DNA from: Acidithiobacillus sp.
GTDB lineage: Bacteria > Pseudomonadota > Gammaproteobacteria > Acidithiobacillales > Acidithiobacillaceae
DNA: 64,000 nt
Assembly: GCA_041676785.1 (NCBI GenBank)
Contig: JBAYRF010000004.1
Location: 69,584-133,583, forward strand
Direction of reading: 5' to 3'
In this document: positions 1 to 64,000 of the stretch, piece by piece
How positions within the stretch are numbered: position 1 is the first letter of the stretch
Layout of the letters: every line of letters starts with the position of its first letter
Notes under the pieces: generated by a model
Seen by the model: only the letters and a program-made list of their open reading frames with translations
What the model was told of the DNA's origin: nothing
Database searches by the model: none
Translations under genes and position numbers: made by a program

Positions 1-505
1 TGACTTGTTGCAGCAAGTCAGGAGCCCGATGGACCAATACGGGCAAGGACTGGCTGGGTAAAATGGTATGGTGACCGTGAATGGATGCGCTGCTTTTTTG
101 TCCGACTTCGGTCAGGAGTTCCAGATAGTCTTGTAACAGTTCAGGGCTGGAGAGACTTTTAGAGAGTTGAGGAAGCGCCTGAAAAAAAGCGCCTAGGATG
201 TTGCCATTGACGGTACGTTGAATTTTTTTGACCCAGTCGATAACCATTTCTAGGCTTTCCGTGCCCACCTGTTGGGCAACCTCCGGCCAGCCTTCCAAAA
301 ATGCGAGAACCGGTTCGGAACCGCGTCCGAGCTTGCAAAGTAGTCGCGCGGCTTCCATGTAAGCGGCGAGTTCGTCATCCTTCCACCGCGCTCGTGCGAC
401 AGCGAGACAATCGCTAAATATCGTCTGCACGGGGGCAAAGGCACAATCCAGGCGTCCTCGCCAGATCGTCTCTTCGGTTTCTGCTGCGGGTGCGTCAGAC
501 GGCAT
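1..505 (-). CDS. cbbO: CbbO RubisCO activase adaptor (VWA family), 5' part; runs off the left edge
   Basis: Own translation from ATG at 505 (1 nt after the cbbQ stop): MPSDAPAAETEETIWRGRLDCAFAPVQTIFSDCL...LCKLGRGSEPVLAFLEGWPE...SIHGHHT, open to the window edge; matches the CbbO N-terminus and the cbbM-Q-O order. Confidence 0.85.
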   Translation of the reverse strand, partial: MPSDAPAAETEETIWRGRLDCAFAPVQTIFSDCLAVARARWKDDELAAYMEAARLLCKLGRGSEPVLAFLEGWPEVAQQVGTESLEMVIDWVKKIQRTVNGNILGAFFQALPQLSKSLSSPELLQDYLELLTEVGQKSSASIHGHHTILPSQSLPVLVHRAPDLLQQV

Positions 506-506
506 G

Positions 507-1319
507 TCAGATGAAGAGGGCATCTATGGCATGCTCCAGCGTACTCCGGATGTCCTCGTCGTCGGTAATGGGATCGACTAGGGCCATACGACAAGCCCGT
601 GTGGCTGGTACACCATCGGCGATGAGTTGGGCGGCGTACACTAATAGTCGGGTAGAGATGCCTTCATCCAGCCCGTGACCTTTCAAGCGTCTTGCGCACT
701 CGGCCAATTCCACCAGTCGCGGCGCTATCTCTGGCGAAATGCCTGTTTCACGAATCAACACCTCGCTTTCGATATCTGCCGTGGGATAATCAAAACGGAA
801 AGCCGTAAAACGCTGTTTGGTGGATTGCTTCAGGTCTTTGATCAAGGATTGGTAACCGGGGTTGTAGGAAATTACCAATTGAAAATCGATATGTGCATGA
901 ACTAGTTCCCCTTTTTTATCCAGAGGAAGTTGGCGTCGATGATCGGTGAGCGGGTGGATGACCACCGTACTATCCTGCCTAGCCTCCACGATTTCATCGA
1001 GGTAGCAAATGGCACCATGACGGGCGGCCACGGTCAGTGGGCCATCCAGCCAGCGCGTCCCATCGGCATCAAGCAACCAGCGCCCGACCAAGTCCGCAGC
1101 GGTCATATCCTCGTTGCAAGCAACGGTGATTAGTGGTTTACCCAGTTTCCACGCCATGTACTCCACAAAACGGGACTTGCCACAGCCCGTGGGCCCTTTG
1201 ACCATGACGGGGAGCCGCTTTTCATAGGCGGCGGTGAACAATGCAATTTCATCGTGTTGAGGTTGATAGTAAGGCTCCCGATCAACGCGATAATCCTGCA
1301 AAGGATCGTGATTTTTCAT
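507..1319 (-). CDS. cbbQ: CbbQ AAA+ ATPase (RubisCO activase, CbbQ/NirQ/NorQ family)
   Basis: Walker A GPTGCGKS, Walker [27 protein letters not shown]; start set at MKNHD (1319). Confidence 0.95.
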
Positions 1320-1362
1320 GAGTGATGTCCTTTCTCGTTGTTCGCTCGAAAGCATTTTTCAG

Positions 1363-1436
1363 CAACAACTCAATCCGGAAACCCGCTTGTGTGGGTTACC
1401 CGGATTGTTGTCGCCCTGCACGTCAAGCGCAGGGGC
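1363..1436 (-). repeat. Two consecutive stem-loops in the cbbM-cbbQ intergenic region
   Basis: AATCCGG..CCGGATT enclosing AACCC..GGGTT (1363-1410), and CCCTGC..GCAGGG (1414-1435). Confidence 0.6.
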
Positions 1437-1446
1437 GCATGCTCAA

Positions 1447-2826
1447 TTAGCGATGCGCGCCAATCTTGTCACGCCAGCCCGGATAGAGGCTGTCGGCGTC
1501 ATGGGGAAAGGACTCAAAGGCCCGACCGAATTCTTTGTGCTCCTTGGCCCACTGAATCGGATCGGCTTTGGCTTTCCAGCATTCATAAGCTTGCCGCAAG
1601 GAAATGGCTCCGGCCGCCGGGGAATCAATGTGGCCATAAGCGCCGCCGCCTGCAGTATTGACCACGTTACCGTGACCCAGATTCTCAAAGAAGCCTGGCA
1701 AACGTAATGCGTTCATACCGCCGGAGATAATGGGTGTGGTGGGTTTCATGCCATACCATTTCTGGTAGTACACGGGTCCTTGGCACTCATCGCGCTCGAT
1801 CATATACGCGATGTTACGGTCATCATGCTCGCCTTCCATTTTGCCGTAGCCCATGGTCCCGACATGAATACCGGAGGCACCCTGCAAACGGGCGATTTTT
1901 GCGAGGACAAAGGCGGTATAACCACGCTTCGCTGAGGGCGAGGTGATCATGCCGTGACCAGCGCGATGATAGTGCAGGTATTGGGCAGGATACTGCCGCC
2001 GAGCGGTAGTAATCATGCCTGGGCCACCGACAAAACCGTCGACTAGGAAGGCTACTTTGTCGGCGTCAGGACCGAAAGTTTCGAGGATGAAGTCCGCTCT
2101 GGCGCACATTTCATGGTGATCGTCGGCCGTAATATTGGCCGAGAATAACTTGGCTTGCCCTGTTTTATCTTGGGCGCGCTTCATCGCGTCGGCTACGAGA
2201 GGAATGGTTTTTTTCAGGGGTGAGAATACCTGATTACCTTGTGGTTCATCATTCTTGATGAAATCGCCACCCAACCAAAACTGGTAAGCGGCCTCGGCAA
2301 AGGGTTCCGGACGCAAACCCAGCTTGGGCTTGATGATAGTTCCGGCAACATAACCGCCATCTTTGAGGGGGCGACCCAAAATACGCCAGAGATCGGAAAT
2401 ATCCTTACTCGGGCCATCGAAGAGTTGGATGGCGCGTTCTGGCACAAAAATATCAATGATTTTAGCGTGCTCAATGTCACCCATCCCTTGGTTATTACCA
2501 ATTGCCAGGGTCAGAAAGGACACGATCATCATACGACCATCAGTGATATTCCGGTCGAAGAGCTCCAGCGGATAGGCGATGCGCATGTCTTCGCTGGCTT
2601 CGTCAATGTGGTACACGAGCGCATCTACGCCTTTGGTAAAATCGTCGGTGGTTGAGACTTCGACATTGGTACCTGTAGAGGACTCGGCGGCAAAGTGTGC
2701 TGCGGAGGCGAGGTAACCATAACCGGTTTTGGGCTTCATTTTGTAGGCCACAAGAATGTGCTTGCCGCCGGAAATCAGGTCTTCTTCACGAAGGGAGAGG
2801 TCTGCATAACGAGAGGATTGGTCCAT
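1447..2826 (-). CDS. cbbM: Form II RubisCO
   Basis: [12 protein letters not shown] start, [24 protein letters not shown] catalytic motif, HYHRAGHG, 459 aa. Confidence 0.98.
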
Positions 2827-2889
2827 GACAGTTTCCTTGACTGGTGTTGGGAAGCTGGTACTGTACAGGGCACAAATGATTAACAAAAA

Positions 2890-2935
2890 CGATTAAATAT
2901 TATAGATATAATAGATAAATATCATGATATGAAAA
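2890..2935. promoter_or_regulatory. AT-rich divergent cbbM/cbbR control region with LysR-type T-N11-A motif
   Basis: TATAGATATAATA (2901-2913) and tandem ATAGATA(T/A)A between divergent genes. Confidence 0.4.
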
Positions 2936-2979
2936 TCGGCTGAATTCCGTGAAATGGCCCCTTTCAATAAAGAGAAACC

Positions 2980-3906
2980 TTGATGAGAAATATAACGCTG
3001 CGTCAATTGGAAATTCTGCGCATGTTAGCCAGCACTAGCTCCTACACAAAAGCGGCAACTCAGCTCAACCTTTCACAATCGGCGGTGTATTTGCAGATCC
3101 GCAAGCTGGAAGAAGAAATCGGTTTGCCGGTCACCGAACAAATTGGCAAAAAAGTTTTTCTCACTTCTGCGGGTCAAGAAGTCTTGAATTCTGGGGATCG
3201 CATTGGTGTGGAGCTGGAAGGCTTGACGCGCGCATTAGAACACTTTCGGGCTGTGGATGAGGGGCTGGTGCGCATTGCCGTTACCTCGGCTGCCAATGCC
3301 TTTGCGGTAGAGTTGCTGGCGCGTTTCCTAAAGCAGCATCCGCAAGTCAACATTGTGTTAAACATTGCCAATCGCAAGGAAGTTTTGGCTAGCCTGGAGC
3401 GCAATGATATTGACATGGCGATCATGGGTGAGCCGCCACAAACCTTAGATCTGGTCGCGTTGCCTTTTCATCGCAACGATCTCATTGTGATCTCGTCGGC
3501 TAATCACCCCTTAGCCTGGCAACGAAATATTTCTCAGGAAGCACTGGTCCAAGAACACTTTGTATTAAGAGAACCCGGCTCAGGTACTCGAGAAACTGTT
3601 TTACGATATTTTGCCGAGCGGGATCTTACTGTGAGGGAGGGGGTGACTATGAACAGCAATGAAGCGATCAAACAGGCCGTGAAGGTGGGTATGGGGCTCG
3701 CGGTGGTTGCTCGTCATAGTGTGCTCGTAAAAATGGAGTCTGGTTATCTGCGCGAGCTTTCTGTGGTTGGGTTTCCCCTGCAAAGAGCGTGGCATTTGGT
3801 GCACCGCAAGGGAAAACAGCTTGCACCTGCGCCAATGGAGTTCAAGAAGTTTCTTATACAACATCAATATACGCAGACGACCGATGAACGGCAGCAGATT
3901 ATATGA
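2980..3906 (+). CDS. cbbR: LysR-family regulator CbbR
   Basis: N-terminal HTH TLRQLEIL...SYTKAATQLNLSQSAV, LysR substrate domain, divergent from cbbM. Confidence 0.9.
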   Translation: MMRNITLRQLEILRMLASTSSYTKAATQLNLSQSAVYLQIRKLEEEIGLPVTEQIGKKVFLTSAGQEVLNSGDRIGVELEGLTRALEHFRAVDEGLVRIAVTSAANAFAVELLARFLKQHPQVNIVLNIANRKEVLASLERNDIDMAIMGEPPQTLDLVALPFHRNDLIVISSANHPLAWQRNISQEALVQEHFVLREPGSGTRETVLRYFAERDLTVREGVTMNSNEAIKQAVKVGMGLAVVARHSVLVKMESGYLRELSVVGFPLQRAWHLVHRKGKQLAPAPMEFKKFLIQHQYTQTTDERQQII

Positions 3907-3972
3907 TGGCGAGTCCGTTGCGTCAGGCTCGTCAGTGCCTAATCACTCGAAGGACGCAGCGCACCAAAGTTT

Positions 3973-5361
3973 TTAAAACAAGCTGCGAGCCGCTTTGCTA
4001 ATACCTTCCGCACTCATCGGGTGCTGATCCGCGAAGCGCGCCAGATCGTAGGCACTGAGTCCTCCAACCAGCGCGGTGCCAATCTGGCCGATGAGATGAC
4101 CGGCATCAATGCCGACGACCCAGCCGCCAAGTAATTTCAGGCTGTCGGCTGCAAAAAATAGGCGGATACCGCCTTCCATACGTTCCAGAATTTGTGCCCG
4201 GGAATCTTCTGCAAAATCATAATATCCGGTCACCAGCGGAGTGCCCTGTGTCCCGGCCAGTGCCGGAGTCAAACCTATATAAGCTGCCGCTGGTAGGGTG
4301 AACAGCGTGGTGGGCACGCCTGAAAAATCGGCGTAATCCAGAGGCTGATGGCCACCAAGGAGGTTATGCGCGGCAACTAGGGACTGACGGACGGCGGCAT
4401 GAAAGAGGGGTACTCGCCCATTGACGTCGCCACAAGCGTAAATATGGGGATGGACCGTTTGCAGGCTGGGACCGACATCAATGCCTTTTCTGCTGACGGA
4501 TATGCCAATGTCCGTTGTCCCTTCTGGAATAACAGGCTTGCGCCCAACAGCCATAAGCACGACATTCGCTGTCAGGTTTTGGGCTTCGCCATTTTTGATG
4601 AACTGCACGCGCCTTTTCTGATCAGGCGTCGTTTCAATATGAGAAACATCGACGCCCGTCAGTATCGTGATTCGTGGGTCCAGCAGGGGTTGGAGTTGGT
4701 TTACCATTCCCGGGTCCATGCCATTCAGTAAGGCATCGCTTTTCTGGAGTAGGGTGACTCTGCTGCCAAAAGCGGCAAAAAAAGTGGCGGTCTCCAGACC
4801 AATGTAACCACCACCAATAACCACCATGTGCTCCGGAAGGCTTTTTAGGGCGGATTGGGGCTTATACAGATCATGGCTGGTGAGACAGAGGTCCGCACCG
4901 GGCAGAGGCGGTATAAATATCTCCGAGCCGCTGGCGATGATAATTTGGGCGCAGCGAAAATAGTGCTCACCATCGACATGGCTGACGACGACCTCGTGAG
5001 GTCCGAGAAATCGAGCGGTGCCTTGCATGAGGCGAATCCCCGAAGCGGCCTTCAGCTCGGCGGCGTGTTGGACATAGCGGCGTTCCTGCACAGCATCCTT
5101 GTGTGCCATGACCGCCGTGAAATCCAGATCAATGCGGCCAGCCAGTCCCCGTTCGGAGAAGCGTTGTTGTGATTGATATAATTCAGCGGTTTCACGAATC
5201 GCCTTGGAAGGCACGCAGCCTTCGTAGAGACAGTTTCCGCTCATGACCCCCTTGGGATCTACCATAACGACCGAACGACCCGCTCGTGCCAGACGAAAAG
5301 CCGCAGGATAAGCCCCGCCGCCAGCCCCGATAGTCAGTAAATCCACGGTTTCGTATTTCAC
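3973..5361 (-). CDS. Dihydrolipoamide dehydrogenase-like pyridine nucleotide-disulfide oxidoreductase
   Basis: IGAGGGAY FAD motif, redox CLYEGC (CxxxxC), GGGYIG, GDVNG, C-terminal HPMSAE. Confidence 0.85.
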   Translation of the reverse strand: MKYETVDLLTIGAGGGAYPAAFRLARAGRSVVMVDPKGVMSGNCLYEGCVPSKAIRETAELYQSQQRFSERGLAGRIDLDFTAVMAHKDAVQERRYVQHAAELKAASGIRLMQGTARFLGPHEVVVSHVDGEHYFRCAQIIIASGSEIFIPPLPGADLCLTSHDLYKPQSALKSLPEHMVVIGGGYIGLETATFFAAFGSRVTLLQKSDALLNGMDPGMVNQLQPLLDPRITILTGVDVSHIETTPDQKRRVQFIKNGEAQNLTANVVLMAVGRKPVIPEGTTDIGISVSRKGIDVGPSLQTVHPHIYACGDVNGRVPLFHAAVRQSLVAAHNLLGGHQPLDYADFSGVPTTLFTLPAAAYIGLTPALAGTQGTPLVTGYYDFAEDSRAQILERMEGGIRLFFAADSLKLLGGWVVGIDAGHLIGQIGTALVGGLSAYDLARFADQHPMSAEGISKAARSLF

Positions 5362-5451
5362 AGGCTATCTCCATACTAGAACATCTGAATAAATGATAGC
5401 ACGGCGACGCTCACTGAGGCGGTGTTTCTAAGTAATTTCTTGGGGCGGGGC

Positions 5452-5526
5452 AAAAACCAATTTTCTGAAGAGGTTCGTGAACGAGCAGTTCGGAGTGTCC
5501 AAAAGCACTGGGAAGAGTAAGCTTCC
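5452..5526 (+). mobile_element. IS3-family OrfA N-terminal remnant
   Basis: Translates KNQFSEEVRERAVRSVQKHWEE*AS, resembling the IS3 OrfA start (KFSPEVRERAVRMV...); in-frame stop, no continuation. Confidence 0.55.
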
Positions 5527-5557
5527 CCTAGAGAGGAAGCTGGGTTATAGCCGGTTG

Positions 5558-5776
5558 TCAGGGATGCGTTTTCTTGTTCCGCAAGGGACAGGTTCGTATC
5601 CCCAGTAGGGTGTAGGCCGGACACCAACCCACCAGTCCGGTGAGCAGAGGGGCGACGCCGATCCATCCCCAAGGCGTGTGTGGGCCTACAAAAACCAAAG
5701 CAATCAAAATGATGCCAACAAGGATACGCACTCCGCGATCCAAGTAGCCTTCGTTCAATAATGTGGGTTTATCCAT
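5558..5776 (-). CDS. DUF2892 / YgaP-like small membrane protein
   Basis: NEGYLDRGVRILVG...GWIGVAPLLTGLVGWCPAYTLLGIRTC pattern. Confidence 0.85.
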   Translation of the reverse strand: MDKPTLLNEGYLDRGVRILVGIILIALVFVGPHTPWGWIGVAPLLTGLVGWCPAYTLLGIRTCPLRNKKTHP

Positions 5777-5840
5777 GCTTGAAACGCCTCGTATATTCAT
5801 AATGTCGGTTCAGCCTATTGCAGACAGGCTGCGGATGTCT

Positions 5841-5853
5841 GTGACTTTGTCAC
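5841..5853. promoter_or_regulatory. Palindrome GTGAC-N3-GTCAC, candidate Crp/Fnr-family operator upstream of DUF2892
   Basis: Perfect 5-bp arms, 65 nt upstream of the DUF2892 start, adjacent to a Crp/Fnr gene. Confidence 0.4.
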
Positions 5854-5875
5854 TATCCACAATGCCGCAAGATGT

Positions 5876-6535
5876 CTACGCGGGACTGGCGAGTTTACGC
5901 AAGGCAGGGGTATCGAGGATCAGAATTTGTCCGGAACCACGTTGGAGCCACCCCCGCAATTCAAACTCCTTTAAGGTGCGGGTGATGACCTCTCGGGCTG
6001 AACCCAGTTCGGTAGCGAGCACTTGATGGGTGCAACGAATGGTCTGCTTATTCTCGCTCAACTCGAGTAGTTTTCTGGCTAAACGGACATCCAGACGGGT
6101 GAAAACCACCTCCTCGATCAGCGCAAACATATCGATGAGTCGCTCACCGAAGGCATTGAAGACGAACTGACGGAAAATGGGTGAAGTGTCCAGAAATTGA
6201 TGGAATATCTTTTGTGGCCAGATAATGGCCTCTACGGGGGATTCGGTGATGCCCATAGCCGGATAAGGACGACGTGTGAGCAGGCAAACCGTGGTGAGCA
6301 TGCAGGCTTCTCCGGGACCAATCCGATACAGTACAATTTCCCGGCCTTCTGGTGAAATTTGCTGAACTTTTATGTGCCCGCTCAAAACCAAAAGATATTG
6401 GTTGCACGGCGCCCCTGTATGGAATAGAGAGTGTCCCATATCCCATCGCGTTTTTTGTGTGTTCGCGAGCAGTTGTTTTTGGGCGGAATGCTCCAACGTT
6501 TCCAGAGCAGGGAAGTGATGCAACCATTCAATCAT
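5876..6535 (-). CDS. Crp/Fnr-family transcriptional regulator
   Basis: cNMP-like domain (LFHTG...VLSGHIKV...GREIVLYRIGPGE) and C-terminal HTH THQVLATELGSAREVITR. Confidence 0.9.
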   Translation of the reverse strand: MIEWLHHFPALETLEHSAQKQLLANTQKTRWDMGHSLFHTGAPCNQYLLVLSGHIKVQQISPEGREIVLYRIGPGEACMLTTVCLLTRRPYPAMGITESPVEAIIWPQKIFHQFLDTSPIFRQFVFNAFGERLIDMFALIEEVVFTRLDVRLARKLLELSENKQTIRCTHQVLATELGSAREVITRTLKEFELRGWLQRGSGQILILDTPALRKLASPA

Positions 6536-6592
6536 TGCGGGAACCTCCCCGGTATTCTCTGCGTCCAGCGCTGAATGTCCGCCGTATCGGCA

Positions 6593-7195
6593 TCAACCGA
6601 ATAGTTTGTGGGTGATCTCCGCAACATGATGCCCTTGGAACCGTGCAATAGCCAGCTCGTTAGCGCTGGGTTGACGGCTACCATCGCCTTTGGCGATAGT
6701 GGTCGCGCCATAGGGGGTGCCACCGGTAATTTCATCCATATTTAAGAGTCCTTGGCAACTGTAGGGAACCCCTACCACAATCATGCCCTGATGAAAAAGA
6801 AAGCTGTGAAAAGAGGTGATGGTCGTTTCTTGTCCGCCGTGTTGGGTGGCTGTGCTGGCGAAAACGCTGCCGACTTTACCCACCAGTTTGCCTTCTTGCC
6901 AGAGATTGCCGGTACGATCAAGAAAATTGCGCATCTGCCCACTCATGTTGCCGAAGCGGGTCGGTGTGCCAAAAATAATCGCATCATAATTCGCCAGATC
7001 ATCAGGATGCGCTTCCATGGCCGACTGGTCGGTTTTGGCGTGCATGGTGGCCAAGGTTGCTGATGGTATGCTTTCGGGCACCCGCTTGATGTCTGTGGTC
7101 ACTCCCGGGACTTGCTGAGTGCCTTCGGCAATAGCTTGAGCCATGGTTTCGATGTGGCCCCAGAGGCTGTGATAGAGAACCAGTATTTTGCTCAT
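6593..7195 (-). CDS. wrbA: NAD(P)H:quinone oxidoreductase WrbA
   Basis: [32 protein letters not shown] motifs. Confidence 0.95.
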
Positions 7196-7279
7196 AATGA
7201 ATTCCTCGCGTCCGTGAATATTGCCTACTTAGTAAAGACCATTTAGTATATTTTGTGAAGTAGGTACGGATTAGTAACC

Positions 7280-7675
7280 ATGACTCGACAAACTAAACAA
7301 CAAACCACATGTCCTATGGATGCCTTGCTCCGCTTGCTCATGGGGCCATGGACTACGCAGATCTTGTGGATACTGAGGCAGCGCGGCCCTCTGCGTTTTG
7401 GCGTACTTAAACGGGAGGTGAGCGGCATTTCTTCGCGCATGCTGACGGAGCGCCTACGCACTCTGGAAGCTGCTCAAATCGTCTTCCGGGAGTATTATCC
7501 TAGCGTCCCGCCAGAAGTTACCTACGGCCTGACTCAGCGTGGACTAGAGCTGCGAGAAGTGCTGGACGCGCTGGACGCGCTGGCGCGGAACTGGAGAGCA
7601 AAAGACGAAATTGGAAGGGAAAGTCTCTCTCTGGAGCACAATCGTTTGGATGCGCTTCATCCCGATTTGTCATGA
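7280..7675 (+). CDS. HxlR/DUF24-family winged-helix regulator
   Basis: N-terminal CP, W-T-x-x-I-L, GISSRMLTERLRTLE, VPPEVTYGLT; divergent from wrbA. Confidence 0.9.
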   Translation: MTRQTKQQTTCPMDALLRLLMGPWTTQILWILRQRGPLRFGVLKREVSGISSRMLTERLRTLEAAQIVFREYYPSVPPEVTYGLTQRGLELREVLDALDALARNWRAKDEIGRESLSLEHNRLDALHPDLS

Positions 7676-7811
7676 GGATATCGCGGCAAAGCGGTTGGCG
7701 TGTTAGGATTCATCGCATAGTGTGACAAAAATAGGCGTCGGATTTTGTTGTCGGTGCTTCTGGTGGAGACTGTGAATTGATGAAGCCACGTTTAATGCTG
7801 CAATTTCTTGT

Positions 7812-7844
7812 AAAAAAAGGGCAGACCATAAGAGTCTACCCTTT
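7812..7844 (-). terminator. Rho-independent terminator downstream of tRNA-Leu
   Basis: Minus strand AAAGGGTAGAC-loop-GTCTGCCCTTT followed by a T-run. Confidence 0.7.
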
Positions 7845-7849
7845 GCTTT

Positions 7850-7936
7850 TGGTACCGGGGACTGGATTCGAACCAGCACAAGCTTTCGCTCACTAGGACC
7901 TGAACCTAGCGCGTCTACCAATTCCGCCACCTCGGC
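7850..7936 (-). tRNA. tRNA-Leu(CAG)
   Basis: GCCGAGGTGGCGGAATTGGTAGACGCG...CTAGG-TTCAGGT-CCTAG anticodon arm, long variable arm, GTTCGAATC, CCA end. Confidence 0.97.
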
Positions 7937-7967
7937 GTGGACGGAATAATCATTTATCGAGGAGTAG

Positions 7968-10208
7968 TTGTCAATGCCTGAAAACCAGGAACCCGCATCG
8001 CTGAGTGAGCGCGATCCGATGTTTGAGCGAGAAAAAGAAAAATATGAACGTCCGATCGTCAGCCGAGAGTTTATCCTCCACTATCTTGAAGAAGCGGGGC
8101 AACCTCTTGCTTTAGGAGACCTAATCAACGATCTGGAAGTAGCCGAAGAAGATCAGGAAGCTTTGCGCCGACGTCTGCGTGCCATGGAGAGAGATGGTCA
8201 GTTGGTGCGTAATCGGCGCGGTGCCTACGGCATTGTCGAGGCTATGGAGTTGATTCGAGGGACGGTCAGCGCACACCCCGATGGCTTTGGGTTTTTGATT
8301 CCCGAAGGGGGCGGTAAGGACTTGTTTCTTTCGCCCAGAGAAATGCGGAAAGTGTTTCATGGAGATACCATTCTCGGCCGTGCGGTGGGAGAAGATCGGC
8401 GCGGAAGAATCGAAGGCACTGTGGTGCGGATTTTGGAACGGGCTCTGCGGCAAGTGGTCGGGCGCTATTTTGCCGACGGAGGTACCCATTATGTGGTACC
8501 CGAAGATCGTCGTATTCCTCATGAATTTGGGGTGTTGGAAGGGGGTGAGCTGGCGCCGGTGCATGGTCAGATTGTGACTCTGGAAATTACCCAATATCCC
8601 GACGGGCGGACGATGCCCCAGGGGGCAATTGTTGAAATATTGGGTGAGCATATGGCTCCGGGTATGGAAGTTGAAATTGCCCTGCGTAATTATGCCCTTC
8701 CCCATCAGTGGTCGCCTGAAGTGCTCGCAGAAATTGCTCATTTTTCGGAAATAGTCCCCGAAGCCATGAAAGAGGGGCGTCGCGATCTCCGGGATCTGCC
8801 CCTAGTGACTATTGACGGAGCGGATGCCAAGGATTTTGATGACGCCGTTTTTGCCGAAGAACTGGACGATGGTTTTCGGCTCATTGTGGCCATTGCGGAT
8901 GTTGCCAGCTATGTGCAGGCAGATTCTGCCCTAGATCGGGAGGCTGTCGCCAGAGGCAATTCGGTGTATTTCCCGCGCCGGGTCATCCCTATGTTGCCGG
9001 AGGTGCTGTCCAATGGACTCTGCTCTCTAAATCCCCATGTAGATCGCTTGTGTATGCTGTGTGAGATGGAAATGAACCGCGCTGGCGAAGTGCAGCGTTT
9101 TCGTTTTGCGCGAGGGGTCATGCGATCACAGCGTCGCTTCACCTATGACGAAGTGGCGGCCATACTGGATGGAGATGAAACCCTTCGTGCGCAGGATGCG
9201 GCCATGGTACCGCATTTGGAGGCCCTGCATCGACTGTACCAGAGCTTTGCCGGTGCCCGGGAACGGCGGGGAACCATTGAATTTGATTCCCAAGAAAGTC
9301 GGATTATCTATAATGATCAGTTGCGTATCGAGAAAATCGTAGCGGTCACTCGCAATGTGGCGCATCGCATTATTGAAGAGTGCATGCTCGCGGCGAATGT
9401 TTGTGCTGCCCAGTATTTTCGCATTCATGAACTGCCCATGCTGTATCGGGTTCATCCCGAGCCTTCCAGCGACAAGCTGGAGGATTTGCGACGCTTTCTA
9501 GGAGAAATGGGGGTGCCGGTACGGTTACCCACGCATCCTCGCAGCGCGGATCTCGCGAAAATTATCGAAGAAACCCGTGATCGCAGTGATACGAGTCTGA
9601 TCCAGACCGTCATTTTGCGGAGTTTATCACAGGCTTATTACACGACCGAAACTGGGATGCACTTTGGTTTGGCTTTCCCGGCATATACGCATTTCACCTC
9701 ACCCATCCGCCGTTATCCGGATCTGATCGTGCACCGAGGCATACAAGCGTTGCTGGATGCGGAGGGCGCGGAACCGCGCTGGTTACCCAAAAAAATGCTC
9801 CAAGAATTGGGTCAGCATTGTTCCATGACGGAGCGCCGCGCGGATGAAGCCAGCCGCGAAGCCGTCAACTGGCTCAAGTGCGAGTTTATGATGGATAAAA
9901 TCGGAGAAACCTATACCGGAATTATTACGGGTGTCACGGGTTTCGGTTTATTCGTGGCCCTCCGGGATATTTATGTGGAAGGGCTGATTCATATCAGTAC
10001 CTTAGGCGACGATTATTTCCATTTTGATGCCCAGCATTATCGAATTATCGGCGACCATAGCAAAGAAACCTTCCAGCTTGGAGAGGAAATCGAAATCCGG
10101 GTTATGAATGTGAATCTGGATGATCGCAAAATTGATTTTGAGCGCGCGCTCCCTGAGGGTCAAAGTGGTGACGGTAAAGCGCGTCGACGTCGGAGTAAAA
10201 AAGACTGA
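7968..10208 (+). CDS. rnr: Ribonuclease R
   Basis: HTH, cold-shock domains (AHPDGFGF), RNB motif VTIDGADAKDFDDA, HFTSPIRRYPD, S1 domain, basic tail. Confidence 0.97.
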   Translation: MSMPENQEPASLSERDPMFEREKEKYERPIVSREFILHYLEEAGQPLALGDLINDLEVAEEDQEALRRRLRAMERDGQLVRNRRGAYGIVEAMELIRGTVSAHPDGFGFLIPEGGGKDLFLSPREMRKVFHGDTILGRAVGEDRRGRIEGTVVRILERALRQVVGRYFADGGTHYVVPEDRRIPHEFGVLEGGELAPVHGQIVTLEITQYPDGRTMPQGAIVEILGEHMAPGMEVEIALRNYALPHQWSPEVLAEIAHFSEIVPEAMKEGRRDLRDLPLVTIDGADAKDFDDAVFAEELDDGFRLIVAIADVASYVQADSALDREAVARGNSVYFPRRVIPMLPEVLSNGLCSLNPHVDRLCMLCEMEMNRAGEVQRFRFARGVMRSQRRFTYDEVAAILDGDETLRAQDAAMVPHLEALHRLYQSFAGARERRGTIEFDSQESRIIYNDQLRIEKIVAVTRNVAHRIIEECMLAANVCAAQYFRIHELPMLYRVHPEPSSDKLEDLRRFLGEMGVPVRLPTHPRSADLAKIIEETRDRSDTSLIQTVILRSLSQAYYTTETGMHFGLAFPAYTHFTSPIRRYPDLIVHRGIQALLDAEGAEPRWLPKKMLQELGQHCSMTERRADEASREAVNWLKCEFMMDKIGETYTGIITGVTGFGLFVALRDIYVEGLIHISTLGDDYFHFDAQHYRIIGDHSKETFQLGEEIEIRVMNVNLDDRKIDFERALPEGQSGDGKARRRRSKKD

Positions 10209-10221
10209 AACGGCTTGAGCG

Positions 10222-10254
10222 GGATGCAGCGAAAAATTTCTATTCGCTGCATCC
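10222..10254. terminator. 12-bp stem-loop between convergent rnr and ppk2
   Basis: GGATGCAGCGAA / TTCGCTGCATCC perfect inverted repeat. Confidence 0.6.
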
Positions 10255-10273
10255 GCAATGAGGATGGTAGCTT

Positions 10274-11053
10274 TTACGAAGAAATCATACCGTTTTCAAG
10301 ATAAAGTGGGTCGTAGTTGAACAGCAGTGATTGATCGGGGAGCGTCAGTTCAAGGTCTCTGTCCGCATAATGAAGGCGGCTCAACATGCCTTTGATGAGT
10401 TGCAGCCGTGCCTTTTTTTTGTCGTTGGCGTTGACGATCGTCCATGGCGCAAAGCTGGTATGGGTGCGCCCAAACATGACATTCCGGGCAACACTATAAT
10501 CTTTCCAGTGCTTGACCGCTTTCTCATCAATGGGGCTGGTTTTCCATTGTTTGAGAGGGTCATCCTTCCGAGCTTCTAGGCGACGTTTTTGTTCGCCCTT
10601 GGAAATGTCCAGATAGAATTTGAAAAAATGGATGCCTGAACGAATAAGCATACCTTCAAAATCATTAACTTCAGAAAAAAACTCTTCGTATTGATCATCA
10701 CTACAAAAGCCCATAACCTTTTCTACACCCGCACGGTTGTACCAGCTGCGGTTAAAAAATACGATTTCAGCAGCGGATGGTAAATGTGCTACATAGCGTT
10801 GAAAATACCACTGACTTTCCTCTCGGTCGGAAGGTTTCCCGAGGGCTATGATCCGAGTTTCTCGAGGGCTGAGATGCTCAGTGATGCGTTTGATGCTGCC
10901 ATCTTTTCCAGCGGAGTCGCGTCCCTCCAGAATAACCAGAATCTTTTCATTTTTTTGAATAATATGGCGTTGAAGTTTAACGAGTTCTATTTGCAGTTTA
11001 TGAAGCTCGGTTTTGTACGCCCCTTTCTCGTCAACTTTATCGATATTTGCCAT
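10274..11053 (-). CDS. ppk2: Polyphosphate kinase 2
   Basis: EGRDSAGKDG Walker A, FNRSWYNRAGVE, KQWKTSPID. Confidence 0.95.
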   Translation of the reverse strand: MANIDKVDEKGAYKTELHKLQIELVKLQRHIIQKNEKILVILEGRDSAGKDGSIKRITEHLSPRETRIIALGKPSDREESQWYFQRYVAHLPSAAEIVFFNRSWYNRAGVEKVMGFCSDDQYEEFFSEVNDFEGMLIRSGIHFFKFYLDISKGEQKRRLEARKDDPLKQWKTSPIDEKAVKHWKDYSVARNVMFGRTHTSFAPWTIVNANDKKKARLQLIKGMLSRLHYADRDLELTLPDQSLLFNYDPLYLENGMISS

Positions 11054-11147
11054 GAAGTAATCTCCTTTTTCCATTGTTTTTCCTGCTTAAGTAGGGCTTC
11101 AATAAGACCCGATGATTTGAGGTGCTTTGCCTGTCGAAGAAGATCGG

Positions 11148-11732
11148 TCATTTCAGGCGCGTGGTCAGTATACTGGCCAGCGTCGCGACTAAGTGACTCA
11201 TCGTGGCAGCCTGAGCGCTTGGACTAGCGTCGAACACGCGCTGATGTAACTGAGTACGACCCTGATGCAGTATTTTGCCAGTGGGCATTTGGCGAATAAA
11301 CCAGTCTGCATAGAGAGTGACCTCACCGTTGTTGCTCGGTAAAAAGCGCTGAACATTCACGATAACGAGTAGATAGGGATCACGGGGTAATGGATCGCCG
11401 GGCATCAAGACCGTTTTTTCCGGCAGATCAGTGGCCAGATCTTGTGCTAACACTTTTTGAGTCATACCGCCCAGCGGAGACACCCAACGTACATGATCCG
11501 CCACCTGCATACGATGTGTACCTTGCAGGGTGGTTAGGTAAAGTCGATCAATATCAGCGGGCATCTGTATATGCGCAACGACAATGGGGGGCTGGTGTTG
11601 CGATAATACGGATTGGAGGGGACGTACAGACGATGAATGCGGTGCCAGAGTGATGTACTGCGTGGGTGTAGACGCGCAGCCGCTGAGCAGAGCCAGCAAT
11701 CCTGATAAAATAACATATTGACGTGGTTTCAT
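11148..11732 (-). CDS. pqiC: PqiC-family outer-membrane lipoprotein
   Basis: Lipobox LLSGC, RWVSPLG motif, downstream of pqiB. Confidence 0.85.
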   Translation of the reverse strand: MKPRQYVILSGLLALLSGCASTPTQYITLAPHSSSVRPLQSVLSQHQPPIVVAHIQMPADIDRLYLTTLQGTHRMQVADHVRWVSPLGGMTQKVLAQDLATDLPEKTVLMPGDPLPRDPYLLVIVNVQRFLPSNNGEVTLYADWFIRQMPTGKILHQGRTQLHQRVFDASPSAQAATMSHLVATLASILTTRLK

Positions 11733-13390
11733 GGTCTTTTCCCGAAGACAAGCGCATTAGGGTGGCTGTTGAGGTAATCCGTGAGTTCCCTTAATGATTG
11801 CGCCGTGCGCGATAATTCATAAAGCGCGCGGGGAAGCGTCGTGGATTCTGGTGCATTAGCCGCCGATCCCTGCGCCTGTAAAAGGCCATTGCCAGCTTGC
11901 AAGGCAGCATTCGCTTCGCGGCTCGCCCCTTTTAATGATTTCAGGATGGTGGGTAGTTGTGCATTCGCCGTAGCGGTCAGCTCCGCCAGATGCGCCATAG
12001 TTTGATGAAGATGCTGCAGAGTTTTATGGGTATTAGCTGAACCGCTGAGTGCGGATAGATTTTGGGTTAAATGATGAACATTCTCGGCAATTTGCTCTAA
12101 AGGCAAGGCGTGAATCTGCTGGAGAATAGCGTCGAGCTGATGAATAGTGTCCTCTATTCCTGCCGCGCTCACCATGGGAATGCGGGGTGGATTACCGGGA
12201 ATTAATCGTGCGGTTTTGGCGTCAGAAACCGGCGCAAGGCTAATGATTTTTGGGCCAACCAGAGGTACGGCACTGCTCAACTGCGCCCGTACTCCATGGG
12301 CGATTAGTTGCCGAAGAATATGATCCATTTGTGGGCCGGGATGCGCTTTATTCCAGACTTGTCCGCCACCTAATGAAATAGCTTCAGGATTTAATTGAAT
12401 CAGAATATGGGTCAACAGATTTTCTATATGCGGATCGAATACGGTATGAACGACGGAAACGCTGCCCACTTGCGAACCCTCCAGCAGGACTGCAGCACCG
12501 CGTTGTAAACCTTGCGATCCGCCAGGCATCAGCATTTGATAGGCCACGGCATTTTCCGCAGGTGCGTTACGCGCACTGAGAGCATTGGCGTATAGTGGGA
12601 ATGCCTGATCATTTTTTACGGAGGCGCCGTTTCTGGGTGTGGAAAAACTGATCGCGCCACTTAACAGAGCTGGGATGTTGGGCATATGCACACCGGGATG
12701 CTGACCAAACAAACTGAAAGCAATGTTTCCCGAACTCCAGAACCGGCTATGCGCATTGACTAAATGGAGGTATTTTTCAGGAATGAATGCGTAAATATCA
12801 AAACCACTACCGTCTGGACGCATGGATTCCCCGCGCACTTCACCGACTTCTTCGCCTTTGAAGAGTACTGGAGCACCCCTGGAAATATTCCCTTTCTCTG
12901 GGGTATGAAGTATGACAGTTACGCCTTTGGGCTCACTTTTTAAAACGGGTTCTTGGTTAAGGCCTTTAATGTGACTTATCGTCGGTCCAGAATGTGGATC
13001 AATTCCGATATAAGGCCCTGCAATGAGGGATTTGAGCGAGCTGAGATTTGCAAAACTCACTTTTTCGCCAGCGATCCAAAGCCGTGTACCTTTGCCTAAA
13101 TGGCCAGCCATGTAGTTATCAAACTCGATGGTTACGGATATTTCTCCGAGGGATTTGGAAAGTTTGACCGCAGTGACGTGGCCCACGGTTACGCCTCGAT
13201 ATTTCACTACGGTGTGATTGGGTTTGATTCCACCAATAGTATGAAATTGCACGGTGATATATGGGCCGCGATCCATGTAGGTACGTAAAGCGAGCCAGCC
13301 GACAATGGCCAGAGCGGCGATAGGCACGGCCCAAATCAATCCAGGCCAGCGTGACCGATGAATTTTAGCGGAGGGAAGAGGATTATTCAT
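11729..13390 (-). CDS. pqiB: PqiB MCE-domain protein
   Basis: IWAVPIAAL anchor, repeated MCE motifs (VKYRGVTVGHV, VLFKGEEVGEV, VLLEGSQVGSV), helical C-terminus. Confidence 0.9.
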   Translation of the reverse strand: MNNPLPSAKIHRSRWPGLIWAVPIAALAIVGWLALRTYMDRGPYITVQFHTIGGIKPNHTVVKYRGVTVGHVTAVKLSKSLGEISVTIEFDNYMAGHLGKGTRLWIAGEKVSFANLSSLKSLIAGPYIGIDPHSGPTISHIKGLNQEPVLKSEPKGVTVILHTPEKGNISRGAPVLFKGEEVGEVRGESMRPDGSGFDIYAFIPEKYLHLVNAHSRFWSSGNIAFSLFGQHPGVHMPNIPALLSGAISFSTPRNGASVKNDQAFPLYANALSARNAPAENAVAYQMLMPGGSQGLQRGAAVLLEGSQVGSVSVVHTVFDPHIENLLTHILIQLNPEAISLGGGQVWNKAHPGPQMDHILRQLIAHGVRAQLSSAVPLVGPKIISLAPVSDAKTARLIPGNPPRIPMVSAAGIEDTIHQLDAILQQIHALPLEQIAENVHHLTQNLSALSGSANTHKTLQHLHQTMAHLAELTATANAQLPTILKSLKGASREANAALQAGNGLLQAQGSAANAPESTTLPRALYELSRTAQSLRELTDYLNSHPNALVFGKRP

Positions 13391-14651
13391 CGTTTTCCTG
13401 AAGATATGCCGCCCAAAGTACGCGAGGATCAAAGAGTTCAGTGGCAATCATGGTTAAAATTACGACCGCAAGAAACGCCGGTAGTGCATAACCTACATAA
13501 ACTGCTAGCAGCCCGGATAAATGCATGAGTGGCAAGAATACCGTGACCGTGAATACATCTACATGAGACCAACGACCAATGTTTTTTATCAATCGATAGA
13601 CTTGCGTTTTTAATCGTAAGCGCTTCTGTGAATGAATATTTATAGAAATAAAAAACCAGCTGAGCGAGAACAGTTTCAAAAAAGGAATCAAGATGCTGGC
13701 GACAAAAATAATGACTGCAAATATCAGAAAATGTGCATCTACCAGCTTCATAACCCCAGTCATGATCGTATAGGGATGCAAGCTACCGATTTGATAATTG
13801 GTTTCCATCGGATATAGATAAGCAAAGGGATAACAGAAAAACCCCGCCAATGTAAAGGCTAGGGTGCGCATAGTCGCCCCAGTTTTGTAACGCTGCACCG
13901 GCGTCCCACAGCGCTGACATTTTTTCCCTTCATGATGCGCGGGGCTCGGTAATCCGCAGAAAGAGCAGCCGATATGGGGGATTTCAGGAGCGATGAACGT
14001 ATAAGCTGGTCCAATCCGACGCCATATTTCTCGCCTTTCGAGGGTCGCTCGGGTGACCATAGTCAGAAAAGCGAGGCCGATGACACACCATCCTCCCACC
14101 CCAATGGAGATGGGCAGGAAGGGCGCTACACGCTCGTAACCGATCCCAAAGCCGATCAGAAAAACATCGAGCATAGCCCATTGGTCGATCTGTTCTGACC
14201 AACGAAACATTTTTCCTAGCCAATGGGGATGATGCTCGGTTTCTAAGGTGAGCAGGACAATGGCCAGTATGGTAAAACGTAAAAAGGGAAGTATGAGCAG
14301 TTCTAAGGCAAGGATAATGGCGACTATTGGCCAACCTTGAGCCGCGACACTCCAGATGCCAGAAGCCAGTACACTGGTGTGGTGTACGCCAAAAATGTTG
14401 ACTTTCAACAGGGGTAAAAAGTTGGCGGGGAGCAACAGAAAGAGAGCAGACAAAGTCATTGCCAGTGCCGCATTGATACTGCGCCCTGCCGTGCGTTCCA
14501 GAACACGCCCGCAGCGCGCGCACTCCAGTTTGCCCTTGCTCTGCAAGGACGGTAAGTTTTGTATCAATCCGCAGTCTGGACAGGCTACTACGCCCTTGGG
14601 CGGGTCCATGATCGCGTCGGGGACCCCGATAAGAGCGGTGTCTATCGACAT
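13383..14651 (-). CDS. pqiA: PqiA inner-membrane protein
   Basis: CPDC / CARC zinc motifs, WAMLDVF and WSHVDVF repeats. Confidence 0.93.
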   Translation of the reverse strand: MSIDTALIGVPDAIMDPPKGVVACPDCGLIQNLPSLQSKGKLECARCGRVLERTAGRSINAALAMTLSALFLLLPANFLPLLKVNIFGVHHTSVLASGIWSVAAQGWPIVAIILALELLILPFLRFTILAIVLLTLETEHHPHWLGKMFRWSEQIDQWAMLDVFLIGFGIGYERVAPFLPISIGVGGWCVIGLAFLTMVTRATLERREIWRRIGPAYTFIAPEIPHIGCSFCGLPSPAHHEGKKCQRCGTPVQRYKTGATMRTLAFTLAGFFCYPFAYLYPMETNYQIGSLHPYTIMTGVMKLVDAHFLIFAVIIFVASILIPFLKLFSLSWFFISINIHSQKRLRLKTQVYRLIKNIGRWSHVDVFTVTVFLPLMHLSGLLAVYVGYALPAFLAVVILTMIATELFDPRVLWAAYLQENDE

Positions 14652-14714
14652 ACTTTAAAATCTCGTCCTTACGAACACGCTAAACTTTCAATATTATAGC
14701 AGAGAGTATGAAAA

Positions 14715-15458
14715 TTAATGGGGAAGATCTTGCAGACGGAAACCCAGCTGTTGAAGTCGCTTCCTCAATTCAATCATGGCGGTGCGAACCAGTACTGCTT
14801 CACCGGCTACCCCAAGCTCAATCTGGGTTCCGCTACCTTTGAAACTCGGTAAACTGGAAAAACGTATTTCTGGAAAATCCATGCAAAACTGTTCCATGAA
14901 TAAGACCAGGTCACCCTCCCGAGCATCCGTAAGCAGCAAGCGCATTTCAAGATCAGCGGTCTGTATCGGAAAATAGTGTTCTAACACCCAGTTCCGCATC
15001 GGTTCGGCCATTTGCGGAAACCCAGGGAAAAAGTATCCGTTCCCAAGAGAGAAACCTGCCACATTATTGATTGGGTTGGGAATTAAATCGGCGCCAGCAG
15101 GTAAGTCGGCCATACGTATGCGGATGGGTTCGGCGCTTTCTCCAAATTGTTGTTGTATCAAATGTGCCGCTTCGGGATGCCGGATGAGCTTACGACCCGC
15201 CGCTGCGGCGGCGCACTCGCGGGTTAAATCGTCAGGCGTGGCGCCGAGTCCACCATATGAAAAAAACGGGATGGATTGATTCATTGCCCAGGCGATCTGG
15301 CTCAGAAGAACCGTGCGTGTGTCTGGTACGATCAACGACCAGCCGACTTGGTAACCTCTCGCCATCAGTGCGGAGCGGCTCTGCTGGAAGTGTTTATCCT
15401 CCCTTTTACCGGAAAGAATCTCACTGCCAATGATGAGCAGACCGACTTGGTGAGTCAT
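14715..15458 (-). CDS. CinA-like molybdopterin-binding domain protein
   Basis: IIGSEILSGKREDKH, GGLGATPDDLT, FFPGFP. Confidence 0.85.
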   Translation of the reverse strand: MTHQVGLLIIGSEILSGKREDKHFQQSRSALMARGYQVGWSLIVPDTRTVLLSQIAWAMNQSIPFFSYGGLGATPDDLTRECAAAAAGRKLIRHPEAAHLIQQQFGESAEPIRIRMADLPAGADLIPNPINNVAGFSLGNGYFFPGFPQMAEPMRNWVLEHYFPIQTADLEMRLLLTDAREGDLVLFMEQFCMDFPEIRFSSLPSFKGSGTQIELGVAGEAVLVRTAMIELRKRLQQLGFRLQDLPH

Positions 15459-16120
15459 TGGCTTGGGTCCAGAGGGGGCGCTATGAGGATCTGTGCTATT
15501 TGCGGTGCAGGCGCTGACCAAAAAATTCGTCCGGCCTCAAGTCGACATCGTCCGCTGAGGACCCAGCTCAGGGCTTGGGGATATATCTGATGCTCAGCCG
15601 CTAGTACCCGGTCAGCGAGGCTGGAGTCATCATCATCGGGCAATACGGCGACGGCGGCTTGAATGATGATGGGTCCTGAATCAAGTTCCGGAGTCACGAA
15701 ATGCACGGTGGCGCCATGCCAGCAGACGCCTTGGGCGCGCGCTCGAGCGTGGGTATGCAAACCCGGAAAAGCCGGGAGTAGAGAAGGATGAATATTGACC
15801 AGTCGTCCTAGATAGTGCGTGACGAAGCTTTCCGTGAGTTGCCGCATAAATCCCGCCAACACCACAAGATCGGGTGCATATGCATCGACTTTCTGGCGCA
15901 GGGCTTGGTCAAATGCTGCCCGTGATGGATAAGCACGATGATCGACGACTAGGCTAGAGAGCCCTGCGCTCTCGGCGAGTTGAAGTGCCGCTGCATGAGG
16001 TTGATTGCTGATAACCGCCACAATCTGGGTGTCGTGGATACTACCGTCTTGGCAGGCGGTAAGAATGCTCTGCAAGTTGCTGCCCCGTCCAGACACCAAG
16101 ACGACCAAGCGTTTAGTCAA
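15455..16120 (-). CDS. purN: Phosphoribosylglycinamide formyltransferase
   Basis: [35 protein letters not shown]. Confidence 0.97.
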
Positions 16121-17150
16121 GAAAAACGACTCCTTCGCCGCCCTGTCGATTCACCAGTTGGCCGATGACATAGGCTTGCTCATCGCTGTCTGAGAGGCTT
16201 TGTAGAGCCGCTTGGCGCGATTCCCAGGGAACCATAGCAACCATGCCGATACCAATATTGAATACCCGCCGCATTTCTTCGGTGCTGACTTGTCCTTGTT
16301 CCTGAAGCCAATGAAAAATGGCGGGCATCGGCCAACTTTGCGGATCAATCTGGGCGGCAAGTGTTAGGGGGAGGGAACGGGGCAAGTTTTCCGTCAATCC
16401 ACCACCCGTGATGTGTGCCAAGGCGTGGACGGTAACTGACTTGCGCAGATTTTGGATCGCATTGACGTAAATACGGGTAGGGCGCAACAGGAGGTCAATC
16501 AGTGCCTCGCCGTTCAATTGCAGGTGAGCGTGCGCACCGCTACGGACTAAGATTTCCCGGATCAGGGAATAGCCATTACTGTGCGCTCCCGATGCGGCAA
16601 TACCAATAATGGCGTCTCCCTCCTGGCAATGTGCGCTCTGGAGGATTTCACTTTTTTCGACAATCCCTACGGCAAAACCCGCCAGATCATAATGTCCGGT
16701 TGGATACATGCCGGGCATTTCTGCAGTCTCGCCACCCAGCAAAGCACAACCTGCTTGGCGACACCCTTCGGCAATGCCGGAAATCACCGCTTCTGCAACC
16801 TGATTGTTGAGTTGACCGCAAGCGTAGTAATCCAGAAACCAGAGTGGTTCCGCGCCGGAAACCAGAATGTCGTTGACACACATGGCGACCAGATCAATGC
16901 CAATACCGTCATGTTGGTTTGCCTCTAGGGCGAGGAGCAGTTTGGTGCCGACACCGTCGGTCCCAGAGACCAAGACCGGTTCCCGATAGCCTGCTGGTAG
17001 TTCGAAAAGACCACCGAAGCCACCAATGCCGCCGAGAACGCCGGGACGATGGGTGCTGCCTGCAAGGGGCTTAATACGATCAATTAAGGCATTACCGGCA
17101 TCAATATTGACGCCAGCACTGCGATAAGTTAACGGTTTCGGGATTTCCAC
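16113..17150 (-). CDS. purM: AIR synthase
   Basis: [40 protein letters not shown]. Confidence 0.98.
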
Positions 17151-17179
17151 GGCGTATATTCCTCGGTTGGTTTTGAGCC

Positions 17180-17208
17180 ATGGTAGGGGGGGCTCAGGCC
17201 TCTGTCAA
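17180..17208 (-). promoter_or_regulatory. Sigma70 promoter of purM
   Basis: Minus strand TTGACA-N17-TACCAT. Confidence 0.75.
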
Positions 17209-17244
17209 AGGGGTGAATAGCCTTTTTCGGGTGTATAGAGTTTT

Positions 17245-19311
17245 CTACTTCTGCGCAGTGGTAGTGCTACCCCACTCCACATTAGCGGCGCTGACCTCCG
17301 GGACTGCCCGCAACGCCCGCGTCACCAGTTTGCCGTTGGCATCCAGAATGCTGAGATGGTAGAAACCGGCCACAGAGGGCGTCCAGCGCACGCTTCTCAA
17401 GGCCGGGTTGGACGGAATGGGGCAGCCATCCACCAGAAAATGAAAAGGTCGGCTGCCGCCCAGCACACGAATACTGACCGGCTCACCGGCGGTCAGTTGT
17501 GCGCCCGGTGCGGGTGCGGCGATCTCCAGTAGGGTGCCCATGGGCAGGTGCTGCAGGGTCAGTGGTCGGGTGGGCGGGTGCACTGACAGGGCGCGGCCCG
17601 GCAGAATGCTGAAGACCTTGGCGAGAATCGGAATGGCGGCGAGGGCGGTATCACCGGACAGGGCAGCGCCGTTAGGCTGGCCTATCCAGACGGCGGCGGC
17701 GTAGCGGTGGTTGAAGCCGATGGCCCAGTCGTCGCGGTTGCCGGCGCTGGTGCCGGTTTTCCAAGCGATGCCGGTGGGGCCACCGAAGGGAAAGGGACGG
17801 TTAAGAATGGCGGTGACTTCCTTTGCCGCATGGGGGGAAAGCAGGCGTCGTTGTCTGCGGCGCTGACCGGCGATCAGATGCAATCGCTCCACCTCCCCGC
17901 CATTGGCCAGTCCGGCATAGAGCGCCACCAGTCGCCGCATGGAAATACCGGCACCGCCCAAGGCTAAGGGTAAAGTTGGGTGTGCCCCGTAAGGCAACAT
18001 TACGGGCGTGCCCGCAGCCCTCAGGTGTGCCGCAAAGCGCAACGGCCCATAGGCTTTGATAAGATCAATGGCGGGCACATTCAGGGAGCGCCGCAGCGCG
18101 GTGGTTGCCGTTACGACCCCCATGTAGGTGTCATTGTAATCATTGGGTTCATAGGCCCCGAAGTTACTGGGGAAATCGGCCACATTGGTGGTCGGACGAA
18201 TCAGCCCCGCTTCAAAGCTGAGTCCGTAGAGGAAAGGCTTGAGAGCCGATCCCGGCGAACGAATGGCTCGGGTCATGTCGATGAAGCCGTGGCGCTGCGC
18301 ATTGCCCCAGTCGCCACTGTAAACGGCGCGGATGCCTTTGGTCTTGAGGCTGACCACCACGATGGCAATGCTCTCCGTCGGCTCCATGTGGCGAAGGGCC
18401 TGTCGGGCGATGACGGCGATGGCGCGATCCATGGGTGCATTCAGCGTGGTGCGGGTGCCGCTGGGCAGCGTCGAAACGGCCTGGGGCGAGAGCAGCGGCA
18501 TGGGGTAGAGACGCTGGGGCAAGGGGGTGGTCAAAGCGCGCTCCAGCGCTGCCTGAGAAATGATGCCTTGCCGCCGGGATTCCCGCAGGATCTGATTGCG
18601 GGTGGCGAGAGCGGCTCGCGGATGAATCAGCGGATTGAGCTGGTTGGGGTTGCGTACCATCATCACCAGAAAAGCGGCCTGTGCCGGTCCCAAGGTGTGT
18701 GGCGACTGGCGGAACCAGGCATGGGCGGCGGCCTCGATCCCCTCGATATTGCCACCCTCCGGGGCCAGCGATAGCCACATGCCCAGCACAGCGGATTTGG
18801 AATGGTGTTCGAAGAGAGAAATGGCCTGCATGGCTTCCAGCATCTTTACGGGCAGGGTGCGGGGCTGGGGATGGAGCATCCGTGTTACCTGCATGGTGAT
18901 GGTGGAGGCACCGGATACGACATGACCCGCCAGTACCATCTGTCCCACGGCGCGAAGAATGGCGAGAGGGTCGACGCCGGGATCCCAAGAGAAATGCCGA
19001 TCCTCAATGGTCACCAGCATCCGCCGCAGCACCGGACTGACGCGTTGCGGACTGGTGGTAAAGGCCCATTGCTGCTGTTTATTGAGAAATAGGGCCAGCA
19101 CATGGCCATGACGGTCGTAGATGATGCGGCCTTCCTGCGTTAATGTCTTGAGACTGGGTGGCATGAACCAGGCTGCAATAGCCAGTACGACGATGCCAGT
19201 TAGCAGCCAGCGCCCGGCACGTCGCCACCAGCGGTATCCGCCTCTAGGCCAGAACCAGGCCCCGCCTTGGGCCACGCTGTTCATCAGCCAGCCAGACCAG
19301 CGCCGGATCAT
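17245..19311 (-). CDS. pbpC: Penicillin-binding protein 1C
   Basis: Transglycosylase IEDRHF / GASTITMQ, transpeptidase SALK, SLN, KTGT; directly downstream of the macroglobulin gene. Confidence 0.93.
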   Translation of the reverse strand: MIRRWSGWLMNSVAQGGAWFWPRGGYRWWRRAGRWLLTGIVVLAIAAWFMPPSLKTLTQEGRIIYDRHGHVLALFLNKQQQWAFTTSPQRVSPVLRRMLVTIEDRHFSWDPGVDPLAILRAVGQMVLAGHVVSGASTITMQVTRMLHPQPRTLPVKMLEAMQAISLFEHHSKSAVLGMWLSLAPEGGNIEGIEAAAHAWFRQSPHTLGPAQAAFLVMMVRNPNQLNPLIHPRAALATRNQILRESRRQGIISQAALERALTTPLPQRLYPMPLLSPQAVSTLPSGTRTTLNAPMDRAIAVIARQALRHMEPTESIAIVVVSLKTKGIRAVYSGDWGNAQRHGFIDMTRAIRSPGSALKPFLYGLSFEAGLIRPTTNVADFPSNFGAYEPNDYNDTYMGVVTATTALRRSLNVPAIDLIKAYGPLRFAAHLRAAGTPVMLPYGAHPTLPLALGGAGISMRRLVALYAGLANGGEVERLHLIAGQRRRQRRLLSPHAAKEVTAILNRPFPFGGPTGIAWKTGTSAGNRDDWAIGFNHRYAAAVWIGQPNGAALSGDTALAAIPILAKVFSILPGRALSVHPPTRPLTLQHLPMGTLLEIAAPAPGAQLTAGEPVSIRVLGGSRPFHFLVDGCPIPSNPALRSVRWTPSVAGFYHLSILDANGKLVTRALRAVPEVSAANVEWGSTTTAQK

Positions 19312-19319
19312 GGGGGCGC

Positions 19320-22300
19320 TCAGGGGGCTGGTGGTGTCACGGCGACCTTCCGTCCGGCCGTGCGTGCGAATAGGGAGGGATGAAAGAGGTCGCTGACGGT
19401 AACCCCCGGCAGAGCGTACTGACCGGGGGTGACAGCGCGCAGCAGAATGGCCGTCTTGAAGTCCGGGACTCCGTTGCCGTTGAACGCGTCATTGTTTGTG
19501 GGGGCCATCTGAAAGGCCGCTTCGTAACGATCATCGGTAGCAGCGGTGGCTTCCGGTGTCGTCAGATGATGTAACCAGGACAGGCCATGCACGTTGCCTG
19601 GGGTGACGCTACCGGCCAGTTCCCAGCCCGGCGGCAAACCCATATCGAGCAGTGCGCGGTGCGGCAGATTGTCGGTGATCGCCCCTTTCAACACGACTAC
19701 GAAGACCGTGTTTTGTGGAAGGGATTCCGGCTTCAACGGCTTACCGGCCAGCGTATAAAAAGCCCGGCTGACCTCCATCCCGTGGGTGGCGGCGGGCGGC
19801 GGAGTCAGCGTAATGCCTGTGGTCGCTAGCGAAACGGGGAGGGTTTCCTTACTGAGATTGCGCAGTGCCATGGGTCCGGTCAGGGGCAGGACCACAGGCC
19901 CTATCCGCTGAATAACTTGGTTGCCCCATTGCACATGGACGGTCTGACCCGCGCCGCCCAGCACGCCATCGGCGTAGAGGGCCCAGGCGAGTTCCTGGGT
20001 AGTGAGGCCGTCGGGCTCCAACCCGGCACCGGGAAGGTCCTGCCGCAGCTTGGTCATGGCATCGGGCATCAAGCCGGTCTGTGCGATGATGGTGGGCACG
20101 GCCCAAGCATCGCGTAGCGGCGAGCCGAAGGCCGCATCCCAGTCGGAACGCCCCCACCACCGGTCGCCATTGACCGGCTCTTGGGTTTTAATCGCCTTCC
20201 GCAAGGCGGTTAGCGCTGGATGTGGTTCGCCGATGGTATTGAGGGCCGAACCCAGTTGTGCCAGCGCCAGGGGCATGCTGATCTGGTTCATGTGCCGTGC
20301 CAGCATACGGATAGCCCCCGCTGGAGGTTTGCCCGCCAGACTCAGGTCATAAACGGCGTAGATGCGGTCAAAGACGGCATGATCTTCGTTTTCGACTTCT
20401 TCGCTCAACCAGTGCAGGGCTTGATTGATGGTCGGTTGTGGTACACCGGCTCCGGCCTTCTGGGCGCGCAGGAGGAATTCGGTGGCAAAGGCCGTAAGCC
20501 AGGGTTGAGCCTCGCCATTATTGGACCAGAGGCCGAAGGCTCCATCGTAGCGCTGGTAATTCAACACCTGATTGACGTAATCCTGGAGTTTGGCAGCACG
20601 CTGTGGCGTAATCAGCGGTGGCTTCAACACGGTCAGTGGCAATCCTTTGCTGGCGGCATTCAGTAGGGAGTTACAGTGCCAGCCCTGATACATGGCCTGT
20701 ACATAGGCCTTGGGATTGAAGGGCATGGTATTGCCGAGTGTCACCGCGCTCACGGTGGAACCGGGGATAAAGTCCTGGGTATCCGGCTGTAGAGTGTGTT
20801 GGCCCGCTGCTCTTAGCCTCAGATTATGGTTTTTAGAAATGGATGGCTGGGTGGAATGCACCACCATATTCCAGTGGCGAACTAGGTGGTAGTCACGAGG
20901 ACCCGTTACGGTTAGGGTCAGGTGTGCCGTGCCTTCCCCGGTGCCCGTCAGGGTCACCGGTAACAGACGCATGACCTGCGGTTTTAGGGATGCCTCGTTG
21001 CGGCTGTTGTTCCCGACGCGGATTGGCCCGGTTGCGGTGACCTGACTGTGATATACGCCTGCGGGCAGTTTCAAATTCTGCAACATGACTGTGGCCTGGG
21101 CGCTGTCGCCAAGAGACAGGAAGCGCGGCAGCAGCAGATTGGCAATGAGGCGGTTGCGAACGATGATGCTGGTGTCCCCTGCACCGACCGCGTCGCCCTT
21201 CCAAGTCACCGCCATAAGGTGCAGTTCGCCGTTGAACTCTGGCACCGTAAGCGGCAGTTCGGCGATGCCCTCGCCATTGGCCTGCACGGGGCCAGCGAAG
21301 AGCGCTACCACCTTCTGCGGAATGGGTCGCGCCGCCGGACCGAAATTGGCTCCTGCGCCGTTTTGCAGCAGGGCTTCAAAACCCGTGGGGCGGGCCAGCA
21401 GGGCGCCGTAGTCGTCAAAGACGCTGATATCCAGCCGCCGCTTGCCAAAAAAATGGTGCAAGGGGTTAGGGTTGGGGAACTGGGTGAGATTGAGGATGCC
21501 TTTATCAACCGCCGCCAGCGTCACATAGGCACCGGGGCGGGTTTTCACCGAAATCCGGATGGTCTGCCGTGGGCGATACACTGGATGGACGGTAAAGTGG
21601 ACCGGAATGGCACGGTGGCCGGGCTGGAGGCCGAGCCAGGTCAGACCGATGGCCCGTTCCGGAGCTTCAGTAGCACTCGCGGGACGGAATACATCCACCA
21701 GCGCATAGGCACCCGCCCCCCAGCTCTGTTGGACCTGAACGTGGAGGGTGCTGCCGCCTTTGGGCAGGATGAAGTTCTTCACCTTCAAAATCTTATCGTT
21801 GGCGATGACCAGTACCGCCGGGCCGGAGAAGGGTGCAGAGACATGAATGTCGGCGGTACTGCCTGCGGCATATTCGGCGGCGCCGCTGCGTACGGAAACC
21901 CGTTGCGGTGCGTCCGGATTACTGCTGGTCTGCCAGCCGGAGTAAAAAATCACCGAACTGGCGGCTAGGCCGCCGTGGGCTTCGATCACTCGTAGGCGAT
22001 AACGACCATAGTCCAGTACGGGCAGTTGCAGGGTGTAGGGCCGACCTGCTGGCATGGTTACTTCCTTGGTCAGCACCGGATGATTGATATAGGTATAGCC
22101 CCAACTAGCTACCCCATGATGCAGGGAGATATTCCATTCTGAAGACTGCCGGACCACCTGAATCTGCACGGGCATGACTCTGGCTTTACCGTCCGGGGCC
22201 ACCGCTACGATGTGGAAAACCGGTATTTTCCCGGCGGCTACCGTTTCATCCTCAAACCCGCTTTTGATGCCGATGAGGGGATGATCTGGCGTGATGGGCA

Positions 22301-24764
22301 GAGTAATGCGGCTGCTCACTGGACGGCCAGAGGGCTCGTTGATAGCGACTGCCACATGCGCCTCCAGAAAACGGGTGCTGTCCGGCATTTTCTTTAAATC
22401 AATGGGTACGTTAGTGAGGCCCATGGCGTCGGTTTCTGGCAGCGTGAGATCTTGCACCGGTGCCGTAAACACCTCGCCATGCAGGCCGAATTGATAGTGC
22501 TGCCATCGCAGATAAGGGATAGAGCCGCTGCTCAGGCTGATCCGTGCCGTGCCCGACAGATGGGCGCCTGGGGCACCGTAGAGATAACGTACATGCACCG
22601 GCCACTGCACCTGTTGACCCGCCGGAATGGGCTTGGCGTTGCCCAGTTCGACGGCCAAAGTCGGCGGTACAAAGGCCGATACCGTAAAGGTTTCCTTCGC
22701 CAGAGTGGACGCATGCACGCCGGTGGACAGGCCCACGCTCCAGTTACCATTCTGCGCCGCCAATGGCAGTTTGACGGGCACCGCAATAGCGTCGTCGTCA
22801 GACAGTTTTGGGACCGTATCCAGAAAAACCTGCCCACCGGGCCGGCGGACGATGAGGTGCAAAGGCAAGTCTAGCGGTTTGCCGGCTGCACTGCGGTAAA
22901 TGGCCGCCACATGCACCGTCTCGCCGGGACGATAAATACCGCAGTCCAGCCACAGGAAAGGGCTGACCGGCTTCAGCGCCGTTCGCCCGGAGATGCCGCG
23001 TCCAGACAGATTCAGCGGCGAGCCCTGGAGGTTAAAGAGGGTGAACTCCTTACCGGGACCATAAATGTGTAGTGCGGCCGGAATCTGCCCGCCGCTACCC
23101 TGCAGGATGGGCTTCGGGAAGACAGCAATACCGTCGCTGTTGGTCTGCACGGTCTGCAAGACATCGTTGTCTTGTGCAATAAGCTCGACTTTGATGCCGC
23201 TCCATGGGCTGGCGTCCGTATAGCGACGTATCTGCACATACAAGCCGTTTTGCCCCTGCCAGACCGTCGGTGCCAGATTGGTGCGCAACACCAGTTGCAC
23301 GGTGTCGAGGCTGCTGTTGGCATTGGGTGTACCGTCCCCAGGGTTGATTTGGATCGCATAGAGCCCTGGTTTTTGGAGAATTTTTGGTAGTGGCAAGATC
23401 GTGTGCATCAATCGGTTCTGCGTGAAATGCGGGATGTCTGCCGTCCCGTGCCAGACCGTCAGGCTATTCCGATTAGTCAGGGTGGATTGTTCGCTATCTT
23501 GATTGAGTAAAGGGTGATTGGCGACAAAAGCCAGCAGAGCGCGTTCCGGCACTCGATTGATCTGTAGTTTGACCCGCGAAATATTGACGCTGGAAAAGCC
23601 CACTGCCGGTGGTAGTGATGCCGGAATAATAAAGCGTCCGGTATCGGAGATAATATTGGGCGAGCGATTGGATAGGTTTAATGTAAGGCTTTTCGCCTTG
23701 GTCATGACCGCTCCAGCAATGGCAGGCAGGCCCGCTCGAATGTGCATTTGTGTGCTGCTGCCCGCCGGCAAACCGGTGACGCAAATGCCACCGTTTTCGC
23801 GGACCACCGCCGCATGGGGCCGGGCGGGAGAAAAAGTGACCCAGTTACTGGCATGAAAATCCGGTGCCTCGGAGAGTGGGGCGGTAAACTTCACACAGGT
23901 ACGGGTTGGGAACTGGTTGGCATCGGGGGTAACGCTGCGCACCTGGAAGCCATAGCTGGTCACCGCTTTTTTCAGATCTGCGGCAATCTGCGCATCTTTG
24001 GGATAAGCACGAAACATGGCCTCCAGCAAACGAATTTCGCCCAGATGATTACCTCGTGCCGCCAAGGTTTGCCGGAGGAGATTCAGCGTAGGAAGCAATA
24101 TGCCGACATCGGGTTCATGCTGCTGAGTGGTACGCTCGTAGGCGATATAAGCGGCATAAGTGATATCTTTCTCAAACGGCGCACCATTTTTGCGTATGGC
24201 GTTGGCGAGGTGCCACCAGATCTGCGGATCGCTGTTGTTGCCTAGGGCGATACGTTGCTGGTAATCGGTGACGGCTGATGACCAGTCGCCCGCAGCGTAA
24301 GCCTTTTCTGCTTTGTCCAAGGCCTGGGTACGTTGCTGCTTTTGCCAAGCTGAGTGTTCGGTCTGGAGGCGTGCGGCTTTGGCTGTGTCGCCCGCTTTCA
24401 ATGCCGCGCGAATCGCTTGATTGTTGTCTTCGTCCGCCGCACGGAAGCTGTCTCCCAGATTAGAGGATTCCAGATCACTGGCATAAGTCTCCGCATCGTT
24501 TCCCAAGCCGGGTAGGGCGCGAGACAGGTTGACCAAAGGAAACGTAGTAACGCTGCTCACGGAGTTCGTCCGTGTTTTGGGGGTGAGCGAGGCGTCGTTG
24601 TCGTTACGTTTTGCTTGCGCGGAGGTGGTACCAGCGCTCGGCGTGGCAGAGTCCGTGCCCAGTATACCCTTGCCGGTGATGGCCCAAGCCGCAAAGCCGA
24701 TGACCACAATCAGTAATGCTGCTGCTGTCAGTATAATCCGGCGACGGCTTTTGCCTTGTGGCAT
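19320..24764 (-). CDS. Bacterial alpha-2-macroglobulin (YfhM-like) with N-terminal TPR-like segment; thioester motif degenerate
   Basis: IYRPGE, YVTLAAVDKGIL, FNGELHLMA, DGAFGLW, LTAFATEFL, C-terminal RAVTPG; paired with pbpC. Confidence 0.93.
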   Translation of the reverse strand: MPQGKSRRRIILTAAALLIVVIGFAAWAITGKGILGTDSATPSAGTTSAQAKRNDNDASLTPKTRTNSVSSVTTFPLVNLSRALPGLGNDAETYASDLESSNLGDSFRAADEDNNQAIRAALKAGDTAKAARLQTEHSAWQKQQRTQALDKAEKAYAAGDWSSAVTDYQQRIALGNNSDPQIWWHLANAIRKNGAPFEKDITYAAYIAYERTTQQHEPDVGILLPTLNLLRQTLAARGNHLGEIRLLEAMFRAYPKDAQIAADLKKAVTSYGFQVRSVTPDANQFPTRTCVKFTAPLSEAPDFHASNWVTFSPARPHAAVVRENGGICVTGLPAGSSTQMHIRAGLPAIAGAVMTKAKSLTLNLSNRSPNIISDTGRFIIPASLPPAVGFSSVNISRVKLQINRVPERALLAFVANHPLLNQDSEQSTLTNRNSLTVWHGTADIPHFTQNRLMHTILPLPKILQKPGLYAIQINPGDGTPNANSSLDTVQLVLRTNLAPTVWQGQNGLYVQIRRYTDASPWSGIKVELIAQDNDVLQTVQTNSDGIAVFPKPILQGSGGQIPAALHIYGPGKEFTLFNLQGSPLNLSGRGISGRTALKPVSPFLWLDCGIYRPGETVHVAAIYRSAAGKPLDLPLHLIVRRPGGQVFLDTVPKLSDDDAIAVPVKLPLAAQNGNWSVGLSTGVHASTLAKETFTVSAFVPPTLAVELGNAKPIPAGQQVQWPVHVRYLYGAPGAHLSGTARISLSSGSIPYLRWQHYQFGLHGEVFTAPVQDLTLPETDAMGLTNVPIDLKKMPDSTRFLEAHVAVAINEPSGRPVSSRITLPITPDHPLIGIKSGFEDETVAAGKIPVFHIVAVAPDGKARVMPVQIQVVRQSSEWNISLHHGVASWGYTYINHPVLTKEVTMPAGRPYTLQLPVLDYGRYRLRVIEAHGGLAASSVIFYSGWQTSSNPDAPQRVSVRSGAAEYAAGSTADIHVSAPFSGPAVLVIANDKILKVKNFILPKGGSTLHVQVQQSWGAGAYALVDVFRPASATEAPERAIGLTWLGLQPGHRAIPVHFTVHPVYRPRQTIRISVKTRPGAYVTLAAVDKGILNLTQFPNPNPLHHFFGKRRLDISVFDDYGALLARPTGFEALLQNGAGANFGPAARPIPQKVVALFAGPVQANGEGIAELPLTVPEFNGELHLMAVTWKGDAVGAGDTSIIVRNRLIANLLLPRFLSLGDSAQATVMLQNLKLPAGVYHSQVTATGPIRVGNNSRNEASLKPQVMRLLPVTLTGTGEGTAHLTLTVTGPRDYHLVRHWNMVVHSTQPSISKNHNLRLRAAGQHTLQPDTQDFIPGSTVSAVTLGNTMPFNPKAYVQAMYQGWHCNSLLNAASKGLPLTVLKPPLITPQRAAKLQDYVNQVLNYQRYDGAFGLWSNNGEAQPWLTAFATEFLLRAQKAGAGVPQPTINQALHWLSEEVENEDHAVFDRIYAVYDLSLAGKPPAGAIRMLARHMNQISMPLALAQLGSALNTIGEPHPALTALRKAIKTQEPVNGDRWWGRSDWDAAFGSPLRDAWAVPTIIAQTGLMPDAMTKLRQDLPGAGLEPDGLTTQELAWALYADGVLGGAGQTVHVQWGNQVIQRIGPVVLPLTGPMALRNLSKETLPVSLATTGITLTPPPAATHGMEVSRAFYTLAGKPLKPESLPQNTVFVVVLKGAITDNLPHRALLDMGLPPGWELAGSVTPGNVHGLSWLHHLTTPEATAATDDRYEAAFQMAPTNNDAFNGNGVPDFKTAILLRAVTPGQYALPGVTVSDLFHPSLFARTAGRKVAVTPPAP

Positions 24765-24957
24765 TGTCGGGTTCCCTTTTTATTCAGTACGTTAGTGGCT
24801 ACCAAGGTTGGGCGGTGTGGGGTAGAATCTTTAGTACTAAAGCCCCTAGATTGTGCCAGAAATCTGACCGGATCAACAAGACGGATACGACGGAGAAGGC
24901 CCACACTTCTAGAGCAAATAGCGAATGGATTTGCGACGGTTGGCAAGCTGTGGACAA

Positions 24958-24983
24958 TAAAAAAGAGCGGCGAACCGCTCTTT
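24958..24983 (-). terminator. Rho-independent terminator downstream of sod
   Basis: AAAGAGCGG-CGAA-CCGCTCTTT, with a T-run on the minus strand. Confidence 0.75.
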
Positions 24984-25006
24984 CAGATAATGCCGCTGCG
25001 ACTGAT

Positions 25007-25624
25007 TTAGAAGCGCTTGAAAACTTGCCCGCTTTTAGCAGCCTGGAAGCGTGCTTCAACGACGCTCCAGTTCATGTTTTTATGCACAGCGGCGAGATAG
25101 TCTGCGCGACCCATAGCCTTCCAGTCCACCATATAGGCATGCTCCCACACGTCCACGACCACCAGCGGAATAAAGCCGCCCACATTACCATCCTCATGAA
25201 GCTGAATGAAATGGTTGTTGATCTGGCCCGTGGTCCCATCGTAATAGGCAATCGCCCAACCAATCGCACGGCTCTTGGCAGCAGACATCAGATCTTCGTG
25301 CCATGCTTCGGCGCTACCGAACTGCTCATGGACTGCGGCCTTGAACCCCGGTGCTTGGTCAATGGTAAAACCGGGCTTGAGCTGGGCGAAGTAGTATTCG
25401 TGCAACACCATGCCGTTATATTCAAAACCGAAGCGCCGCCGGCGATCCGCATAATTCAATGAGGCCGTCTTGCCCGCCGCACGCAGCTCGGCCAACTCCT
25501 TGTGCAGCGCATTGCTCTGGTTGACGTAACCCGTGTACAGGCCCCAGTGATCATTGATCTGGGCATCGGTAATACCATCCAGACCGCTGGGCTTCAATTC
25601 TTCGCGAACAGTATATTCGGACAT
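25007..25624 (-). CDS. Fe/Mn-family superoxide dismutase
   Basis: Metal ligands in NDHW..Y..YV, LHEYYF, DVWEHAY. Confidence 0.92.
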   Translation of the reverse strand: MSEYTVREELKPSGLDGITDAQINDHWGLYTGYVNQSNALHKELAELRAAGKTASLNYADRRRRFGFEYNGMVLHEYYFAQLKPGFTIDQAPGFKAAVHEQFGSAEAWHEDLMSAAKSRAIGWAIAYYDGTTGQINNHFIQLHEDGNVGGFIPLVVVDVWEHAYMVDWKAMGRADYLAAVHKNMNWSVVEARFQAAKSGQVFKRF

Positions 25625-25739
25625 TCTTCACTCTCCTGATAAACAGTTTAGAAGGAAACTCCCTTGATTGTAGTCAGTGGCAGTGCTGCCTGCAAACGAC
25701 CTCGCAGTCGTCTGACGTAATCTCTAACTACGATTTTGC

Positions 25740-25768
25740 TTGACAGGATTCTGCCCCTTGCCTAGCTT
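25740..25768 (+). promoter_or_regulatory. Candidate sigma70 promoter for hda
   Basis: TTGACA-N17-TAGCTT, about 110 nt upstream of the hda start. Confidence 0.5.
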
Positions 25769-25884
25769 GAGTTCAACGAATCTGCCCAATGAATGGATAT
25801 TTTGCAATGGTTGCTCATGCCGATGTGCGCTTGAGTATGGGTAGAAAAGCACTATACGCGGTGTCTGGATAAGGTTTTTGCATC

Positions 25885-26604
25885 ATGATTGGCGGTTCCC
25901 GACAAATCCCGCTGCCCCTTGGCTTGGGCAAGCAAGTGACGCTTGAAGACTATTACCCCGGTCGCAATGGCGCAGCGCTGGCGGCGGTGCGTGGATTATT
26001 GCAGGAGACTGCGCATTGCTGCGTCTATCTTTATGGACCTGCTGGGGTGGGTAAGAGTCATCTGCTGCTAGGCGCTGCTCACCATGCACCAGAGTGGTGC
26101 CCCTATCTGGATGGCCTCGACCCGGAGTGGATCACCAGTATGGGGGATGATCCGCTGGCCTATTCGCAGTGGGTGGAAGCGCCGTTACTTTGTGTTGATC
26201 ATGTGGATGCCTGGGCCGGGCATCCACATGCCGAAATGTGGCTTTTCCGAGTATACAACGCGCGCTTGCGGGAGCGGCGTCCGATGTTATTAGCGGGTCG
26301 GGACGCATCTACCCTGATTGATTGGCACCTGCCCGACTGGGCCAGTCGTATGGGTGCTTGCTTGTCGATTCCGCTCTGCTTGCAGGATGATGATGAAAAA
26401 ATAGCGATTCTTCAAGAGATGTCCAAGCGTCGAGGCCTGCGTATGGACACGGAAGTCGCGCTTTATCTCCTTCGGCATCAGTCCCGCGATCTCGCCGCTT
26501 TGGAGCAGTTGTTAATCGTGCTGGATTTGCGCAGTTGGGAGGAACAAAGGGTGCTCACGATCCCCTTTATCCGGCATTGTCTCGAAACGGTGAGGCACGA
26601 ATGA
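25885..26604 (+). CDS. hda: DnaA regulatory inactivator Hda
   Basis: Clamp-binding-like QIPLPL, GPAGVGKSHL, LPDWASRM, SRDLAAL, LTIPFI. Confidence 0.9.
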   Translation: MIGGSRQIPLPLGLGKQVTLEDYYPGRNGAALAAVRGLLQETAHCCVYLYGPAGVGKSHLLLGAAHHAPEWCPYLDGLDPEWITSMGDDPLAYSQWVEAPLLCVDHVDAWAGHPHAEMWLFRVYNARLRERRPMLLAGRDASTLIDWHLPDWASRMGACLSIPLCLQDDDEKIAILQEMSKRRGLRMDTEVALYLLRHQSRDLAALEQLLIVLDLRSWEEQRVLTIPFIRHCLETVRHE

Positions 26605-27479
26605 CGGCGCCCAAGCCTCCGCAGCAATGTTTTCGCCGCAAAACCCCAAAACTTTTACGGTCAACCCCGGATAAACCAGGTATCTGGAAAAAACTTTTCT
26701 CGCGCCTTTATCGCGCGGGCCACGGATTTTGGTCAGACGATTGCACGGACCGGGCGGGTCTCTTGGCGTATACGACACTTTTTGGTCTCATACCATTGGT
26801 CGTTCTGATTTTCAGTTTATGGAATCTGATTGGTTTTAGTCTGCTGCATCGGGCTCAGGTGGATCAACTGATCCTGCGTAGCTTTATTCCCCAGACGGGA
26901 TATACGATTTTGAATAAAATCAATATGCTTGCCGAGCGAGGGAGCCAACTCAGTTGGTTTGGCATATTGGGACTTGGGATAACGGCGATTTTTTTGTTGC
27001 ACGCCGTGGAACGGCACTTTAACGCGATCTGGGGAGTAACCCCGCACTGCCTGGGATGCAGAGTTTTGCGTTACCTCCTCATGCTGGTGGTAGGTCCGCT
27101 CGCCATCACGCTGATTCTTCCGCTCATGGGTCCTGTCCAGCCTTTATGGGCTTATTTGGGGCACATTCCGGTTATGCCTTCTTTTTTGGAGCCGTTATTG
27201 GCTTTTCTGATTGTGACCGTCATGATGACCTTGCTTTATAAAATACTGCCAGCAGCAACCACGCGCTGGCGCGACGTGTTTCTGGGCGGAATCACTACGG
27301 CACTGCTTTTCGAAATATCAAAAATCGGCTTGGCGGGGTATTTACGTTTTTCTACTTTTGAAACCCTCTACGGTGCGCTTGGTGCTTTTCCGATCTTCCT
27401 GCTCTGGCTTTATATAGCGTGGGCGAGCATCCTGTTTGGTGCCGAAATGGCCGCTGCAGACCGCGAACATACTGCATAA
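26601..27479 (+). CDS. YihY / BrkB-family membrane protein
   Basis: AGLLAYTTLFGLIP, LYGALGAFPIFLLWLY..W..ILFGAE. Confidence 0.9.
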   Translation: MTAPKPPQQCFRRKTPKLLRSTPDKPGIWKKLFSRLYRAGHGFWSDDCTDRAGLLAYTTLFGLIPLVVLIFSLWNLIGFSLLHRAQVDQLILRSFIPQTGYTILNKINMLAERGSQLSWFGILGLGITAIFLLHAVERHFNAIWGVTPHCLGCRVLRYLLMLVVGPLAITLILPLMGPVQPLWAYLGHIPVMPSFLEPLLAFLIVTVMMTLLYKILPAATTRWRDVFLGGITTALLFEISKIGLAGYLRFSTFETLYGALGAFPIFLLWLYIAWASILFGAEMAAADREHTA

Positions 27480-27545
27480 AGGGGCGACGTGACGGGGTGG
27501 CGGTATCGTTCAATAGCTTACCTACGTTATTGCATGGATAAACGC

Positions 27546-27574
27546 TTTACTTGATGTCTCGTGGTCGCTAATAT
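27546..27574 (+). promoter_or_regulatory. Candidate sigma70 promoter of the yceD-rpmF-fab operon
   Basis: TTTACT-N17-TAATAT followed by a GC-rich discriminator. Confidence 0.45.
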
Positions 27575-27583
27575 GCCGCGCTT

Positions 27584-28045
27584 ATGTTTTCTGCGAATGC
27601 TCTACGTTTGCCGCTTTCCCGAATCTCGGTTCATGGCGACCGTCTTCAAGGAAGTGCAGCGGTCAACTCCTGGTCACGGCTTAAAGCGGTGATGTTGCAG
27701 GTGGACACCGTTGCCGTGGCCGTGGATCTCACGCGCAAGGGGCAGGTAGTACTTGCTGAAGGGGTATTACAACTATCCGGTACGCTCCGATGTGAGCGTT
27801 GTCTGGGGGCTATGCCGCTGATGCTCACGGTGCCCGTAAGGAGTGGTTTGGCAGATTTGGAATCGGCAGTGTTGGCGCTGGACCCGAATCTGGAGGTGGT
27901 GTTGGCAGAAAATGGGTTTATCGATCAACAAAGTTGGCTCGAAGACGAGGTTTTGTTGGCGCTGCCCATGGTTCCGCGTTGCGCGGAGTGGCAGTCAGGG
28001 GTTTGTCCCGTTTCTGGACGCGAACCGTTGACCGAGTTTCATTGA
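27584..28045 (+). CDS. yceD: YceD / DUF177 protein
   Basis: CERC, LEDEVLLALPMVP, position before rpmF. Confidence 0.85.
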   Translation: MFSANALRLPLSRISVHGDRLQGSAAVNSWSRLKAVMLQVDTVAVAVDLTRKGQVVLAEGVLQLSGTLRCERCLGAMPLMLTVPVRSGLADLESAVLALDPNLEVVLAENGFIDQQSWLEDEVLLALPMVPRCAEWQSGVCPVSGREPLTEFH

Positions 28046-28082
28046 AAGATTGTACATTGAACTGATTGGGAGAAATTGAGTC

Positions 28083-28268
28083 ATGGCCGTTCCACAAAGT
28101 AAAACATCACATTCCCGTCGTAATATGCGGCGTGCCCACGATTTTCTGGTAACCGTTAATCGTTCGGTATGCGCTAATTGTGGGGCTGCCAAGCTACCGC
28201 ATCACGTTTGCCCGGAATGCGGTTTCTACAAAGGTCGAGAAATTGTCAAGAAGGCTGTCGAAGCCTGA
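28083..28268 (+). CDS. rpmF: 50S ribosomal protein L32
   Basis: [19 protein letters not shown], zinc-type CxxC..HxxCxxC. Confidence 0.97.
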
Positions 28269-28305
28269 TTGGTTTGTTGACGCATAGCGCTCCCGGAGTA
28301 TCACG

Positions 28306-29331
28306 ATGCCGCATATAGCGGTGGACGCCATGAGTGGTGACTCTGGCCCTGCGACAGTCATTCCCGCCATCCGTGATTTGCTGCACGCGCACCCTGATGT
28401 CGTTTTTCATCTGGTGGGTGACGCAGAAATCTTGAAGGCAGAATTGCAGCGCGTGCATCTCCAAGGTTCCGCGCAAATACAAGTGCACCATGCCAGTCAG
28501 ATCGTGGCGATGGATGAAGCCCCTTCCCAGGCATTGCGGAGTAAGCGCGATTCTTCCATGCATATCGCCATTGGCTTGCTGCGAGAAGGGCATGCCGATG
28601 CGGTGGTCAGCGCGGGGAATACGGGTGCGCTGATGGCCCTGGGTAAAGTTTTTCTGCGCACGATTCCAGGCATAGACCGGCCAGCAATTGCGGCGTTTTT
28701 GCCGACCACCACGGGGCGATTTCTGGCGCTGGACCTAGGCGCGAACGTCGATTGTCATCCCGAGCATCTCCTGCAGTTTGCGGTCATGGGGTCTATCCTT
28801 GCAGAACGGGTGATGGGTATAGCCAAACCAAAAGTTGCACTCCTGAATATTGGCTCCGAAGAAATCAAGGGTAACGAACAAGTCAAGGATGCGGCGGTGT
28901 TGCTGCGTGCCGCGCGCCTCAATTTTATTGGTAATGTCGAGGGTTCGGATATTTATCGAGGCGTAGCTGATGTGGTGGTCTGCGATGGTTTTGTGGGTAA
29001 TGTGGCCTTGAAAACTTCGGAAGGTCTCGCTGCCATGATTAGTCATGAGTTACGCGCCAGCTACACGACCGGGACCTACGGTAAGCTGGCCTACTTGGTG
29101 AACCGTCCTATTCTGCAACGTTTGCGGCGGCGGCTGGACTCACGTCAATACAATGGGGCTACGCTTTTGGGATTGAACGGCATCGTCATTAAAAGTCATG
29201 GAAATGCGGATCGGTTTGCTTTTGCTCGGGCCGTAGAAGTCGCTATTGCCGAAGCCAAACATCGTCTGACTCTGCGCATCGCTGAAGTCATTCAGGAAAG
29301 CTTGGACCCCACGGTGCGAAACAGCGCGTGA
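28306..29331 (+). CDS. plsX: Phosphate acyltransferase
   Basis: [36 protein letters not shown]. Confidence 0.97.
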
Positions 29332-30272
29332 AGCCACTATACAGTCGTATAATTGCCACGGGCGGATACTTGCCCGAACGGATACTCCATAATCAGGACC
29401 TAGAGCATATGGTGGATACCAGTGATGCGTGGATTTTTGCACGCACCGGTATTCGTTCTCGTCATATCGCGGGTGACGGAGAAAAAACCGTCGATATGGC
29501 AGAGCACGCCGCCCGACAAGCTTTAGCCGATGCGCAAATCGACATTCAGGATGTCGACTTAATTATTGTTGCCACGACGACCCCTGATCAGATTTTTCCA
29601 AGTACCGCCTGCTTATTGCAAGCACGACTCGGTAATCATGGTGCTCCGGCCTTTGATATACAGGCGGTTTGTACGGGTTTTATCTATGCTTTGGCCACCG
29701 CCGATCGGTTTATTCGCAGTGGTGGTGCGAGGACGGCGCTGGTGGTCGGCGTGGAGACGATGTCTCGTATTGTCGACTGGACGGACCGGAGCACCTGTAT
29801 TCTCTTTGGTGATGGAGCTGGAGCCGTGGTTTTGCAGGCCAGTGATGCACCGGGCATCATCTCGACGCATCTTCACGCAGATGGCGCTTATGCGGATTTG
29901 TTGCAGGTGCCTGGCGGCGAATCGCAACTGACCATGCAGGGTAATGCGGTATTCCGCATGGCCGTGCGCACGCTGGGCGAAATCGTCCAAGAAACCCTCG
30001 CCGAAAATAATCTCGAACCCGATGCGGTGGACTGGTTGGTACCGCATCAGGCCAATATCCGCATTATTCAGGCTACGGCTGACAAACTGGGGTTACCGAT
30101 GGAGCGGGTCGTGACGACTGTTGATCATCATGGTAATACTTCAGCAGCATCGGTACCGCTGGCGCTGGATGACGCCGCCCGGCGGGGCTGCTTCAAACCG
30201 GGTCAGCTCTTGTTATTAGAAGCCTTTGGTGGCGGCTTTACTTGGGGTTCGGCATTATTGCGCTGGAGTTGA
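29328..30272 (+). CDS. fabH: 3-oxoacyl-ACP synthase III
   Basis: [26 protein letters not shown]. Confidence 0.97.
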
Positions 30273-30321
30273 TCGTTTTGATCAGGTTCTGATCGACTTA
30301 TTGTTTTAGGAGGAGGTTCGC

Positions 30322-31257
30322 TTGCACGGCTCTATCGCCTTTATATTCCCCGGACAGGGTTCGCAATCCATCAATATGCTGGCCGATTTGGCAGCTGCGC
30401 AACCCTTGGTGAAAGACGTTTTTGTTGAAGCTTCTGACTTGCTTGGAGAAGATCTTTGGGCGCTTACTCAGAATGGTCCCATCGAAAAATTACAGCAGAC
30501 CCGCTGGACGCAGCCTGTGATGCTGGCGGCAGGCTATGCCGTATATCGAGTCTGGGAAGAAGAGGGCGGTGCTTATCCTGATTTTGTGGCCGGACATTCT
30601 TTGGGGGAATATACGGCGCTCGTGGTGGCGGAAGCCCTGGATTTTGCAGATGCCGTATCTCTGGTTGCTGAACGGGGTCGTCTGATGCAAGAAGCCGTGC
30701 CCGAGGGCGCGGGTGGAATGGCGGCGGTGATTGGCCTGGGCGATGACGATATTAAGCGATTGTGCGTGCAGGAATCCCAGAATGACGTACTGTCCGCTGT
30801 CAACTTTAACGCGCCCGGTCAGGTCGTGGTGGCGGGTAATCTGGAGGCGGTCGAGCGTCTGGTTGAGGCGGCGCGCGGGGCTGGTGCTAAACGAGTAGTG
30901 ATGTTGCCGGTGAGTGTGCCGAGTCATTGCAGTCTGATGGCGCCAGCGGCCGAGAGCTTCAAAGAAAAACTGGCGGGGGTGTCGTTTCGTGCGCCCAAGA
31001 CCATCGTGATACATAATGCGGATGTGCAAAGTCATGCCACACCAGAGGCTATTCGGTCCGCACTAACCAAACAGTTGTATAGTCCGGTGCGCTGGACGGA
31101 CACGATTCGTCATCTGGCTCGGCAGGGAGCGTTGACTTTTGTGGAAATGGGGCCGGGCCGGGTGCTTTCGGGTCTAGGTAAGCGCATCGAGCCCTCTCTG
31201 ACCATGTTGCATGTCGAAGACTCCAAAAGCCTCAAAGCGGCTCTGGAGCTGGTCTGA
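30322..31257 (+). CDS. fabD: Malonyl-CoA:ACP transacylase
   Basis: FPGQGSQ, GHSLGE, VPSH. Confidence 0.97.
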   Translation: MHGSIAFIFPGQGSQSINMLADLAAAQPLVKDVFVEASDLLGEDLWALTQNGPIEKLQQTRWTQPVMLAAGYAVYRVWEEEGGAYPDFVAGHSLGEYTALVVAEALDFADAVSLVAERGRLMQEAVPEGAGGMAAVIGLGDDDIKRLCVQESQNDVLSAVNFNAPGQVVVAGNLEAVERLVEAARGAGAKRVVMLPVSVPSHCSLMAPAAESFKEKLAGVSFRAPKTIVIHNADVQSHATPEAIRSALTKQLYSPVRWTDTIRHLARQGALTFVEMGPGRVLSGLGKRIEPSLTMLHVEDSKSLKAALELV

Positions 31258-32006
31258 TGGGAGATTCACTAGAGGGTCATGTCGTACTGGTTACCGGAGG
31301 AAGCCGGGGCATCGGTCGGGAAATTGCCCAGGTACTAGGTCGCCAAGGTGCGCTGGTGGTTGCTACGGCGACCAGCGCGGCAGGTGCGGAAAAGATCAGT
31401 GCGGACTTTGCCCAGCAGGGAATTCGCGGTCACGGCATGGTTCTGAATGTGACCGATGATGCAGCCATGGATTTTTGTCTGGAGGATATTCAATCGCAAT
31501 ATGGTGCCCCCAGTATATTGATCAACAATGCAGGGATCACCCGCGACCAATTGTTGTTACGGATGAAAGATGCGGATTGGGACGCGGTCATCGCGACCAA
31601 TTTGCGAGCCGTCTATCGCCTGAGCAGACTTTGCATGCGCGAGATGCTGAAAGCGCGTTTTGGTCGTATTATTAACATCACGTCTGTTGTGGGCAGTATG
31701 GGTAATGCGGGGCAGACGAATTATGCGGCCGCCAAGGCCGGTGTGGCAGGGTTTACCCGCGCGCTGGCCAGAGAGGTCGCCGCTCGCCAGGTGACTGTGA
31801 ATTGTGTTGCCCCAGGCTTTATCAGTACGGATATGACCGAAGGGCTGAGTGACGCGCACAAGGAAGCTCTGCTTCAGAGCATTCCTGCGGGAAGGCTGGG
31901 TACCGTGGCAGACGTAGCTGCTGCAGTAGCCTATCTGGCCAGCCCGCAGGCGAGCTATGTCACGGGTCAAATATTGCATGTCAATGGTGGCATGTGGATG
32001 AATTAG
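31257..32006 (+). CDS. fabG: 3-oxoacyl-ACP reductase
   Basis: TGGSRGIG, NNAGITRD, YAAAK. Confidence 0.97.
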   Translation: MGDSLEGHVVLVTGGSRGIGREIAQVLGRQGALVVATATSAAGAEKISADFAQQGIRGHGMVLNVTDDAAMDFCLEDIQSQYGAPSILINNAGITRDQLLLRMKDADWDAVIATNLRAVYRLSRLCMREMLKARFGRIINITSVVGSMGNAGQTNYAAAKAGVAGFTRALAREVAARQVTVNCVAPGFISTDMTEGLSDAHKEALLQSIPAGRLGTVADVAAAVAYLASPQASYVTGQILHVNGGMWMN

Positions 32007-32090
32007 TGAATTGTTGGCTTTACAGAACTGTTCCCCCTGTGGTCCAATCTCGCCGACAATAATTTTTTACCAGCAAAGGAGCTTTCCCTA

Positions 32091-32339
32091 ATGGATAATG
32101 TGGCAGAACGTGTCAAGAAAGTGGTCGTTGAGCAGTTGGGTGTTAACGAAGATGAAGTCACGAACGAAGCTTCTTTTGTTGACGATCTGGGTGCGGATTC
32201 CTTGGACACCGTCGAATTGGTGATGGCGTTGGAAGAAGAATTTGACTGCGAAATTCCCGACGAAGAAGCGGAAAAAATTGCCACGGTGCAACAGGCCATT
32301 GATTATGTTTCGGCCCACATGCCCGCCAAGGATGCCTAA
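32091..32339 (+). CDS. acpP: Acyl carrier protein
   Basis: [20 protein letters not shown]. Confidence 0.98.
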
Positions 32340-32375
32340 CCAGCCCTGATTGCAGGTGATGAGGAGAAACAAGGC

Positions 32376-33617
32376 TTGAAGAAACGGGTTGTTATTACCG
32401 GGCTGGGTATTGTATCCCCTGTTGGCATAGGTGTATCCACAGCTTGGCAGGCAATTATTCAAGGTCGCAGCGGTATCGGTAGAGTGACGCGTCTGGATCC
32501 TACACCCTATAGCTCGCAGATTGCGGGTGAGGTGCGGGATTTCGATGTCAGTCAGTATATTCCGAGCAAAGAAGCCAAAAAAATGGATTTGTTTATCCAT
32601 TATGGGGTGGCTGCTGCCATGGAAGCCATAGAAGACTCAGGGCTGAAGATTTCACCAGAAATTGCCGACCGGGTGGGTGTCTCTATTGGGAGTGGCATTG
32701 GTGGTCTGCCTGGAATTGAGGCGGAACATCAGGTGCTCAGCGAAAATGGACCTCGGCGAATCTCGCCTTTCTTCATTCCCCGTTGCATCGTCAATATGGT
32801 TTCCGGACATATTTCCATCTTATATGGTGCCAAAGGCCCCAATATTGCCATGGCGACGGCGTGTTCTACGGGCACGCATTCTATTGGTGACGCCGCTCGC
32901 ATGATTGAATACGGTGATGCGGACGTCATGATTGCGGGGGGTGCGGAAGCGGCCATCAGTCCACTGGGTCTTGGAGGCTTCTCTGCGGCGCGGGCGCTCT
33001 CTACCCGCAATGACGACCCCGAAAAGGCAAGTCGCCCTTGGGATAAGGACCGAGATGGGTTTGTTCTGGGCGAAGGTGCGGGCATTCTGGTTCTCGAAGA
33101 ATATGAGTTTGCGATGCGGCGCGGTGCGCGTATTTATGCCGAATTAGCGGGTTACGGCATGAGTTCTGATGCCTATCACATGACGCAACCGGCTCCAGGC
33201 GGCGAAGGTGCAGCGCGCTGCATGCGTGCGGCTATGCGTAACGCCCATGTAAGCGCGGACATGGTGGGGTACATTAATGCACATGGTACCTCCACGCCGC
33301 TGGGCGACCGCTCGGAAACCGATGCGGTGCATTCGGTTTTTGGAGAACATGCGGGTAAGCTCGCGATGAGCTCCACCAAGTCGATGACGGGGCATTTGCT
33401 GGGTGCGGCTGGCGGTGTGGAAGCCGTATTTACGACCTTGGCTCTCTATCACGAAATATTACCCCCGACTATCAACTTGGAGCAGGCTGACGAGGGCTGT
33501 GATCTGGATTATGTGCCCTTGAAGGCTCGCAAAGCAGCGGTGGAGGTGGCACTGAGTAATTCTTTTGGCTTCGGTGGTACCAATAGCTCTCTGGTGTTTC
33601 GTCGCCTGAGTCAGTAG
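32376..33617 (+). CDS. fabF: 3-oxoacyl-ACP synthase II
   Basis: [27 protein letters not shown]. Confidence 0.97.
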
Positions 33618-33624
33618 CTTTTCC

Positions 33625-34491
33625 GTGGCGCTGCTCGCGGTCATGATGGATGGGGTGTTGCGCCAAGCGGGTGACCTTGGCGCAGAAAATGATCATCTCT
33701 TCAGTGATCGCGCTTTCCATTATGGTGATGGTCTTTTTGAAACTATTGCGGTCATTCATGGGCAGGCACTGTTCTGGGATGCGCACCTAGAGCGTTTGAC
33801 TGCGGGTGCAGAAATTCTCCACATTCCGGTGCCACCACTCACTGAGTGGCAAGCGGCCTTTCAACGGCTTGTCCACGATTACGCCCATCACGATCGTCTG
33901 GTGCTCAAATTGATTCTGGGACGTGGATCGGGAATAGGTTACGCCTCTCAAAATGCGGGACCATCTCGCTGCTATTTGTCGCTTTCCGAATGGCCCCAGC
34001 GTCGACCAGATTTCTGGAATCCTGGAATGATAGCCGATATCAGTCCTGTGCCCCTTCTTACCGGAGCACCCTACCTCGGTGTCAAAAGTCTGAACCGTTT
34101 GAATCAGGTGATGGCCCGAGATGCTTTGTCCGAGGATTGTGCGGAGGGTGTCATGCTGGACAGCGATGGAATCTTACGCGAAGGAACCATGTCCAACCTG
34201 TTTTGGGTGTCCGGTGGGGTGGTGCATACGCCTTGGCTAGAAAATGGTGGAATTATCGGAGTACAGCGCGATGCTATTCTGGCATGGCTCAGGACGCAAA
34301 ATATTGCGACGCGTATGGGGGTTTATCGTTCTGAGGTGCTGCGCGGTGCGGAAGAAATTTTTTTCAGTAACAGTCTGATCGGCATTTGGCCGGTACGCCG
34401 TTTTCAAGGACGGGCCTTACCCGGAAATGCCGGTCTGATCGCTTCCATCTTACTCGCTTGGCATCAAGAAATGGGACTGTGCCCATCATGA
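33625..34491 (+). CDS. pabC: Aminodeoxychorismate lyase (class IV PLP enzyme)
   Basis: DRAFHYGDGLFET, KSLNRL, EGTMSNLFW; canonical position after fabF. Confidence 0.9.
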   Translation: MALLAVMMDGVLRQAGDLGAENDHLFSDRAFHYGDGLFETIAVIHGQALFWDAHLERLTAGAEILHIPVPPLTEWQAAFQRLVHDYAHHDRLVLKLILGRGSGIGYASQNAGPSRCYLSLSEWPQRRPDFWNPGMIADISPVPLLTGAPYLGVKSLNRLNQVMARDALSEDCAEGVMLDSDGILREGTMSNLFWVSGGVVHTPWLENGGIIGVQRDAILAWLRTQNIATRMGVYRSEVLRGAEEIFFSNSLIGIWPVRRFQGRALPGNAGLIASILLAWHQEMGLCPS

Positions 34492-35531
34492 AAAAGCGTC
34501 GGCACCTAGGCTTATGGCTGTTTATCGTGTTGCTGCTTGCTCCGATGGCCTATTATGGCTTTAGTATGTATGGGCCATTGCGGTTGCCGCATCCACAAAC
34601 CCAAGTGGCGGTGACGTTGGGGAGTAGCGCTGAGCACAGCATGGCGATACTCACTAAAGCGGGAATTATTCAGTATCCGCGCGTTTTTCGATTGGCTTGG
34701 ATGCTTGCAGGACGACCGGGTCTACAGGCGGGTTTGTATGTTTTTCGAGGCCGAACTAATCAGGCAAGCGTGTTGCATCGTCTGATTCAGGGTCAATCCA
34801 CGCCGCTCAACGTGCTTATTGTACCGGGTTGGACCTTGTCTATGGTGATGCAGCAACTGCGCAAAAAATCGCCTTATCTCCGCGTTCAAGACCTGCCATT
34901 AGAAGCGCGAAGGTCTGATGCACTTTTCAAGGCAGGAATAGGTAATAAAAAGAGTGCGGAAGGCTGGTTGTTCCCCGATACCTATCGTTACGTGCCGGGA
35001 ACCAGTGCCATCAGTGTGCTGCGGCGGGCTTATCTACGCATGAACCGTAATTTGGGCCGGCTCTGGAAACATCGCGCATCTGGATTACCGCTGGATGATC
35101 CATACCAGGCTTTGATTCTTGCCTCTATTGTCCAAAAAGAAGGCGCGCCCCCGGCACAGCAGGCTCGCATAGCGGCGATTTTTCTGAACCGGCTGCGTCA
35201 GGGAATGCCGCTACAGTCTGATCCGACAATTATCTATGCCCTAGGTAGCCGCTATACGGGCAAGCTGATCCCGTCGGAAATGCAGATCAAGAGTCCCTAC
35301 AATACCTACATCCACAAAGGATTACCGCCGACGCCTATTGCTATGCCCGGTTTAAGCAGCTTGATGGCAGTACTTCATCCGGCGCATAGTGAGGACCTCT
35401 ATTTTATCGCCCAAGGTACGGCGTACCATTACTCCGCGACTTATGCCGAACATATAGAGCAAATACACCGCTATCTTCAGCCGCCCAAAAATCCGCCCCA
35501 AGATGTTTCGCAAAAAGCCCATCATGCCTAA
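34488..35531 (+). CDS. mltG: Endolytic transglycosylase MltG
   Basis: EGWLFPDTY, ASIVQKE, LQSDPT, SPYNTY...GLPPTPI. Confidence 0.95.
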   Translation: MKKRRHLGLWLFIVLLLAPMAYYGFSMYGPLRLPHPQTQVAVTLGSSAEHSMAILTKAGIIQYPRVFRLAWMLAGRPGLQAGLYVFRGRTNQASVLHRLIQGQSTPLNVLIVPGWTLSMVMQQLRKKSPYLRVQDLPLEARRSDALFKAGIGNKKSAEGWLFPDTYRYVPGTSAISVLRRAYLRMNRNLGRLWKHRASGLPLDDPYQALILASIVQKEGAPPAQQARIAAIFLNRLRQGMPLQSDPTIIYALGSRYTGKLIPSEMQIKSPYNTYIHKGLPPTPIAMPGLSSLMAVLHPAHSEDLYFIAQGTAYHYSATYAEHIEQIHRYLQPPKNPPQDVSQKAHHA

Positions 35532-36171
35532 TACTACCAAGACGTACCCAGGTTTTTTTCTCACTCTGGAAGGCATTGAGGGTGCAGGTAAGAGTTCCGC
35601 AGTATCCGTGCTCGCGGACTTCTGTAGGGCTCAGGGTTATGCTGTGGAAGTTACGCGTGAGCCGGGTGGTGGGCCTCTTGGTGAAGCACTTCGCACCATA
35701 TTCCTCAATGATCAGTTACATCTGGGGGCGGAAGAGGAACTCCTGCTCCTGTATGCCGGACGTCGTGATCACTGGTTGCAGAGAATCCAGCCAGCCCTGA
35801 TAGCTGGCAAAGTGGTGATTTGCGACCGTTATGAAGACTCAACCTACGCGTATCAAAGTGGTGGTCGTGGTATTGCCCCGGAAAGGATTGCGACATTAGC
35901 CGAGTGGGCCGGAATAACAAAAGCGCCCGATCTAACCCTGTGGTTGGATCTGAGTCCAGAATTAGGCGCGGAGCGGATTCGCGCCCGCAAGCTCGACCGC
36001 CTAGAACAGGAGGATATTCGGTTTTTTCGTCGGGCTCGCGCGGAATTTTTGCGTCGGCAGATGACAGAACCTCAGCGCGTACTTCAGGTGGATGCGGCGG
36101 AACCCCTCGCGCAGGTGCATGCGGCACTGATTCAACGGCTTGCGAAACGCTTGCAGGATCACTTCGCTTGA
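35524..36171 (+). CDS. tmk: Thymidylate kinase
   Basis: EGIEGAGKSS, TREPGG, CDRY..ST.AYQ. Confidence 0.96.
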   Translation: MPNTTKTYPGFFLTLEGIEGAGKSSAVSVLADFCRAQGYAVEVTREPGGGPLGEALRTIFLNDQLHLGAEEELLLLYAGRRDHWLQRIQPALIAGKVVICDRYEDSTYAYQSGGRGIAPERIATLAEWAGITKAPDLTLWLDLSPELGAERIRARKLDRLEQEDIRFFRRARAEFLRRQMTEPQRVLQVDAAEPLAQVHAALIQRLAKRLQDHFA

Positions 36172-37166
36172 GGCCGTTTCAACCGGAAGCGCTGCAATGG
36201 AAACCGATTCAAGCACTGCTGACAGCCGGGTTGCCGCAAGCCATGCTCGCTGTAGGCCAAGCGGGTACTTTGGTTGGGCGCTATGTGGATATACTGCAGG
36301 CTTCGGCTTTGTGCTTTTCGCCATCAACGGATGGCTTCGCTTGTGGTGAATGCCGATCCTGTCATCTGCTGGCAGAACAGTCGCATCCGGATTTTTTAAT
36401 GGTGAGCGCAGAACCGGGTAAAAAAATTGCTATTGATCAAGTTCGTCAAGCGACAGAGTTTTTAAGTTATACCCCGCAGGTAAGTGCACGCCGCTGGCTT
36501 CGTTTGGAACCTGGCGAGGCGATGACCGGAGCTGCCGCCAATGCATTGCTGAAAACGCTGGAGGAACCAGCATCTAGTGCGCACATTCTCTTGCTCAGCG
36601 AACAACCTTCACGTTTACTGCCGACCGTTCGCTCGCGTTTGCAACGCCTCCCTTTTCCCAAAGAAGACGCTGAAGAAACGGTTCAGTGGTTAAAAGCGCA
36701 GGGATTAGATGACGGTGCCGCCTGCTTATTGGCTCGCCAGTTCAACGGGCGACCCGTAAAAGCTCTTGCGAGTTGGCAATCGGGCTGGGCGGACCAGCGC
36801 GCTGAGTGGATGCGTACTTTGCTGGAGTTGCCAGAAAAGGGGCCGATAGCCGCACTCCGTATAGCGGATAGCTGGAGCAAGGCCGATATAGCGCTCTTAC
36901 GAGAGTTTATCCTCAGTTTATTAAGCGATTTGATTCGATTACGTTATGGGCATCTGGACAAGATGGTACATGTAGACTATTTGGATGAGTTGCGTCCCGT
37001 GGCTGTGCTGGCCGATGTGGAAGGATTGTTTCGGGAGTTAGAGGTGTGGTTGCGCTTACCGGAAGCAATGGCCGGTAACGTCAACCTTGTTATGGTATTG
37101 GAAAAGCAATTATTGGACTGGATTGCTATTTGGCGGAGAGAAAAAAATCATGGAGCTCAAACCTGA
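36168..37166 (+). CDS. holB: DNA polymerase III delta-prime subunit
   Basis: CGECRSC, HPDF, AANALLKTLEEP, LPTVRSR; TTG start overlapping the tmk stop. Confidence 0.92.
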   Translation: MRPFQPEALQWKPIQALLTAGLPQAMLAVGQAGTLVGRYVDILQASALCFSPSTDGFACGECRSCHLLAEQSHPDFLMVSAEPGKKIAIDQVRQATEFLSYTPQVSARRWLRLEPGEAMTGAAANALLKTLEEPASSAHILLLSEQPSRLLPTVRSRLQRLPFPKEDAEETVQWLKAQGLDDGAACLLARQFNGRPVKALASWQSGWADQRAEWMRTLLELPEKGPIAALRIADSWSKADIALLREFILSLLSDLIRLRYGHLDKMVHVDYLDELRPVAVLADVEGLFRELEVWLRLPEAMAGNVNLVMVLEKQLLDWIAIWRREKNHGAQT

Positions 37167-37509
37167 AGGCAGTAGCGGGTCTGCGACAGCCATTTCTGTG
37201 GTATTGCGCGATCCGATGGCGGTGCAACGTTGTTTTATGCCGTCGATAAAAGGGGGAGGGATTCTGGTAGAGACGCCTAATTTGCTGCCTATGGGAACCG
37301 AAGTGCTCCTCATGATTACCCTTCCAGATAACCAACCCCGTGCTCCGGTGATGGGTAAAGTCGTGTGGGTTACGCCCGCTGAAAATCGCGATGGTCGTCC
37401 TCCGGCTATCGGCATTCAGTTTCAAAATGATCGCTCTGGTGCCTTGATTCGTATTCAGAACGCCCTCTCTGGGCTGCCTGCAAACCAAGGCGAGGTACTG
37501 ACTTTTTAA
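37150..37509 (+). CDS. pilZ: Type IV pilus PilZ protein
   Basis: MPSIKGGGILV, GKVVWVTP, IGIQF; canonical position after holB. Confidence 0.85.
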   Translation: MELKPEGSSGSATAISVVLRDPMAVQRCFMPSIKGGGILVETPNLLPMGTEVLLMITLPDNQPRAPVMGKVVWVTPAENRDGRPPAIGIQFQNDRSGALIRIQNALSGLPANQGEVLTF

Positions 37510-37566
37510 ATTCATGCCCGGAGCATTGCTCTGCTATGGTGGTCTGGGTTAAACTGCCCCCCCTCA

Positions 37567-37657
<91 letters not shown>

Positions 37658-37983
37658 CAAATTTTACTTAAGCCATTGAAGCTGGGTGCGTGATGGGTAA
37701 TCACCACGATAGGGCCTTCATGTTGATGCTCCGTGAACTGCTCTCCAGCCAGACGATGCTATCTTGATGCACTTTGAGGATCGCTTCTGGGGTGATACTC
37801 GTAAAATCCGCGTCAGAACTTACTTCGAAGTCGGGCATCAAACGCTGGCAGGCTCACATTTGGGTGTTGCAGGTGAAATCCGTCCAGAAGGTGGTGCCTA
37901 GAAAAATGATGGCAAGGCCCAAGATTCCGTGCCCACGATGACCCAGAATACGCAATTATGGATGATTGCAGGGTGCATCATGC

Positions 37984-40900
37984 TTATCGCGTCCGAAGGG
38001 ATTCATAAAGCCCCGCATTATTGAGCAGGATATCCTTCAGCCCGCCTTGAATAGCGACGGAGTTTAATGCTTGGGTACTCATCAGGGTGTGGGCATCAAG
38101 TGCGCCCATGATCGCGTTCAGCAGTTCGGTTTTGAGATCCGGCGAATTGGCAAACTGTTCTTTGGTGTTGTTCGTGGCTTGCTGCCGGAGGGTTTCAGAT
38201 TCCAGCAGCTTGCCCTTGATGACGCTGTTGACGTAGACGAGCTTGTCCTGATCGGTGAGTTCGCCATCAAACAGATCATTCAATTTCTCGATGATCTCGG
38301 CTATATAGGCTTTTTGTTTTTCCTGAACATGGCCACTGCCGCTATCCGTAATTGGGTAGAGTAGGGGCGTATCCCCTGTGTTGAGGGGCATGGAGATTTT
38401 GCCGAGGTGCTTTAGATGATGGTGGGTGAGCACGACTTTCGAGAGATCAATGCCTTCGCGTTCTCGACCAAATTCTAGGAGCGGGAGCAGGCGTTTGTAA
38501 AAAAGGGCGCGACTTTCAATGGCGGTATTGCCGTAATCGAAGATCTGCGACAGAAACGTGTACAGCCGTAGATAGGCGCCCATATCGCGCTTAAACAGGG
38601 TTAAGGTACTCAGCGCATCCTGTGCGCTTTCCACGCCCTGTCCGTCTGGTTGGTCTTGCGCGGTTTTGAGTGCGGCTTGGGCGGCTTTGTAGCGTTTCAT
38701 GACCCGGTCCTGTACCGGCTCTAAAGCGGCGATAAGCTCGCGCTGTTGGGCGTTGGGGTTGAGTTCAACGGCTACCACTCGTTCCACTTCAAAATCATCA
38801 TATAGACCGCTAGCGTCCAGCTTGGCGCGCAGGTCGAAGATGAGATTGGGGTCGGTAGTCGTCGCGAGTTCCGCTGTGGTGTAGTAGGTCTTAAAAGCGG
38901 CCAAGACGTCCTTTGCGTCATTCACAAAATCCAGCACATAGGTCGTGTCCTTGCCGGGATAGGCACGATTTAGACGCGATAGCGTTTGCACCGCCTGAAT
39001 CCCCGCCAATCGCTTATCCACATACATACCGCACAACAGGGGTTGATCGAAACCAGTCTGGAATTTATTGGCGACTAGCAAAATTTGGTATTCATCGCCC
39101 TTGAAGGCTTCGCGGATGTCGCGGCCTTTGAGGTTAGGGTTGAGGGTGGCACTGTGTTCGGTAAAGGCATCCGGCCCGGATTCCGGGTCGTTCACTTCGC
39201 CGGAAAAGGCGACCAGCGTGCCGATGTGATATCCATGTTCCCGGATGTATTTCTGAATCGCCCGTTGCCAGCGCACCGCTTCCAGCCGGCTGGCGACCAC
39301 CACCATGGCCTTGGCTTTACCCTGCAGCAATGGCGATACGAAAGTACGGAAGTGCTCAACCACGACTTCGACTTTCTGGGCGATGTTATAGGGATGCAAT
39401 CGTACCCAGCCCAGAATCGACTTCAGTGCGGTGCTACGATCCACTTGGTGTTCGTCGATCTCTTGGCCGTTGTGGGCGAGTTTGAAGGCTAGTTTGTAAG
39501 CGGTGTAGTTCTGCAGCACATCGAGAATGAATCCCTCCTCGATGGCCTGACGCATGGAGTACACATGAAAGGGTAGGGGTACATTATCCTCTGCCGGTTT
39601 GCGGGAGGGATCGGGACGCGTGCCGAACAATTCCATGGTTTTATTCTTAGGGGTGGCGGTATAGGCGACAAAGGTAATGCCGCCATCGTCTGCGCGGGTG
39701 GACATTTGTGCAGCGAGGATGTCTTCGGTGCTGATTTCGCCACCGTCGTTCAGTTCGGCCAACTCTTCGGGGTTCAATACGGCTTTGAGTTGGGTGGCGG
39801 CTTCGCCGGTTTGCGAGCTGTGGGCTTCATCGGCGATGACCGCAAAGTGTTTGCCTTGGGTGGCGGCCAGATTACGCACCGCTTCCAGCGCAAAGGGGAA
39901 GGTTTGAATGGTGCAGACCACAATTTTTTTGTCGCCCGATAGGGCCTCGGCGAGCTGGCTGCTTTTGCTGCCATCTTTGTGGGTGATGGTCGCCACCACC
40001 CCGCTGGTACGCTGAAAATCGAAGAGCGCTTCCTGAAGCTGGGCGTCAATCACATTGCGGTCAGAGACCACCAGAACGGTATCAAAGAGCTTCTGGTGTT
40101 GGGCGTCATGCAGTTCCGCCAGAAAATGCGCGGTCCAGGCAATGGAATTGGTTTTACCCGAACCCGCAGAATGCTGAATGAGATACTTACTACCCGGCCC
40201 ATCCTGCAGTACGGCCGTTTGCAGCTTGCGAGTCACATCCAACTGATGGAAACGCGGGAAGAGGATTTTATGAATGTGCTTTTTGGAATCCCGCTGCGCG
40301 ATCAAATAGCGACCAAGGATCTCTAACCAGCTTTCCCGCGCCCACACCTGTTCCCACAGGTACGCAGTACGGTGACCGCCGTTGAGATTGGGTGGATTCC
40401 CCGCCGCACCCTCATCACCCTGATTAAAGGGCAGGAACACCGTGGCCGGACCGGACAGCTTGGTTACCATCTGCACTTCGGTATTGCTGACCGCAAAATG
40501 CACTAAGGCGCCGTTGGGGAAAGACAGTAATGGCTCAGCGGCTTGGCCTTTGGGTTTGGGGTTACGGTCGAAGCGATATTGATCCACCGCATCGTGAATG
40601 CTTTGGGTAAAATCGGTTTTGAGTTCCGCTGTAGCAACGGGTATGCCGTTCAGGAACAAGCCCAGATCGATGCTGTTCTCGTTGTGCAACGAATAACGCA
40701 ACTGCCGTACTACGCGCAGCCGGTTGGTGGCATAGCGCGCCAGAATATCGGGATTGATTGCCAACGCCGGTTTGAACTGCGCGAGTAAAAGAGGGGCTTT
40801 CAGACCCAAAAGCTCAATGCCGTGGCGCAGAACATCCAGAGTACCGCGTTGATCGAGCTGATCGCGCAGCCGCGACAACAAGGTTTCACCGGCTTTAGTA

Positions 40901-41088
40901 CCGTGATTTTTCAGGAGGACTTCCCAAGCTTTCGGCTGCGTTTCTTGTATCCAAGCCAACACATCCGCCGGAAACAAGGCCCGTGCGCGGTCATATTGCG
41001 CGGCATCACCCTCGGCATAGAGCCAGTTGTGTGCGGCGAGGTGCTCGCAAATCTCGGTCTCAAAGCGGATTTCTTTGTGGATGCTCAT
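37984..41088 (-). CDS. hsdR: Type I restriction endonuclease subunit R
   Basis: Nuclease GIPVATAELK, HSAGSGKT, IADEAH, TATPK, FQTGFDQP, QTLSRLNR. Confidence 0.96.
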   Translation of the reverse strand: MSIHKEIRFETEICEHLAAHNWLYAEGDAAQYDRARALFPADVLAWIQETQPKAWEVLLKNHGTKAGETLLSRLRDQLDQRGTLDVLRHGIELLGLKAPLLLAQFKPALAINPDILARYATNRLRVVRQLRYSLHNENSIDLGLFLNGIPVATAELKTDFTQSIHDAVDQYRFDRNPKPKGQAAEPLLSFPNGALVHFAVSNTEVQMVTKLSGPATVFLPFNQGDEGAAGNPPNLNGGHRTAYLWEQVWARESWLEILGRYLIAQRDSKKHIHKILFPRFHQLDVTRKLQTAVLQDGPGSKYLIQHSAGSGKTNSIAWTAHFLAELHDAQHQKLFDTVLVVSDRNVIDAQLQEALFDFQRTSGVVATITHKDGSKSSQLAEALSGDKKIVVCTIQTFPFALEAVRNLAATQGKHFAVIADEAHSSQTGEAATQLKAVLNPEELAELNDGGEISTEDILAAQMSTRADDGGITFVAYTATPKNKTMELFGTRPDPSRKPAEDNVPLPFHVYSMRQAIEEGFILDVLQNYTAYKLAFKLAHNGQEIDEHQVDRSTALKSILGWVRLHPYNIAQKVEVVVEHFRTFVSPLLQGKAKAMVVVASRLEAVRWQRAIQKYIREHGYHIGTLVAFSGEVNDPESGPDAFTEHSATLNPNLKGRDIREAFKGDEYQILLVANKFQTGFDQPLLCGMYVDKRLAGIQAVQTLSRLNRAYPGKDTTYVLDFVNDAKDVLAAFKTYYTTAELATTTDPNLIFDLRAKLDASGLYDDFEVERVVAVELNPNAQQRELIAALEPVQDRVMKRYKAAQAALKTAQDQPDGQGVESAQDALSTLTLFKRDMGAYLRLYTFLSQIFDYGNTAIESRALFYKRLLPLLEFGREREGIDLSKVVLTHHHLKHLGKISMPLNTGDTPLLYPITDSGSGHVQEKQKAYIAEIIEKLNDLFDGELTDQDKLVYVNSVIKGKLLESETLRQQATNNTKEQFANSPDLKTELLNAIMGALDAHTLMSTQALNSVAIQGGLKDILLNNAGLYESLRTR

Positions 41089-41103
41089 ATTTGTGTACCG
41101 ACC

Positions 41104-41325
41104 TTAGTTCCGTCCGATCAATTGGGCGCCGTTGGCTTTGAGTTCTGCCAAAGAGATAAAGCGCGCTTGTTCGGCGACGATCTTTTTCCGGCGGGCCTGC
41201 ACTATCTCCTCATGCCAAAACGGCGAGGCTGGCTCATGCGCCGCATGGGTAAGCGAATCCCAAAGGGCTTCCATGGTCTGCAACTGTTCTTGCGTAGTCA
41301 TGTTTTCAATGTCGATGGGTTGCAT
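41104..41325 (-). CDS. Putative addiction-module antitoxin component (orphan)
   Basis: MTTQEQLQTMEALWDSL...SPFWHEEIVQAR pattern of the small addiction module family. Confidence 0.75.
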   Translation of the reverse strand: MQPIDIENMTTQEQLQTMEALWDSLTHAAHEPASPFWHEEIVQARRKKIVAEQARFISLAELKANGAQLIGRN

Positions 41326-41451
41326 GGTGATTCCTGATCGGGGCTGTCTTGAGTGATTGCCTTAAGTTATAACGCATAGGTGAAGCGTACACTATGGCGG
41401 CGCTGTAATGGCTCATCAGCGGCCTAAACGACACAATGGACAATCGCGTTG

Positions 41452-42783
41452 TCACATCGCTGCCCGCACATCAATCTGGCCGGTGACAGCGGCGGAAATC
41501 AGCGCGGAGCGGCGTTCCTGAAAGAGGTCGATGGCACGTTGGGCTTCGGTGGTGAGAGTGTCGAGCTTAGCGGTTTCATCTTTGATGAATGCAATGATTT
41601 CATGCTGTTCACTGAGAGGAGGTATGGCAATTACGAATTCTCGAATTATTCCTTGACCGATCTTTTTCATGGAAGGGCTTGTACCTGTCGCATCCCGTTC
41701 AATTTGATACCGAACATTTGGGGAACGCAATGACAGCACAAGAAACTCACCCTCAACTCTTTCTGGTTTTGCACGAAAGCGATAGAGCAGGTCAGACAAA
41801 AGAAGACGGGGCCTTACCTCTGCTACGAATGTTGCCGATCCTACGAGTTCAAGCGTGTTGCCCCTGCTCATGAGAATGTCCCTAGGCTTGATCTCGTAGA
41901 TTGGCTGGGGTTCCAGTTCTAGAGGTAGTCTCTTTTGTTCATTGTAATCAAATTGTTCGCGATTTACACAGCCAACTTTGAGGACACCCCATTCGTCCTC
42001 TGCGGCTGGTTCACTCCAACATTGCGGTGACCATCCCTGCTCGATCTTGGTGATGGAATACTTCAACGGCTTAACCTCCCAATGCGCGGGCACATCGCCG
42101 AGCCACTCAATGCCGGAGGGTTTCATGGGGGCGGCGGGGTTTAGACCTTTGGTGACGGCGTGGGAAATGACGGCTTGGCGTTTTTCTTTGAGCAGTTCGA
42201 TCAACCGCCGCTGTTCTGTCACCAGTGCATCAATCTTCGCTGTCTCGCGGTCAAGAAAGGCGAGGATCGTCTTCTGCTCATCAATTGGAGGGACACCAAC
42301 ACCGATTGGCTTGAGAATGTCCCAGTTGATCGCACAACGGTGCTCGAGAATCCCATTCCCAAAAGATTGAGCGTAGGTCTGAAACGCACGGTTTTCAAAG
42401 ACACGGTATGCGAAGCGCGATTCAACCACGCAGCCCTGAGGTTTCAGCACGATGTAAACAGGGCTACATACGCCGTCATAATCTGACAACCCATAGGAAC
42501 CTATCCCGTAGTTCATGCTGTTGATGACAAAATCGCCCTGAGCAACCATTTTGCACTTGCTCAAATCTTCCGGCTTCTTATTCCCAACATCTCCCTTTTC
42601 CGCATATGGGATAATTCCTACGTTTGCCATCAACGAAAGGTAATCCTGACACGTTGCGCCCTCATTTTTTGCGGTTCGCTCATGGACAATTGCGCGGCAA
42701 GGGAGTACCTCCCAATGCGCCGGCACCTCGCCCAGCCATTTCACACCGCTGTCTTTGTATTCGGGATAACGCGGGAAACTCAT
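41452..42783 (-). CDS. hsdS: Type I R-M specificity subunit (two TRDs)
   Basis: YKDSGVKWLGEVPAHW, PPIDEQ, central ETAKIDAL...LLKEKRQA, PSGIEWLGDVPAHW, C-terminal SAAVTGQIDV. Confidence 0.96.
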   Translation of the reverse strand: MSFPRYPEYKDSGVKWLGEVPAHWEVLPCRAIVHERTAKNEGATCQDYLSLMANVGIIPYAEKGDVGNKKPEDLSKCKMVAQGDFVINSMNYGIGSYGLSDYDGVCSPVYIVLKPQGCVVESRFAYRVFENRAFQTYAQSFGNGILEHRCAINWDILKPIGVGVPPIDEQKTILAFLDRETAKIDALVTEQRRLIELLKEKRQAVISHAVTKGLNPAAPMKPSGIEWLGDVPAHWEVKPLKYSITKIEQGWSPQCWSEPAAEDEWGVLKVGCVNREQFDYNEQKRLPLELEPQPIYEIKPRDILMSRGNTLELVGSATFVAEVRPRLLLSDLLYRFRAKPERVEGEFLVLSLRSPNVRYQIERDATGTSPSMKKIGQGIIREFVIAIPPLSEQHEIIAFIKDETAKLDTLTTEAQRAIDLFQERRSALISAAVTGQIDVRAAM

Positions 42784-43394
42784 GCGGCTGCTCCTCGTGC
42801 GGCTTGCACGGCATGTTGCCAAAGGGCTTCGTGTTCCCACAACGGCGGGAAGCCCATGTGGATGCGGGAGATTTGCGGATTAGCGTCTAGCAGGCGAACA
42901 AGCCGTTCTGCCCAGTGACTTTCGGGATTAATTTGTTGCATGAGGGTTTCAATCACGACCAATTGCAGGTAGAGCCGACGCTGTGGGCTGAGCGTTGGGG
43001 TTGTCTCTGAGCGTGCCCCGCTGGGGATGGCGGTGGGTATCTGTGGCCAATGGCTGGGGGGTTTTTTAGGTAGTACGGGGTAACTACCAAACTCACGGTT
43101 CCATACGCGCATGTGGTGGGCGCACAGATTGCGTAAATCAGATAGGCTGCGGAACCAGGAGCTTAAAACGGTGTGATGCCCGCCGAAGTGCTGGCTAATA
43201 CGGTTGGTATCCGCCTTATTTCGTACATGAGCGAACAAGATGGAGATGACCTTAAACGTCAGTAATTCCATAGCCATCCATACGGGCGGCTGTTCGGGTG
43301 CTGCGGTGTATTTTTCACGGTAATGCGCTAAAAACGCTTCAACATCGCGCGCTTGGGCTTCTGGCGTGAGGGCGGGCTTAGCAAAAGCGGTCAT
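42780..43394 (-). pseudogene. Abi-family (AbiF/AbiD, Abi_2) HEPN protein with an apparent in-frame internal deletion
   Basis: N-terminal AKPALT..Q joined directly to AFLAHYREKY...PPVWMAMELLTF; HEPN motif LRNLCAHH..VWNR; only 204 aa. Confidence 0.75.
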
Positions 43395-43407
43395 TTACAT
43401 AAACCCC

Positions 43408-43462
43408 AAACGAAAAAACCCGCCAAAGTGTGCATCGTGGAGAGGCATGGCGGGTGTATTGC
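43408..43462 (-). ncRNA. Candidate abiF-type small RNA (hairpin + U-tract) upstream of the Abi gene
   Basis: Minus strand ACCCGCCA-tgcctctccacgatgcacactt-TGGCGGGT-TTTTT, ending about 18 nt before the Abi ATG. Confidence 0.65.
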
Positions 43463-43467
43463 CAAGT

Positions 43468-43496
43468 ATGCTAGTTCGATCCCTGCGCTGCGTCAA
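43468..43496 (-). promoter_or_regulatory. Internal sigma70 promoter driving the hairpin RNA and Abi gene
   Basis: TTGACG (43496-43491)-N17-TAGCAT (43473-43468). Confidence 0.65.
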
Positions 43497-43774
43497 CACG
43501 GGAACGGGCTTATTTTTTGGCGGTATTCCTGAAGTGAGCCGCATTTTTATCATGCCGATAGCCCGCCGATCATGCTTAAAATCCGGTCGGTGCATTGCTT
43601 GAGATCGCTTTTCTTTGAGCAGTTCGATCAACCGCTGCTGCTCGGCCTCCAGTGCATCAATCTTCAAAGTCTCGTGGTCAATTTGACGCTTAAATGGCTC
43701 GACGCTCCAATGCGCCGGTACCTCGCCCAGCCATTCCACGCCGCTGTCTTTGTATTCGGGATAACGCGGGAAAC

Positions 43775-44428
43775 TCATGCGTTCTCTCCGGTGTCGGCGG
43801 CTTCGCCCGCATCTTGCAGGTAAAACTCATGTAACTTGCTTTGCAGCAGCGCTTTGTCGGGCAACTGCGTGGCGTAGGCGGCAATCAGCGCGGGTGAGGC
43901 GGTGCGGCTCAGGGCGTATTCGACCACCTCGTCGTCTTTGCTGGCGCACAGCAGTACGCCAATGGCTGGGTTTTCATGCGGCTTTTTGGCATCGCGGTCC
44001 AAGGCCTCCAGATAAAACGACAACTTGCCGAGGTATTCGGGTTCAAAGCGGCCGACCTTGAGTTCAAAAGCCACCAAGCAGTTCAGACCCCGGTGGAAGA
44101 ACAATAGATCCAGCGCAAAATCACGCCCGCCCACTTGCACCGGAAACTCGGAGCCGACAAAACAGAAGTCGCGACCCAGTTCAATCAAAAAGGCTTTGAG
44201 TTTGGTCAACAGGCCCTGGTGCAGGTCGCGTTCGCTGTGGCCTTCGGGCAGTCCGAGAAATTCGATCATGTAGGCGTCTTTGAAGATTTGCAGTGCCTGC
44301 GGGTGGGTTTGTCTCACCACTGGTGAGACTTTTACCGGACTGAGCACTACGCGCTCAAACAAAGCGGCTTTGAGCTGACGCTCCAGCGCAAAACTGTCTG
44401 CGGATGCTGGGTCGGGCAGCGTGTTCAT
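43775..44428 (-). pseudogene. DUF1016 / YhcG PD-(D/E)xK nuclease with most of the N-terminal domain deleted in frame
   Basis: 14 N-terminal residues joined to LERQ...FER...KDAY..EFL; GRDFCFVG, DLLFFH, FELK, GKLSFYL, ENPAIGVLLC. Confidence 0.8.
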
Positions 44429-46179
44429 GCGGTGAGCCCTTGGATCATGCGCAGGATGTTGTCGGTCACGCCTTTCAGTTCGGCATCAATCTCTGCCAAT
44501 GGGCGCGGCGGTTTGAACACGTAAAAATGGCGGTTGAACGGAATCTCGTAGCCGATTTTGGTTTTGTCGGGGTCGATCCAGGCATCGGGCGCGTGGGGCA
44601 GCACTTCGCGCGCAAAGTAGGTTGCTACGTTTTCACTGAGCGGCACGTTTTCGGTGTCCCGCAGGGATGTATCTGCCACAGGTTTGCCTTTGGCTTTGCC
44701 CTTGGTGGCCAGCACGATGTTGCCGGCTTCATCGCGCTGCGGGCGCTCGATGGTGATGCTGCGGTAGCCAAAATCCTCATTCTTGAAAATGCGGCTGATG
44801 GGGGTGTTGATGCCGTCCACGTCCTGACTGACTTCTGCAAACTGTCCAAACAGCCGGGTGATTTCGTCGATATGTTCTGGACTGAGTTCGCGGCGTTTGC
44901 TGCCGAGGCTTTTGCGCATTTTTTGCCAAAAGCGACTGGCATCAATCAATTGTACTTTGCCTTTGCGCGCGGCGGCTTTGCGATTGCTGACAATCCAGAC
45001 ATAAGTACTGATACCGGTGTTATAAAACATATCCGTGGGCAGGCTGATGATGGCCTCGACCAGATCATTTTCCAGCATGTAGCGGCGAATTTCGCTTTCA
45101 CCCGAACCCGCGCCGCCAGTGAACAGCGGCGAACCGTTGAGCACGATACCAAAGCGGCTGCCGCCATCCACGGCGGGGCGCATTTTGGCTACAAGGTGCA
45201 ATAAAAACAGCAGCGAGCCATCGCTCACGCGCGGCAGGCCGGGGCCAAAGCGGCCATTAAAACCCATTTGTTCGGCTTCTTTGCGAATCTCTTTTTCGAT
45301 TTTCTTCCATTCCACGCCAAAGGGCGGATTGGAGAGCATGTAGTCAAAATGTTTGCCGTATAAACCGTCGGCGGATAGGGTATTGCCGAAGATGATGTTG
45401 GCGATGTCTTGCCCTTTGATGAGCATGTCGGCCTTGCAGATGGCGTAGGATTCGGGGTTGAGTTCCTGCCCGTACATCACCAAGCGCGCATCGGGGTTGA
45501 GGCTGGTGAGATGCGCATCGGCCACGCTCAACATGCCGCCGGTGCCCGCTGTGGGGTCATAGAGCGAGCGCACCACGCCGGGTTTGGTGAGTGCTTCGTC
45601 ATCTTCAATAAACAGCAGATTCACCATCAGCCGGATGACTTCGCGCGGGGTGAAGTGTTCGCCTGCGGTTTCATTCGAGAGTTCGGCAAACTTACGGATC
45701 AGTTCCTCAAATACGCTGCCCATTTCTTCATTGCTGACGGCATCGGGGTGCAGATCAATATGGGCGAATTTTTCGGTGACGAGATACAGCAATCCCGCCT
45801 TGGCGAGCTTGTCGATTTGGGTGTGAAACTCAAAACGCTCGAAAATATCCCGCACTTCCGGCGAGAACGCTTGCAAGTAAGCCCGCAGGTTTTCGCCAAT
45901 GTGATCCTGATCGCCCATGAGCTTTTTTAAATCCAACGGCGAGGTATTAAAAAAGAGCTGTTGGGACGCGCGCCGCAAGAAGGGCTCGGGGTTGATGCCC
46001 GCCTTCTCACGCTGCGCCAATTCGGCCAGCACGGCAGGCTTGGTGGCTTCCAACACGCAATCTAATCGGCGCAACACCGTAAAAGACAGAATGACTTTGC
46101 CATACTCCGATTGCTTGTAATCACCACGCAGCAGATCTGCTACGGACCAGATAAAAGGGGATAGATTCGCGTTGGACAT
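44425..46179 (-). CDS. hsdM: Type I R-M methyltransferase subunit
   Basis: [33 protein letters not shown] (m6A), MFYNTGI. Confidence 0.97.
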
Positions 46180-46307
46180 GGGAGGGGTTGTTACCCATTC
46201 AAGTGAGAGATGATTGACCAAATACCTGCGTTAGATAGTCACCCAGTATCTTTGACGTAAGTCCTTTAGGCAACTCCAAGGGAGAATGCTTGCGGTCGAT
46301 AGACTGG

Positions 46308-46326
46308 ATACTGTATAAATATATAG
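46308..46326. promoter_or_regulatory. LexA (SOS)-box-like site, identical to the umuD box
   Basis: ATACTGTATAAATATATAG; CTGT-N8-ATAG is one mismatch from CTGT-N8-ACAG. Confidence 0.65.
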
Positions 46327-46396
46327 CTACTGGTTATGGCGAGTATTCCGATGCCAAAAGCTCATACAAAGTCCCATAGTTACTGGTCCTAAACAG

Positions 46397-46476
46397 AAAC
46401 GCGATCAATTAGAGATCCTTTGCTCCGTACTGCTGTCTGTATCGACTTTCCCGCTCTGGCGGCAGAGGTGGATCGT
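46397..46476 (+). mobile_element. IS5-family transposase N-terminal remnant (frameshifted)
   Basis: KRDQL / DPLL..IDFPALAAEVDR resembles the IS5 transposase start (DPL..VDFAALAAEVDR). Confidence 0.55.
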
Positions 46477-46478
46477 GA

Positions 46479-47759
46479 TCAGGAGCGTGCTCTCGCTAAA
46501 TCTGACCAGCAAGTGGTATAGCTAGGCGATTTGTTGCCGCGTTTCATGGACCAGTCGCGTTGTCCCTGTAATCCAGCGACGCCCGGTTGCAAGGCGTTAT
46601 GCCCAAAGCGGGTATGGATAGCATCCAGAGTTTTCATCAGCTGATCCGAGCGTATATCGAGCGCTTCGGCGGCAAAGAGATCCCTTTGCTGCTGATGGAC
46701 GGAACGGATCTCCGTCAGATGTACGCCGGCCTTGGCGTAGGCGAACTGGGGACGATAGATGTGGCGAAGTCCGGATAGCGCGGCCTTTATCAATATGCGC
46801 GTATCCTGACTAGGTATAGCGAGCGCGACCGTTTGTGAGGCGTGGTATTGTGGTTTGTCAGGCCGGAAGGGGGTGGTGCGAATATCTATGCGTACTGCGC
46901 CGCATATGGATTCTTGCTGGCGCAATTTTTGGGTAGCTCGAACTGTATAGACGTTGATGGCTTCTGCTAAATCTTCTATCCGGGTGACGGGCCGGCCAAA
47001 AGAACGGGAGGATTGAATCTCTTGTTTGGTGGGTGCGATTTCGGTGAGTGCGATGCAGGATTCTCCCTGCAATTCTCGTATAGTCCGCGCCATCAGGATG
47101 TTGAAGTGCTGACGCATCCAAACAGGATGCGTTTGCTGAAGATCCCAAACGCTTTGTATACCCTGCGAAGCCAGCTTTTCTGTCAGCCTTCGACCCACAC
47201 CCCAGACTTCCGACACCGGAAGATTTTGCAATAAGGTTTGCCGAGTTTGCGTGTTCAGGGATTCCCAATTGCAGACGCCCTGATACTCGGGATATTTTTT
47301 GGCAACATGATTGGCGAGCTTGGCAAGGGTCTTGGTTGCGGCAATACCTACCCCAACTGGTAATCCCAACCATTGCCGGATCTTGAGTCGGGCGGCTTGT
47401 CCTATGCGGGATAAATGCGCTGGTGCAAAACCGCGTAAATCCAGAAAGCATTCGTCGATACTGTAGACTTCTTGAATGGGGCTGAAAGTCGAAAGTATGC
47501 GCATCATGCGATTACTCATATCCGCATACAGTGCATAGTTGCTGGACATGGCAATAATGCCTTCCTGCTGAGCCTGTTTTTGTAATTGAAACCACGGGGT
47601 GCCTATAGCAATACCCAAGGCCTTTACTTCTGCCGAGCGCGCGACGACGCAGCCGTCATTATTGGAAAGCACCACCACGGGCCGCCCTTCCAGATCTGGA
47701 CGAAATACTCGCTCGCAGGACACATAAAAATTGTTGGCATCAATGAGGGCAATAGCCAT
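46479..47759 (-). CDS. umuC: Y-family DNA polymerase V catalytic subunit
   Basis: [31 protein letters not shown]-terminal DUF4113 WSMKR..SPSYTT. Confidence 0.95.
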
Positions 47760-47766
47760 GTGAGCC

Positions 47767-48276
47767 TCAGACGCGATGTAATACGCGGGTGACTACGCCC
47801 CAGATGCAAAGCTCTTGTCCTTCATTCAGCACAATATCCGGAAACTCCGGATTCTCGGCGACGAGATGGACGACCGTGTCGATTTGACGTAAACGTTTAA
47901 CGGTTAATTCCCCATTGATGGCCGCTACTACGATTTTGCCATCTACAGGAGTAATCGCCCGATCCACAATGATTTCATCGCCATCAAAAATTCCGGCGTC
48001 GCGCATGGACCAGCCAGTAACGCGCAAAATAAAAGTGGCTTCCTTGTGCTGGATCAGGTGTGTATTCAGATCAATCTGGTTTTCGATATAGTCATCCGCA
48101 GGCGATGGAAACCCAGCAGCAATGCGAGATACCATGAGCGGCAGTGTTCTCTTGCCATGAAGGCGGCCCACGGGCCGTGGTGATGAAGCCATCATGTTCC
48201 AGCGATCCAGTGCGCTTCCAAAGAGATCAAGATCGACAATCGTTGATGTTTTTTGAAGGTTTTTGCGAATGTGCAT
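47767..48276 (-). CDS. umuD: UmuD (S24 autopeptidase)
   Basis: [25 protein letters not shown]; start codon uncertain. Confidence 0.93.
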
Positions 48277-48305
48277 GGCATTAGGGGGCGCTCTGTAACT
48301 AAATA

Positions 48306-48324
48306 CTATATATTTATACAGTAT
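48306..48324. promoter_or_regulatory. LexA (SOS) box of umuDC
   Basis: CTATATATTTATACAGTAT, 30 nt upstream of the umuD ORF. Confidence 0.75.
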
Positions 48325-48526
48325 TTCGTCTATCTATGCTATAACTATTCACAAAAGATGCTGTAACGAACGATAAGAAAGGGCACTTCGTCATCGGGCG
48401 TGACGGTATGACGCGCTGGGGGCAGGGAATAGGCACCCAATGCAAATAGCGGCATACGTTTTCAAGTGATTCCTGAAGTTAAAAAACCGCCGAGACTGAA
48501 AGGGATGGTCTCGCTATAATGAGATC

Positions 48527-49012
48527 ATGATAGTCAGTCAATTTGCGATAGTAACTCTCATTAGCTTGGCCATTACCTTGGGCGTTGCGACCACGGGCTC
48601 TTTTTTTCGTCCAGATGCTTGGTACGAGCGCTTACGCAAACCCAGAGGGACGCCGCCGCCCTAGGTTTTTCCATTGGTGTGGACGCTGCTCTACATTCTC
48701 ATGGCCTTTTCAGCGGCTTTGGTGTATCTCAGTCCTGAGAGTTCTTGGCGTGTGGCTGGTTTGATTTTCTATGCATTGCAATTGCTCGCCAACGCGGCAT
48801 GGTCTTGGATATTTTTTAGAAAGCACCAAATTCTTTGGGCGCTGGGCGACTTGATATTGCTGTTATTACTGGTACTGGTCTGTCTGGGGATTTTCGCTAC
48901 GATCAGCGCTACGGCTGCGTGGTTGTTACTACCCTATGTAATCTGGCTTTTAGTTGCCCTTTATTTAAATGCAGCAAGCTGGTGGCTGAATCGAAATAAT
49001 ATAACTTTTTGA
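48527..49012 (+). pseudogene. tspO: TspO/MBR-family protein with a nonsense mutation
   Basis: WYERLRKP.GTPPP*VFPLVWTLLY; TAG at 48662 replaces the conserved Trp; downstream LLANAAWSWIFF is in frame. Confidence 0.85.
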
Positions 49013-49115
49013 GTGTCTGGCTAGAGATCTAAAAACGGTCTAAATTGCCTAATAATTTGTAAAATAATGATTTTATATCATTTTTCTATGCAGCTTGGTA
49101 AAGTCATGGAGTCTT

Positions 49116-49814
49116 ATGCCGATTGCTGAAAGCTACACGATGCAGGTGCAAGATCTGCTTGTGCAGGTCGTGCGTAAGTCCATAAAAAACTTGCATCTCC
49201 GGGTCTATCCGCCGAATGGTGCGGTGCGGGTGACGGCACCTTGGCAGATAACTGAAGAAGCGATTCGTGCTGAAGTGTTAGCCCGACTGACTTGGATCAA
49301 AAAGCATCAACGAAATTTTCAGCAACAAGAGTCTGTTGCTCCGCTGAACTATGTCTCTGGAGAAAAACACTATTATTGGGGAGAGCCCTATTTCCTGCGC
49401 GTCCATCCTGTTGCTCATGCCGGCCATATTCAGTTGCAGGGTCCGAATTTCATGGATTTGTATTGTCGACCAGAGGCTAGTCGTATCAATCGGGAAGCCC
49501 TCGTCGAGGCTTGGCATCGACAGGCCCTGAAAGAGCGCATTCCCGCCCTCATCGCCCATTACGAACCGTTGATGGGCGTCAGAGTGGCTGAATGGGGAGT
49601 GAAACGCATGCGCACCCGTTGGGGAACTTGTAATATTCCTGCGCGCCGTATCTGGCTCAGTTTGGGACTGACTCTGCACCCTGAAATTTGTCTGGAATAT
49701 GTGGTCGTTCACGAAATGGCACATCTCCTCGAACGTCTGCACAATGACCGCTTTAAAGCGATCCTCGACCGCACCATGCCCGACTGGCGCCGAGTGAGAA
49801 GCCAGCTCCGATAA
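49116..49814 (+). CDS. YgjP / DUF45 (M48-like) zinc metallopeptidase-family protein
   Basis: RKSIKNLHLRV, GEKHYYWG, RWGTCN, YVVVHEMAHL...HNDRF. Confidence 0.9.
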   Translation: MPIAESYTMQVQDLLVQVVRKSIKNLHLRVYPPNGAVRVTAPWQITEEAIRAEVLARLTWIKKHQRNFQQQESVAPLNYVSGEKHYYWGEPYFLRVHPVAHAGHIQLQGPNFMDLYCRPEASRINREALVEAWHRQALKERIPALIAHYEPLMGVRVAEWGVKRMRTRWGTCNIPARRIWLSLGLTLHPEICLEYVVVHEMAHLLERLHNDRFKAILDRTMPDWRRVRSQLR

Positions 49815-50102
49815 TATAAAAATATCAAAAGATACAAGGTAATGGGTATTTCTCTGACCGTGATCCTGTTCCACGCAATCGCTACGGGTGACAATGTTGC
49901 GCCGATTACGGGCTAATGCTTTCCTGACATTCGGCTTTGCCGTATATCAAAACTACCAACGCACGAGACTCCAACGACTTAGCATTGAGGCATTGAGCGG
50001 CAAGTTGTCTTTCATTAAGGATGGAATTATGGCCTTGCCAAAAAAGCTAACAGCGTCTAATTCGCTCGGGCAGCTTACAACCTTTTGGAGATCAATATAA
50101 TT

Positions 50103-50873
50103 ATGAAACGGTTCCTCATCCTTGCAGTATTAGCCATCCCGACAGTTGCCAGTGCGAATAGTCTAACTGCTGGACTGGATAACATTGGCGTTTACGGTCA
50201 GATCGTAGGCACTCCGACCACGCTTTCAGCGACCGTGCCAGGTTATGGTTCAGCAACCGCTTCAGGCGGAAATACCACGGGTGGCATCGGTGTCAGTGCA
50301 ACCGGTATCAATCGACAGCTATGGTTTATGCATTTGGGTTTTAACTACGCTTTTGGACCGGCCATAGATGGTGGTTCCGCGAAATTCACGAGTGCTGACG
50401 GCGTTTCTGAAAGCGGCAGCGGCTCGGCAAACGATCATGGCCACTCCCTGCAGTTCAACGCCCGATTGGGCAAAGCTTTTGAAGTCGCCCATAATGTCAT
50501 TGTTGGTCCCTATATCGGGTATCAGTACGCCAAGTTCTCTCTAGGCCTAGATGGTTATTCAGCAAGCTATGGAAACAATGCCTTCGGAGGTGGTGTATAC
50601 GCAGCCATGGCACCGACTAACCAGATTACGCTGAGTGGTCATATTGGTTATTTGGCGGGTGTTTCAGCAACGGCTACCGGCGCGACCCACACCCCTAGTT
50701 CTGACGTCTTGCAGGTCGGTGCAAAAGCAGATTATCGCTTTGATCCGAACTGGAGCGGTTTTATTGGCGTGGATTACGATAGATATTCAGCCTCTGATCA
50801 AGTAAATGCATCGGTTGGTAGCGTGCACATCAATGATGTGCGTGGCTTGGTAGGCATGGCGTACCACTATTAA
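50103..50873 (+). CDS. Putative outer-membrane beta-barrel protein
   Basis: Signal peptide (MKRFLIL...ASA), alternating hydrophobic beta-strands, C-terminal aromatic GMAYHY. Confidence 0.7.
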   Translation: MKRFLILAVLAIPTVASANSLTAGLDNIGVYGQIVGTPTTLSATVPGYGSATASGGNTTGGIGVSATGINRQLWFMHLGFNYAFGPAIDGGSAKFTSADGVSESGSGSANDHGHSLQFNARLGKAFEVAHNVIVGPYIGYQYAKFSLGLDGYSASYGNNAFGGGVYAAMAPTNQITLSGHIGYLAGVSATATGATHTPSSDVLQVGAKADYRFDPNWSGFIGVDYDRYSASDQVNASVGSVHINDVRGLVGMAYHY

Positions 50874-50878
50874 CCACT

Positions 50879-51090
50879 CTAGTGTTCTAATCTTCGACAC
50901 ATGGTGCTAGTCATACCTTCAAGGCGGATCACCGCCCCGTCAGTCATGCGGATATTTTTATGCCCAGAATTCGTCTGGGCTTATGCTCTCCAATGGCCGG
51001 GGAGGGATCGAAATACAACACCGAAAGGGAATACGATCCGGTGCTCCTTGAACACTGACTAGCCCCTGGCCGCCTGAGTTATTCAGGCAC
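50879..51090 (+). ncRNA. Phage/satellite immunity-type structured RNA leader (C4/CI-like) with upstream complementary targets
   Basis: Nested stems GGCCGGGG/CCCTGGCC and GGATCG/CGATCC with a GAAA loop; bulge CCTTGAA-cac-TGACTAGC complementary to upstream GCTAGTCA-tacc-TTCAAGG. Confidence 0.6.
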
Positions 51091-51109
51091 TTAAACAGAG
51101 GGCTTAATC

Positions 51110-51347
51110 ATGGAACAGAAAATCGTAACCGAAAATATGACGCTATGGGATGCAGTACGGGCCGAGCGCAACGCACTAGGAGATTATCGCGGTATTATTG
51201 CCGACGATAAACACTATATCGCGCCACCTACCGACGAATGGAAAGAATACCGCAGCACCCGTATCGCCAAAGCTGGATGCGGAACTTCAGGAAGGCCAAA
51301 AGGCAAAAATAAAGGCCCAAGCGAAATGCTCAAGCCTTTGATTTTAT
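51110..51347 (+). pseudogene. Truncated hypothetical ORF behind the RNA leader; reads into the tRNA-Pro end
   Basis: ATG at 51110 after GAGGG; the frame continues into antisense tRNA sequence, so the true 3' end is lost or unclear. Confidence 0.4.
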
Positions 51348-51424
51348 TGGTCGGGGCGATAGGATTCGAACCTACGACATCCTGCTCCCAAAGCAGGCGC
51401 GCTACCAAGCTGCGCTACGCCCCG
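51348..51424 (-). tRNA. tRNA-Pro(TGG)
   Basis: CGGGGCGTAGCGCAGCTTGGTAGCGCG, CCTGC-TTTGGGA-GCAGG, GTTCGAATC, CCA. Confidence 0.97.
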
Positions 51425-51458
51425 TCGCCGCAGAGAATAGCCTCTCGCCCCTCTGCGG

Positions 51459-51818
51459 TCAATCTAAACGAGAGAGTTTGCGACGCAGGCGATCCAGCTC
51501 GCTGCGAGCAAGCGCTATACCGTCGTTCAAACGCTGACGTTCCTTGTCGCTGAGCTCCCTACCTTTTTGCACGAGCTCTTCACTGTATATGGCGATGGTA
51601 TCCAGTAATTCTTCGACGCGCTCATTCATGTGCTCTCGCGAGGTAACGACTCGATCCCATGCGCGGTTTGCTTGATGGCGTAACTGTTCGCGAGTGCGTT
51701 CACCCGTTTGTGGTGCAAATAGTAGTGCTGCAACGGCACCTGCCGCCGCACCGGCCAGCAAAGCGGCACCTAAGGCGCTATAACCGATACTGCGGTCGTT
51801 ATCGTCGTAATCCATCAT
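51459..51818 (-). CDS. YtxH-domain protein
   Basis: GAAAGAVAALLFAPQTGERTR motif plus coiled tail. Confidence 0.85.
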   Translation of the reverse strand: MMDYDDNDRSIGYSALGAALLAGAAAGAVAALLFAPQTGERTREQLRHQANRAWDRVVTSREHMNERVEELLDTIAIYSEELVQKGRELSDKERQRLNDGIALARSELDRLRRKLSRLD

Positions 51819-51833
51819 AATGAGACTCCTTCA

Positions 51834-53474
<1,641 letters not shown>

Positions 53475-53756
53475 TCAGGGTTCAAGGGGTAAATCAATAA
53501 TGGTTGTTTTTCGACTGGCATCCGTACGGATCCAAGCCGTGTATCCGCCAATCTGCCAAGAACTGACAACGGTACCGCCCTCGCTAATAGCTTTTTCACT
53601 CGCCCGGACGACATCGGGGTCTGAAGCTTCATCCCAGTCTGCGGTAACGTGCCGCCGCAACAATTCTTGCGGGTCCAGTTCTCCCGATTCAAAAATCGCC
53701 TGAGCATCAGGAGATACGTAAATAGACCCCAGTTCAAAAAGCATTTTCTTTTCCAT
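53475..53756 (-). CDS. Small conserved hypothetical protein of a plasmid/ICE-associated family
   Basis: FELG.I..SP.A...LLRRHVTADW...T.ASRKTTII.LP pattern. Confidence 0.6.
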   Translation of the reverse strand: MEKKMLFELGSIYVSPDAQAIFESGELDPQELLRRHVTADWDEASDPDVVRASEKAISEGGTVVSSWQIGGYTAWIRTDASRKTTIIDLPLEP

Positions 53757-53785
53757 ATGTTCCTAAGTATAGCAAAATAAACAAA

Positions 53786-54691
53786 TCATAAGGCGAAACC
53801 TTGGGCACGCAGAAAATCACGGCTGGGTGCTGCGCATTGATTCATTAGGGCGATTCGATGCGGGTTACGTCGGGCGCGGCGCGCCCAGATGCGCGGGTTT
53901 TCCAGCCCAGCGGCGGCATAAACTTGTTCAGATGGAAAAAAACAGGTCCGCAAAAACTGTCGGAAGACTTCACGTAGTACCGGGCTGATCATGCGTTTTT
54001 TCAGAGGATGCATAGCCTGACTGCGCATCTGAATCGTGGTGCGCGCAAAGGCCATATGTCGGGCTTCTTCGCGCATGTGTACATGAGTGATAGCCAGTAC
54101 CGCTGCCGGCAGTTCTTTTTGCGCATAGATGAGGCGGTTCATTCGATCGGGAACATTCTCGCCAATCAGAATAGTTGCCCAGAACGCCGCCGAACCTTCT
54201 GGAGCATAACGCGCAAACAATCGAGCAAGTGCTGGTCGTTCATTTAACGGGGTCATGAAAGGCAGGTGAGAACGCCTTTGCAGTTCAAGAAACATCAGAC
54301 TATGTCCGACTTCTTCGCGTAATTCGTGGAGTTGATAGTGGTAACTCGTCGAATCTCGATACATTTCCTGCAGAGAGTTGGCGCTGAGTCTTTGAATAAA
54401 CAAGGCTTCTAGCCAAAGACCGAGTTCACAGAAGGAGACAAATTCGACTTGGGACAAGCGTATGCGTTCTTCTTCGCGCAACTGCGCGTACTCGGGAACT
54501 CCGTGTAGCGAAACCAGGTTTTCGGGAAGCCAAGCGCTTTCTGCGTTCAGAGATTCCCACGGCACGGTTGCGACGGGGTCGCGATACTGGGCGCTGTGTG
54601 TGCTCAAACGGTTGACCAGTGCGTCATGGTGGCGCTGGATCTGGGTTTGGACAGGAATACGTTGCGCTAAAGTCATAAGCCATTGTGCCAC
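53786..54691 (-). CDS. AurF-like ferritin-fold diiron oxygenase
   Basis: Diiron ligands ELGLWLE, ELREEVGH, GENVPD, HMREEARH. Confidence 0.85.
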   Translation of the reverse strand: MAQWLMTLAQRIPVQTQIQRHHDALVNRLSTHSAQYRDPVATVPWESLNAESAWLPENLVSLHGVPEYAQLREEERIRLSQVEFVSFCELGLWLEALFIQRLSANSLQEMYRDSTSYHYQLHELREEVGHSLMFLELQRRSHLPFMTPLNERPALARLFARYAPEGSAAFWATILIGENVPDRMNRLIYAQKELPAAVLAITHVHMREEARHMAFARTTIQMRSQAMHPLKKRMISPVLREVFRQFLRTCFFPSEQVYAAAGLENPRIWARRARRNPHRIALMNQCAAPSRDFLRAQGFAL

Positions 54692-54694
54692 GGT

Positions 54695-55660
54695 CTAGAA
54701 CCGGCTCCAAGCCTTCCAGGGGGCGCGTTGCAGATCGCGACGCACGACGGCAATGGTTTCGCCAACGGTATAGCGCGGTTGCCACCCCAATGCTTGCCGA
54801 GCACGCTCAATATCAACAATGAGCGGATTTTCGAGGACCTGAATCCAGCCCGGATCACCCAGTGCTCGACTGAATGGGCGCAAAGAGCGATGGATGCGGT
54901 GTAACTGTTGAGGAGATAAGGGCAGACGCCATTTTCTGGGGATGGATGACCAGGGTATTGGGTCGGGAGCGGCGATATTGAATATACCGCTTCGCCCATA
55001 GGTTAATGCTGCGAGGAAGGCGGTCACTGCGTCGTCCTCGTGTAGGCACTGGATAGGCAGATCCGGGTTTTTTAGCTTGAGGGTAAAGGGGCTGGTTGCA
55101 ATATCGTTCACTAATTTTTGGCCGTGAGGACCGATAATGGCGTGCAGGCGTAATCGGGTAAACGCGGTGTGCGTCTGTTGCGTCACAAAATCGTCCAGCC
55201 AGTTTTCGAGGTCCCCTTTATCTTCGCTATAGGCGAAACCCGGTACGGGTCGGCAAGGCCAGGACTCATGAATCGGCACCGGGTTGTCTGGCCAAGCTCC
55301 ATAAGCTGCGACGCTGCCAGAATAAATGACTTGCCTAACACCCGCTGCGGATGCGGCCCTAAAAAGGTTTTGGCTGCCGCGCAAATTGATATCGCGCATT
55401 TCATCACGCCATCGAGATTGAGGCCCAAGGTGTGGGCTCAGCACCATAAAAGCCAGATGGATAACGCAGTCGATGCCCGCGAGCACAGGGACAAGTTGCG
55501 GGCTTCGGATGTCCATGATCAGGACTCGGAGCTTGGGGTGTACTATCGGCGGTGTGCAGCGATCCAGAGCAATCAGCTCTTGCACATCCGACCGGTGCAA
55601 AAGTGTGGGTATGAGCGCGGCGGCTGTATGACCCGCCGCTCCGGTTATCAGAATACGCAT
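54695..55660 (-). CDS. Extended SDR / NAD-dependent epimerase-dehydratase
   Basis: ITGAAGHTA, VIHLAF, INLRGS, YSEDK (YxxxK). Confidence 0.88.
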   Translation of the reverse strand: MRILITGAAGHTAAALIPTLLHRSDVQELIALDRCTPPIVHPKLRVLIMDIRSPQLVPVLAGIDCVIHLAFMVLSPHLGPQSRWRDEMRDINLRGSQNLFRAASAAGVRQVIYSGSVAAYGAWPDNPVPIHESWPCRPVPGFAYSEDKGDLENWLDDFVTQQTHTAFTRLRLHAIIGPHGQKLVNDIATSPFTLKLKNPDLPIQCLHEDDAVTAFLAALTYGRSGIFNIAAPDPIPWSSIPRKWRLPLSPQQLHRIHRSLRPFSRALGDPGWIQVLENPLIVDIERARQALGWQPRYTVGETIAVVRRDLQRAPWKAWSRF

Positions 55661-56745
55661 TAGTTGTGATGGATATCCCGTAGGGCAGGGAGAACCTCTT
55701 TGGCCAGGAGTTCCATGGAACGGCGCGTAACGGCGCTGGGAACCATGCCAGCACCCACAGCAAGGATCAGTCGGTCTACTCCTGCCCGAGCATAACGAGA
55801 CAGCTTCTCGCGGCAGGTGGCGGGATCACCGACTACCACCATGCCCATAGTCTCTAAAAGCCGCAAGTTGAGGCCGCGCCGCAATAGTGGCTCCAGAAAA
55901 CCGAGGCGGTGATAGTACTCATAACTTTCTCGAAGTTGTGCCAGCACCGGTCGAGTTTGATCCAGCAACCGCTGATAGTACCAAGTAAATCCTTCCCCAA
56001 GTCGGCGCGCCTCTGCGCCATCTTCTAGACACAGGCAGCCTATGGTCATTGCAAAACCATTATTCTGACCCGGTTGTAGGGTGCCCAGGCCATGCTGCTG
56101 ATGCCAGCTTTTTTTGTAGACGCGCAAATCCTGTTTGATGAGAAACCAGGGCTTGAAAGGGCCGGAGAGCACACCGATGCCTTCCTTTGCCGCCCATTGA
56201 AAGGTGTCAGGACTGACAGCCGCAGTCCAGATGGGCGGATGTGGTTGCTGAAGTGATTTGGGTAAAACATCCAAGCTCTCAAATTGATAGAGTTTGCCTT
56301 CATGGCTGAATGGCGCTCCACCGGCTTGACGAAGAATTTGTAAACCTTCTTGCATATGCGTGCGGCTATCGGCCATTTGGCTACCAAAAAGTGCATACTC
56401 TTTCGGCGAAAAACCGCGTCCAATCCCCAGATCCAGGCGACCATTGCTCAGAATGTCGAGAGCGGCGACGCGCTCTGCGACTCGGATAATATGATTATAG
56501 GGGAGTACGACCACTGCATGGCCCAGCCGGAGATGGCGCGTGCGCTGACTGGCAGCCGCCAAAAAGACTTCGGGTGCGCTGGAATGCGAGTATTCCCGCA
56601 TGAAATGATGCTCTACGAACCACGCCCCATGAAAACCGAGGCTATCGGCGAGGCTGAGTTCATCCAGCGTTTCATGATAAACTTGGGCCTCGCTGCGGCC
56701 GAGATGCGTCGGAACTGCGAGTTCGTAAAAGAGATCAATTTCCAC
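55660..56745 (-). CDS. Luciferase-like (LLM) flavin-dependent monooxygenase
   Basis: GFHGAWFVEHHF, SAPEVFLAA, AALDILSNGRLDLGIGRG; GTG start at 56745 with GGAGG. Confidence 0.9.
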   Translation of the reverse strand: MEIDLFYELAVPTHLGRSEAQVYHETLDELSLADSLGFHGAWFVEHHFMREYSHSSAPEVFLAAASQRTRHLRLGHAVVVLPYNHIIRVAERVAALDILSNGRLDLGIGRGFSPKEYALFGSQMADSRTHMQEGLQILRQAGGAPFSHEGKLYQFESLDVLPKSLQQPHPPIWTAAVSPDTFQWAAKEGIGVLSGPFKPWFLIKQDLRVYKKSWHQQHGLGTLQPGQNNGFAMTIGCLCLEDGAEARRLGEGFTWYYQRLLDQTRPVLAQLRESYEYYHRLGFLEPLLRRGLNLRLLETMGMVVVGDPATCREKLSRYARAGVDRLILAVGAGMVPSAVTRRSMELLAKEVLPALRDIHHN

Positions 56746-56760
56746 TGTATTGGAGCCTCC

Positions 56761-57012
56761 ATGACCCTTGCCAAACCAAGCACCCCGCGCCAAATTGCCG
56801 AACGGATGCAGATTGCTATCTTAACATCAGAGCAAATGCGCCTGCACTGGGCGGACGAAAACACGGGTATTCACTATATGGAAGTGGTTTTGCCGCTTGA
56901 GTGGCAGGAAAGCTCTGATGGTGATTACTTGTTGTGCCGAGTTCTGGCCGAAAATCTTGAGGTCAGAGTGCGGGTAGACCTTATCCAGAACCTGCCCGCA
57001 CCGGTTAAATAA
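56761..57012 (+). CDS. Rof-like (Rho-binding antiterminator) small protein
   Basis: 83 aa; QIAI...QMRLHW...VVLPLE....GDYLL...VRVDLI resembles the Rof family; GGAG RBS. Confidence 0.55.
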   Translation: MTLAKPSTPRQIAERMQIAILTSEQMRLHWADENTGIHYMEVVLPLEWQESSDGDYLLCRVLAENLEVRVRVDLIQNLPAPVK

Positions 57013-57046
57013 ATCCGAATGGTCTGCTTGAAAGACGTTGTTGTCT

Positions 57047-57622
57047 TCAACTCTCTGTATGTTCTCCGGAGAGGTTGAGGACTTGTGGAAACAGCTTCTC
57101 CCGATAGTAGGCAAGCTCATCAATAGACTCGCGAATGTCCGCCAGTGCCTCGTGTCGTTCGGCTTTGGGGAATCGGGGAAAACCCGGATACCAGCGTGTT
57201 GATAGCTCCTTCAGTGTACTCACATCAATCATTCGATAGTGAAAAAATCGTTCCAGACGCGGCATTAAGCGCGCGAGGAAGCGGCGGTCTTGGCAGACGC
57301 TGTTGCCACAAATCGGTGAGCTACCCGCTACGACATGGGTTTGTAGAAAGTCTAGGGTTTGCATTTCGACCATAGTCGTATCCAAGCGACTCTCACGAAC
57401 CCTTTGTAGAAGGCCGGAATGACTGTGGGTGCGTTGGTTCCAGTCGTCCATTTGGTTCAGGGTAGATTCGGGATGATGTACGGCGAGTACTGGCCCCTCA
57501 CAGAGTACACGAAGCTGGTTGTCCGTAACGATGGTAGCGATTTCCAGAATTTCATCCTGCTCTGGATGTAGGCCCGTCATTTCGAGATCAATCCAGACCA
57601 GACGTTGGGCTTTGGGGTCCAT
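57047..57622 (-). CDS. orn: Oligoribonuclease
   Basis: [43 protein letters not shown]. Confidence 0.97.
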
Positions 57623-57676
57623 GCGACATCCTTGTTGACTAAACAATTTGGAGTGTACCACGGGAGCATATATATA

Positions 57677-57705
57677 AAAAAAGACGGATCAAAGACCCGT
57701 CTAAT
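57677..57705 (-). terminator. Orphan minus-strand terminator upstream of orn
   Basis: AGACGG-loop-CCGTCT followed by a T-run on the minus strand. Confidence 0.45.
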
Positions 57706-57911
57706 AGCCGCAAAACAACCGCTACAAAACTTCAATCGCAATGCCTCGTGTTAACTACTTATGAATCCGGCTTGCTGAATAATTCGCTCCACTCTATCTT
57801 TTGGTTTGGGTACCGCTGCTGCCTATGGTGTTATAATGCTCCGCAATTATTTCCAGAATATTTCCTGAAAAGTGGCTTGATTATTGGGTGCAGTGAAAAG
57901 TGAGGTGGATC

Positions 57912-58595
57912 GTGGCAGTTGTTCTGATAGTCGATGATGATCAAAGGCTTGCGTCTATGTTGCAGGAGTTTCTTGAAGCGCAAGGATTCGCGGTGCTCCT
58001 CGCGGGGAATGGTCAGCAGATGCGACAACAACTGGCTGTTGGGCCGGTGGATGTCATCGTGCTCGATTGGATGTTGCCAGGACAAGACGGTATTAGCCTC
58101 GCTAAGGAGTTGCGGAGTCAGGAGAGTGGGCCACCCATTTTAATGCTTTCAGCACGCGGCGAAGATGAGGAGCGTATTCTTGGCCTTGAAAGTGGGGTCG
58201 ACGACTACCTTGCAAAACCCTTTAATGCTCGGGAATTACTGGCGCGTTTGCGGGCGCTGTTGCGGCGATCCGGTAAGGATGAAGGGGGTGAGAAACTACA
58301 GTTTGGTCGTTTTCGGTTGCAGTTTGCCGAGCGCCGCTTATATCAAAATGACCAGGAAGTGGATGTAAATCCCGCCGAAATGGACTTGCTCATGGTTTTT
58401 GCGCAACGCCCGAAGCGGATTCTCAGTCGTGACTTTTTATTACAGTTGTTGGGTGGGGAAGAGGACGGTCGCTTTGATCGCAGTATTGATGTGCGTGTGA
58501 CACGATTGCGCAAGGTCATCGAAGAAAACCCTCGACAGCCTCGATTTCTGCAGACGGAGCGGGGTGTTGGCTACCGTTTTGAGCCGGGGCTATGA
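57912..58595 (+). CDS. OmpR-family response regulator
   Basis: LIVDDD, VLDWMLPG, DDYLAKPF, winged-helix RSIDVRVTRLR, TERGVGY. Confidence 0.95.
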   Translation: MAVVLIVDDDQRLASMLQEFLEAQGFAVLLAGNGQQMRQQLAVGPVDVIVLDWMLPGQDGISLAKELRSQESGPPILMLSARGEDEERILGLESGVDDYLAKPFNARELLARLRALLRRSGKDEGGEKLQFGRFRLQFAERRLYQNDQEVDVNPAEMDLLMVFAQRPKRILSRDFLLQLLGGEEDGRFDRSIDVRVTRLRKVIEENPRQPRFLQTERGVGYRFEPGL

Positions 58596-59887
58596 ACTTT
58601 TGGCGTGGCCGCAGCCTGTTTTCGCAAACCGCCTGGACCTTGGGATTGGGCATCGTGCTTCTGCAGATTTTAACATTGGTGATTATAGTACTAGCGGTTC
58701 TGTATCCGCTGGCTGAGCGATCGGCAGAAGACCTTGCGGGGTTAATAGTGGTGAGCGCCAAAACCTACACCGAACTTTCCCCATCCGAGCGTCCCGCATT
58801 TTTGGCCAGTCTTAAAGCCGATAATGGTGTGGAAATAGCCTCGGCGTTGGATCACTCGGTCACCCATAATCATGGGCATATTTATGGATGGTTACTGAGT
58901 CAGGCTTTGAGTAAGCGACTGGGAAAGTCGGTACCGGTAGACGTACTGGGCGGAGCGGTGCGCACCTTCTGGGTGCCCGTGAATATATCTGGGCAAACCA
59001 TATGGGTGCATTTTGATCGGGGACGTCTGGCTTCTTCGCTTCCCGTGGCCATGATTTTTGTGTTGGCATTTTCAACGCTGGCGCTGGTAGTGCTGACCAT
59101 GATTTTGGTGCGGCGTGTATTGCGACCACTCGGTGTAATCTCTGAAGCCTTGCGGGGTTCTCTTAAGGCACCATTGCCGAGGCTACCGCCGACGGGCGCC
59201 TACGAATTCCAAAATATCCTAGATATTTTTGCGGAGTTGCGGACGCGATTACAGGCTATGATTAATCATCAATCATTATTGTTGTCGGGCATTTCTCACG
59301 ATTTGCGCTCACCATTGGCTCGTCTGCGTATGGCTTGGGAGCTGCTGCCAGAAAATACCCCCAAACATTTGCAGGAAGGCATGATTCAGGACATTGAGCG
59401 TATGGATGCTCTGTTGGCGCAATCTTTAGCGCTGGGACGGGGTATGGCCGCCAAGGTGGCGGATTTCGATTTGATGGTATTATTAGAAGAAGTTGCGGCC
59501 GATTTTAAGCGTGCCGGCGGTCAATGGACGGCAAACTTGCCACGGCGATACCCTTTGCGTGGTGATCGGGAAGCGCTACGACGTTTACTTTCCAACCTGC
59601 TGGATAATACCATTCGCTATGGTGGTGGGCAGGTGCAAGTGGGGTTTCGAAAGGCTGGGAATCAAATCCAGATACGTTTGTGTGATTCTGGGGTTGGTAT
59701 TCCAGAACAGGATTTAGAGAAAGTTTTTGAGCCATTTATTCGCCTAGACGATGCGCGCGGCCATAGTGAGGGGAGTGGTCTGGGTTTAGCGATTGCCAGG
59801 CAGTTGGCGGAAGCGCAGGGGATGCGCTTACGTTTGTTAAACGCGCCATCAGGCGGTCTGTGTGCTGAATTGTCCTGGAACATTTGA
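58592..59887 (+). CDS. EnvZ-like sensor histidine kinase
   Basis: Two TM helices, H-box SHDLRSPL, NLLDN, DSGVGI, GLGLAI. Confidence 0.95.
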   Translation: MNFWRGRSLFSQTAWTLGLGIVLLQILTLVIIVLAVLYPLAERSAEDLAGLIVVSAKTYTELSPSERPAFLASLKADNGVEIASALDHSVTHNHGHIYGWLLSQALSKRLGKSVPVDVLGGAVRTFWVPVNISGQTIWVHFDRGRLASSLPVAMIFVLAFSTLALVVLTMILVRRVLRPLGVISEALRGSLKAPLPRLPPTGAYEFQNILDIFAELRTRLQAMINHQSLLLSGISHDLRSPLARLRMAWELLPENTPKHLQEGMIQDIERMDALLAQSLALGRGMAAKVADFDLMVLLEEVAADFKRAGGQWTANLPRRYPLRGDREALRRLLSNLLDNTIRYGGGQVQVGFRKAGNQIQIRLCDSGVGIPEQDLEKVFEPFIRLDDARGHSEGSGLGLAIARQLAEAQGMRLRLLNAPSGGLCAELSWNI

Positions 59888-59905
59888 CCTATTACTCAAT
59901 TACCC

Positions 59906-61285
59906 CTAAATATAACCTAATTCGCGGCCAGTGATTTTATGTTCCCATAAGATTTTGCCGTGAGTATCTTTACAGCATAAGCGGAGATGTCGATTAGTGC
60001 CTTGACCTAGAAAGTCTATGCTGCAGTAATTACGAGCCTCCACCAAAGTGCCCGGCACTCGATAAGGATTGTTATCGCCTTTTGCCGGACTGGAGTTGAG
60101 CGGAGAACTGGTGAGCTCCCAAAGGGGGTAATCGTGTTTTCCGCTATAATGCGGACGAGGACGCTTCATGAGCTCGCTGATGTGTCGGTCACCCGATAAA
60201 AATAATAATCCCCTAATGTTGGTATTTTGAAGCCAATCCATAAAATCCTGACGCTCTTCAGGATAAAGATTCCAACCTTCGTATGCGTCATCGTCGTTAA
60301 ACAGTTGACCACCTGCAGCGACGATTTTAAAGTGCGCACGCGAACTGAGTAGGGCGTTTTTTAGCCACGTCATCTGCGCTGTTCCGAACATCATTTTGCC
60401 ACGACTCAGAGGGGCAGCATCTGCGTCTCGGTACCAGCGATCATCCAAAAGAAAAAAATCGGCATCGTTCAAAGAAAATTGGGTGAAAACGCCCGGAGTA
60501 CCCGGTAGCCCATAGCTGGGATTAGCCCAATAATTCTGGAATAAACGCAGCGAAGTTCCTTTAAGGACGAAACTACTATCACTGTCGTTAGCGCCGTAAT
60601 CGTGGTCATCCCAGATTGCGGTTTGCCGTGTAGATCGCAAAAATTTTTGCAACGGTGGAAAAGCGCGATCTGACCAATAACGCATGGCCATGCCGCCCGG
60701 ACTTTCTATGTCGGCTTCACGAAAATAAAGGTTGTCACCAAGCCAGATCATCAAATCAGCGGCTTCTGCGACCATGGGTTCATAAATTTCGTAGCCGCCG
60801 CCATAGGGTTTGCCTGGGCGATCATAATAGGGATCATTTATATAAGCACAGGAGCCCGTCAGTACTTTGAAGTTAGGCGCAGGATGCCGCCACTGCCAAA
60901 GCGCGGGAATATGGATCGGGATGCCCGGAACATCAATGGCCTTATTGTCTAATTGAACTTCGGTTTGATAAATTGTTCCCGGGCGTAAATCATTCAGTGT
61001 TATCAGCGCCGTAAAAAATCCAGCGGCACTGGTGTGAAAGTGGTCAGTGTACTGTTTCAGTTCAGGTTCTCCGGTGGGCCAAAAGGCCACGCGCACGTCT
61101 GCCGCGCCTAGAGTTTGCAACCAGATGTTGGCAGATCTTTGCGCGGGATATCCGGTCATCGGACCAGCATGTAAAGTGGTAGCGCGAGCGGGTAGGCTCA
61201 ACGCCATAGCGTTGAGTGGCCAGCTTAACGTGGCGCCGAGGCTGATACAGCTTCCCGTTAAAAATTGTCGACGATTGATGATCAT
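59906..61285 (-). CDS. phoD: PhoD-family phosphatase/phosphodiesterase with Tat signal
   Basis: RRQFL twin-arginine signal, GSC, GDNLY, WDDHDY, LDDRWYR, SGDRH. Confidence 0.9.
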   Translation of the reverse strand: MIINRRQFLTGSCISLGATLSWPLNAMALSLPARATTLHAGPMTGYPAQRSANIWLQTLGAADVRVAFWPTGEPELKQYTDHFHTSAAGFFTALITLNDLRPGTIYQTEVQLDNKAIDVPGIPIHIPALWQWRHPAPNFKVLTGSCAYINDPYYDRPGKPYGGGYEIYEPMVAEAADLMIWLGDNLYFREADIESPGGMAMRYWSDRAFPPLQKFLRSTRQTAIWDDHDYGANDSDSSFVLKGTSLRLFQNYWANPSYGLPGTPGVFTQFSLNDADFFLLDDRWYRDADAAPLSRGKMMFGTAQMTWLKNALLSSRAHFKIVAAGGQLFNDDDAYEGWNLYPEERQDFMDWLQNTNIRGLLFLSGDRHISELMKRPRPHYSGKHDYPLWELTSSPLNSSPAKGDNNPYRVPGTLVEARNYCSIDFLGQGTNRHLRLCCKDTHGKILWEHKITGRELGYI

Positions 61286-61313
61286 AACTATTACACGCTC
61301 CTATAATTCATTT

Positions 61314-62039
61314 TTAGTTTGCATCGTCGAGTTTAAATTCAACCCAGACCGTTAAAGCAAAGATTTTGTCTTCCAATCCTTTTGGGATTGCGGGTAATTG
61401 AGTATTTCGAAGCGCTGCCATCGCCGCGCTGTCAAAGGCGCTCATGCTGCCTTTCTGTACGATATTAACGGCGCTGATCTGATTATTATGCAGCGTAAAT
61501 CGGACTAAAACCCGACCATTTTCTCCAAGCATTTTCGCCGATTCTGGAAAATGCACCGCAGCCTGTATCGCTCCTTTTACATGACTTAAGTATTCTTCGC
61601 GAACCGCCAGATTTATCGGAGGAGCGCTAGGTGGCGGCGGCGGAGTGGGCACTACAACCTTTGGTGTCGGGGCCTGGACTGGGCTGGGTGCCGGTGATGG
61701 CGGTATAGGAACAGGGGCTGCTTCCTGTATCGCCTTATGAAATATCTGCCGAGGATGTGGTGTAGGTTTTGGCGTAGGATTTGGTTTAGGTTGTACCTCT
61801 GGCTTGGGCAAAGGGGCTGGCGGTGTAACCATTTTAGGTGGTGTTGGAGGAACCAAGCTAATAGTGACAGGTGTCATTGTGGCTACCGGAGGGACGGTGT
61901 GCTGGGAACTTTTCCAGATGACACCTGCAATAAACAAGGACTCTACAATGAATGCAGTAGCCAGAGCCCAACGCCCACTACGCGCTGTAGAGGGCGGGCG
62001 TACCAGTTCTCCGAGAGAACGCAGATCAGTAGCCATCAT
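61314..62039 (-). CDS. tonB: TonB energy transducer
   Basis: TM anchor, Pro-rich linker, C-terminal YxxxxxxxI...FPESA...GRVLVRF. Confidence 0.9.
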   Translation of the reverse strand: MMATDLRSLGELVRPPSTARSGRWALATAFIVESLFIAGVIWKSSQHTVPPVATMTPVTISLVPPTPPKMVTPPAPLPKPEVQPKPNPTPKPTPHPRQIFHKAIQEAAPVPIPPSPAPSPVQAPTPKVVVPTPPPPPSAPPINLAVREEYLSHVKGAIQAAVHFPESAKMLGENGRVLVRFTLHNNQISAVNIVQKGSMSAFDSAAMAALRNTQLPAIPKGLEDKIFALTVWVEFKLDDAN

Positions 62040-62428
62040 TGCACCGGCTTGGCAGCTAGGCCGATGGCAGTAACCCCGGCATTACGGCAGGCATCCATAA
62101 CTTTTACAAGCGACTGAATATCAGCACCTTTATCGGCAGCAATAGTGACCTGAGTGGATTCCGGACTGTGTTGGCTGAGGCGCTCGCGGAGCGCGGTAAG
62201 GCTCATTATTTTCCCGTCCATTTCCACACTGCCATCCACATGAAGCGTTAATACGACTTTTGGTTTTGGGAGTTCCTGTGCGGAGCTAGAGCCCGGCAAA
62301 TGTGCGGGAAGTCCCTTACTGGGGATCATTTGCACAGTAATCATAATAAAGAAGATGAGTAAAAAAAGCATAATATCAATCATTGGGATGATTTCTACAC
62401 GGCCTTTTTTTAATTCTAAATATTGCAT
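62036..62428 (-). CDS. exbD: ExbD/TolR protein
   Basis: IIPMIDIMLFLLIFF, IAADK, VMDAC. Confidence 0.93.
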   Translation of the reverse strand: MQYLELKKGRVEIIPMIDIMLFLLIFFIMITVQMIPSKGLPAHLPGSSSAQELPKPKVVLTLHVDGSVEMDGKIMSLTALRERLSQHSPESTQVTIAADKGADIQSLVKVMDACRNAGVTAIGLAAKPVQ

Positions 62429-62431
62429 GAT

Positions 62432-63109
62432 TTAAGCCTTTTGAGCGGCATAAACGACGGGCTTGGCCTCATTGGTGATCAGCGCGTGGCTATGATCTAG
62501 TCCGTCTAAGCGATTGATCAGCATGGTTCGTAGGGTTTCCATCTGATGGACAACAAATCGCATTTGATTTTGCAGGCCGTTAAAACTGATCAAACCAATA
62601 ATAGCGATCACCAGACCCGCTGCAGTAGCTATAAGCGCTTCAGCGACGCTACCAGTAATGGCTGTCGGATTGCTCGCTGCATTATTTAGAATCTGGAATG
62701 CATTAAACATCCCAATGATAGTACCCAGCAGGCCGAGCAAAGGTGCTAGGGTAACGGTGGTATCTAGCAGCCAAAGTCGCTTATCAAGCAACGGTACTTG
62801 ACGCATGACGGCTTCTTGTAGCACTTCTGAAAGTCTTCCACTATCGTGAATATTAGGAAAACGAATAGGTACTTCGATCAGGGCACGGAAGGGGAACTCA
62901 GAAGATTCGGCCAAGGGACGCAGAGACTGTGGTTTGATGTCCGCGATTTTTTCAACAGCTTGCGCCGCTTTCTCGCCGAGATGACTCATTCGGTTGAGAA
63001 AAATAAAGCGCTCAATGCTTACCCATAGCACAATTAACAAAAGAATCGGCATTATATACAAAATACCACCAGATTGGGTGGCGACGGCAGCGATAGAAGA
63101 AAAGTTCAT
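62432..63109 (-). CDS. exbB: ExbB (MotA/TolQ) proton channel
   Basis: LAPLLGLLGTIIGM, AEALIATAAGL.IAI. Confidence 0.93.
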   Translation of the reverse strand: MNFSSIAAVATQSGGILYIMPILLLIVLWVSIERFIFLNRMSHLGEKAAQAVEKIADIKPQSLRPLAESSEFPFRALIEVPIRFPNIHDSGRLSEVLQEAVMRQVPLLDKRLWLLDTTVTLAPLLGLLGTIIGMFNAFQILNNAASNPTAITGSVAEALIATAAGLVIAIIGLISFNGLQNQMRFVVHQMETLRTMLINRLDGLDHSHALITNEAKPVVYAAQKA

Positions 63110-63176
63110 GATTAATTCCTTTAAAATTCGTATAGCCCTCTCCAGTTCTGTAGATAAGGGCTATGCTTGTGGCTAT

Positions 63177-64000
63177 TTAGAAGGTCGCTTCGATACCAGC
63201 GTAAACGTTGGTTGGCAAGTTGAGTTTCAGATTCGGATTACTGCTGCTACCGGTGTAGCTCTGAATAAAGCGTCGATCAAAAAGATTGTTCAGATTGAGA
63301 CTGGCTGTAACCTTCTTGAAACCTAGAGCCTGACCTAGTGGTGCATTGTTGAAGGTGTATCGTAAGGATGCATTCGTATAAAAGCGACTACCTATAGGTA
63401 AGAATTTGCCACCTAAATTGTAGTAAGAATTACCTACCTCATGTGCCGAAATCGTTGCACGTAGTCCATGATAACGGGCGATTATACCCAGAGCTTCGGT
63501 ATGATGGGGTGCGTAAGGAAAAGGTTGATTGGAAGAAGTCAGGCGAGCATCCAAAAAGCCAATATTAGCGTAAGCACTAAAAATATCATTCAAGACCACA
63601 TTGTTTTGCCAGGAAATGCCTTGATTGATGGCTTTTCCTGCATTTGCGAGAACCGTCTGATTGAGGGAGCCCACCAGAATGGTTGTGCTCAGGATGTAAT
63701 TCTGGAAATCAACCCGAAAAGCCTGGAGATCTGAGCTCCAAGGACCGACTTCCCAATGGGTGCCAATACTATATGTACTGGCACTCTGGGGCTTTAACTG
63801 CGCATTGTATGTGCCGGTATAAAATTGATTATATCCGGGTGGATTGCTGTTTTCTGTGTAGTTGGCGTAAGCATGCCAGTTATCCATAATACGTAAATTA
63901 GCACCCACAGAAGGCAGGATTGCTGTAAAGGTGGCATTGAATTGCCCCGGTTTATTTTGAGCGAGGGCCACCGTGTTTTTGAATTCACGATTCACGTAGA
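63177..64000 (-). CDS. TonB-dependent receptor, C-terminal part (runs off the right edge)
   Basis: beta-barrel strands, LNLNNLFD, C-terminal EATF; upstream of exbBD-tonB. Confidence 0.85.
   Translation of the reverse strand, partial: YVNREFKNTVALAQNKPGQFNATFTAILPSVGANLRIMDNWHAYANYTENSNPPGYNQFYTGTYNAQLKPQSASTYSIGTHWEVGPWSSDLQAFRVDFQNYILSTTILVGSLNQTVLANAGKAINQGISWQNNVVLNDIFSAYANIGFLDARLTSSNQPFPYAPHHTEALGIIARYHGLRATISAHEVGNSYYNLGGKFLPIGSRFYTNASLRYTFNNAPLGQALGFKKVTASLNLNNLFDRRFIQSYTGSSSNPNLKLNLPTNVYAGIEATF

What the first reader, a model, noticed from the sequence alone, without database searches (positions are those of the whole stretch)
43395..43496. Hidden promoter, small hairpin RNA and U-tract in front of a HEPN Abi gene: an abiF / type III toxin-antitoxin-like module inside the R-M operon
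Seen: on the minus strand, TTGACG-N17-TAGCAT is followed about 10 nt later by ACCCGCCA-(22 nt)-TGGCGGGT and TTTTT, and the Abi ATG (43394) starts about 18 nt further on. The downstream protein carries the HEPN RNase motif RNLCAHH. The module is masked by the read-through tail of the hsdS stub, so ORF-based annotation would miss it. Established: Abi_2/AbiF genes are preceded by a conserved abiF RNA motif, and AbiF HEPN nucleases have been described as RNA-neutralised toxins related to Cas13 ancestors. Promoter-antitoxin RNA-terminator-toxin is the type III TA layout. Inference: an abundant ~50-nt RNA is made and leaky read-through supplies the toxin, giving RNA-gated abortive infection nested in a type I R-M operon.
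Basis: partly seen in the sequence, partly recalled or inferred. Interest (0 to 1): 0.8.

Follow-up and report, generated by a model that had tools for sequence, protein, structure and literature searches.

The report
AbiF antitoxin RNA inside restriction operon
The hairpin is a genuine copy of the known abiF antitoxin RNA, sitting in front of an AbiF suicide-RNase gene wedged into a type I restriction operon. In this genome the RNase gene has lost a third of its length, and the open frame that "hides" the RNA turns out to be a conserved translated bridge linking the neighbouring genes.

Summary
The promoter-like site, hairpin, U-run, Shine-Dalgarno sequence and ATG lie where stated. The hairpin matches Rfam abiF (RF03085) over its whole length at 47.3 bits (cut-off 37).

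The cassette of promoter, hairpin, U6, SD and ATG is conserved in register upstream of about 115 homologous Abi_2 genes. All stem cells pair, and 5 of 9 pairs show compensatory changes. Full-length homologues match the solved PbAbiF-ncRNA complex (8VZ6). This is therefore a member of the published AbiF RNA-antitoxin/HEPN-toxin system, and embedding of Abi2 genes in R-M operons is also published.

1. The window's abi gene is a young in-frame deletion allele. It lacks 121 codons, including the long central helix and 28 of the 76 family-invariant residues. A full-length allele still circulates. The toxin here is probably disarmed.

2. The "masking" ORF is not an accident. In 53 of 57 loci with hsdM upstream, an ORF starts on hsdM's stop codon ([A/G]TGA). 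It reads through the internal promoter, hairpin and U-run, and stops on the abi ATG (ATGA). Nineteen of 22 spacing classes are in frame (P = 4e-7). Loci with other upstream genes show random frames.

I infer a translational relay, hsdM to bridge to abi to hsdS, that would also suppress termination on the operon mRNA.

The parts
44425..46221 (-). hsdM (598 aa), type I R-M methylase. Its TGA stop overlaps the ATG of the next ORF (GCATGA).
   Evidence: Pfam N6_Mtase and HsdM_N; junction sequence.
43775..44428 (-). YhcG/DUF1016-type PDDEXK nuclease gene (217 aa). The C-terminal domain is present and the N-terminal domain appears deleted in frame. It is coupled by ATGA at both ends.
   Evidence: Pfam YhcG_C at residues 47-199 only; comparison with L046; junctions.
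43395..43778 (-). hsdS stub, acting as the bridging ORF (127 aa). It holds the hsdS N-terminal conserved region, then the central conserved region, then reads through the abiF promoter, hairpin, U-run and SD. It ends in TAA immediately before the abi ATG.
   Evidence: Translation; direct repeats with the intact hsdS, 75 nt at 96% and 76 nt at 87%; conserved counterpart in 53 of 57 hsdM-linked loci.
43468..43496 (-). Internal sigma-70-type promoter, TTGACG-N17-TAGCAT. The -10 hexamer ends 13 nt before the hairpin, so the predicted start of transcription is near 43461.
   Evidence: Consensus scan; -35 and -10 at the same fixed distance from the hairpin in most of 51 loci. The start site is inferred, not mapped.
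43418..43454 (-). abiF RNA motif. It has a 6-bp outer stem, a bulged A, a 3-bp inner stem, a conserved loop and a conserved 3' bulge CACUUU.
   Evidence: Rfam RF03085 at 47.3 bits, E 4e-7; fold; all cells paired and 5 of 9 pairs with compensatory changes; model R1 hit at 76.8 bits.
43413..43418 (-). U-run directly after the stem, giving a terminator-like 3' end for the roughly 50-nt RNA.
   Evidence: Sequence; T5-T6 invariant in 51 aligned loci. Termination is inferred.
43404..43407 (-). Shine-Dalgarno GGGG for abi, 9 nt before the ATG.
   Evidence: Sequence; GGGG or GGAGG at the same place in homologous loci.
42780..43394 (-). abi deletion allele (204 aa). It is an AbiF/Abi_2 HEPN protein lacking residues ~11-131. 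The deletion junction is at 43359-43364 and RNLCAHH at 43113-43133. Its TGA stop overlaps the hsdS ATG.
   Evidence: Pfam Abi_2 profile positions 107-184 only; alignment with 325-aa homologues; DNA junction; structure models; junction.
41452..42783 (-). Intact hsdS (443 aa from ATG 42783) with two target-recognition domains.
   Evidence: Pfam Methylase_S, 2 stretches; translation.
41104..41325 (-). Small gene of the 'Unstab_antitox' family (73 aa) between hsdS and hsdR.
   Evidence: Pfam PF09720; sequence.
37984..41088 (-). hsdR (1034 aa), the restriction subunit.
   Evidence: Pfam HSDR_N, ResIII/SWI2_SNF2 and T1R_D3-like.

Best explanation
The feature is the promoter, antitoxin RNA and built-in terminator of an AbiF module. 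AbiF is a HEPN RNase toxin neutralised by the abiF RNA, a type III-like toxin-antitoxin pair. The module is inserted between hsdM and hsdS of a type I restriction-modification operon.

Shown:
- The RNA is a full-length Rfam abiF motif.
- The cassette is conserved in register in about 115 related loci, with covarying stems.
- Full-length orthologues are homologues of the solved PbAbiF-ncRNA complex.
- The window's toxin gene is a recent in-frame deletion allele that lacks 121 codons, including the long central helix.
- The whole stretch from the upstream stop codon to the abi start codon is one ORF. That arrangement is conserved, in frame, in 53 of 57 loci with hsdM upstream.

Inferred:
- The internal promoter makes a short RNA of about 50 nt. 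It starts about 7 nt before the hairpin and ends in the U-run, and it serves as antitoxin.
- On the long operon mRNA, ribosomes re-initiating at the hsdM (here yhcG) stop translate across the hairpin. This melts it, suppresses termination, and hands ribosomes on to abi and then hsdS through ATGA overlaps.
- In this genome the toxin is probably disarmed. The deletion stayed in frame because a frameshift would break the relay that feeds hsdS.
For: - RNA identity: Rfam hit at 47.3 bits against a cut-off of 37. It is the only copy in the genome.
- Conservation: hairpin, U6 and spacing to the ATG are conserved in 50 of 58 genome loci and most of 80 metagenome loci.
- Structure: 100% of stem cells paired, 5 of 9 pairs with compensatory changes, 0 of 500 shuffles as good.
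- Promoter: -35 and -10 at a fixed distance from the hairpin.
- Protein family: Abi_2 Pfam hit and RNLCAHH. Full-length homologue against 8VZ6 gives E 2e-50 by sequence and TM 0.81/0.88 by fold.
- Published function of the family: PMC12373285; PMC12737573, which cites Cell 2025;188:1925.
- Operon context: hsdM-abi-hsdS-hsdR order in at least 30 of 58 genome loci. The abi stop overlaps the next ATG in 68 of 113 loci.
- Deletion. A full-length allele sits in the same 90% cluster with an identical hairpin.
- Structural loss: 28 of the 76 family-invariant residues and helices H11-H134 are removed. Model confidence falls from 90 to 71 and is below 50 beside the catalytic motif.
- Bridge ORF: 35 of 39 sequence clusters against 4.8 expected. 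53 of 57 loci; 19 of 22 spacing classes in frame, P = 4e-7; control loci 11/10/9 across frames. An unannotated example occurs on plasmid CP113227.1.
Against: - No transcript data. The two metatranscriptome runs gave only contigs of conserved pieces from other organisms. The transcription start, the 3' end, termination and antitoxin activity are therefore all inferred.
- The hairpin has a 22-nt interior, unlike textbook terminators, and the consensus terminator scan did not flag it.
- The short Abi protein keeps its Rx4H motif. Pairwise dN/dS among the deletion copies is 0.1-0.35, so some function cannot be excluded. The polymorphisms are mosaic with the full-length allele and may predate the deletion.
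- Frame f0 is the only frame that the promoter hexamers leave free of stops, and abi's second codon always starts with A. Part of the bridge's openness therefore follows from conserved sequence. The frame statistic and the shuffles address this but do not prove translation.
- The primary AbiF paper (Cell 2025) could not be read here, so I cannot exclude that it already describes the operon wiring.
Confidence: 0.78

Rival explanations
1. The module is fully active here. The 204-aa protein is still a toxic or otherwise functional HEPN protein that the RNA neutralises, so the locus still gives RNA-gated abortive infection.
For: The Rx4H motif is intact. The ORF is intact in five independent metagenome copies. 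dN/dS is 0.1-0.35, and 10 or fewer nonsynonymous changes out of 20 has P = 0.008 under neutrality. The hairpin is identical in all copies.
Against: The deletion removes 121 of 325 residues, including the 41-residue central helix and 28 family-invariant positions. Model confidence collapses around the catalytic motif. The polymorphisms are shared mosaically with the full-length allele, so the low dN/dS may reflect selection before the deletion. Other lineages show plain decay of abi: frameshifts in L035, L041, L099 and L135, and a different in-frame deletion in L053. An intact ORF is also what the translational relay alone would demand.
Confidence: 0.2
2. The bridging ORF has no function of its own. 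It is a historical leftover of the hsdS 5' end into which the cassette was inserted, kept open by chance and by the conserved promoter and hairpin sequence.
For: In the window and in L032 the ORF begins with a recognisable hsdS N-terminus. The promoter hexamers and hairpin carry no stop in frame f0. Stop-free probability from shuffles is 0.07-0.76 per locus. GC-rich genomes have long chance ORFs.
Against: The spacing between the hsdM stop and the hairpin takes 22 different values, 19 of them in frame (P = 4e-7). Loci with unrelated upstream genes show frames 11/10/9. Bridges occur in 35 of 39 diverged sequence clusters against 4.8 expected, and the three out-of-frame clusters still bridge in another frame. 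Tandem extra motif copies are absorbed without breaking the frame.
Confidence: 0.15
3. The hairpin is only a cis-acting transcription attenuator or terminator inside the operon and has no trans-acting antitoxin role.
For: A GC-rich stem is followed by U6. In C. difficile the abiF-motif RNA reduces downstream expression 17-fold at the transcriptional level (PMC12373285, section 9).
Against: Loop and bulge nucleotides are invariant across classes of Proteobacteria, which a plain terminator does not need. The hairpin has its own conserved promoter. The homologous RNA binds and neutralises the toxin in trans in C. difficile (PMC12373285) and is seen bound in PDB 8VZ6.
Confidence: 0.05
4. The conserved element is the peptide encoded across the hairpin (..NTPAMPLxDAHFGGFF..), not the RNA.
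For: The peptide's C-terminal part is conserved in all f0 bridges, and the most variable loop triplet coincides with one codon.
Against: Compensatory stem changes keep pairing, not amino acids. Three clusters read the hairpin in another frame. Loci without any bridge keep the same hairpin. The hairpin matches the Rfam covariance model and the RNA bound in the solved complex.
Confidence: 0.02

Closest known systems
AbiF/AbiFr RNA toxin-antitoxin: PbAbiF-ncRNA, PDB 8VZ6 (Zilberzwige-Tal et al., Cell 2025;188:1925, as cited in PMC12373285 and PMC12737573)
   Same: Same protein family: the full-length orthologue scores E 2e-50 and TM 0.81/0.88 against 8VZ6. Same Rx4H HEPN motif. Same cis-encoded hairpin RNA with a conserved single-stranded bulge, lying upstream of the toxin gene.
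   Different: Here the toxin gene has lost residues ~11-131. The cassette sits inside a translationally coupled hsdM-hsdS operon and is spanned by a bridging ORF. Binding, RNA processing and RNase activity were not tested here.
RCd22/AbiFCd of the C. difficile phi027 prophage (Saunier et al. 2025, PMC12373285)
   Same: Promoter, then an abiF-motif RNA, then a terminator, an RBS and abiF. In that system the short RNA is abundant, read-through gives the toxin mRNA, and the RNA acts both in cis (termination) and in trans (neutralisation).
   Different: RCd22 is about 100-130 nt with two abiF motifs and a separate terminator hairpin, and it lies in a prophage lysis module. Here there is one motif whose own stem is followed directly by U6, giving a predicted RNA of about 50 nt, inside an R-M operon.
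abiF RNA motif, Rfam RF03085 (cited to Weinberg et al. 2017 by PMC12373285)
   Same: Full-length match above the gathering score, the same two-stem structure, and the same position 5' of an Abi_2 gene.
   Different: None at the level of the motif. The proteobacterial clade adds a fixed promoter 13 nt upstream and a U6 directly downstream.
Classical type III TA systems (ToxIN, AbiQ/antiQ, CptIN, TenpIN)
   Same: A protein endoribonuclease toxin neutralised by a cis-encoded RNA, with a terminator between RNA and toxin gene setting the ratio, and a role in abortive infection.
   Different: Those antitoxins are tandem repeats cut by the toxin into units, and the toxins are not HEPN proteins. Here there is a single hairpin and a HEPN toxin.
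HEPN genes embedded in R-M operons: Abi2/AbiD/AbiF per Anantharaman et al. 2013 (PMC3710099), and PrrC in the EcoprrI hsd locus
   Same: A HEPN RNase gene rides inside a type I hsd operon as a second line of defence behind restriction.
   Different: PrrC carries an ATPase domain and is held in check by the R-M proteins. Here the partner is an RNA, and no such domain is present. The bridging ORF across the RNA was not found in the papers I could read.

Membership tests
abiF RNA motif (Rfam RF03085) | Full-length match to the covariance model at or above the gathering score (37 bits) | tested here: met
   47.3 bits, E 4.2e-7, model positions 1-37 of 37, at 43454..43418 on the minus strand; same hit in the whole-genome search.
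abiF RNA motif (Rfam RF03085) | Two-stem hairpin (6 bp, bulged A, 3 bp) supported by covariation | tested here: met
   The minimum-energy fold contains both stems. Across 48 distinct sequences, 100% of cells pair and 5 of 9 pairs have compensatory changes; slid controls give none.
abiF RNA motif (Rfam RF03085) | Lies just 5' of an Abi_2/AbiF gene on the same strand | tested here: met
   The hairpin ends 23 nt before the ATG of the Abi_2 ORF. The same holds in about 115 related loci.
AbiF/Abi_2 HEPN toxin (Pfam PF07751; PbAbiF 8VZ6) | Pfam Abi_2 match above the curated cut-off | tested here: met
   78.2 bits against 25.6, but only profile positions 107-184 of 184.
AbiF/Abi_2 HEPN toxin (Pfam PF07751; PbAbiF 8VZ6) | HEPN Rx4-6H catalytic motif | tested here: met
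   RNLCAHH at residues 88-94; R, N, C, A and H are invariant in the family alignment.
AbiF/Abi_2 HEPN toxin (Pfam PF07751; PbAbiF 8VZ6) | Complete fold of about 300-330 residues, including the N-terminal helices and the long central helix | tested here: not met
   The protein is 204 aa and residues ~11-131 are absent. The lost part includes H11-20, H28-37, H40-45, H66-106 and most of H123-134 of the full-length model. The short model has pLDDT 71.
AbiF/Abi_2 HEPN toxin (Pfam PF07751; PbAbiF 8VZ6) | Homology to the solved AbiF-ncRNA complex | tested here: met
   Full-length orthologue P0006 against 8vz6_A: E 2e-50 over residues 4-314. Its model against 8vz6_A: TM 0.81/0.88, E 6e-18.
AbiF/Abi_2 HEPN toxin (Pfam PF07751; PbAbiF 8VZ6) | RNase activity and toxicity | not testable with these tools
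   Needs expression and assay. Shown for relatives in PMC12373285 and, per PMC12737573, in Cell 2025;188:1925.
Type III toxin-antitoxin systems | Layout of promoter, antitoxin RNA, terminator, toxin gene | tested here: met
   Sequence; positional conservation of -35, -10, hairpin, U6, SD and ATG. Function of each element is inferred.
Type III toxin-antitoxin systems | RNA binds and neutralises the protein toxin | not testable with these tools
   Known for homologues (PMC12373285; 8VZ6). Not tested for this locus.
Type III toxin-antitoxin systems | Antitoxin made of tandem repeats processed by the toxin (ToxIN type) | tested here: not met
   The window has a single motif copy. Some relatives have 2-3 tandem copies.
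Type I restriction-modification operon | HsdM, HsdS and HsdR genes on one strand | tested here: met
   Pfam domains of all three; ATGA coupling at three junctions.
PrrC/RloC-type R-M-guarded anticodon nuclease | N-terminal ABC-type ATPase domain fused to the HEPN nuclease | tested here: not met
   Only Abi_2 is found in the protein. Homologues are 325 aa and match 8VZ6 over their whole length.

The most novel reading that the evidence does not exclude
In type I restriction operons the AbiF cassette is wired as a translational relay. A short ORF starts on the hsdM stop codon and runs through the antitoxin RNA's own promoter, hairpin and terminator. It ends on the toxin's start codon, and the toxin's stop codon in turn overlaps hsdS.

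Ribosomes coming from hsdM would melt the hairpin on the operon mRNA. That would prevent termination and keep the RNA from folding as antitoxin in cis, so toxin and HsdS synthesis would depend on ongoing hsdM translation. Only the internal promoter would make the free antitoxin RNA.

This would couple an RNA-antitoxin system to the expression state of a restriction system. It would also explain why passenger genes in this window decayed only by in-frame deletions.
Probability: 0.5. Interest if true: 0.6.

Novelty: new variant of a known kind. Interest (0 to 1): 0.45.

Why it matters
The RNA and the toxin family are already described, so the locus itself adds another example, and a damaged one. 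What could matter is the conserved ORF across the antitoxin RNA in restriction operons.

- It shows how a cassette that carries its own terminator can live inside an operon without silencing the genes behind it.
- It predicts that toxin and antitoxin come from two different transcripts.
- It gives a concrete test, a stop codon in the bridge, of how Abi and R-M layers are co-regulated.
- It matters for annotation. The bridge, the RNA and the promoter are unannotated in a complete plasmid record (CP113227.1), and ORF callers label the bridge as a hypothetical protein that hides the RNA.

Tried and rejected
- Transcript evidence. Twenty-four runs hold parts of the stretch, two of them RNA. Laying X10 and X18 gave only short contigs of the conserved hairpin and of hsdS repeats, mostly from other organisms. 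They say nothing about a discrete small RNA.
- Terminator and promoter consensus scans alone. The promoter is not above chance, and the hairpin was not flagged because its interior exceeds 8 nt. Support comes from comparative data instead.
- dN/dS as a test of function of the short protein. Values are low (0.1-0.35). The variable sites are shared mosaically with the full-length allele, so I did not use this as proof.
- Branch length. The long stem branch of the deletion pair (0.29) is shared by the full-length allele P0128, so it is not decay.
- A lab-friendly E. coli example. There is no match to the hairpin region in 5,426 complete E. coli genomes.
- Plain terminator of the upstream gene, and PrrC-like membership. 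Both rejected; see the rivals and the membership test.
- A regex search missed hairpins with G-U or U-A stem variants in L001, L003, L012, L015 and L028. Rfam and my own covariance model recovered them.

Full report
**Observation**

On the minus strand the window reads as follows:
- TTGACG at 43496-43491, then a 17-nt spacer, then TAGCAT at 43473-43468.
- 12 nt further on, ACCCGCCA at 43455-43448, then 22 nt, then TGGCGGGT at 43425-43418.
- A run of six T at 43418-43413, GGGG at 43407-43404, and ATG at 43394.

The ORF 43778..43395 covers all of this and ends in TAA directly before that ATG. The downstream ORF (43394..42780, 204 aa) carries RNLCAHH at residues 88-94.

The promoter hexamers are not above chance on their own. 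The scan found 2 sites in 5.6 kb against 3.3 expected from shuffles. The hairpin folds at -17.5 kcal/mol, z = -2.9.

**What the hairpin is**

A scan of 42500-44500 against all Rfam families gives one real hit. It is abiF (RF03085) at 43454..43418 on the minus strand: 47.3 bits against a gathering score of 37, E 4e-7, all 37 model positions. It is the only copy in the 2.4-Mb genome, a MAG assembled from a landfill metagenome. The motif is present in only 3 of 23 genomes of the same genus, as expected for a mobile cassette.

**Comparative support**

The 204-aa protein has 197 relatives, nearly all 325 aa and carrying Abi_2. I fetched 58 loci from species genomes and 80 from metagenomes.
- A regex, Rfam and a covariance model built here find the hairpin about 60 nt upstream of the abi start in roughly 115 of these loci.
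- Over 48 distinct sequences, every stem cell forms a standard pair.
- Five of nine pairs show compensatory changes. No shuffle and no slid register comes close.
- The loop GCCUCU, the 3' bulge CAC(U/A), the U5-6 run and the flanking AACACA are invariant or nearly so.
- A -35 TTGACn and a -10 TAnnAT sit at a fixed distance, with the -10 ending 13 nt before the stem.

A GGGG/GGAGG Shine-Dalgarno sequence and the ATG follow at a fixed distance.

**What the protein is**

The full-length homologue P0006 matches the chain of PDB 8VZ6 ('PbAbiF dimer bound to ncRNA') with E 2e-50 over its whole length. Its AlphaFold model (pLDDT 90) matches 8VZ6_A with TM 0.81/0.88, and no other PDB entry is significant.

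The literature I could read says the following:
- Abi_2/AbiF proteins are toxic HEPN RNases. In C. difficile the abiF-motif RNA RCd22 is made from its own promoter, mostly terminates before abiF, and neutralises the toxin by direct binding in cis and in trans (PMC12373285).
- The review PMC12737573 summarises the Cell 2025 paper (188:1925): AbiF is treated as a type III toxin and an ancestor of Cas13, with each monomer binding one ncRNA whose single-stranded bulge blocks the active site.
- Anantharaman et al. 2013 (PMC3710099, Table 1) already list Abi2/AbiF/AbiD as 'embedded in R-M operons'.

The kind of system and its R-M context are therefore known.

**Context in the window**

All genes are on the minus strand:
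- hsdM, 46221..44425.
- A YhcG-type PDDEXK gene, 44428..43775.
- An hsdS stub, 43778..43395.
- The abiF RNA.
- abi, 43394..42780.
- Intact hsdS, 42783..41452.
- A 73-aa 'Unstab_antitox' gene, 41325..41104.
- hsdR, 41088..37984.

The stub is the hsdS N-terminal conserved region (75 nt, 96% identical to the start of the intact hsdS) joined to the central conserved region (76 nt, 87%). It then reads on into the abiF cassette. The junctions hsdM/yhcG, yhcG/stub and abi/hsdS are all GCATGA overlaps.

In at least 30 of the 58 genome loci the order is hsdM, abiF RNA, abi, hsdS, hsdR. The abi stop overlaps the next ATG in 68 of 113 complete loci.

**The toxin gene here is a deletion allele**

Aligned with 325-aa homologues, the window protein keeps MTAFAKPAL and then resumes at residue ~132.
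- At the DNA level 363 nt are missing between ...CTCACGCCAGA and AGCCCAAGCG..., with 2-4 nt of microhomology.
- The same allele occurs in four other assemblies (L059, L148-L150) and in two further runs, with at most 3.5% nucleotide divergence.
- A full-length allele (P0128/L147) with an identical hairpin belongs to the same 90% cluster. The deletion is therefore recent and polymorphic.
- It removes helices H11-20, H28-37, H40-45, the 41-residue H66-106 and most of H123-134.
- It removes 28 of the 76 family-invariant residues.
- With the same alignment depth, the short protein's model drops to pLDDT 71 and falls below 50 right after the catalytic motif.

I conclude the toxin is probably disarmed, at about 65-70%.

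Against this, the ORF is intact in all copies and dN/dS is 0.1-0.35. However, the variable sites are shared mosaically with the full-length allele, so they may predate the deletion.

Decay of abi is common in the sample. L035, L041, L099 and L135 are frameshifted. L053 has a different in-frame deletion, residues 45-204, between FRLS and FRSLS.

**The 'masking' ORF is conserved**

In the frame that reads the hairpin as CCC GCC ATG CCT CTC (f0), the sequence stays open far upstream in most loci. It stops at a TGA that overlaps the abi ATG.

Among loci with hsdM upstream:
- hsdM always ends in TGA preceded by A, G or T (ATGA 40, GTGA 16, TTGA 1).
- That overlapping start codon lies in f0 in 54 of 57 loci.
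- The ORF is complete from there to the abi start in 53 of 57.
- The distance from the hsdM stop to the hairpin takes 22 different values (-41 to -260 nt). Nineteen of them are in frame (binomial P = 4e-7).
- After clustering the upstream sequences at 80% identity, 35 of 39 clusters have the f0 bridge. Only 4.8 are expected if the frame were random and the non-conserved positions shuffled.
- The three out-of-frame clusters (L004, L006, L064) still bridge in another frame. Only L039 has no bridge.

Where the upstream gene is not hsdM, the frames are 11/10/9 and only 5 of 30 loci have a bridge.

In the window the bridge is the hsdS stub. It uses the same frame (..NTPAMPLHDAHFGGFF..) and is coupled upstream to yhcG and through it to hsdM.

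A complete, annotated plasmid (CP113227.1) shows the same 53-codon bridge in a 154-nt gap that its annotation leaves empty. The gap lies between 'DNA methyltransferase' and 'Abi family protein'.

Caveats:
- f0 is the only frame the promoter hexamers leave free of stops.
- abi's second codon always begins with A.
- Part of the openness therefore comes with the conserved sequence.
- Translation itself is not shown.

**How it most likely works**

Shown: the identity of the RNA and protein family, the conserved cassette, the operon position, the deletion, and the conserved bridge.

Inferred:
1. The internal promoter makes an RNA of about 50 nt that folds, terminates at the U-run and serves as antitoxin, as in the characterised relatives.
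2. On the operon transcript, ribosomes that finish hsdM (here yhcG) re-initiate at the overlapping start. They translate across the hairpin, keep it from forming and so suppress termination. They terminate on the abi start, which has its own SD, and abi's stop hands them to hsdS.
3. Toxin and HsdS would thus come mainly from the translated operon mRNA, and free antitoxin from the short transcript.
4. In this genome the toxin has been defused. The deletion, like those in yhcG and the stub noted by another first-stage entry (e1-5259125), stayed in frame because a frameshift would cut the relay that feeds hsdS.

**Verdict**

It is a member of a known system in a known kind of context, and in this copy the toxin is probably inactive. 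The conserved bridging ORF is the part I could not find described. It is statistically solid as a sequence feature and untested as a mechanism.

Noticed in passing
window 43775-44428 (-): The YhcG/DUF1016-type PDDEXK gene keeps about 14 N-terminal codons and then jumps to the LERQL... C-terminal nuclease domain. This looks like an in-frame loss of the N-terminal domain. The same 217-aa form occurs in L150. Together with the hsdS stub and abi, that makes three consecutive in-frame-deleted passengers with ATGA coupling preserved.
   Followed up: partly
window 42712-42786 / 43707-43781 and 42179-42254 / 43606-43681: Direct repeats between the hsdS stub and the intact hsdS, 75 nt at 96% and 76 nt at 87%. 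Recombination at the first pair would excise the stub, the RNA and abi and leave hsdS fused to the yhcG stop.
   Followed up: partly
window 41104-41325 (-): A 73-aa gene of the 'Unstab_antitox' (putative addiction module component) family sits alone between hsdS and hsdR. No obvious toxin partner ORF lies beside it.
   Followed up: no
L003 2599-2649; L010 5333-5489; L014 5001-5060; L015 5451-5510; L075 2333-2489; G009 and G010 (same genus): Some relatives carry two or three tandem, more diverged abiF-like hairpins upstream of the main one, all inside the bridging ORF. This recalls the two-motif RCd22 of C. difficile.
   Followed up: partly
L023 9024-9084, L025 8989-9049, L024 10280-10340: Halomonas-group operons carry a second abiF hairpin and a second, distant Abi_2 paralogue (about 36% identity) between hsdS and hsdR. 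That gives two AbiF modules in one type I operon.
   Followed up: no
L053 5959-6459: An independent in-frame deletion allele of abi (166 aa). Residues 1-44 are joined to the DLRN catalytic helix between the FRLS and FRSLS repeats. Frameshifted abi genes occur in L035, L041, L099 and L135.
   Followed up: partly
L147 (Logan contig of SRR12245802) 1-1050: A full-length 325-aa abi allele is about 97-98% identical to the window's allele in the shared part and has an identical hairpin. It co-exists in public metagenomes with the 204-aa deletion allele.
   Followed up: yes
L059 vs window 43464-43471: Five of the 38 differences between the window and L059 cluster in and just after the -10 hexamer (TAGCATACTTGG vs TAATATCCACGG). 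The hairpin, U-run and SD are identical in both.
   Followed up: no
L151 (plasmid CP113227.1) 4343-4504: On a VIM-carrying mobilizable plasmid from a pig faecal isolate, the GenBank annotation leaves the 154-nt stretch between the methyltransferase and the Abi gene empty. That stretch holds the promoter, the abiF RNA and a 53-codon bridging ORF.
   Followed up: yes
window 46479-48276 (-): A umuC-like gene (IMS family, 426 aa) and an adjacent 169-aa ORF lie directly upstream of the R-M operon.
   Followed up: no

Follow-up and report, generated by a model that had tools for sequence, protein, structure and literature searches.

Probable remnant of a control cassette from a phage-derived tRNA-Pro island, carrying a c4-like, self-addressed RNA of the sRNA-Xcc1 family

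In bacteriophage P1, the immI region is laid out, according to its sequence record, in the order P1c4 promoter, boxes a1 and b1, c4 RNA (77 nt), boxes a2 and b2, icd, and ant1/2, and both the a1/b1 and the a2/b2 sites of c4 have been documented (supplement of PMC2864571). Rfam covers the P1/P7 immI sequences with the families C4 (RF01695) and c4-a1b1 (RF03163), in clan CL00128, and holds isrK as RF01394. When P1 was scanned as a control, the C4 model scored 68.8 bits and the c4-a1b1 model 51 bits, and the isrK model gave 35 bits over the a1b1 hairpins and the weak terminator with its U-run. In P4, the CI RNA is processed from the leader of the operon that it controls and has a target, seqA, upstream in that same leader, and the output is transcription termination (described in PMC4825925). 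In Gifsy-1, IsrK is a leader that ends by Rho-independent termination, and the read-through transcript is the source of a processed, stable complementary RNA; moreover, the leader pairs in cis with the downstream region, and this helix keeps the mRNA inactive, and competition in trans is described as well (PMC4825925).

A further small RNA, sRNA-Xcc1, has a type member that was established as a discrete RNA of ~88 nt by Northern blotting and end mapping (PMC2996969). Its published positions are upstream of symE (Xanthomonas cassettes) and, in APSE phages, upstream of a gene for an ORF6N protein.

The locus described here lies in a window of 64,000 nucleotides, the whole stretch of Acidithiobacillus sp. 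DNA that was analyzed, and this window comes from a landfill metagenome-assembled genome.

Next to a tRNA-Pro gene, positions 50887-51266 of the window hold a leftover of ~380 bases from a phage-like island. We think it probable that this segment is the surviving control cassette of a phage-derived island at tRNA-Pro, built around a c4-like, self-addressed RNA and now orphaned. It belongs to a clade with 10 members: the window, G007, two loci in G006, one each in G024, G041, G043, and G044, and two metagenome contigs. An original prediction, made from the DNA of the window, had proposed a C4-like antisense immunity RNA with bipartite upstream targets at this place. The stems, the complementary blocks, and the three extra hairpins that it quoted are all found at their coordinates, and its view of the locus as a C4-type module is borne out by an order and spacing of parts like those of P1 immI. 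The parts are as follows.

50883-50893, plus strand: promoter remnant, with the conserved -10 region CTAATCT at 50887-50893 and the -35 element absent
50903-50917, plus strand: first leader hairpin (GGUG/UACC) with the a1 box in its loop, from the RNAalifold consensus of 9 homologues and from single-sequence folds
50906-50913, plus strand: a1 box GCTAGTCA, the exact complement of a', with compensatory changes
50918-50924, plus strand: b1 box TTCAAGG, the exact complement of b', with compensatory changes
50923-50936, plus strand: leader hairpin H1 (GGCGG-AUCA-CCGCC), from folds, which shares the last GG of the b1 box and whose stem is invariant in the clade
50937-50961, plus strand: short hairpin resembling a terminator (CCG-U-CA/UG-CGG, 50937-50951), with the U-run ATATTTTTAT after it, clade-invariant and folded in all homologues, with predicted termination
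50962-50980, plus strand: spacer hairpin between the U-run and the RNA, with a hairpin at the equivalent place in every homologue and a different sequence each time
50995-51074, plus strand: C4-like small RNA of the sRNA-Xcc1 family, from an Rfam RF02221 match and a minimum free energy (MFE) fold equal to the Rfam consensus
50995-51002 and 51064-51071, plus strand: outer (closing) stem GGCCGGGG / CCCTGGCC, read directly from the sequence
51005-51010 and 51034-51039, plus strand: inner stem GGATCG/CGATCC, present as quoted in the original prediction
51046-51052, plus strand: b' box CCUUGAA, carried by the second hairpin in its loop, from exact complementarity, the Rfam alignment, covariation, and folding
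51056-51063, plus strand: a' box UGACUAGC in the 3' junction ahead of the closing stem, from the same four lines of evidence
51072-51088, plus strand: hairpin GCCUGA/UCAGGC directly 3' of the RNA (helix 9), conserved, where one pair is compensatory and G-C pairs change to G-U
51097-51266, plus strand: ribosome site AGAGGG (51097-51102) with the initial ~52 codons of a gene for a 154-aa protein, truncated where homology to G007 stops at 51266
51267-51347, no strand assigned: junction and tRNA-Pro terminator (51311-51339, minus strand, with a T-run), from a terminator scan and the identity of the flank to G006
51348-51424, minus strand: tRNA-Pro (UGG), the integration site of related islands

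For the ends of the small RNA, c4 serves as the model: the 5' end is predicted to fall after AAU, and the 3' end to follow the closing stem and its GCC; the P1 c4 ends used for this analogy are those annotated in the P1 record. For the spacer hairpin (helix 4), the counted pairing is low, as the register of the MAFFT alignment is poor there.

The evidence that carries our reading is the pairing between the RNA and its own leader. The reverse complement of CCTTGAA-cac-TGACTAGC (51046-51063) matches the a1 box and the b1 box exactly. When the 24-nt 3' segment was compared with the 121 nt upstream, a collinear two-block complement of 8 + 7 = 15 nt was reached by 0 of 5,000 dinucleotide shuffles, which had a mean of 5 nt and a maximum of 14. 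Covariation was then scored in 9 close homologues, aligned from the transcription-start region to the start codon, on a structure that we specified. The a1:a' helix shows changes on both sides in four of its eight pairs, with 97% of cells paired, and the b1:b' helix shows them in five of its seven pairs, with 100% of cells paired, so that 9 of the 15 interbox pairs carry compensatory changes. For the whole specified structure, the observed covariation was reached by 0 of 500 shuffles, and sliding the 3' partners by one column reduced pairing from 91.5% to less than 50%. Covariation between 51046-51063 and 50906-50924, on which the original prediction had staked its two-block upstream pairing, is present in the homologues, and that pairing stands.

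Unlike the boxes, the scaffold hardly varies in the nine-homologue alignment, which holds for the leader hairpins, for the U-run, and for most stems of the RNA. Comparison of the homologues shows a' and b', together with a1 and b1, as a variable "address" that differs between elements on a constant scaffold. The calculated energies of address-only duplexes follow the same division. For the window, the duplex is worth -20.4 kcal/mol with the cognate leader versus a mean of -9.2 kcal/mol with noncognate leaders, and in eight of the nine clade members scored, the cognate value is ~-18 to -20 kcal/mol versus -8 to -12 kcal/mol for noncognate pairings. The remaining member, G024, has a mismatched a1 box, and its cognate duplex reaches just -12.1 kcal/mol. 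In G006, two modules reside together and carry two addresses, UUUUCAGC and UUUUGAGC.

Two additional upstream targets of the original prediction did not survive this comparison. AGTGTTC (50881-50887) lies upstream of the conserved -10 region, outside the homologous and probably transcribed part of the locus, and GTCAGT (50939-50944) is part of the invariant terminator-like hairpin and is complementary to the RNA in the address type of the window and in G007 only. Both pairings look like chance.

The same data bear on two quite different accounts of the complementarity. One is that the blocks are a DNA-level inverted repeat, such as a recombination site or a transposon end, or a product of chance. 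The two blocks do form an imperfect inverted repeat 121 bp apart, but the shuffles never reached them, compensatory changes are present, the G-U pairs occur on one strand only, the promoter, U-run, and ribosome site are strand specific, and a covariance model of an RNA family matches the locus; we find this account scarcely credible. The other is that the RNA acts in trans on chromosomal targets of the host, as has been proposed for sRNA-Xcc1 and for the Xylella sXF RNAs, where published target predictions and control by HrpG/HrpX in Xanthomonas speak for such a role (PMC2996969, PMC12189769). Here, however, the exposed segments are the most variable ones and covary with boxes that lie in the same transcript at a distance of a few dozen nucleotides, and the sole bipartite match to the RNA within the 64-kb window is its own leader. 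We consider host targets very improbable as an explanation of this locus.

The family to which the RNA belongs was identified by a permissive Rfam scan of 50700-51450, in which sRNA-Xcc1 (RF02221) matches 50995-51079 on the plus strand over model positions 1-87, with 52.2 bits and an E value of 2.3e-8. Because the gathering score of the family is 53 bits and the window copy falls 0.8 bit below it, a default gathering scan misses this RNA. C4, c4-a1b1, c4-2, and isrK have no match at an E value of ≤10 in the same scan, and besides sRNA-Xcc1, no Rfam family matches the leader and RNA on the plus strand at that threshold. The suggestion of a possibly unlisted variant in the original prediction gives way to a full-length match to a catalogued RNA. 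Homologues that can be aligned at 74-85% DNA identity score 49.4-61.5 bits against the sRNA-Xcc1 model, relatives overall score up to 67 bits, and a copy in an Escherichia coli prophage scores 69.3 bits.

Folding agrees with this assignment. In the MFE structure of the isolated 80-mer (50995-51074), a closing stem of 8 bp encloses a long hairpin, capped by a GAAA loop, and a second, short hairpin, whose loop takes in part of b'; a' stays single stranded in the 3' junction. The window RNA thus shows the fold of the family, namely, a closing stem of ~9 bp, a first hairpin with a core of AAUACAA, a GNRA-type loop, and GGGAAUA, and a short second hairpin. The stems of the RNA are retained across the 9 homologues. 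A G-U pair in the closing stem is retained in eight of the nine, and G-U pairs also occur in the following hairpin, which fixes the strand as plus. By its full-length match and its consensus fold, the window RNA most probably belongs with sRNA-Xcc1; it is not a member of RF01695.

Relatives of the element show what kind of DNA it came from. A leader-specific pattern search gave 11 useful loci. Two other patterns were overgeneral and were set aside: a scan of genome contigs with CCGCCCCGTCAGNNNNGCGG returned chance matches only, in GC-rich genomes, and a scan of viral contigs with AGCCCYTGGCCGCCNG returned 119 matches, none of them real. The window is 85% identical to G007 at the DNA level over 50887-51266 only, and the two loci of G006 and the one of G024 are 74-75% identical to the window element. 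In G006, a 15-kb island sits between an intact tRNA-Pro gene and a 61-nt repeat of the 3' part of that tRNA, and its genes include a tyrosine integrase, an AAA_25 protein, and a tail-lysozyme protein, along with an address-RNA module. The integrase carries an arm-binding domain (Arm-DNA-bind_3), a P4-type combination. On the second G006 island are primase genes of the Toprim and D5-like kinds, together with a gene for a small terminase. In several relatives, the module is one or two genes away from a tRNA. The proposal that the locus was left at tRNA-Pro by a satellite or prophage is supported in that, in the relatives, the module occupies the tRNA-proximal end of phage-derived integrative islands.

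The clade is distinctive in having its boxes upstream of the RNA only. In the 10 clade members, a search of 1.5 kb downstream found neither box again, and all 10 fall into the "up-only" class, versus 8 of 8 sister loci in the class with boxes on both sides. For the window, pairing of the address with the downstream region is worth -6.4 kcal/mol versus -8.3 kcal/mol for noncognate pairing, i.e., it is no better. Three clade members carry a b2-like CUAGAGG with one mismatch on the ribosome site, and such remnants suggest that a downstream target was lost secondarily. The downstream genes of the clade are small open reading frames (ORFs) of 74-154 aa without a Pfam or PHROG match.

The copy in the window has been damaged at both ends. 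At the upstream end, homology to the relatives starts at 50884-50887. The relatives have TTGAC(A/C/G) 16-17 nt upstream of CTAATCT, whereas the window copy has no -35 element, and the end of an unrelated OMP gene occupies its position. A scan for consensus promoters found none on the plus strand; the TGT that precedes the -10 region would give the window copy a putative extended -10-like TGT-TCTAAT.

At the downstream end, the ORF at 51110 matches 154-aa proteins (from G007 and P0004) over only ~52 of the 154 codons and continues through the tRNA-Pro terminator and the tRNA-Pro gene, yielding a spurious call of 147 aa. Beyond the junction, the sequence at 51301-51896 aligns with the flank of tRNA-Pro in G006 at 81% identity. 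The ORF has no Pfam or PHROG match, and a search of 1.84 billion representatives at an E value of ≤0.001 returned four matches: the ORF itself, its true homologue P0004, a repeat protein, and P0003, which is a similar spurious ORF elsewhere and an artifact of a tRNA flank. The ORF is not an antirepressor or kil gene of the sort that the switch of the original prediction would govern; it is a truncated stump fused to the flank of the tRNA. Consequently, the proposed shutoff of a downstream gene cannot apply to the window copy, which has no intact gene there and no a2/b2 at or near the ribosome site.

There is no second att repeat within the window, and among ORFs of at least 130 aa in the 37-46.5-kb region, judged from the list of ORFs, none stood out as integrase sized. 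The upstream OMP, YgjP, TspO, and umuDC genes were considered as island cargo and rejected, since BLASTP found no similarity to island genes of G006, G007, and G024.

Judging from these features, the cassette is orphaned: its -35 element is lost, its cargo ORF is cut, and it has no intact gene to regulate. At most, the copy may still yield an orphan address RNA and its leader, and we regard it as mainly a fossil of a known type of RNA switch. Another reading makes it an entirely dead one, no longer transcribed and with its complementarity intact through recent deletion rather than selection. The lost -35 element, the truncated ORF, the want of a second att repeat in the window, and the promoter scan all agree with a dead fossil, but no damage is seen in either box or in the stems of the RNA, a candidate TGn extended -10-like element, TGTTCTAAT, adjoins the break, and read-through from the OMP gene, which ends 14 nt upstream, would be possible. 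We hold this as a serious possibility that falls somewhat short of being probable. The 380-bp scar marks a lost island at tRNA-Pro and accounts for the spurious 147-aa gene call through the tRNA.

What the family does where it is intact can be approached through phage contigs. A pattern for the conserved core of sRNA-Xcc1 gave 96 unique loci in IMG/VR viral contigs, and at 79 of these, the same 6-mer from the 3' half of the RNA is complementary to both flanks, versus 62 of 477 noncognate pairings; only four of the 96 are "up-only" at k = 6. Among the downstream ORFs, 63 of 82 fall into one BLAST-linked cluster, whose subcluster representatives have P22_AR_N, Rha, KilA-N with P22_AR_C, ORF6N, and AntA/AntB domains; a singleton representative has Bro-N. 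The E. coli prophage LC645450 exemplifies the full arrangement, with a consensus promoter, a1/b1, a terminator, an sRNA-Xcc1 match, and a2/b2, of which b2 lies on the ribosome site of an Ant gene (PHROG 377). The same arrangement is found in the G035 and G025 loci and in several metagenome contigs. To judge from these contigs, the boxes of most phage-borne members usually recur on the ribosome site of a gene of antirepressor type (Ant, KilA-N, Rha, ORF6N, or Bro-N), and this recurrence supports a c4-like lock as the probable function of the sRNA-Xcc1 family.

For the up-only clade, we propose a mechanism that follows c4 as far as the parts allow. The leader of ~65 nt would present a1 in the loop of its first hairpin, with b1 next, followed by a GC hairpin and then the short terminator hairpin and U-run. 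Past the spacer hairpin would come the RNA of ~80 nt (50995-51074), with the topology of P1 c4, an acceptor-like closing stem, and an RCC tail. By analogy with c4, the RNA would be cut from a read-through transcript by RNase P; the hints of RNase P are read from the sequence alone and consist of the boundary between AU and GG and the acceptor-like stem with its GCC. Once excised, the clade RNA would act at the leader only. By a first route, it would pair with the leader, either in cis or in trans, and alter the fate of the transcript through termination or conformation, as with P4 CI and Gifsy-1 IsrK; by a second, the terminated short leader would titrate the RNA. A related idea is that the C4-like RNA is a self-addressed attenuator or decoy for terminator read-through into the small genes and that relics persist by blocking the reentry of islands with the same address, which we entertain as an unlikely but not fanciful possibility.

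The terminator itself is a prediction. Its features, i.e., the hairpin with a1 in its loop, b1 3' of it, and the hairpin with the U-run, are present and invariant in the clade. As no variation occurs in the leader hairpins, we treat their structure as a prediction only, and likewise the terminator and any switch between them. A simple terminator scan made no call at the leader hairpin and U-run, because the stem is bulged. An antiterminator switch between H1 and the terminator hairpin was considered and set aside: ViennaRNA folds the two side by side, and blocking a1/b1 leaves the terminator hairpin unchanged. Thus, the antiterminator model is not supported by the predicted folds.

Pairing in cis and pairing in trans give the same covariation signal, which does not tell them apart, and a leader that never releases an RNA has to be weighed here. 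In such a leader, the a1b1:a'b' helix would alternate with the C4-like fold and so set termination or ribosome access. The MFE fold of the 241-nt leader does form the a1b1:a'b' helix in cis (z = -3.4), the clade has no downstream target, the ribosome site pairs with invariant GCC/GGCC segments in some folds, and the equivalent cis helix in Gifsy-1 holds the mRNA inactive (PMC4825925). For the family, however, the type member is a discrete RNA of 88 nt (PMC2996969). Moreover, the second copy of the boxes on the ribosome site in most family members fits intermolecular or postprocessing pairing only, and the acceptor-like stem, the RCC tail, and the boundary between AU and GG match c4, which is processed by RNase P. 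We judge a purely cis-acting leader improbable on balance and continue to favor an excised, self-addressed RNA. The up-only clade makes the role of a1/b1, which has long been unclear, directly testable, free of a confounding a2/b2.

How, then, does the cassette compare with the systems described at the outset? Like P1 immI, it has a promoter (a remnant in the window copy), a1 in the loop of a hairpin, b1, a GCGG/CCGC hairpin, a weak terminator with a U-run, a spacer hairpin, and the RNA, in that order. P1 has GCGG-ACAA-CCGC where the window has H1; b1 and the RNA are separated by 66 nt in P1 and by 70 nt in the window; and both RNAs measure 77 nt from stem to stem. The RNA itself resembles c4 in its closing stem, its tetraloop hairpin, the position of b' in the loop of the second hairpin, and that of a' in the 3' junction, as well as in its RCC tail (ACC in P1 c4 and GCC in the window) and in the 5' boundary between AU and GG that the two have in common. 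Unlike P1, the window gives no match to the C4 or c4-a1b1 model, the core of its first hairpin (AAUACAA...GAAA...GGGAAUA) is different, it has no a2/b2 on the ribosome site and no icd/ant downstream, and it is truncated. The Rfam C4 and sRNA-Xcc1 models have no cross-matches, and with a profile built from 18 leaders, nhmmer gave the P1 leader a nonsignificant 6.6 bits (E = 6), in a background set that was biased by the earlier pattern. Kinship with C4 would therefore be one of architecture and not of sequence statistics.

The likeness to P4 lies in a leader RNA, predicted here to be processed, with its target upstream in the same leader and with termination as a possible output, and in the carrier islands of the relatives, which sit at tRNA genes and have a tyrosine integrase and a primase/helicase; no sequence or model similarity between P4 and the window element was found. 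In P4, one box has two targets, seqA upstream and seqC downstream, whereas the window clade has two boxes and an upstream target only. With Gifsy-1 IsrK/STnc1160, the cassette has in common a terminated short leader, predicted here, and a complementary RNA downstream in the read-through region. It differs in that isrK has no match here, in its downstream genes, and in that an activating short leader has been shown for Gifsy-1 only.

Finally, sRNA-Xcc1, known from Xanthomonas campestris integron cassettes, from APSE and other prophages, and from Xylella islands, resembles the window RNA in its place upstream of a gene of a mobile element, and the clade differs from members elsewhere in having upstream boxes only. 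The published view is of a virulence-linked sRNA acting in trans, and the family has been catalogued as an orphan sRNA; at this locus and in the 96 phage contigs, in contrast, the exposed segments are addresses that match boxes in the same transcript. These comparisons would rank sRNA-Xcc1, with its many natural and mutually orthogonal specificities, among the RNA immunity locks, next to P1 c4, P4 CI, and Gifsy-1 IsrK.

The sRNA-Xcc1 family extends to Escherichia coli phages. Escherichia phage PPwrbA_EC3734 (LC645450; record L163, 2466-2710) carries an unannotated sRNA-Xcc1 RNA that scores 69.3 bits, in a module that comprises a promoter, a1/b1, a terminator, and a2/b2, placed ahead of an Ant gene. 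The same leader recurs in about 30 records of lambdoid E. coli phages, and all of these lack an annotated feature at that position. Other RNAs, from the viral and metagenome contigs L148/L152 and L150/L155, have the same leader (its parts are listed below) and display a clear a1/b1 and a2/b2 logic. A permissive scan of L150 and L152 returned no Rfam match at an E value of ≤1, and the RNAs of the four records appear to represent an uncatalogued c4-like scaffold. The Rfam isrK model, in turn, aligns to the a1b1 hairpins of phage P1 and the terminator after them at 35 bits, under the cut-off of 50; therefore, c4 a1b1 leaders and IsrK-type sRNAs look like one class of terminated leader. The two leaders are as follows.

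L164 231-312 (NC_005856 48230-48311), phage P1: isrK-aligned stretch, the a1b1 hairpins and a weak terminator after them
L148/L152 and L150/L155, shared leader: GGCGG hairpin, CCCGTCAG hairpin, and U-run

Within the window, the 147-amino-acid ORF at 51110-51553 is an artefact: its first 52 codons are real, and the remainder comes from reading on through the terminator of tRNA-Pro and then the antisense strand of that tRNA. Another assembly of the organism (L165) has a gene call for this ORF as well. Elsewhere in the window, an Rfam abiF RNA match (47.3 bits; 43418-43454, minus strand) falls within a type I restriction-modification/Abi region.

Addresses appear to be mixed in some genomes. Genome G060 has at least five copies of the module (L017, L024, L026, L027, and L028), with leaders that lack a U-run. 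The b' box of L026 (UUAUGUAC) fits the b1 box of L028, the b' box of L028 (UUAUCUAC) fits the b1 box of L026, and L024 has mismatches in the a and b boxes alike; judged from these sequences, boxes look to have been shuffled among the paralogues. At the G024 locus (L018/L162), where gene order agrees with that of the window (tRNA-Pro followed by YtxH), b1 and b' match while a1 (GCUAGUAA) is mismatched to the a' box of the RNA (UUUUCAGC), and this locus may be a recombinant of two address types.

Genome G006 houses two islands (L014 and L022), each with its own RNA. Their b boxes are the same and their a' boxes differ at one base, with a compensating change in each a1 box (a'/a1 pairs UUUUGAGC/GCUCAAAA versus UUUUCAGC/GCUGAAAA). 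By analogy with phages P1 and P7, these islands look like an incipient heteroimmune pair.
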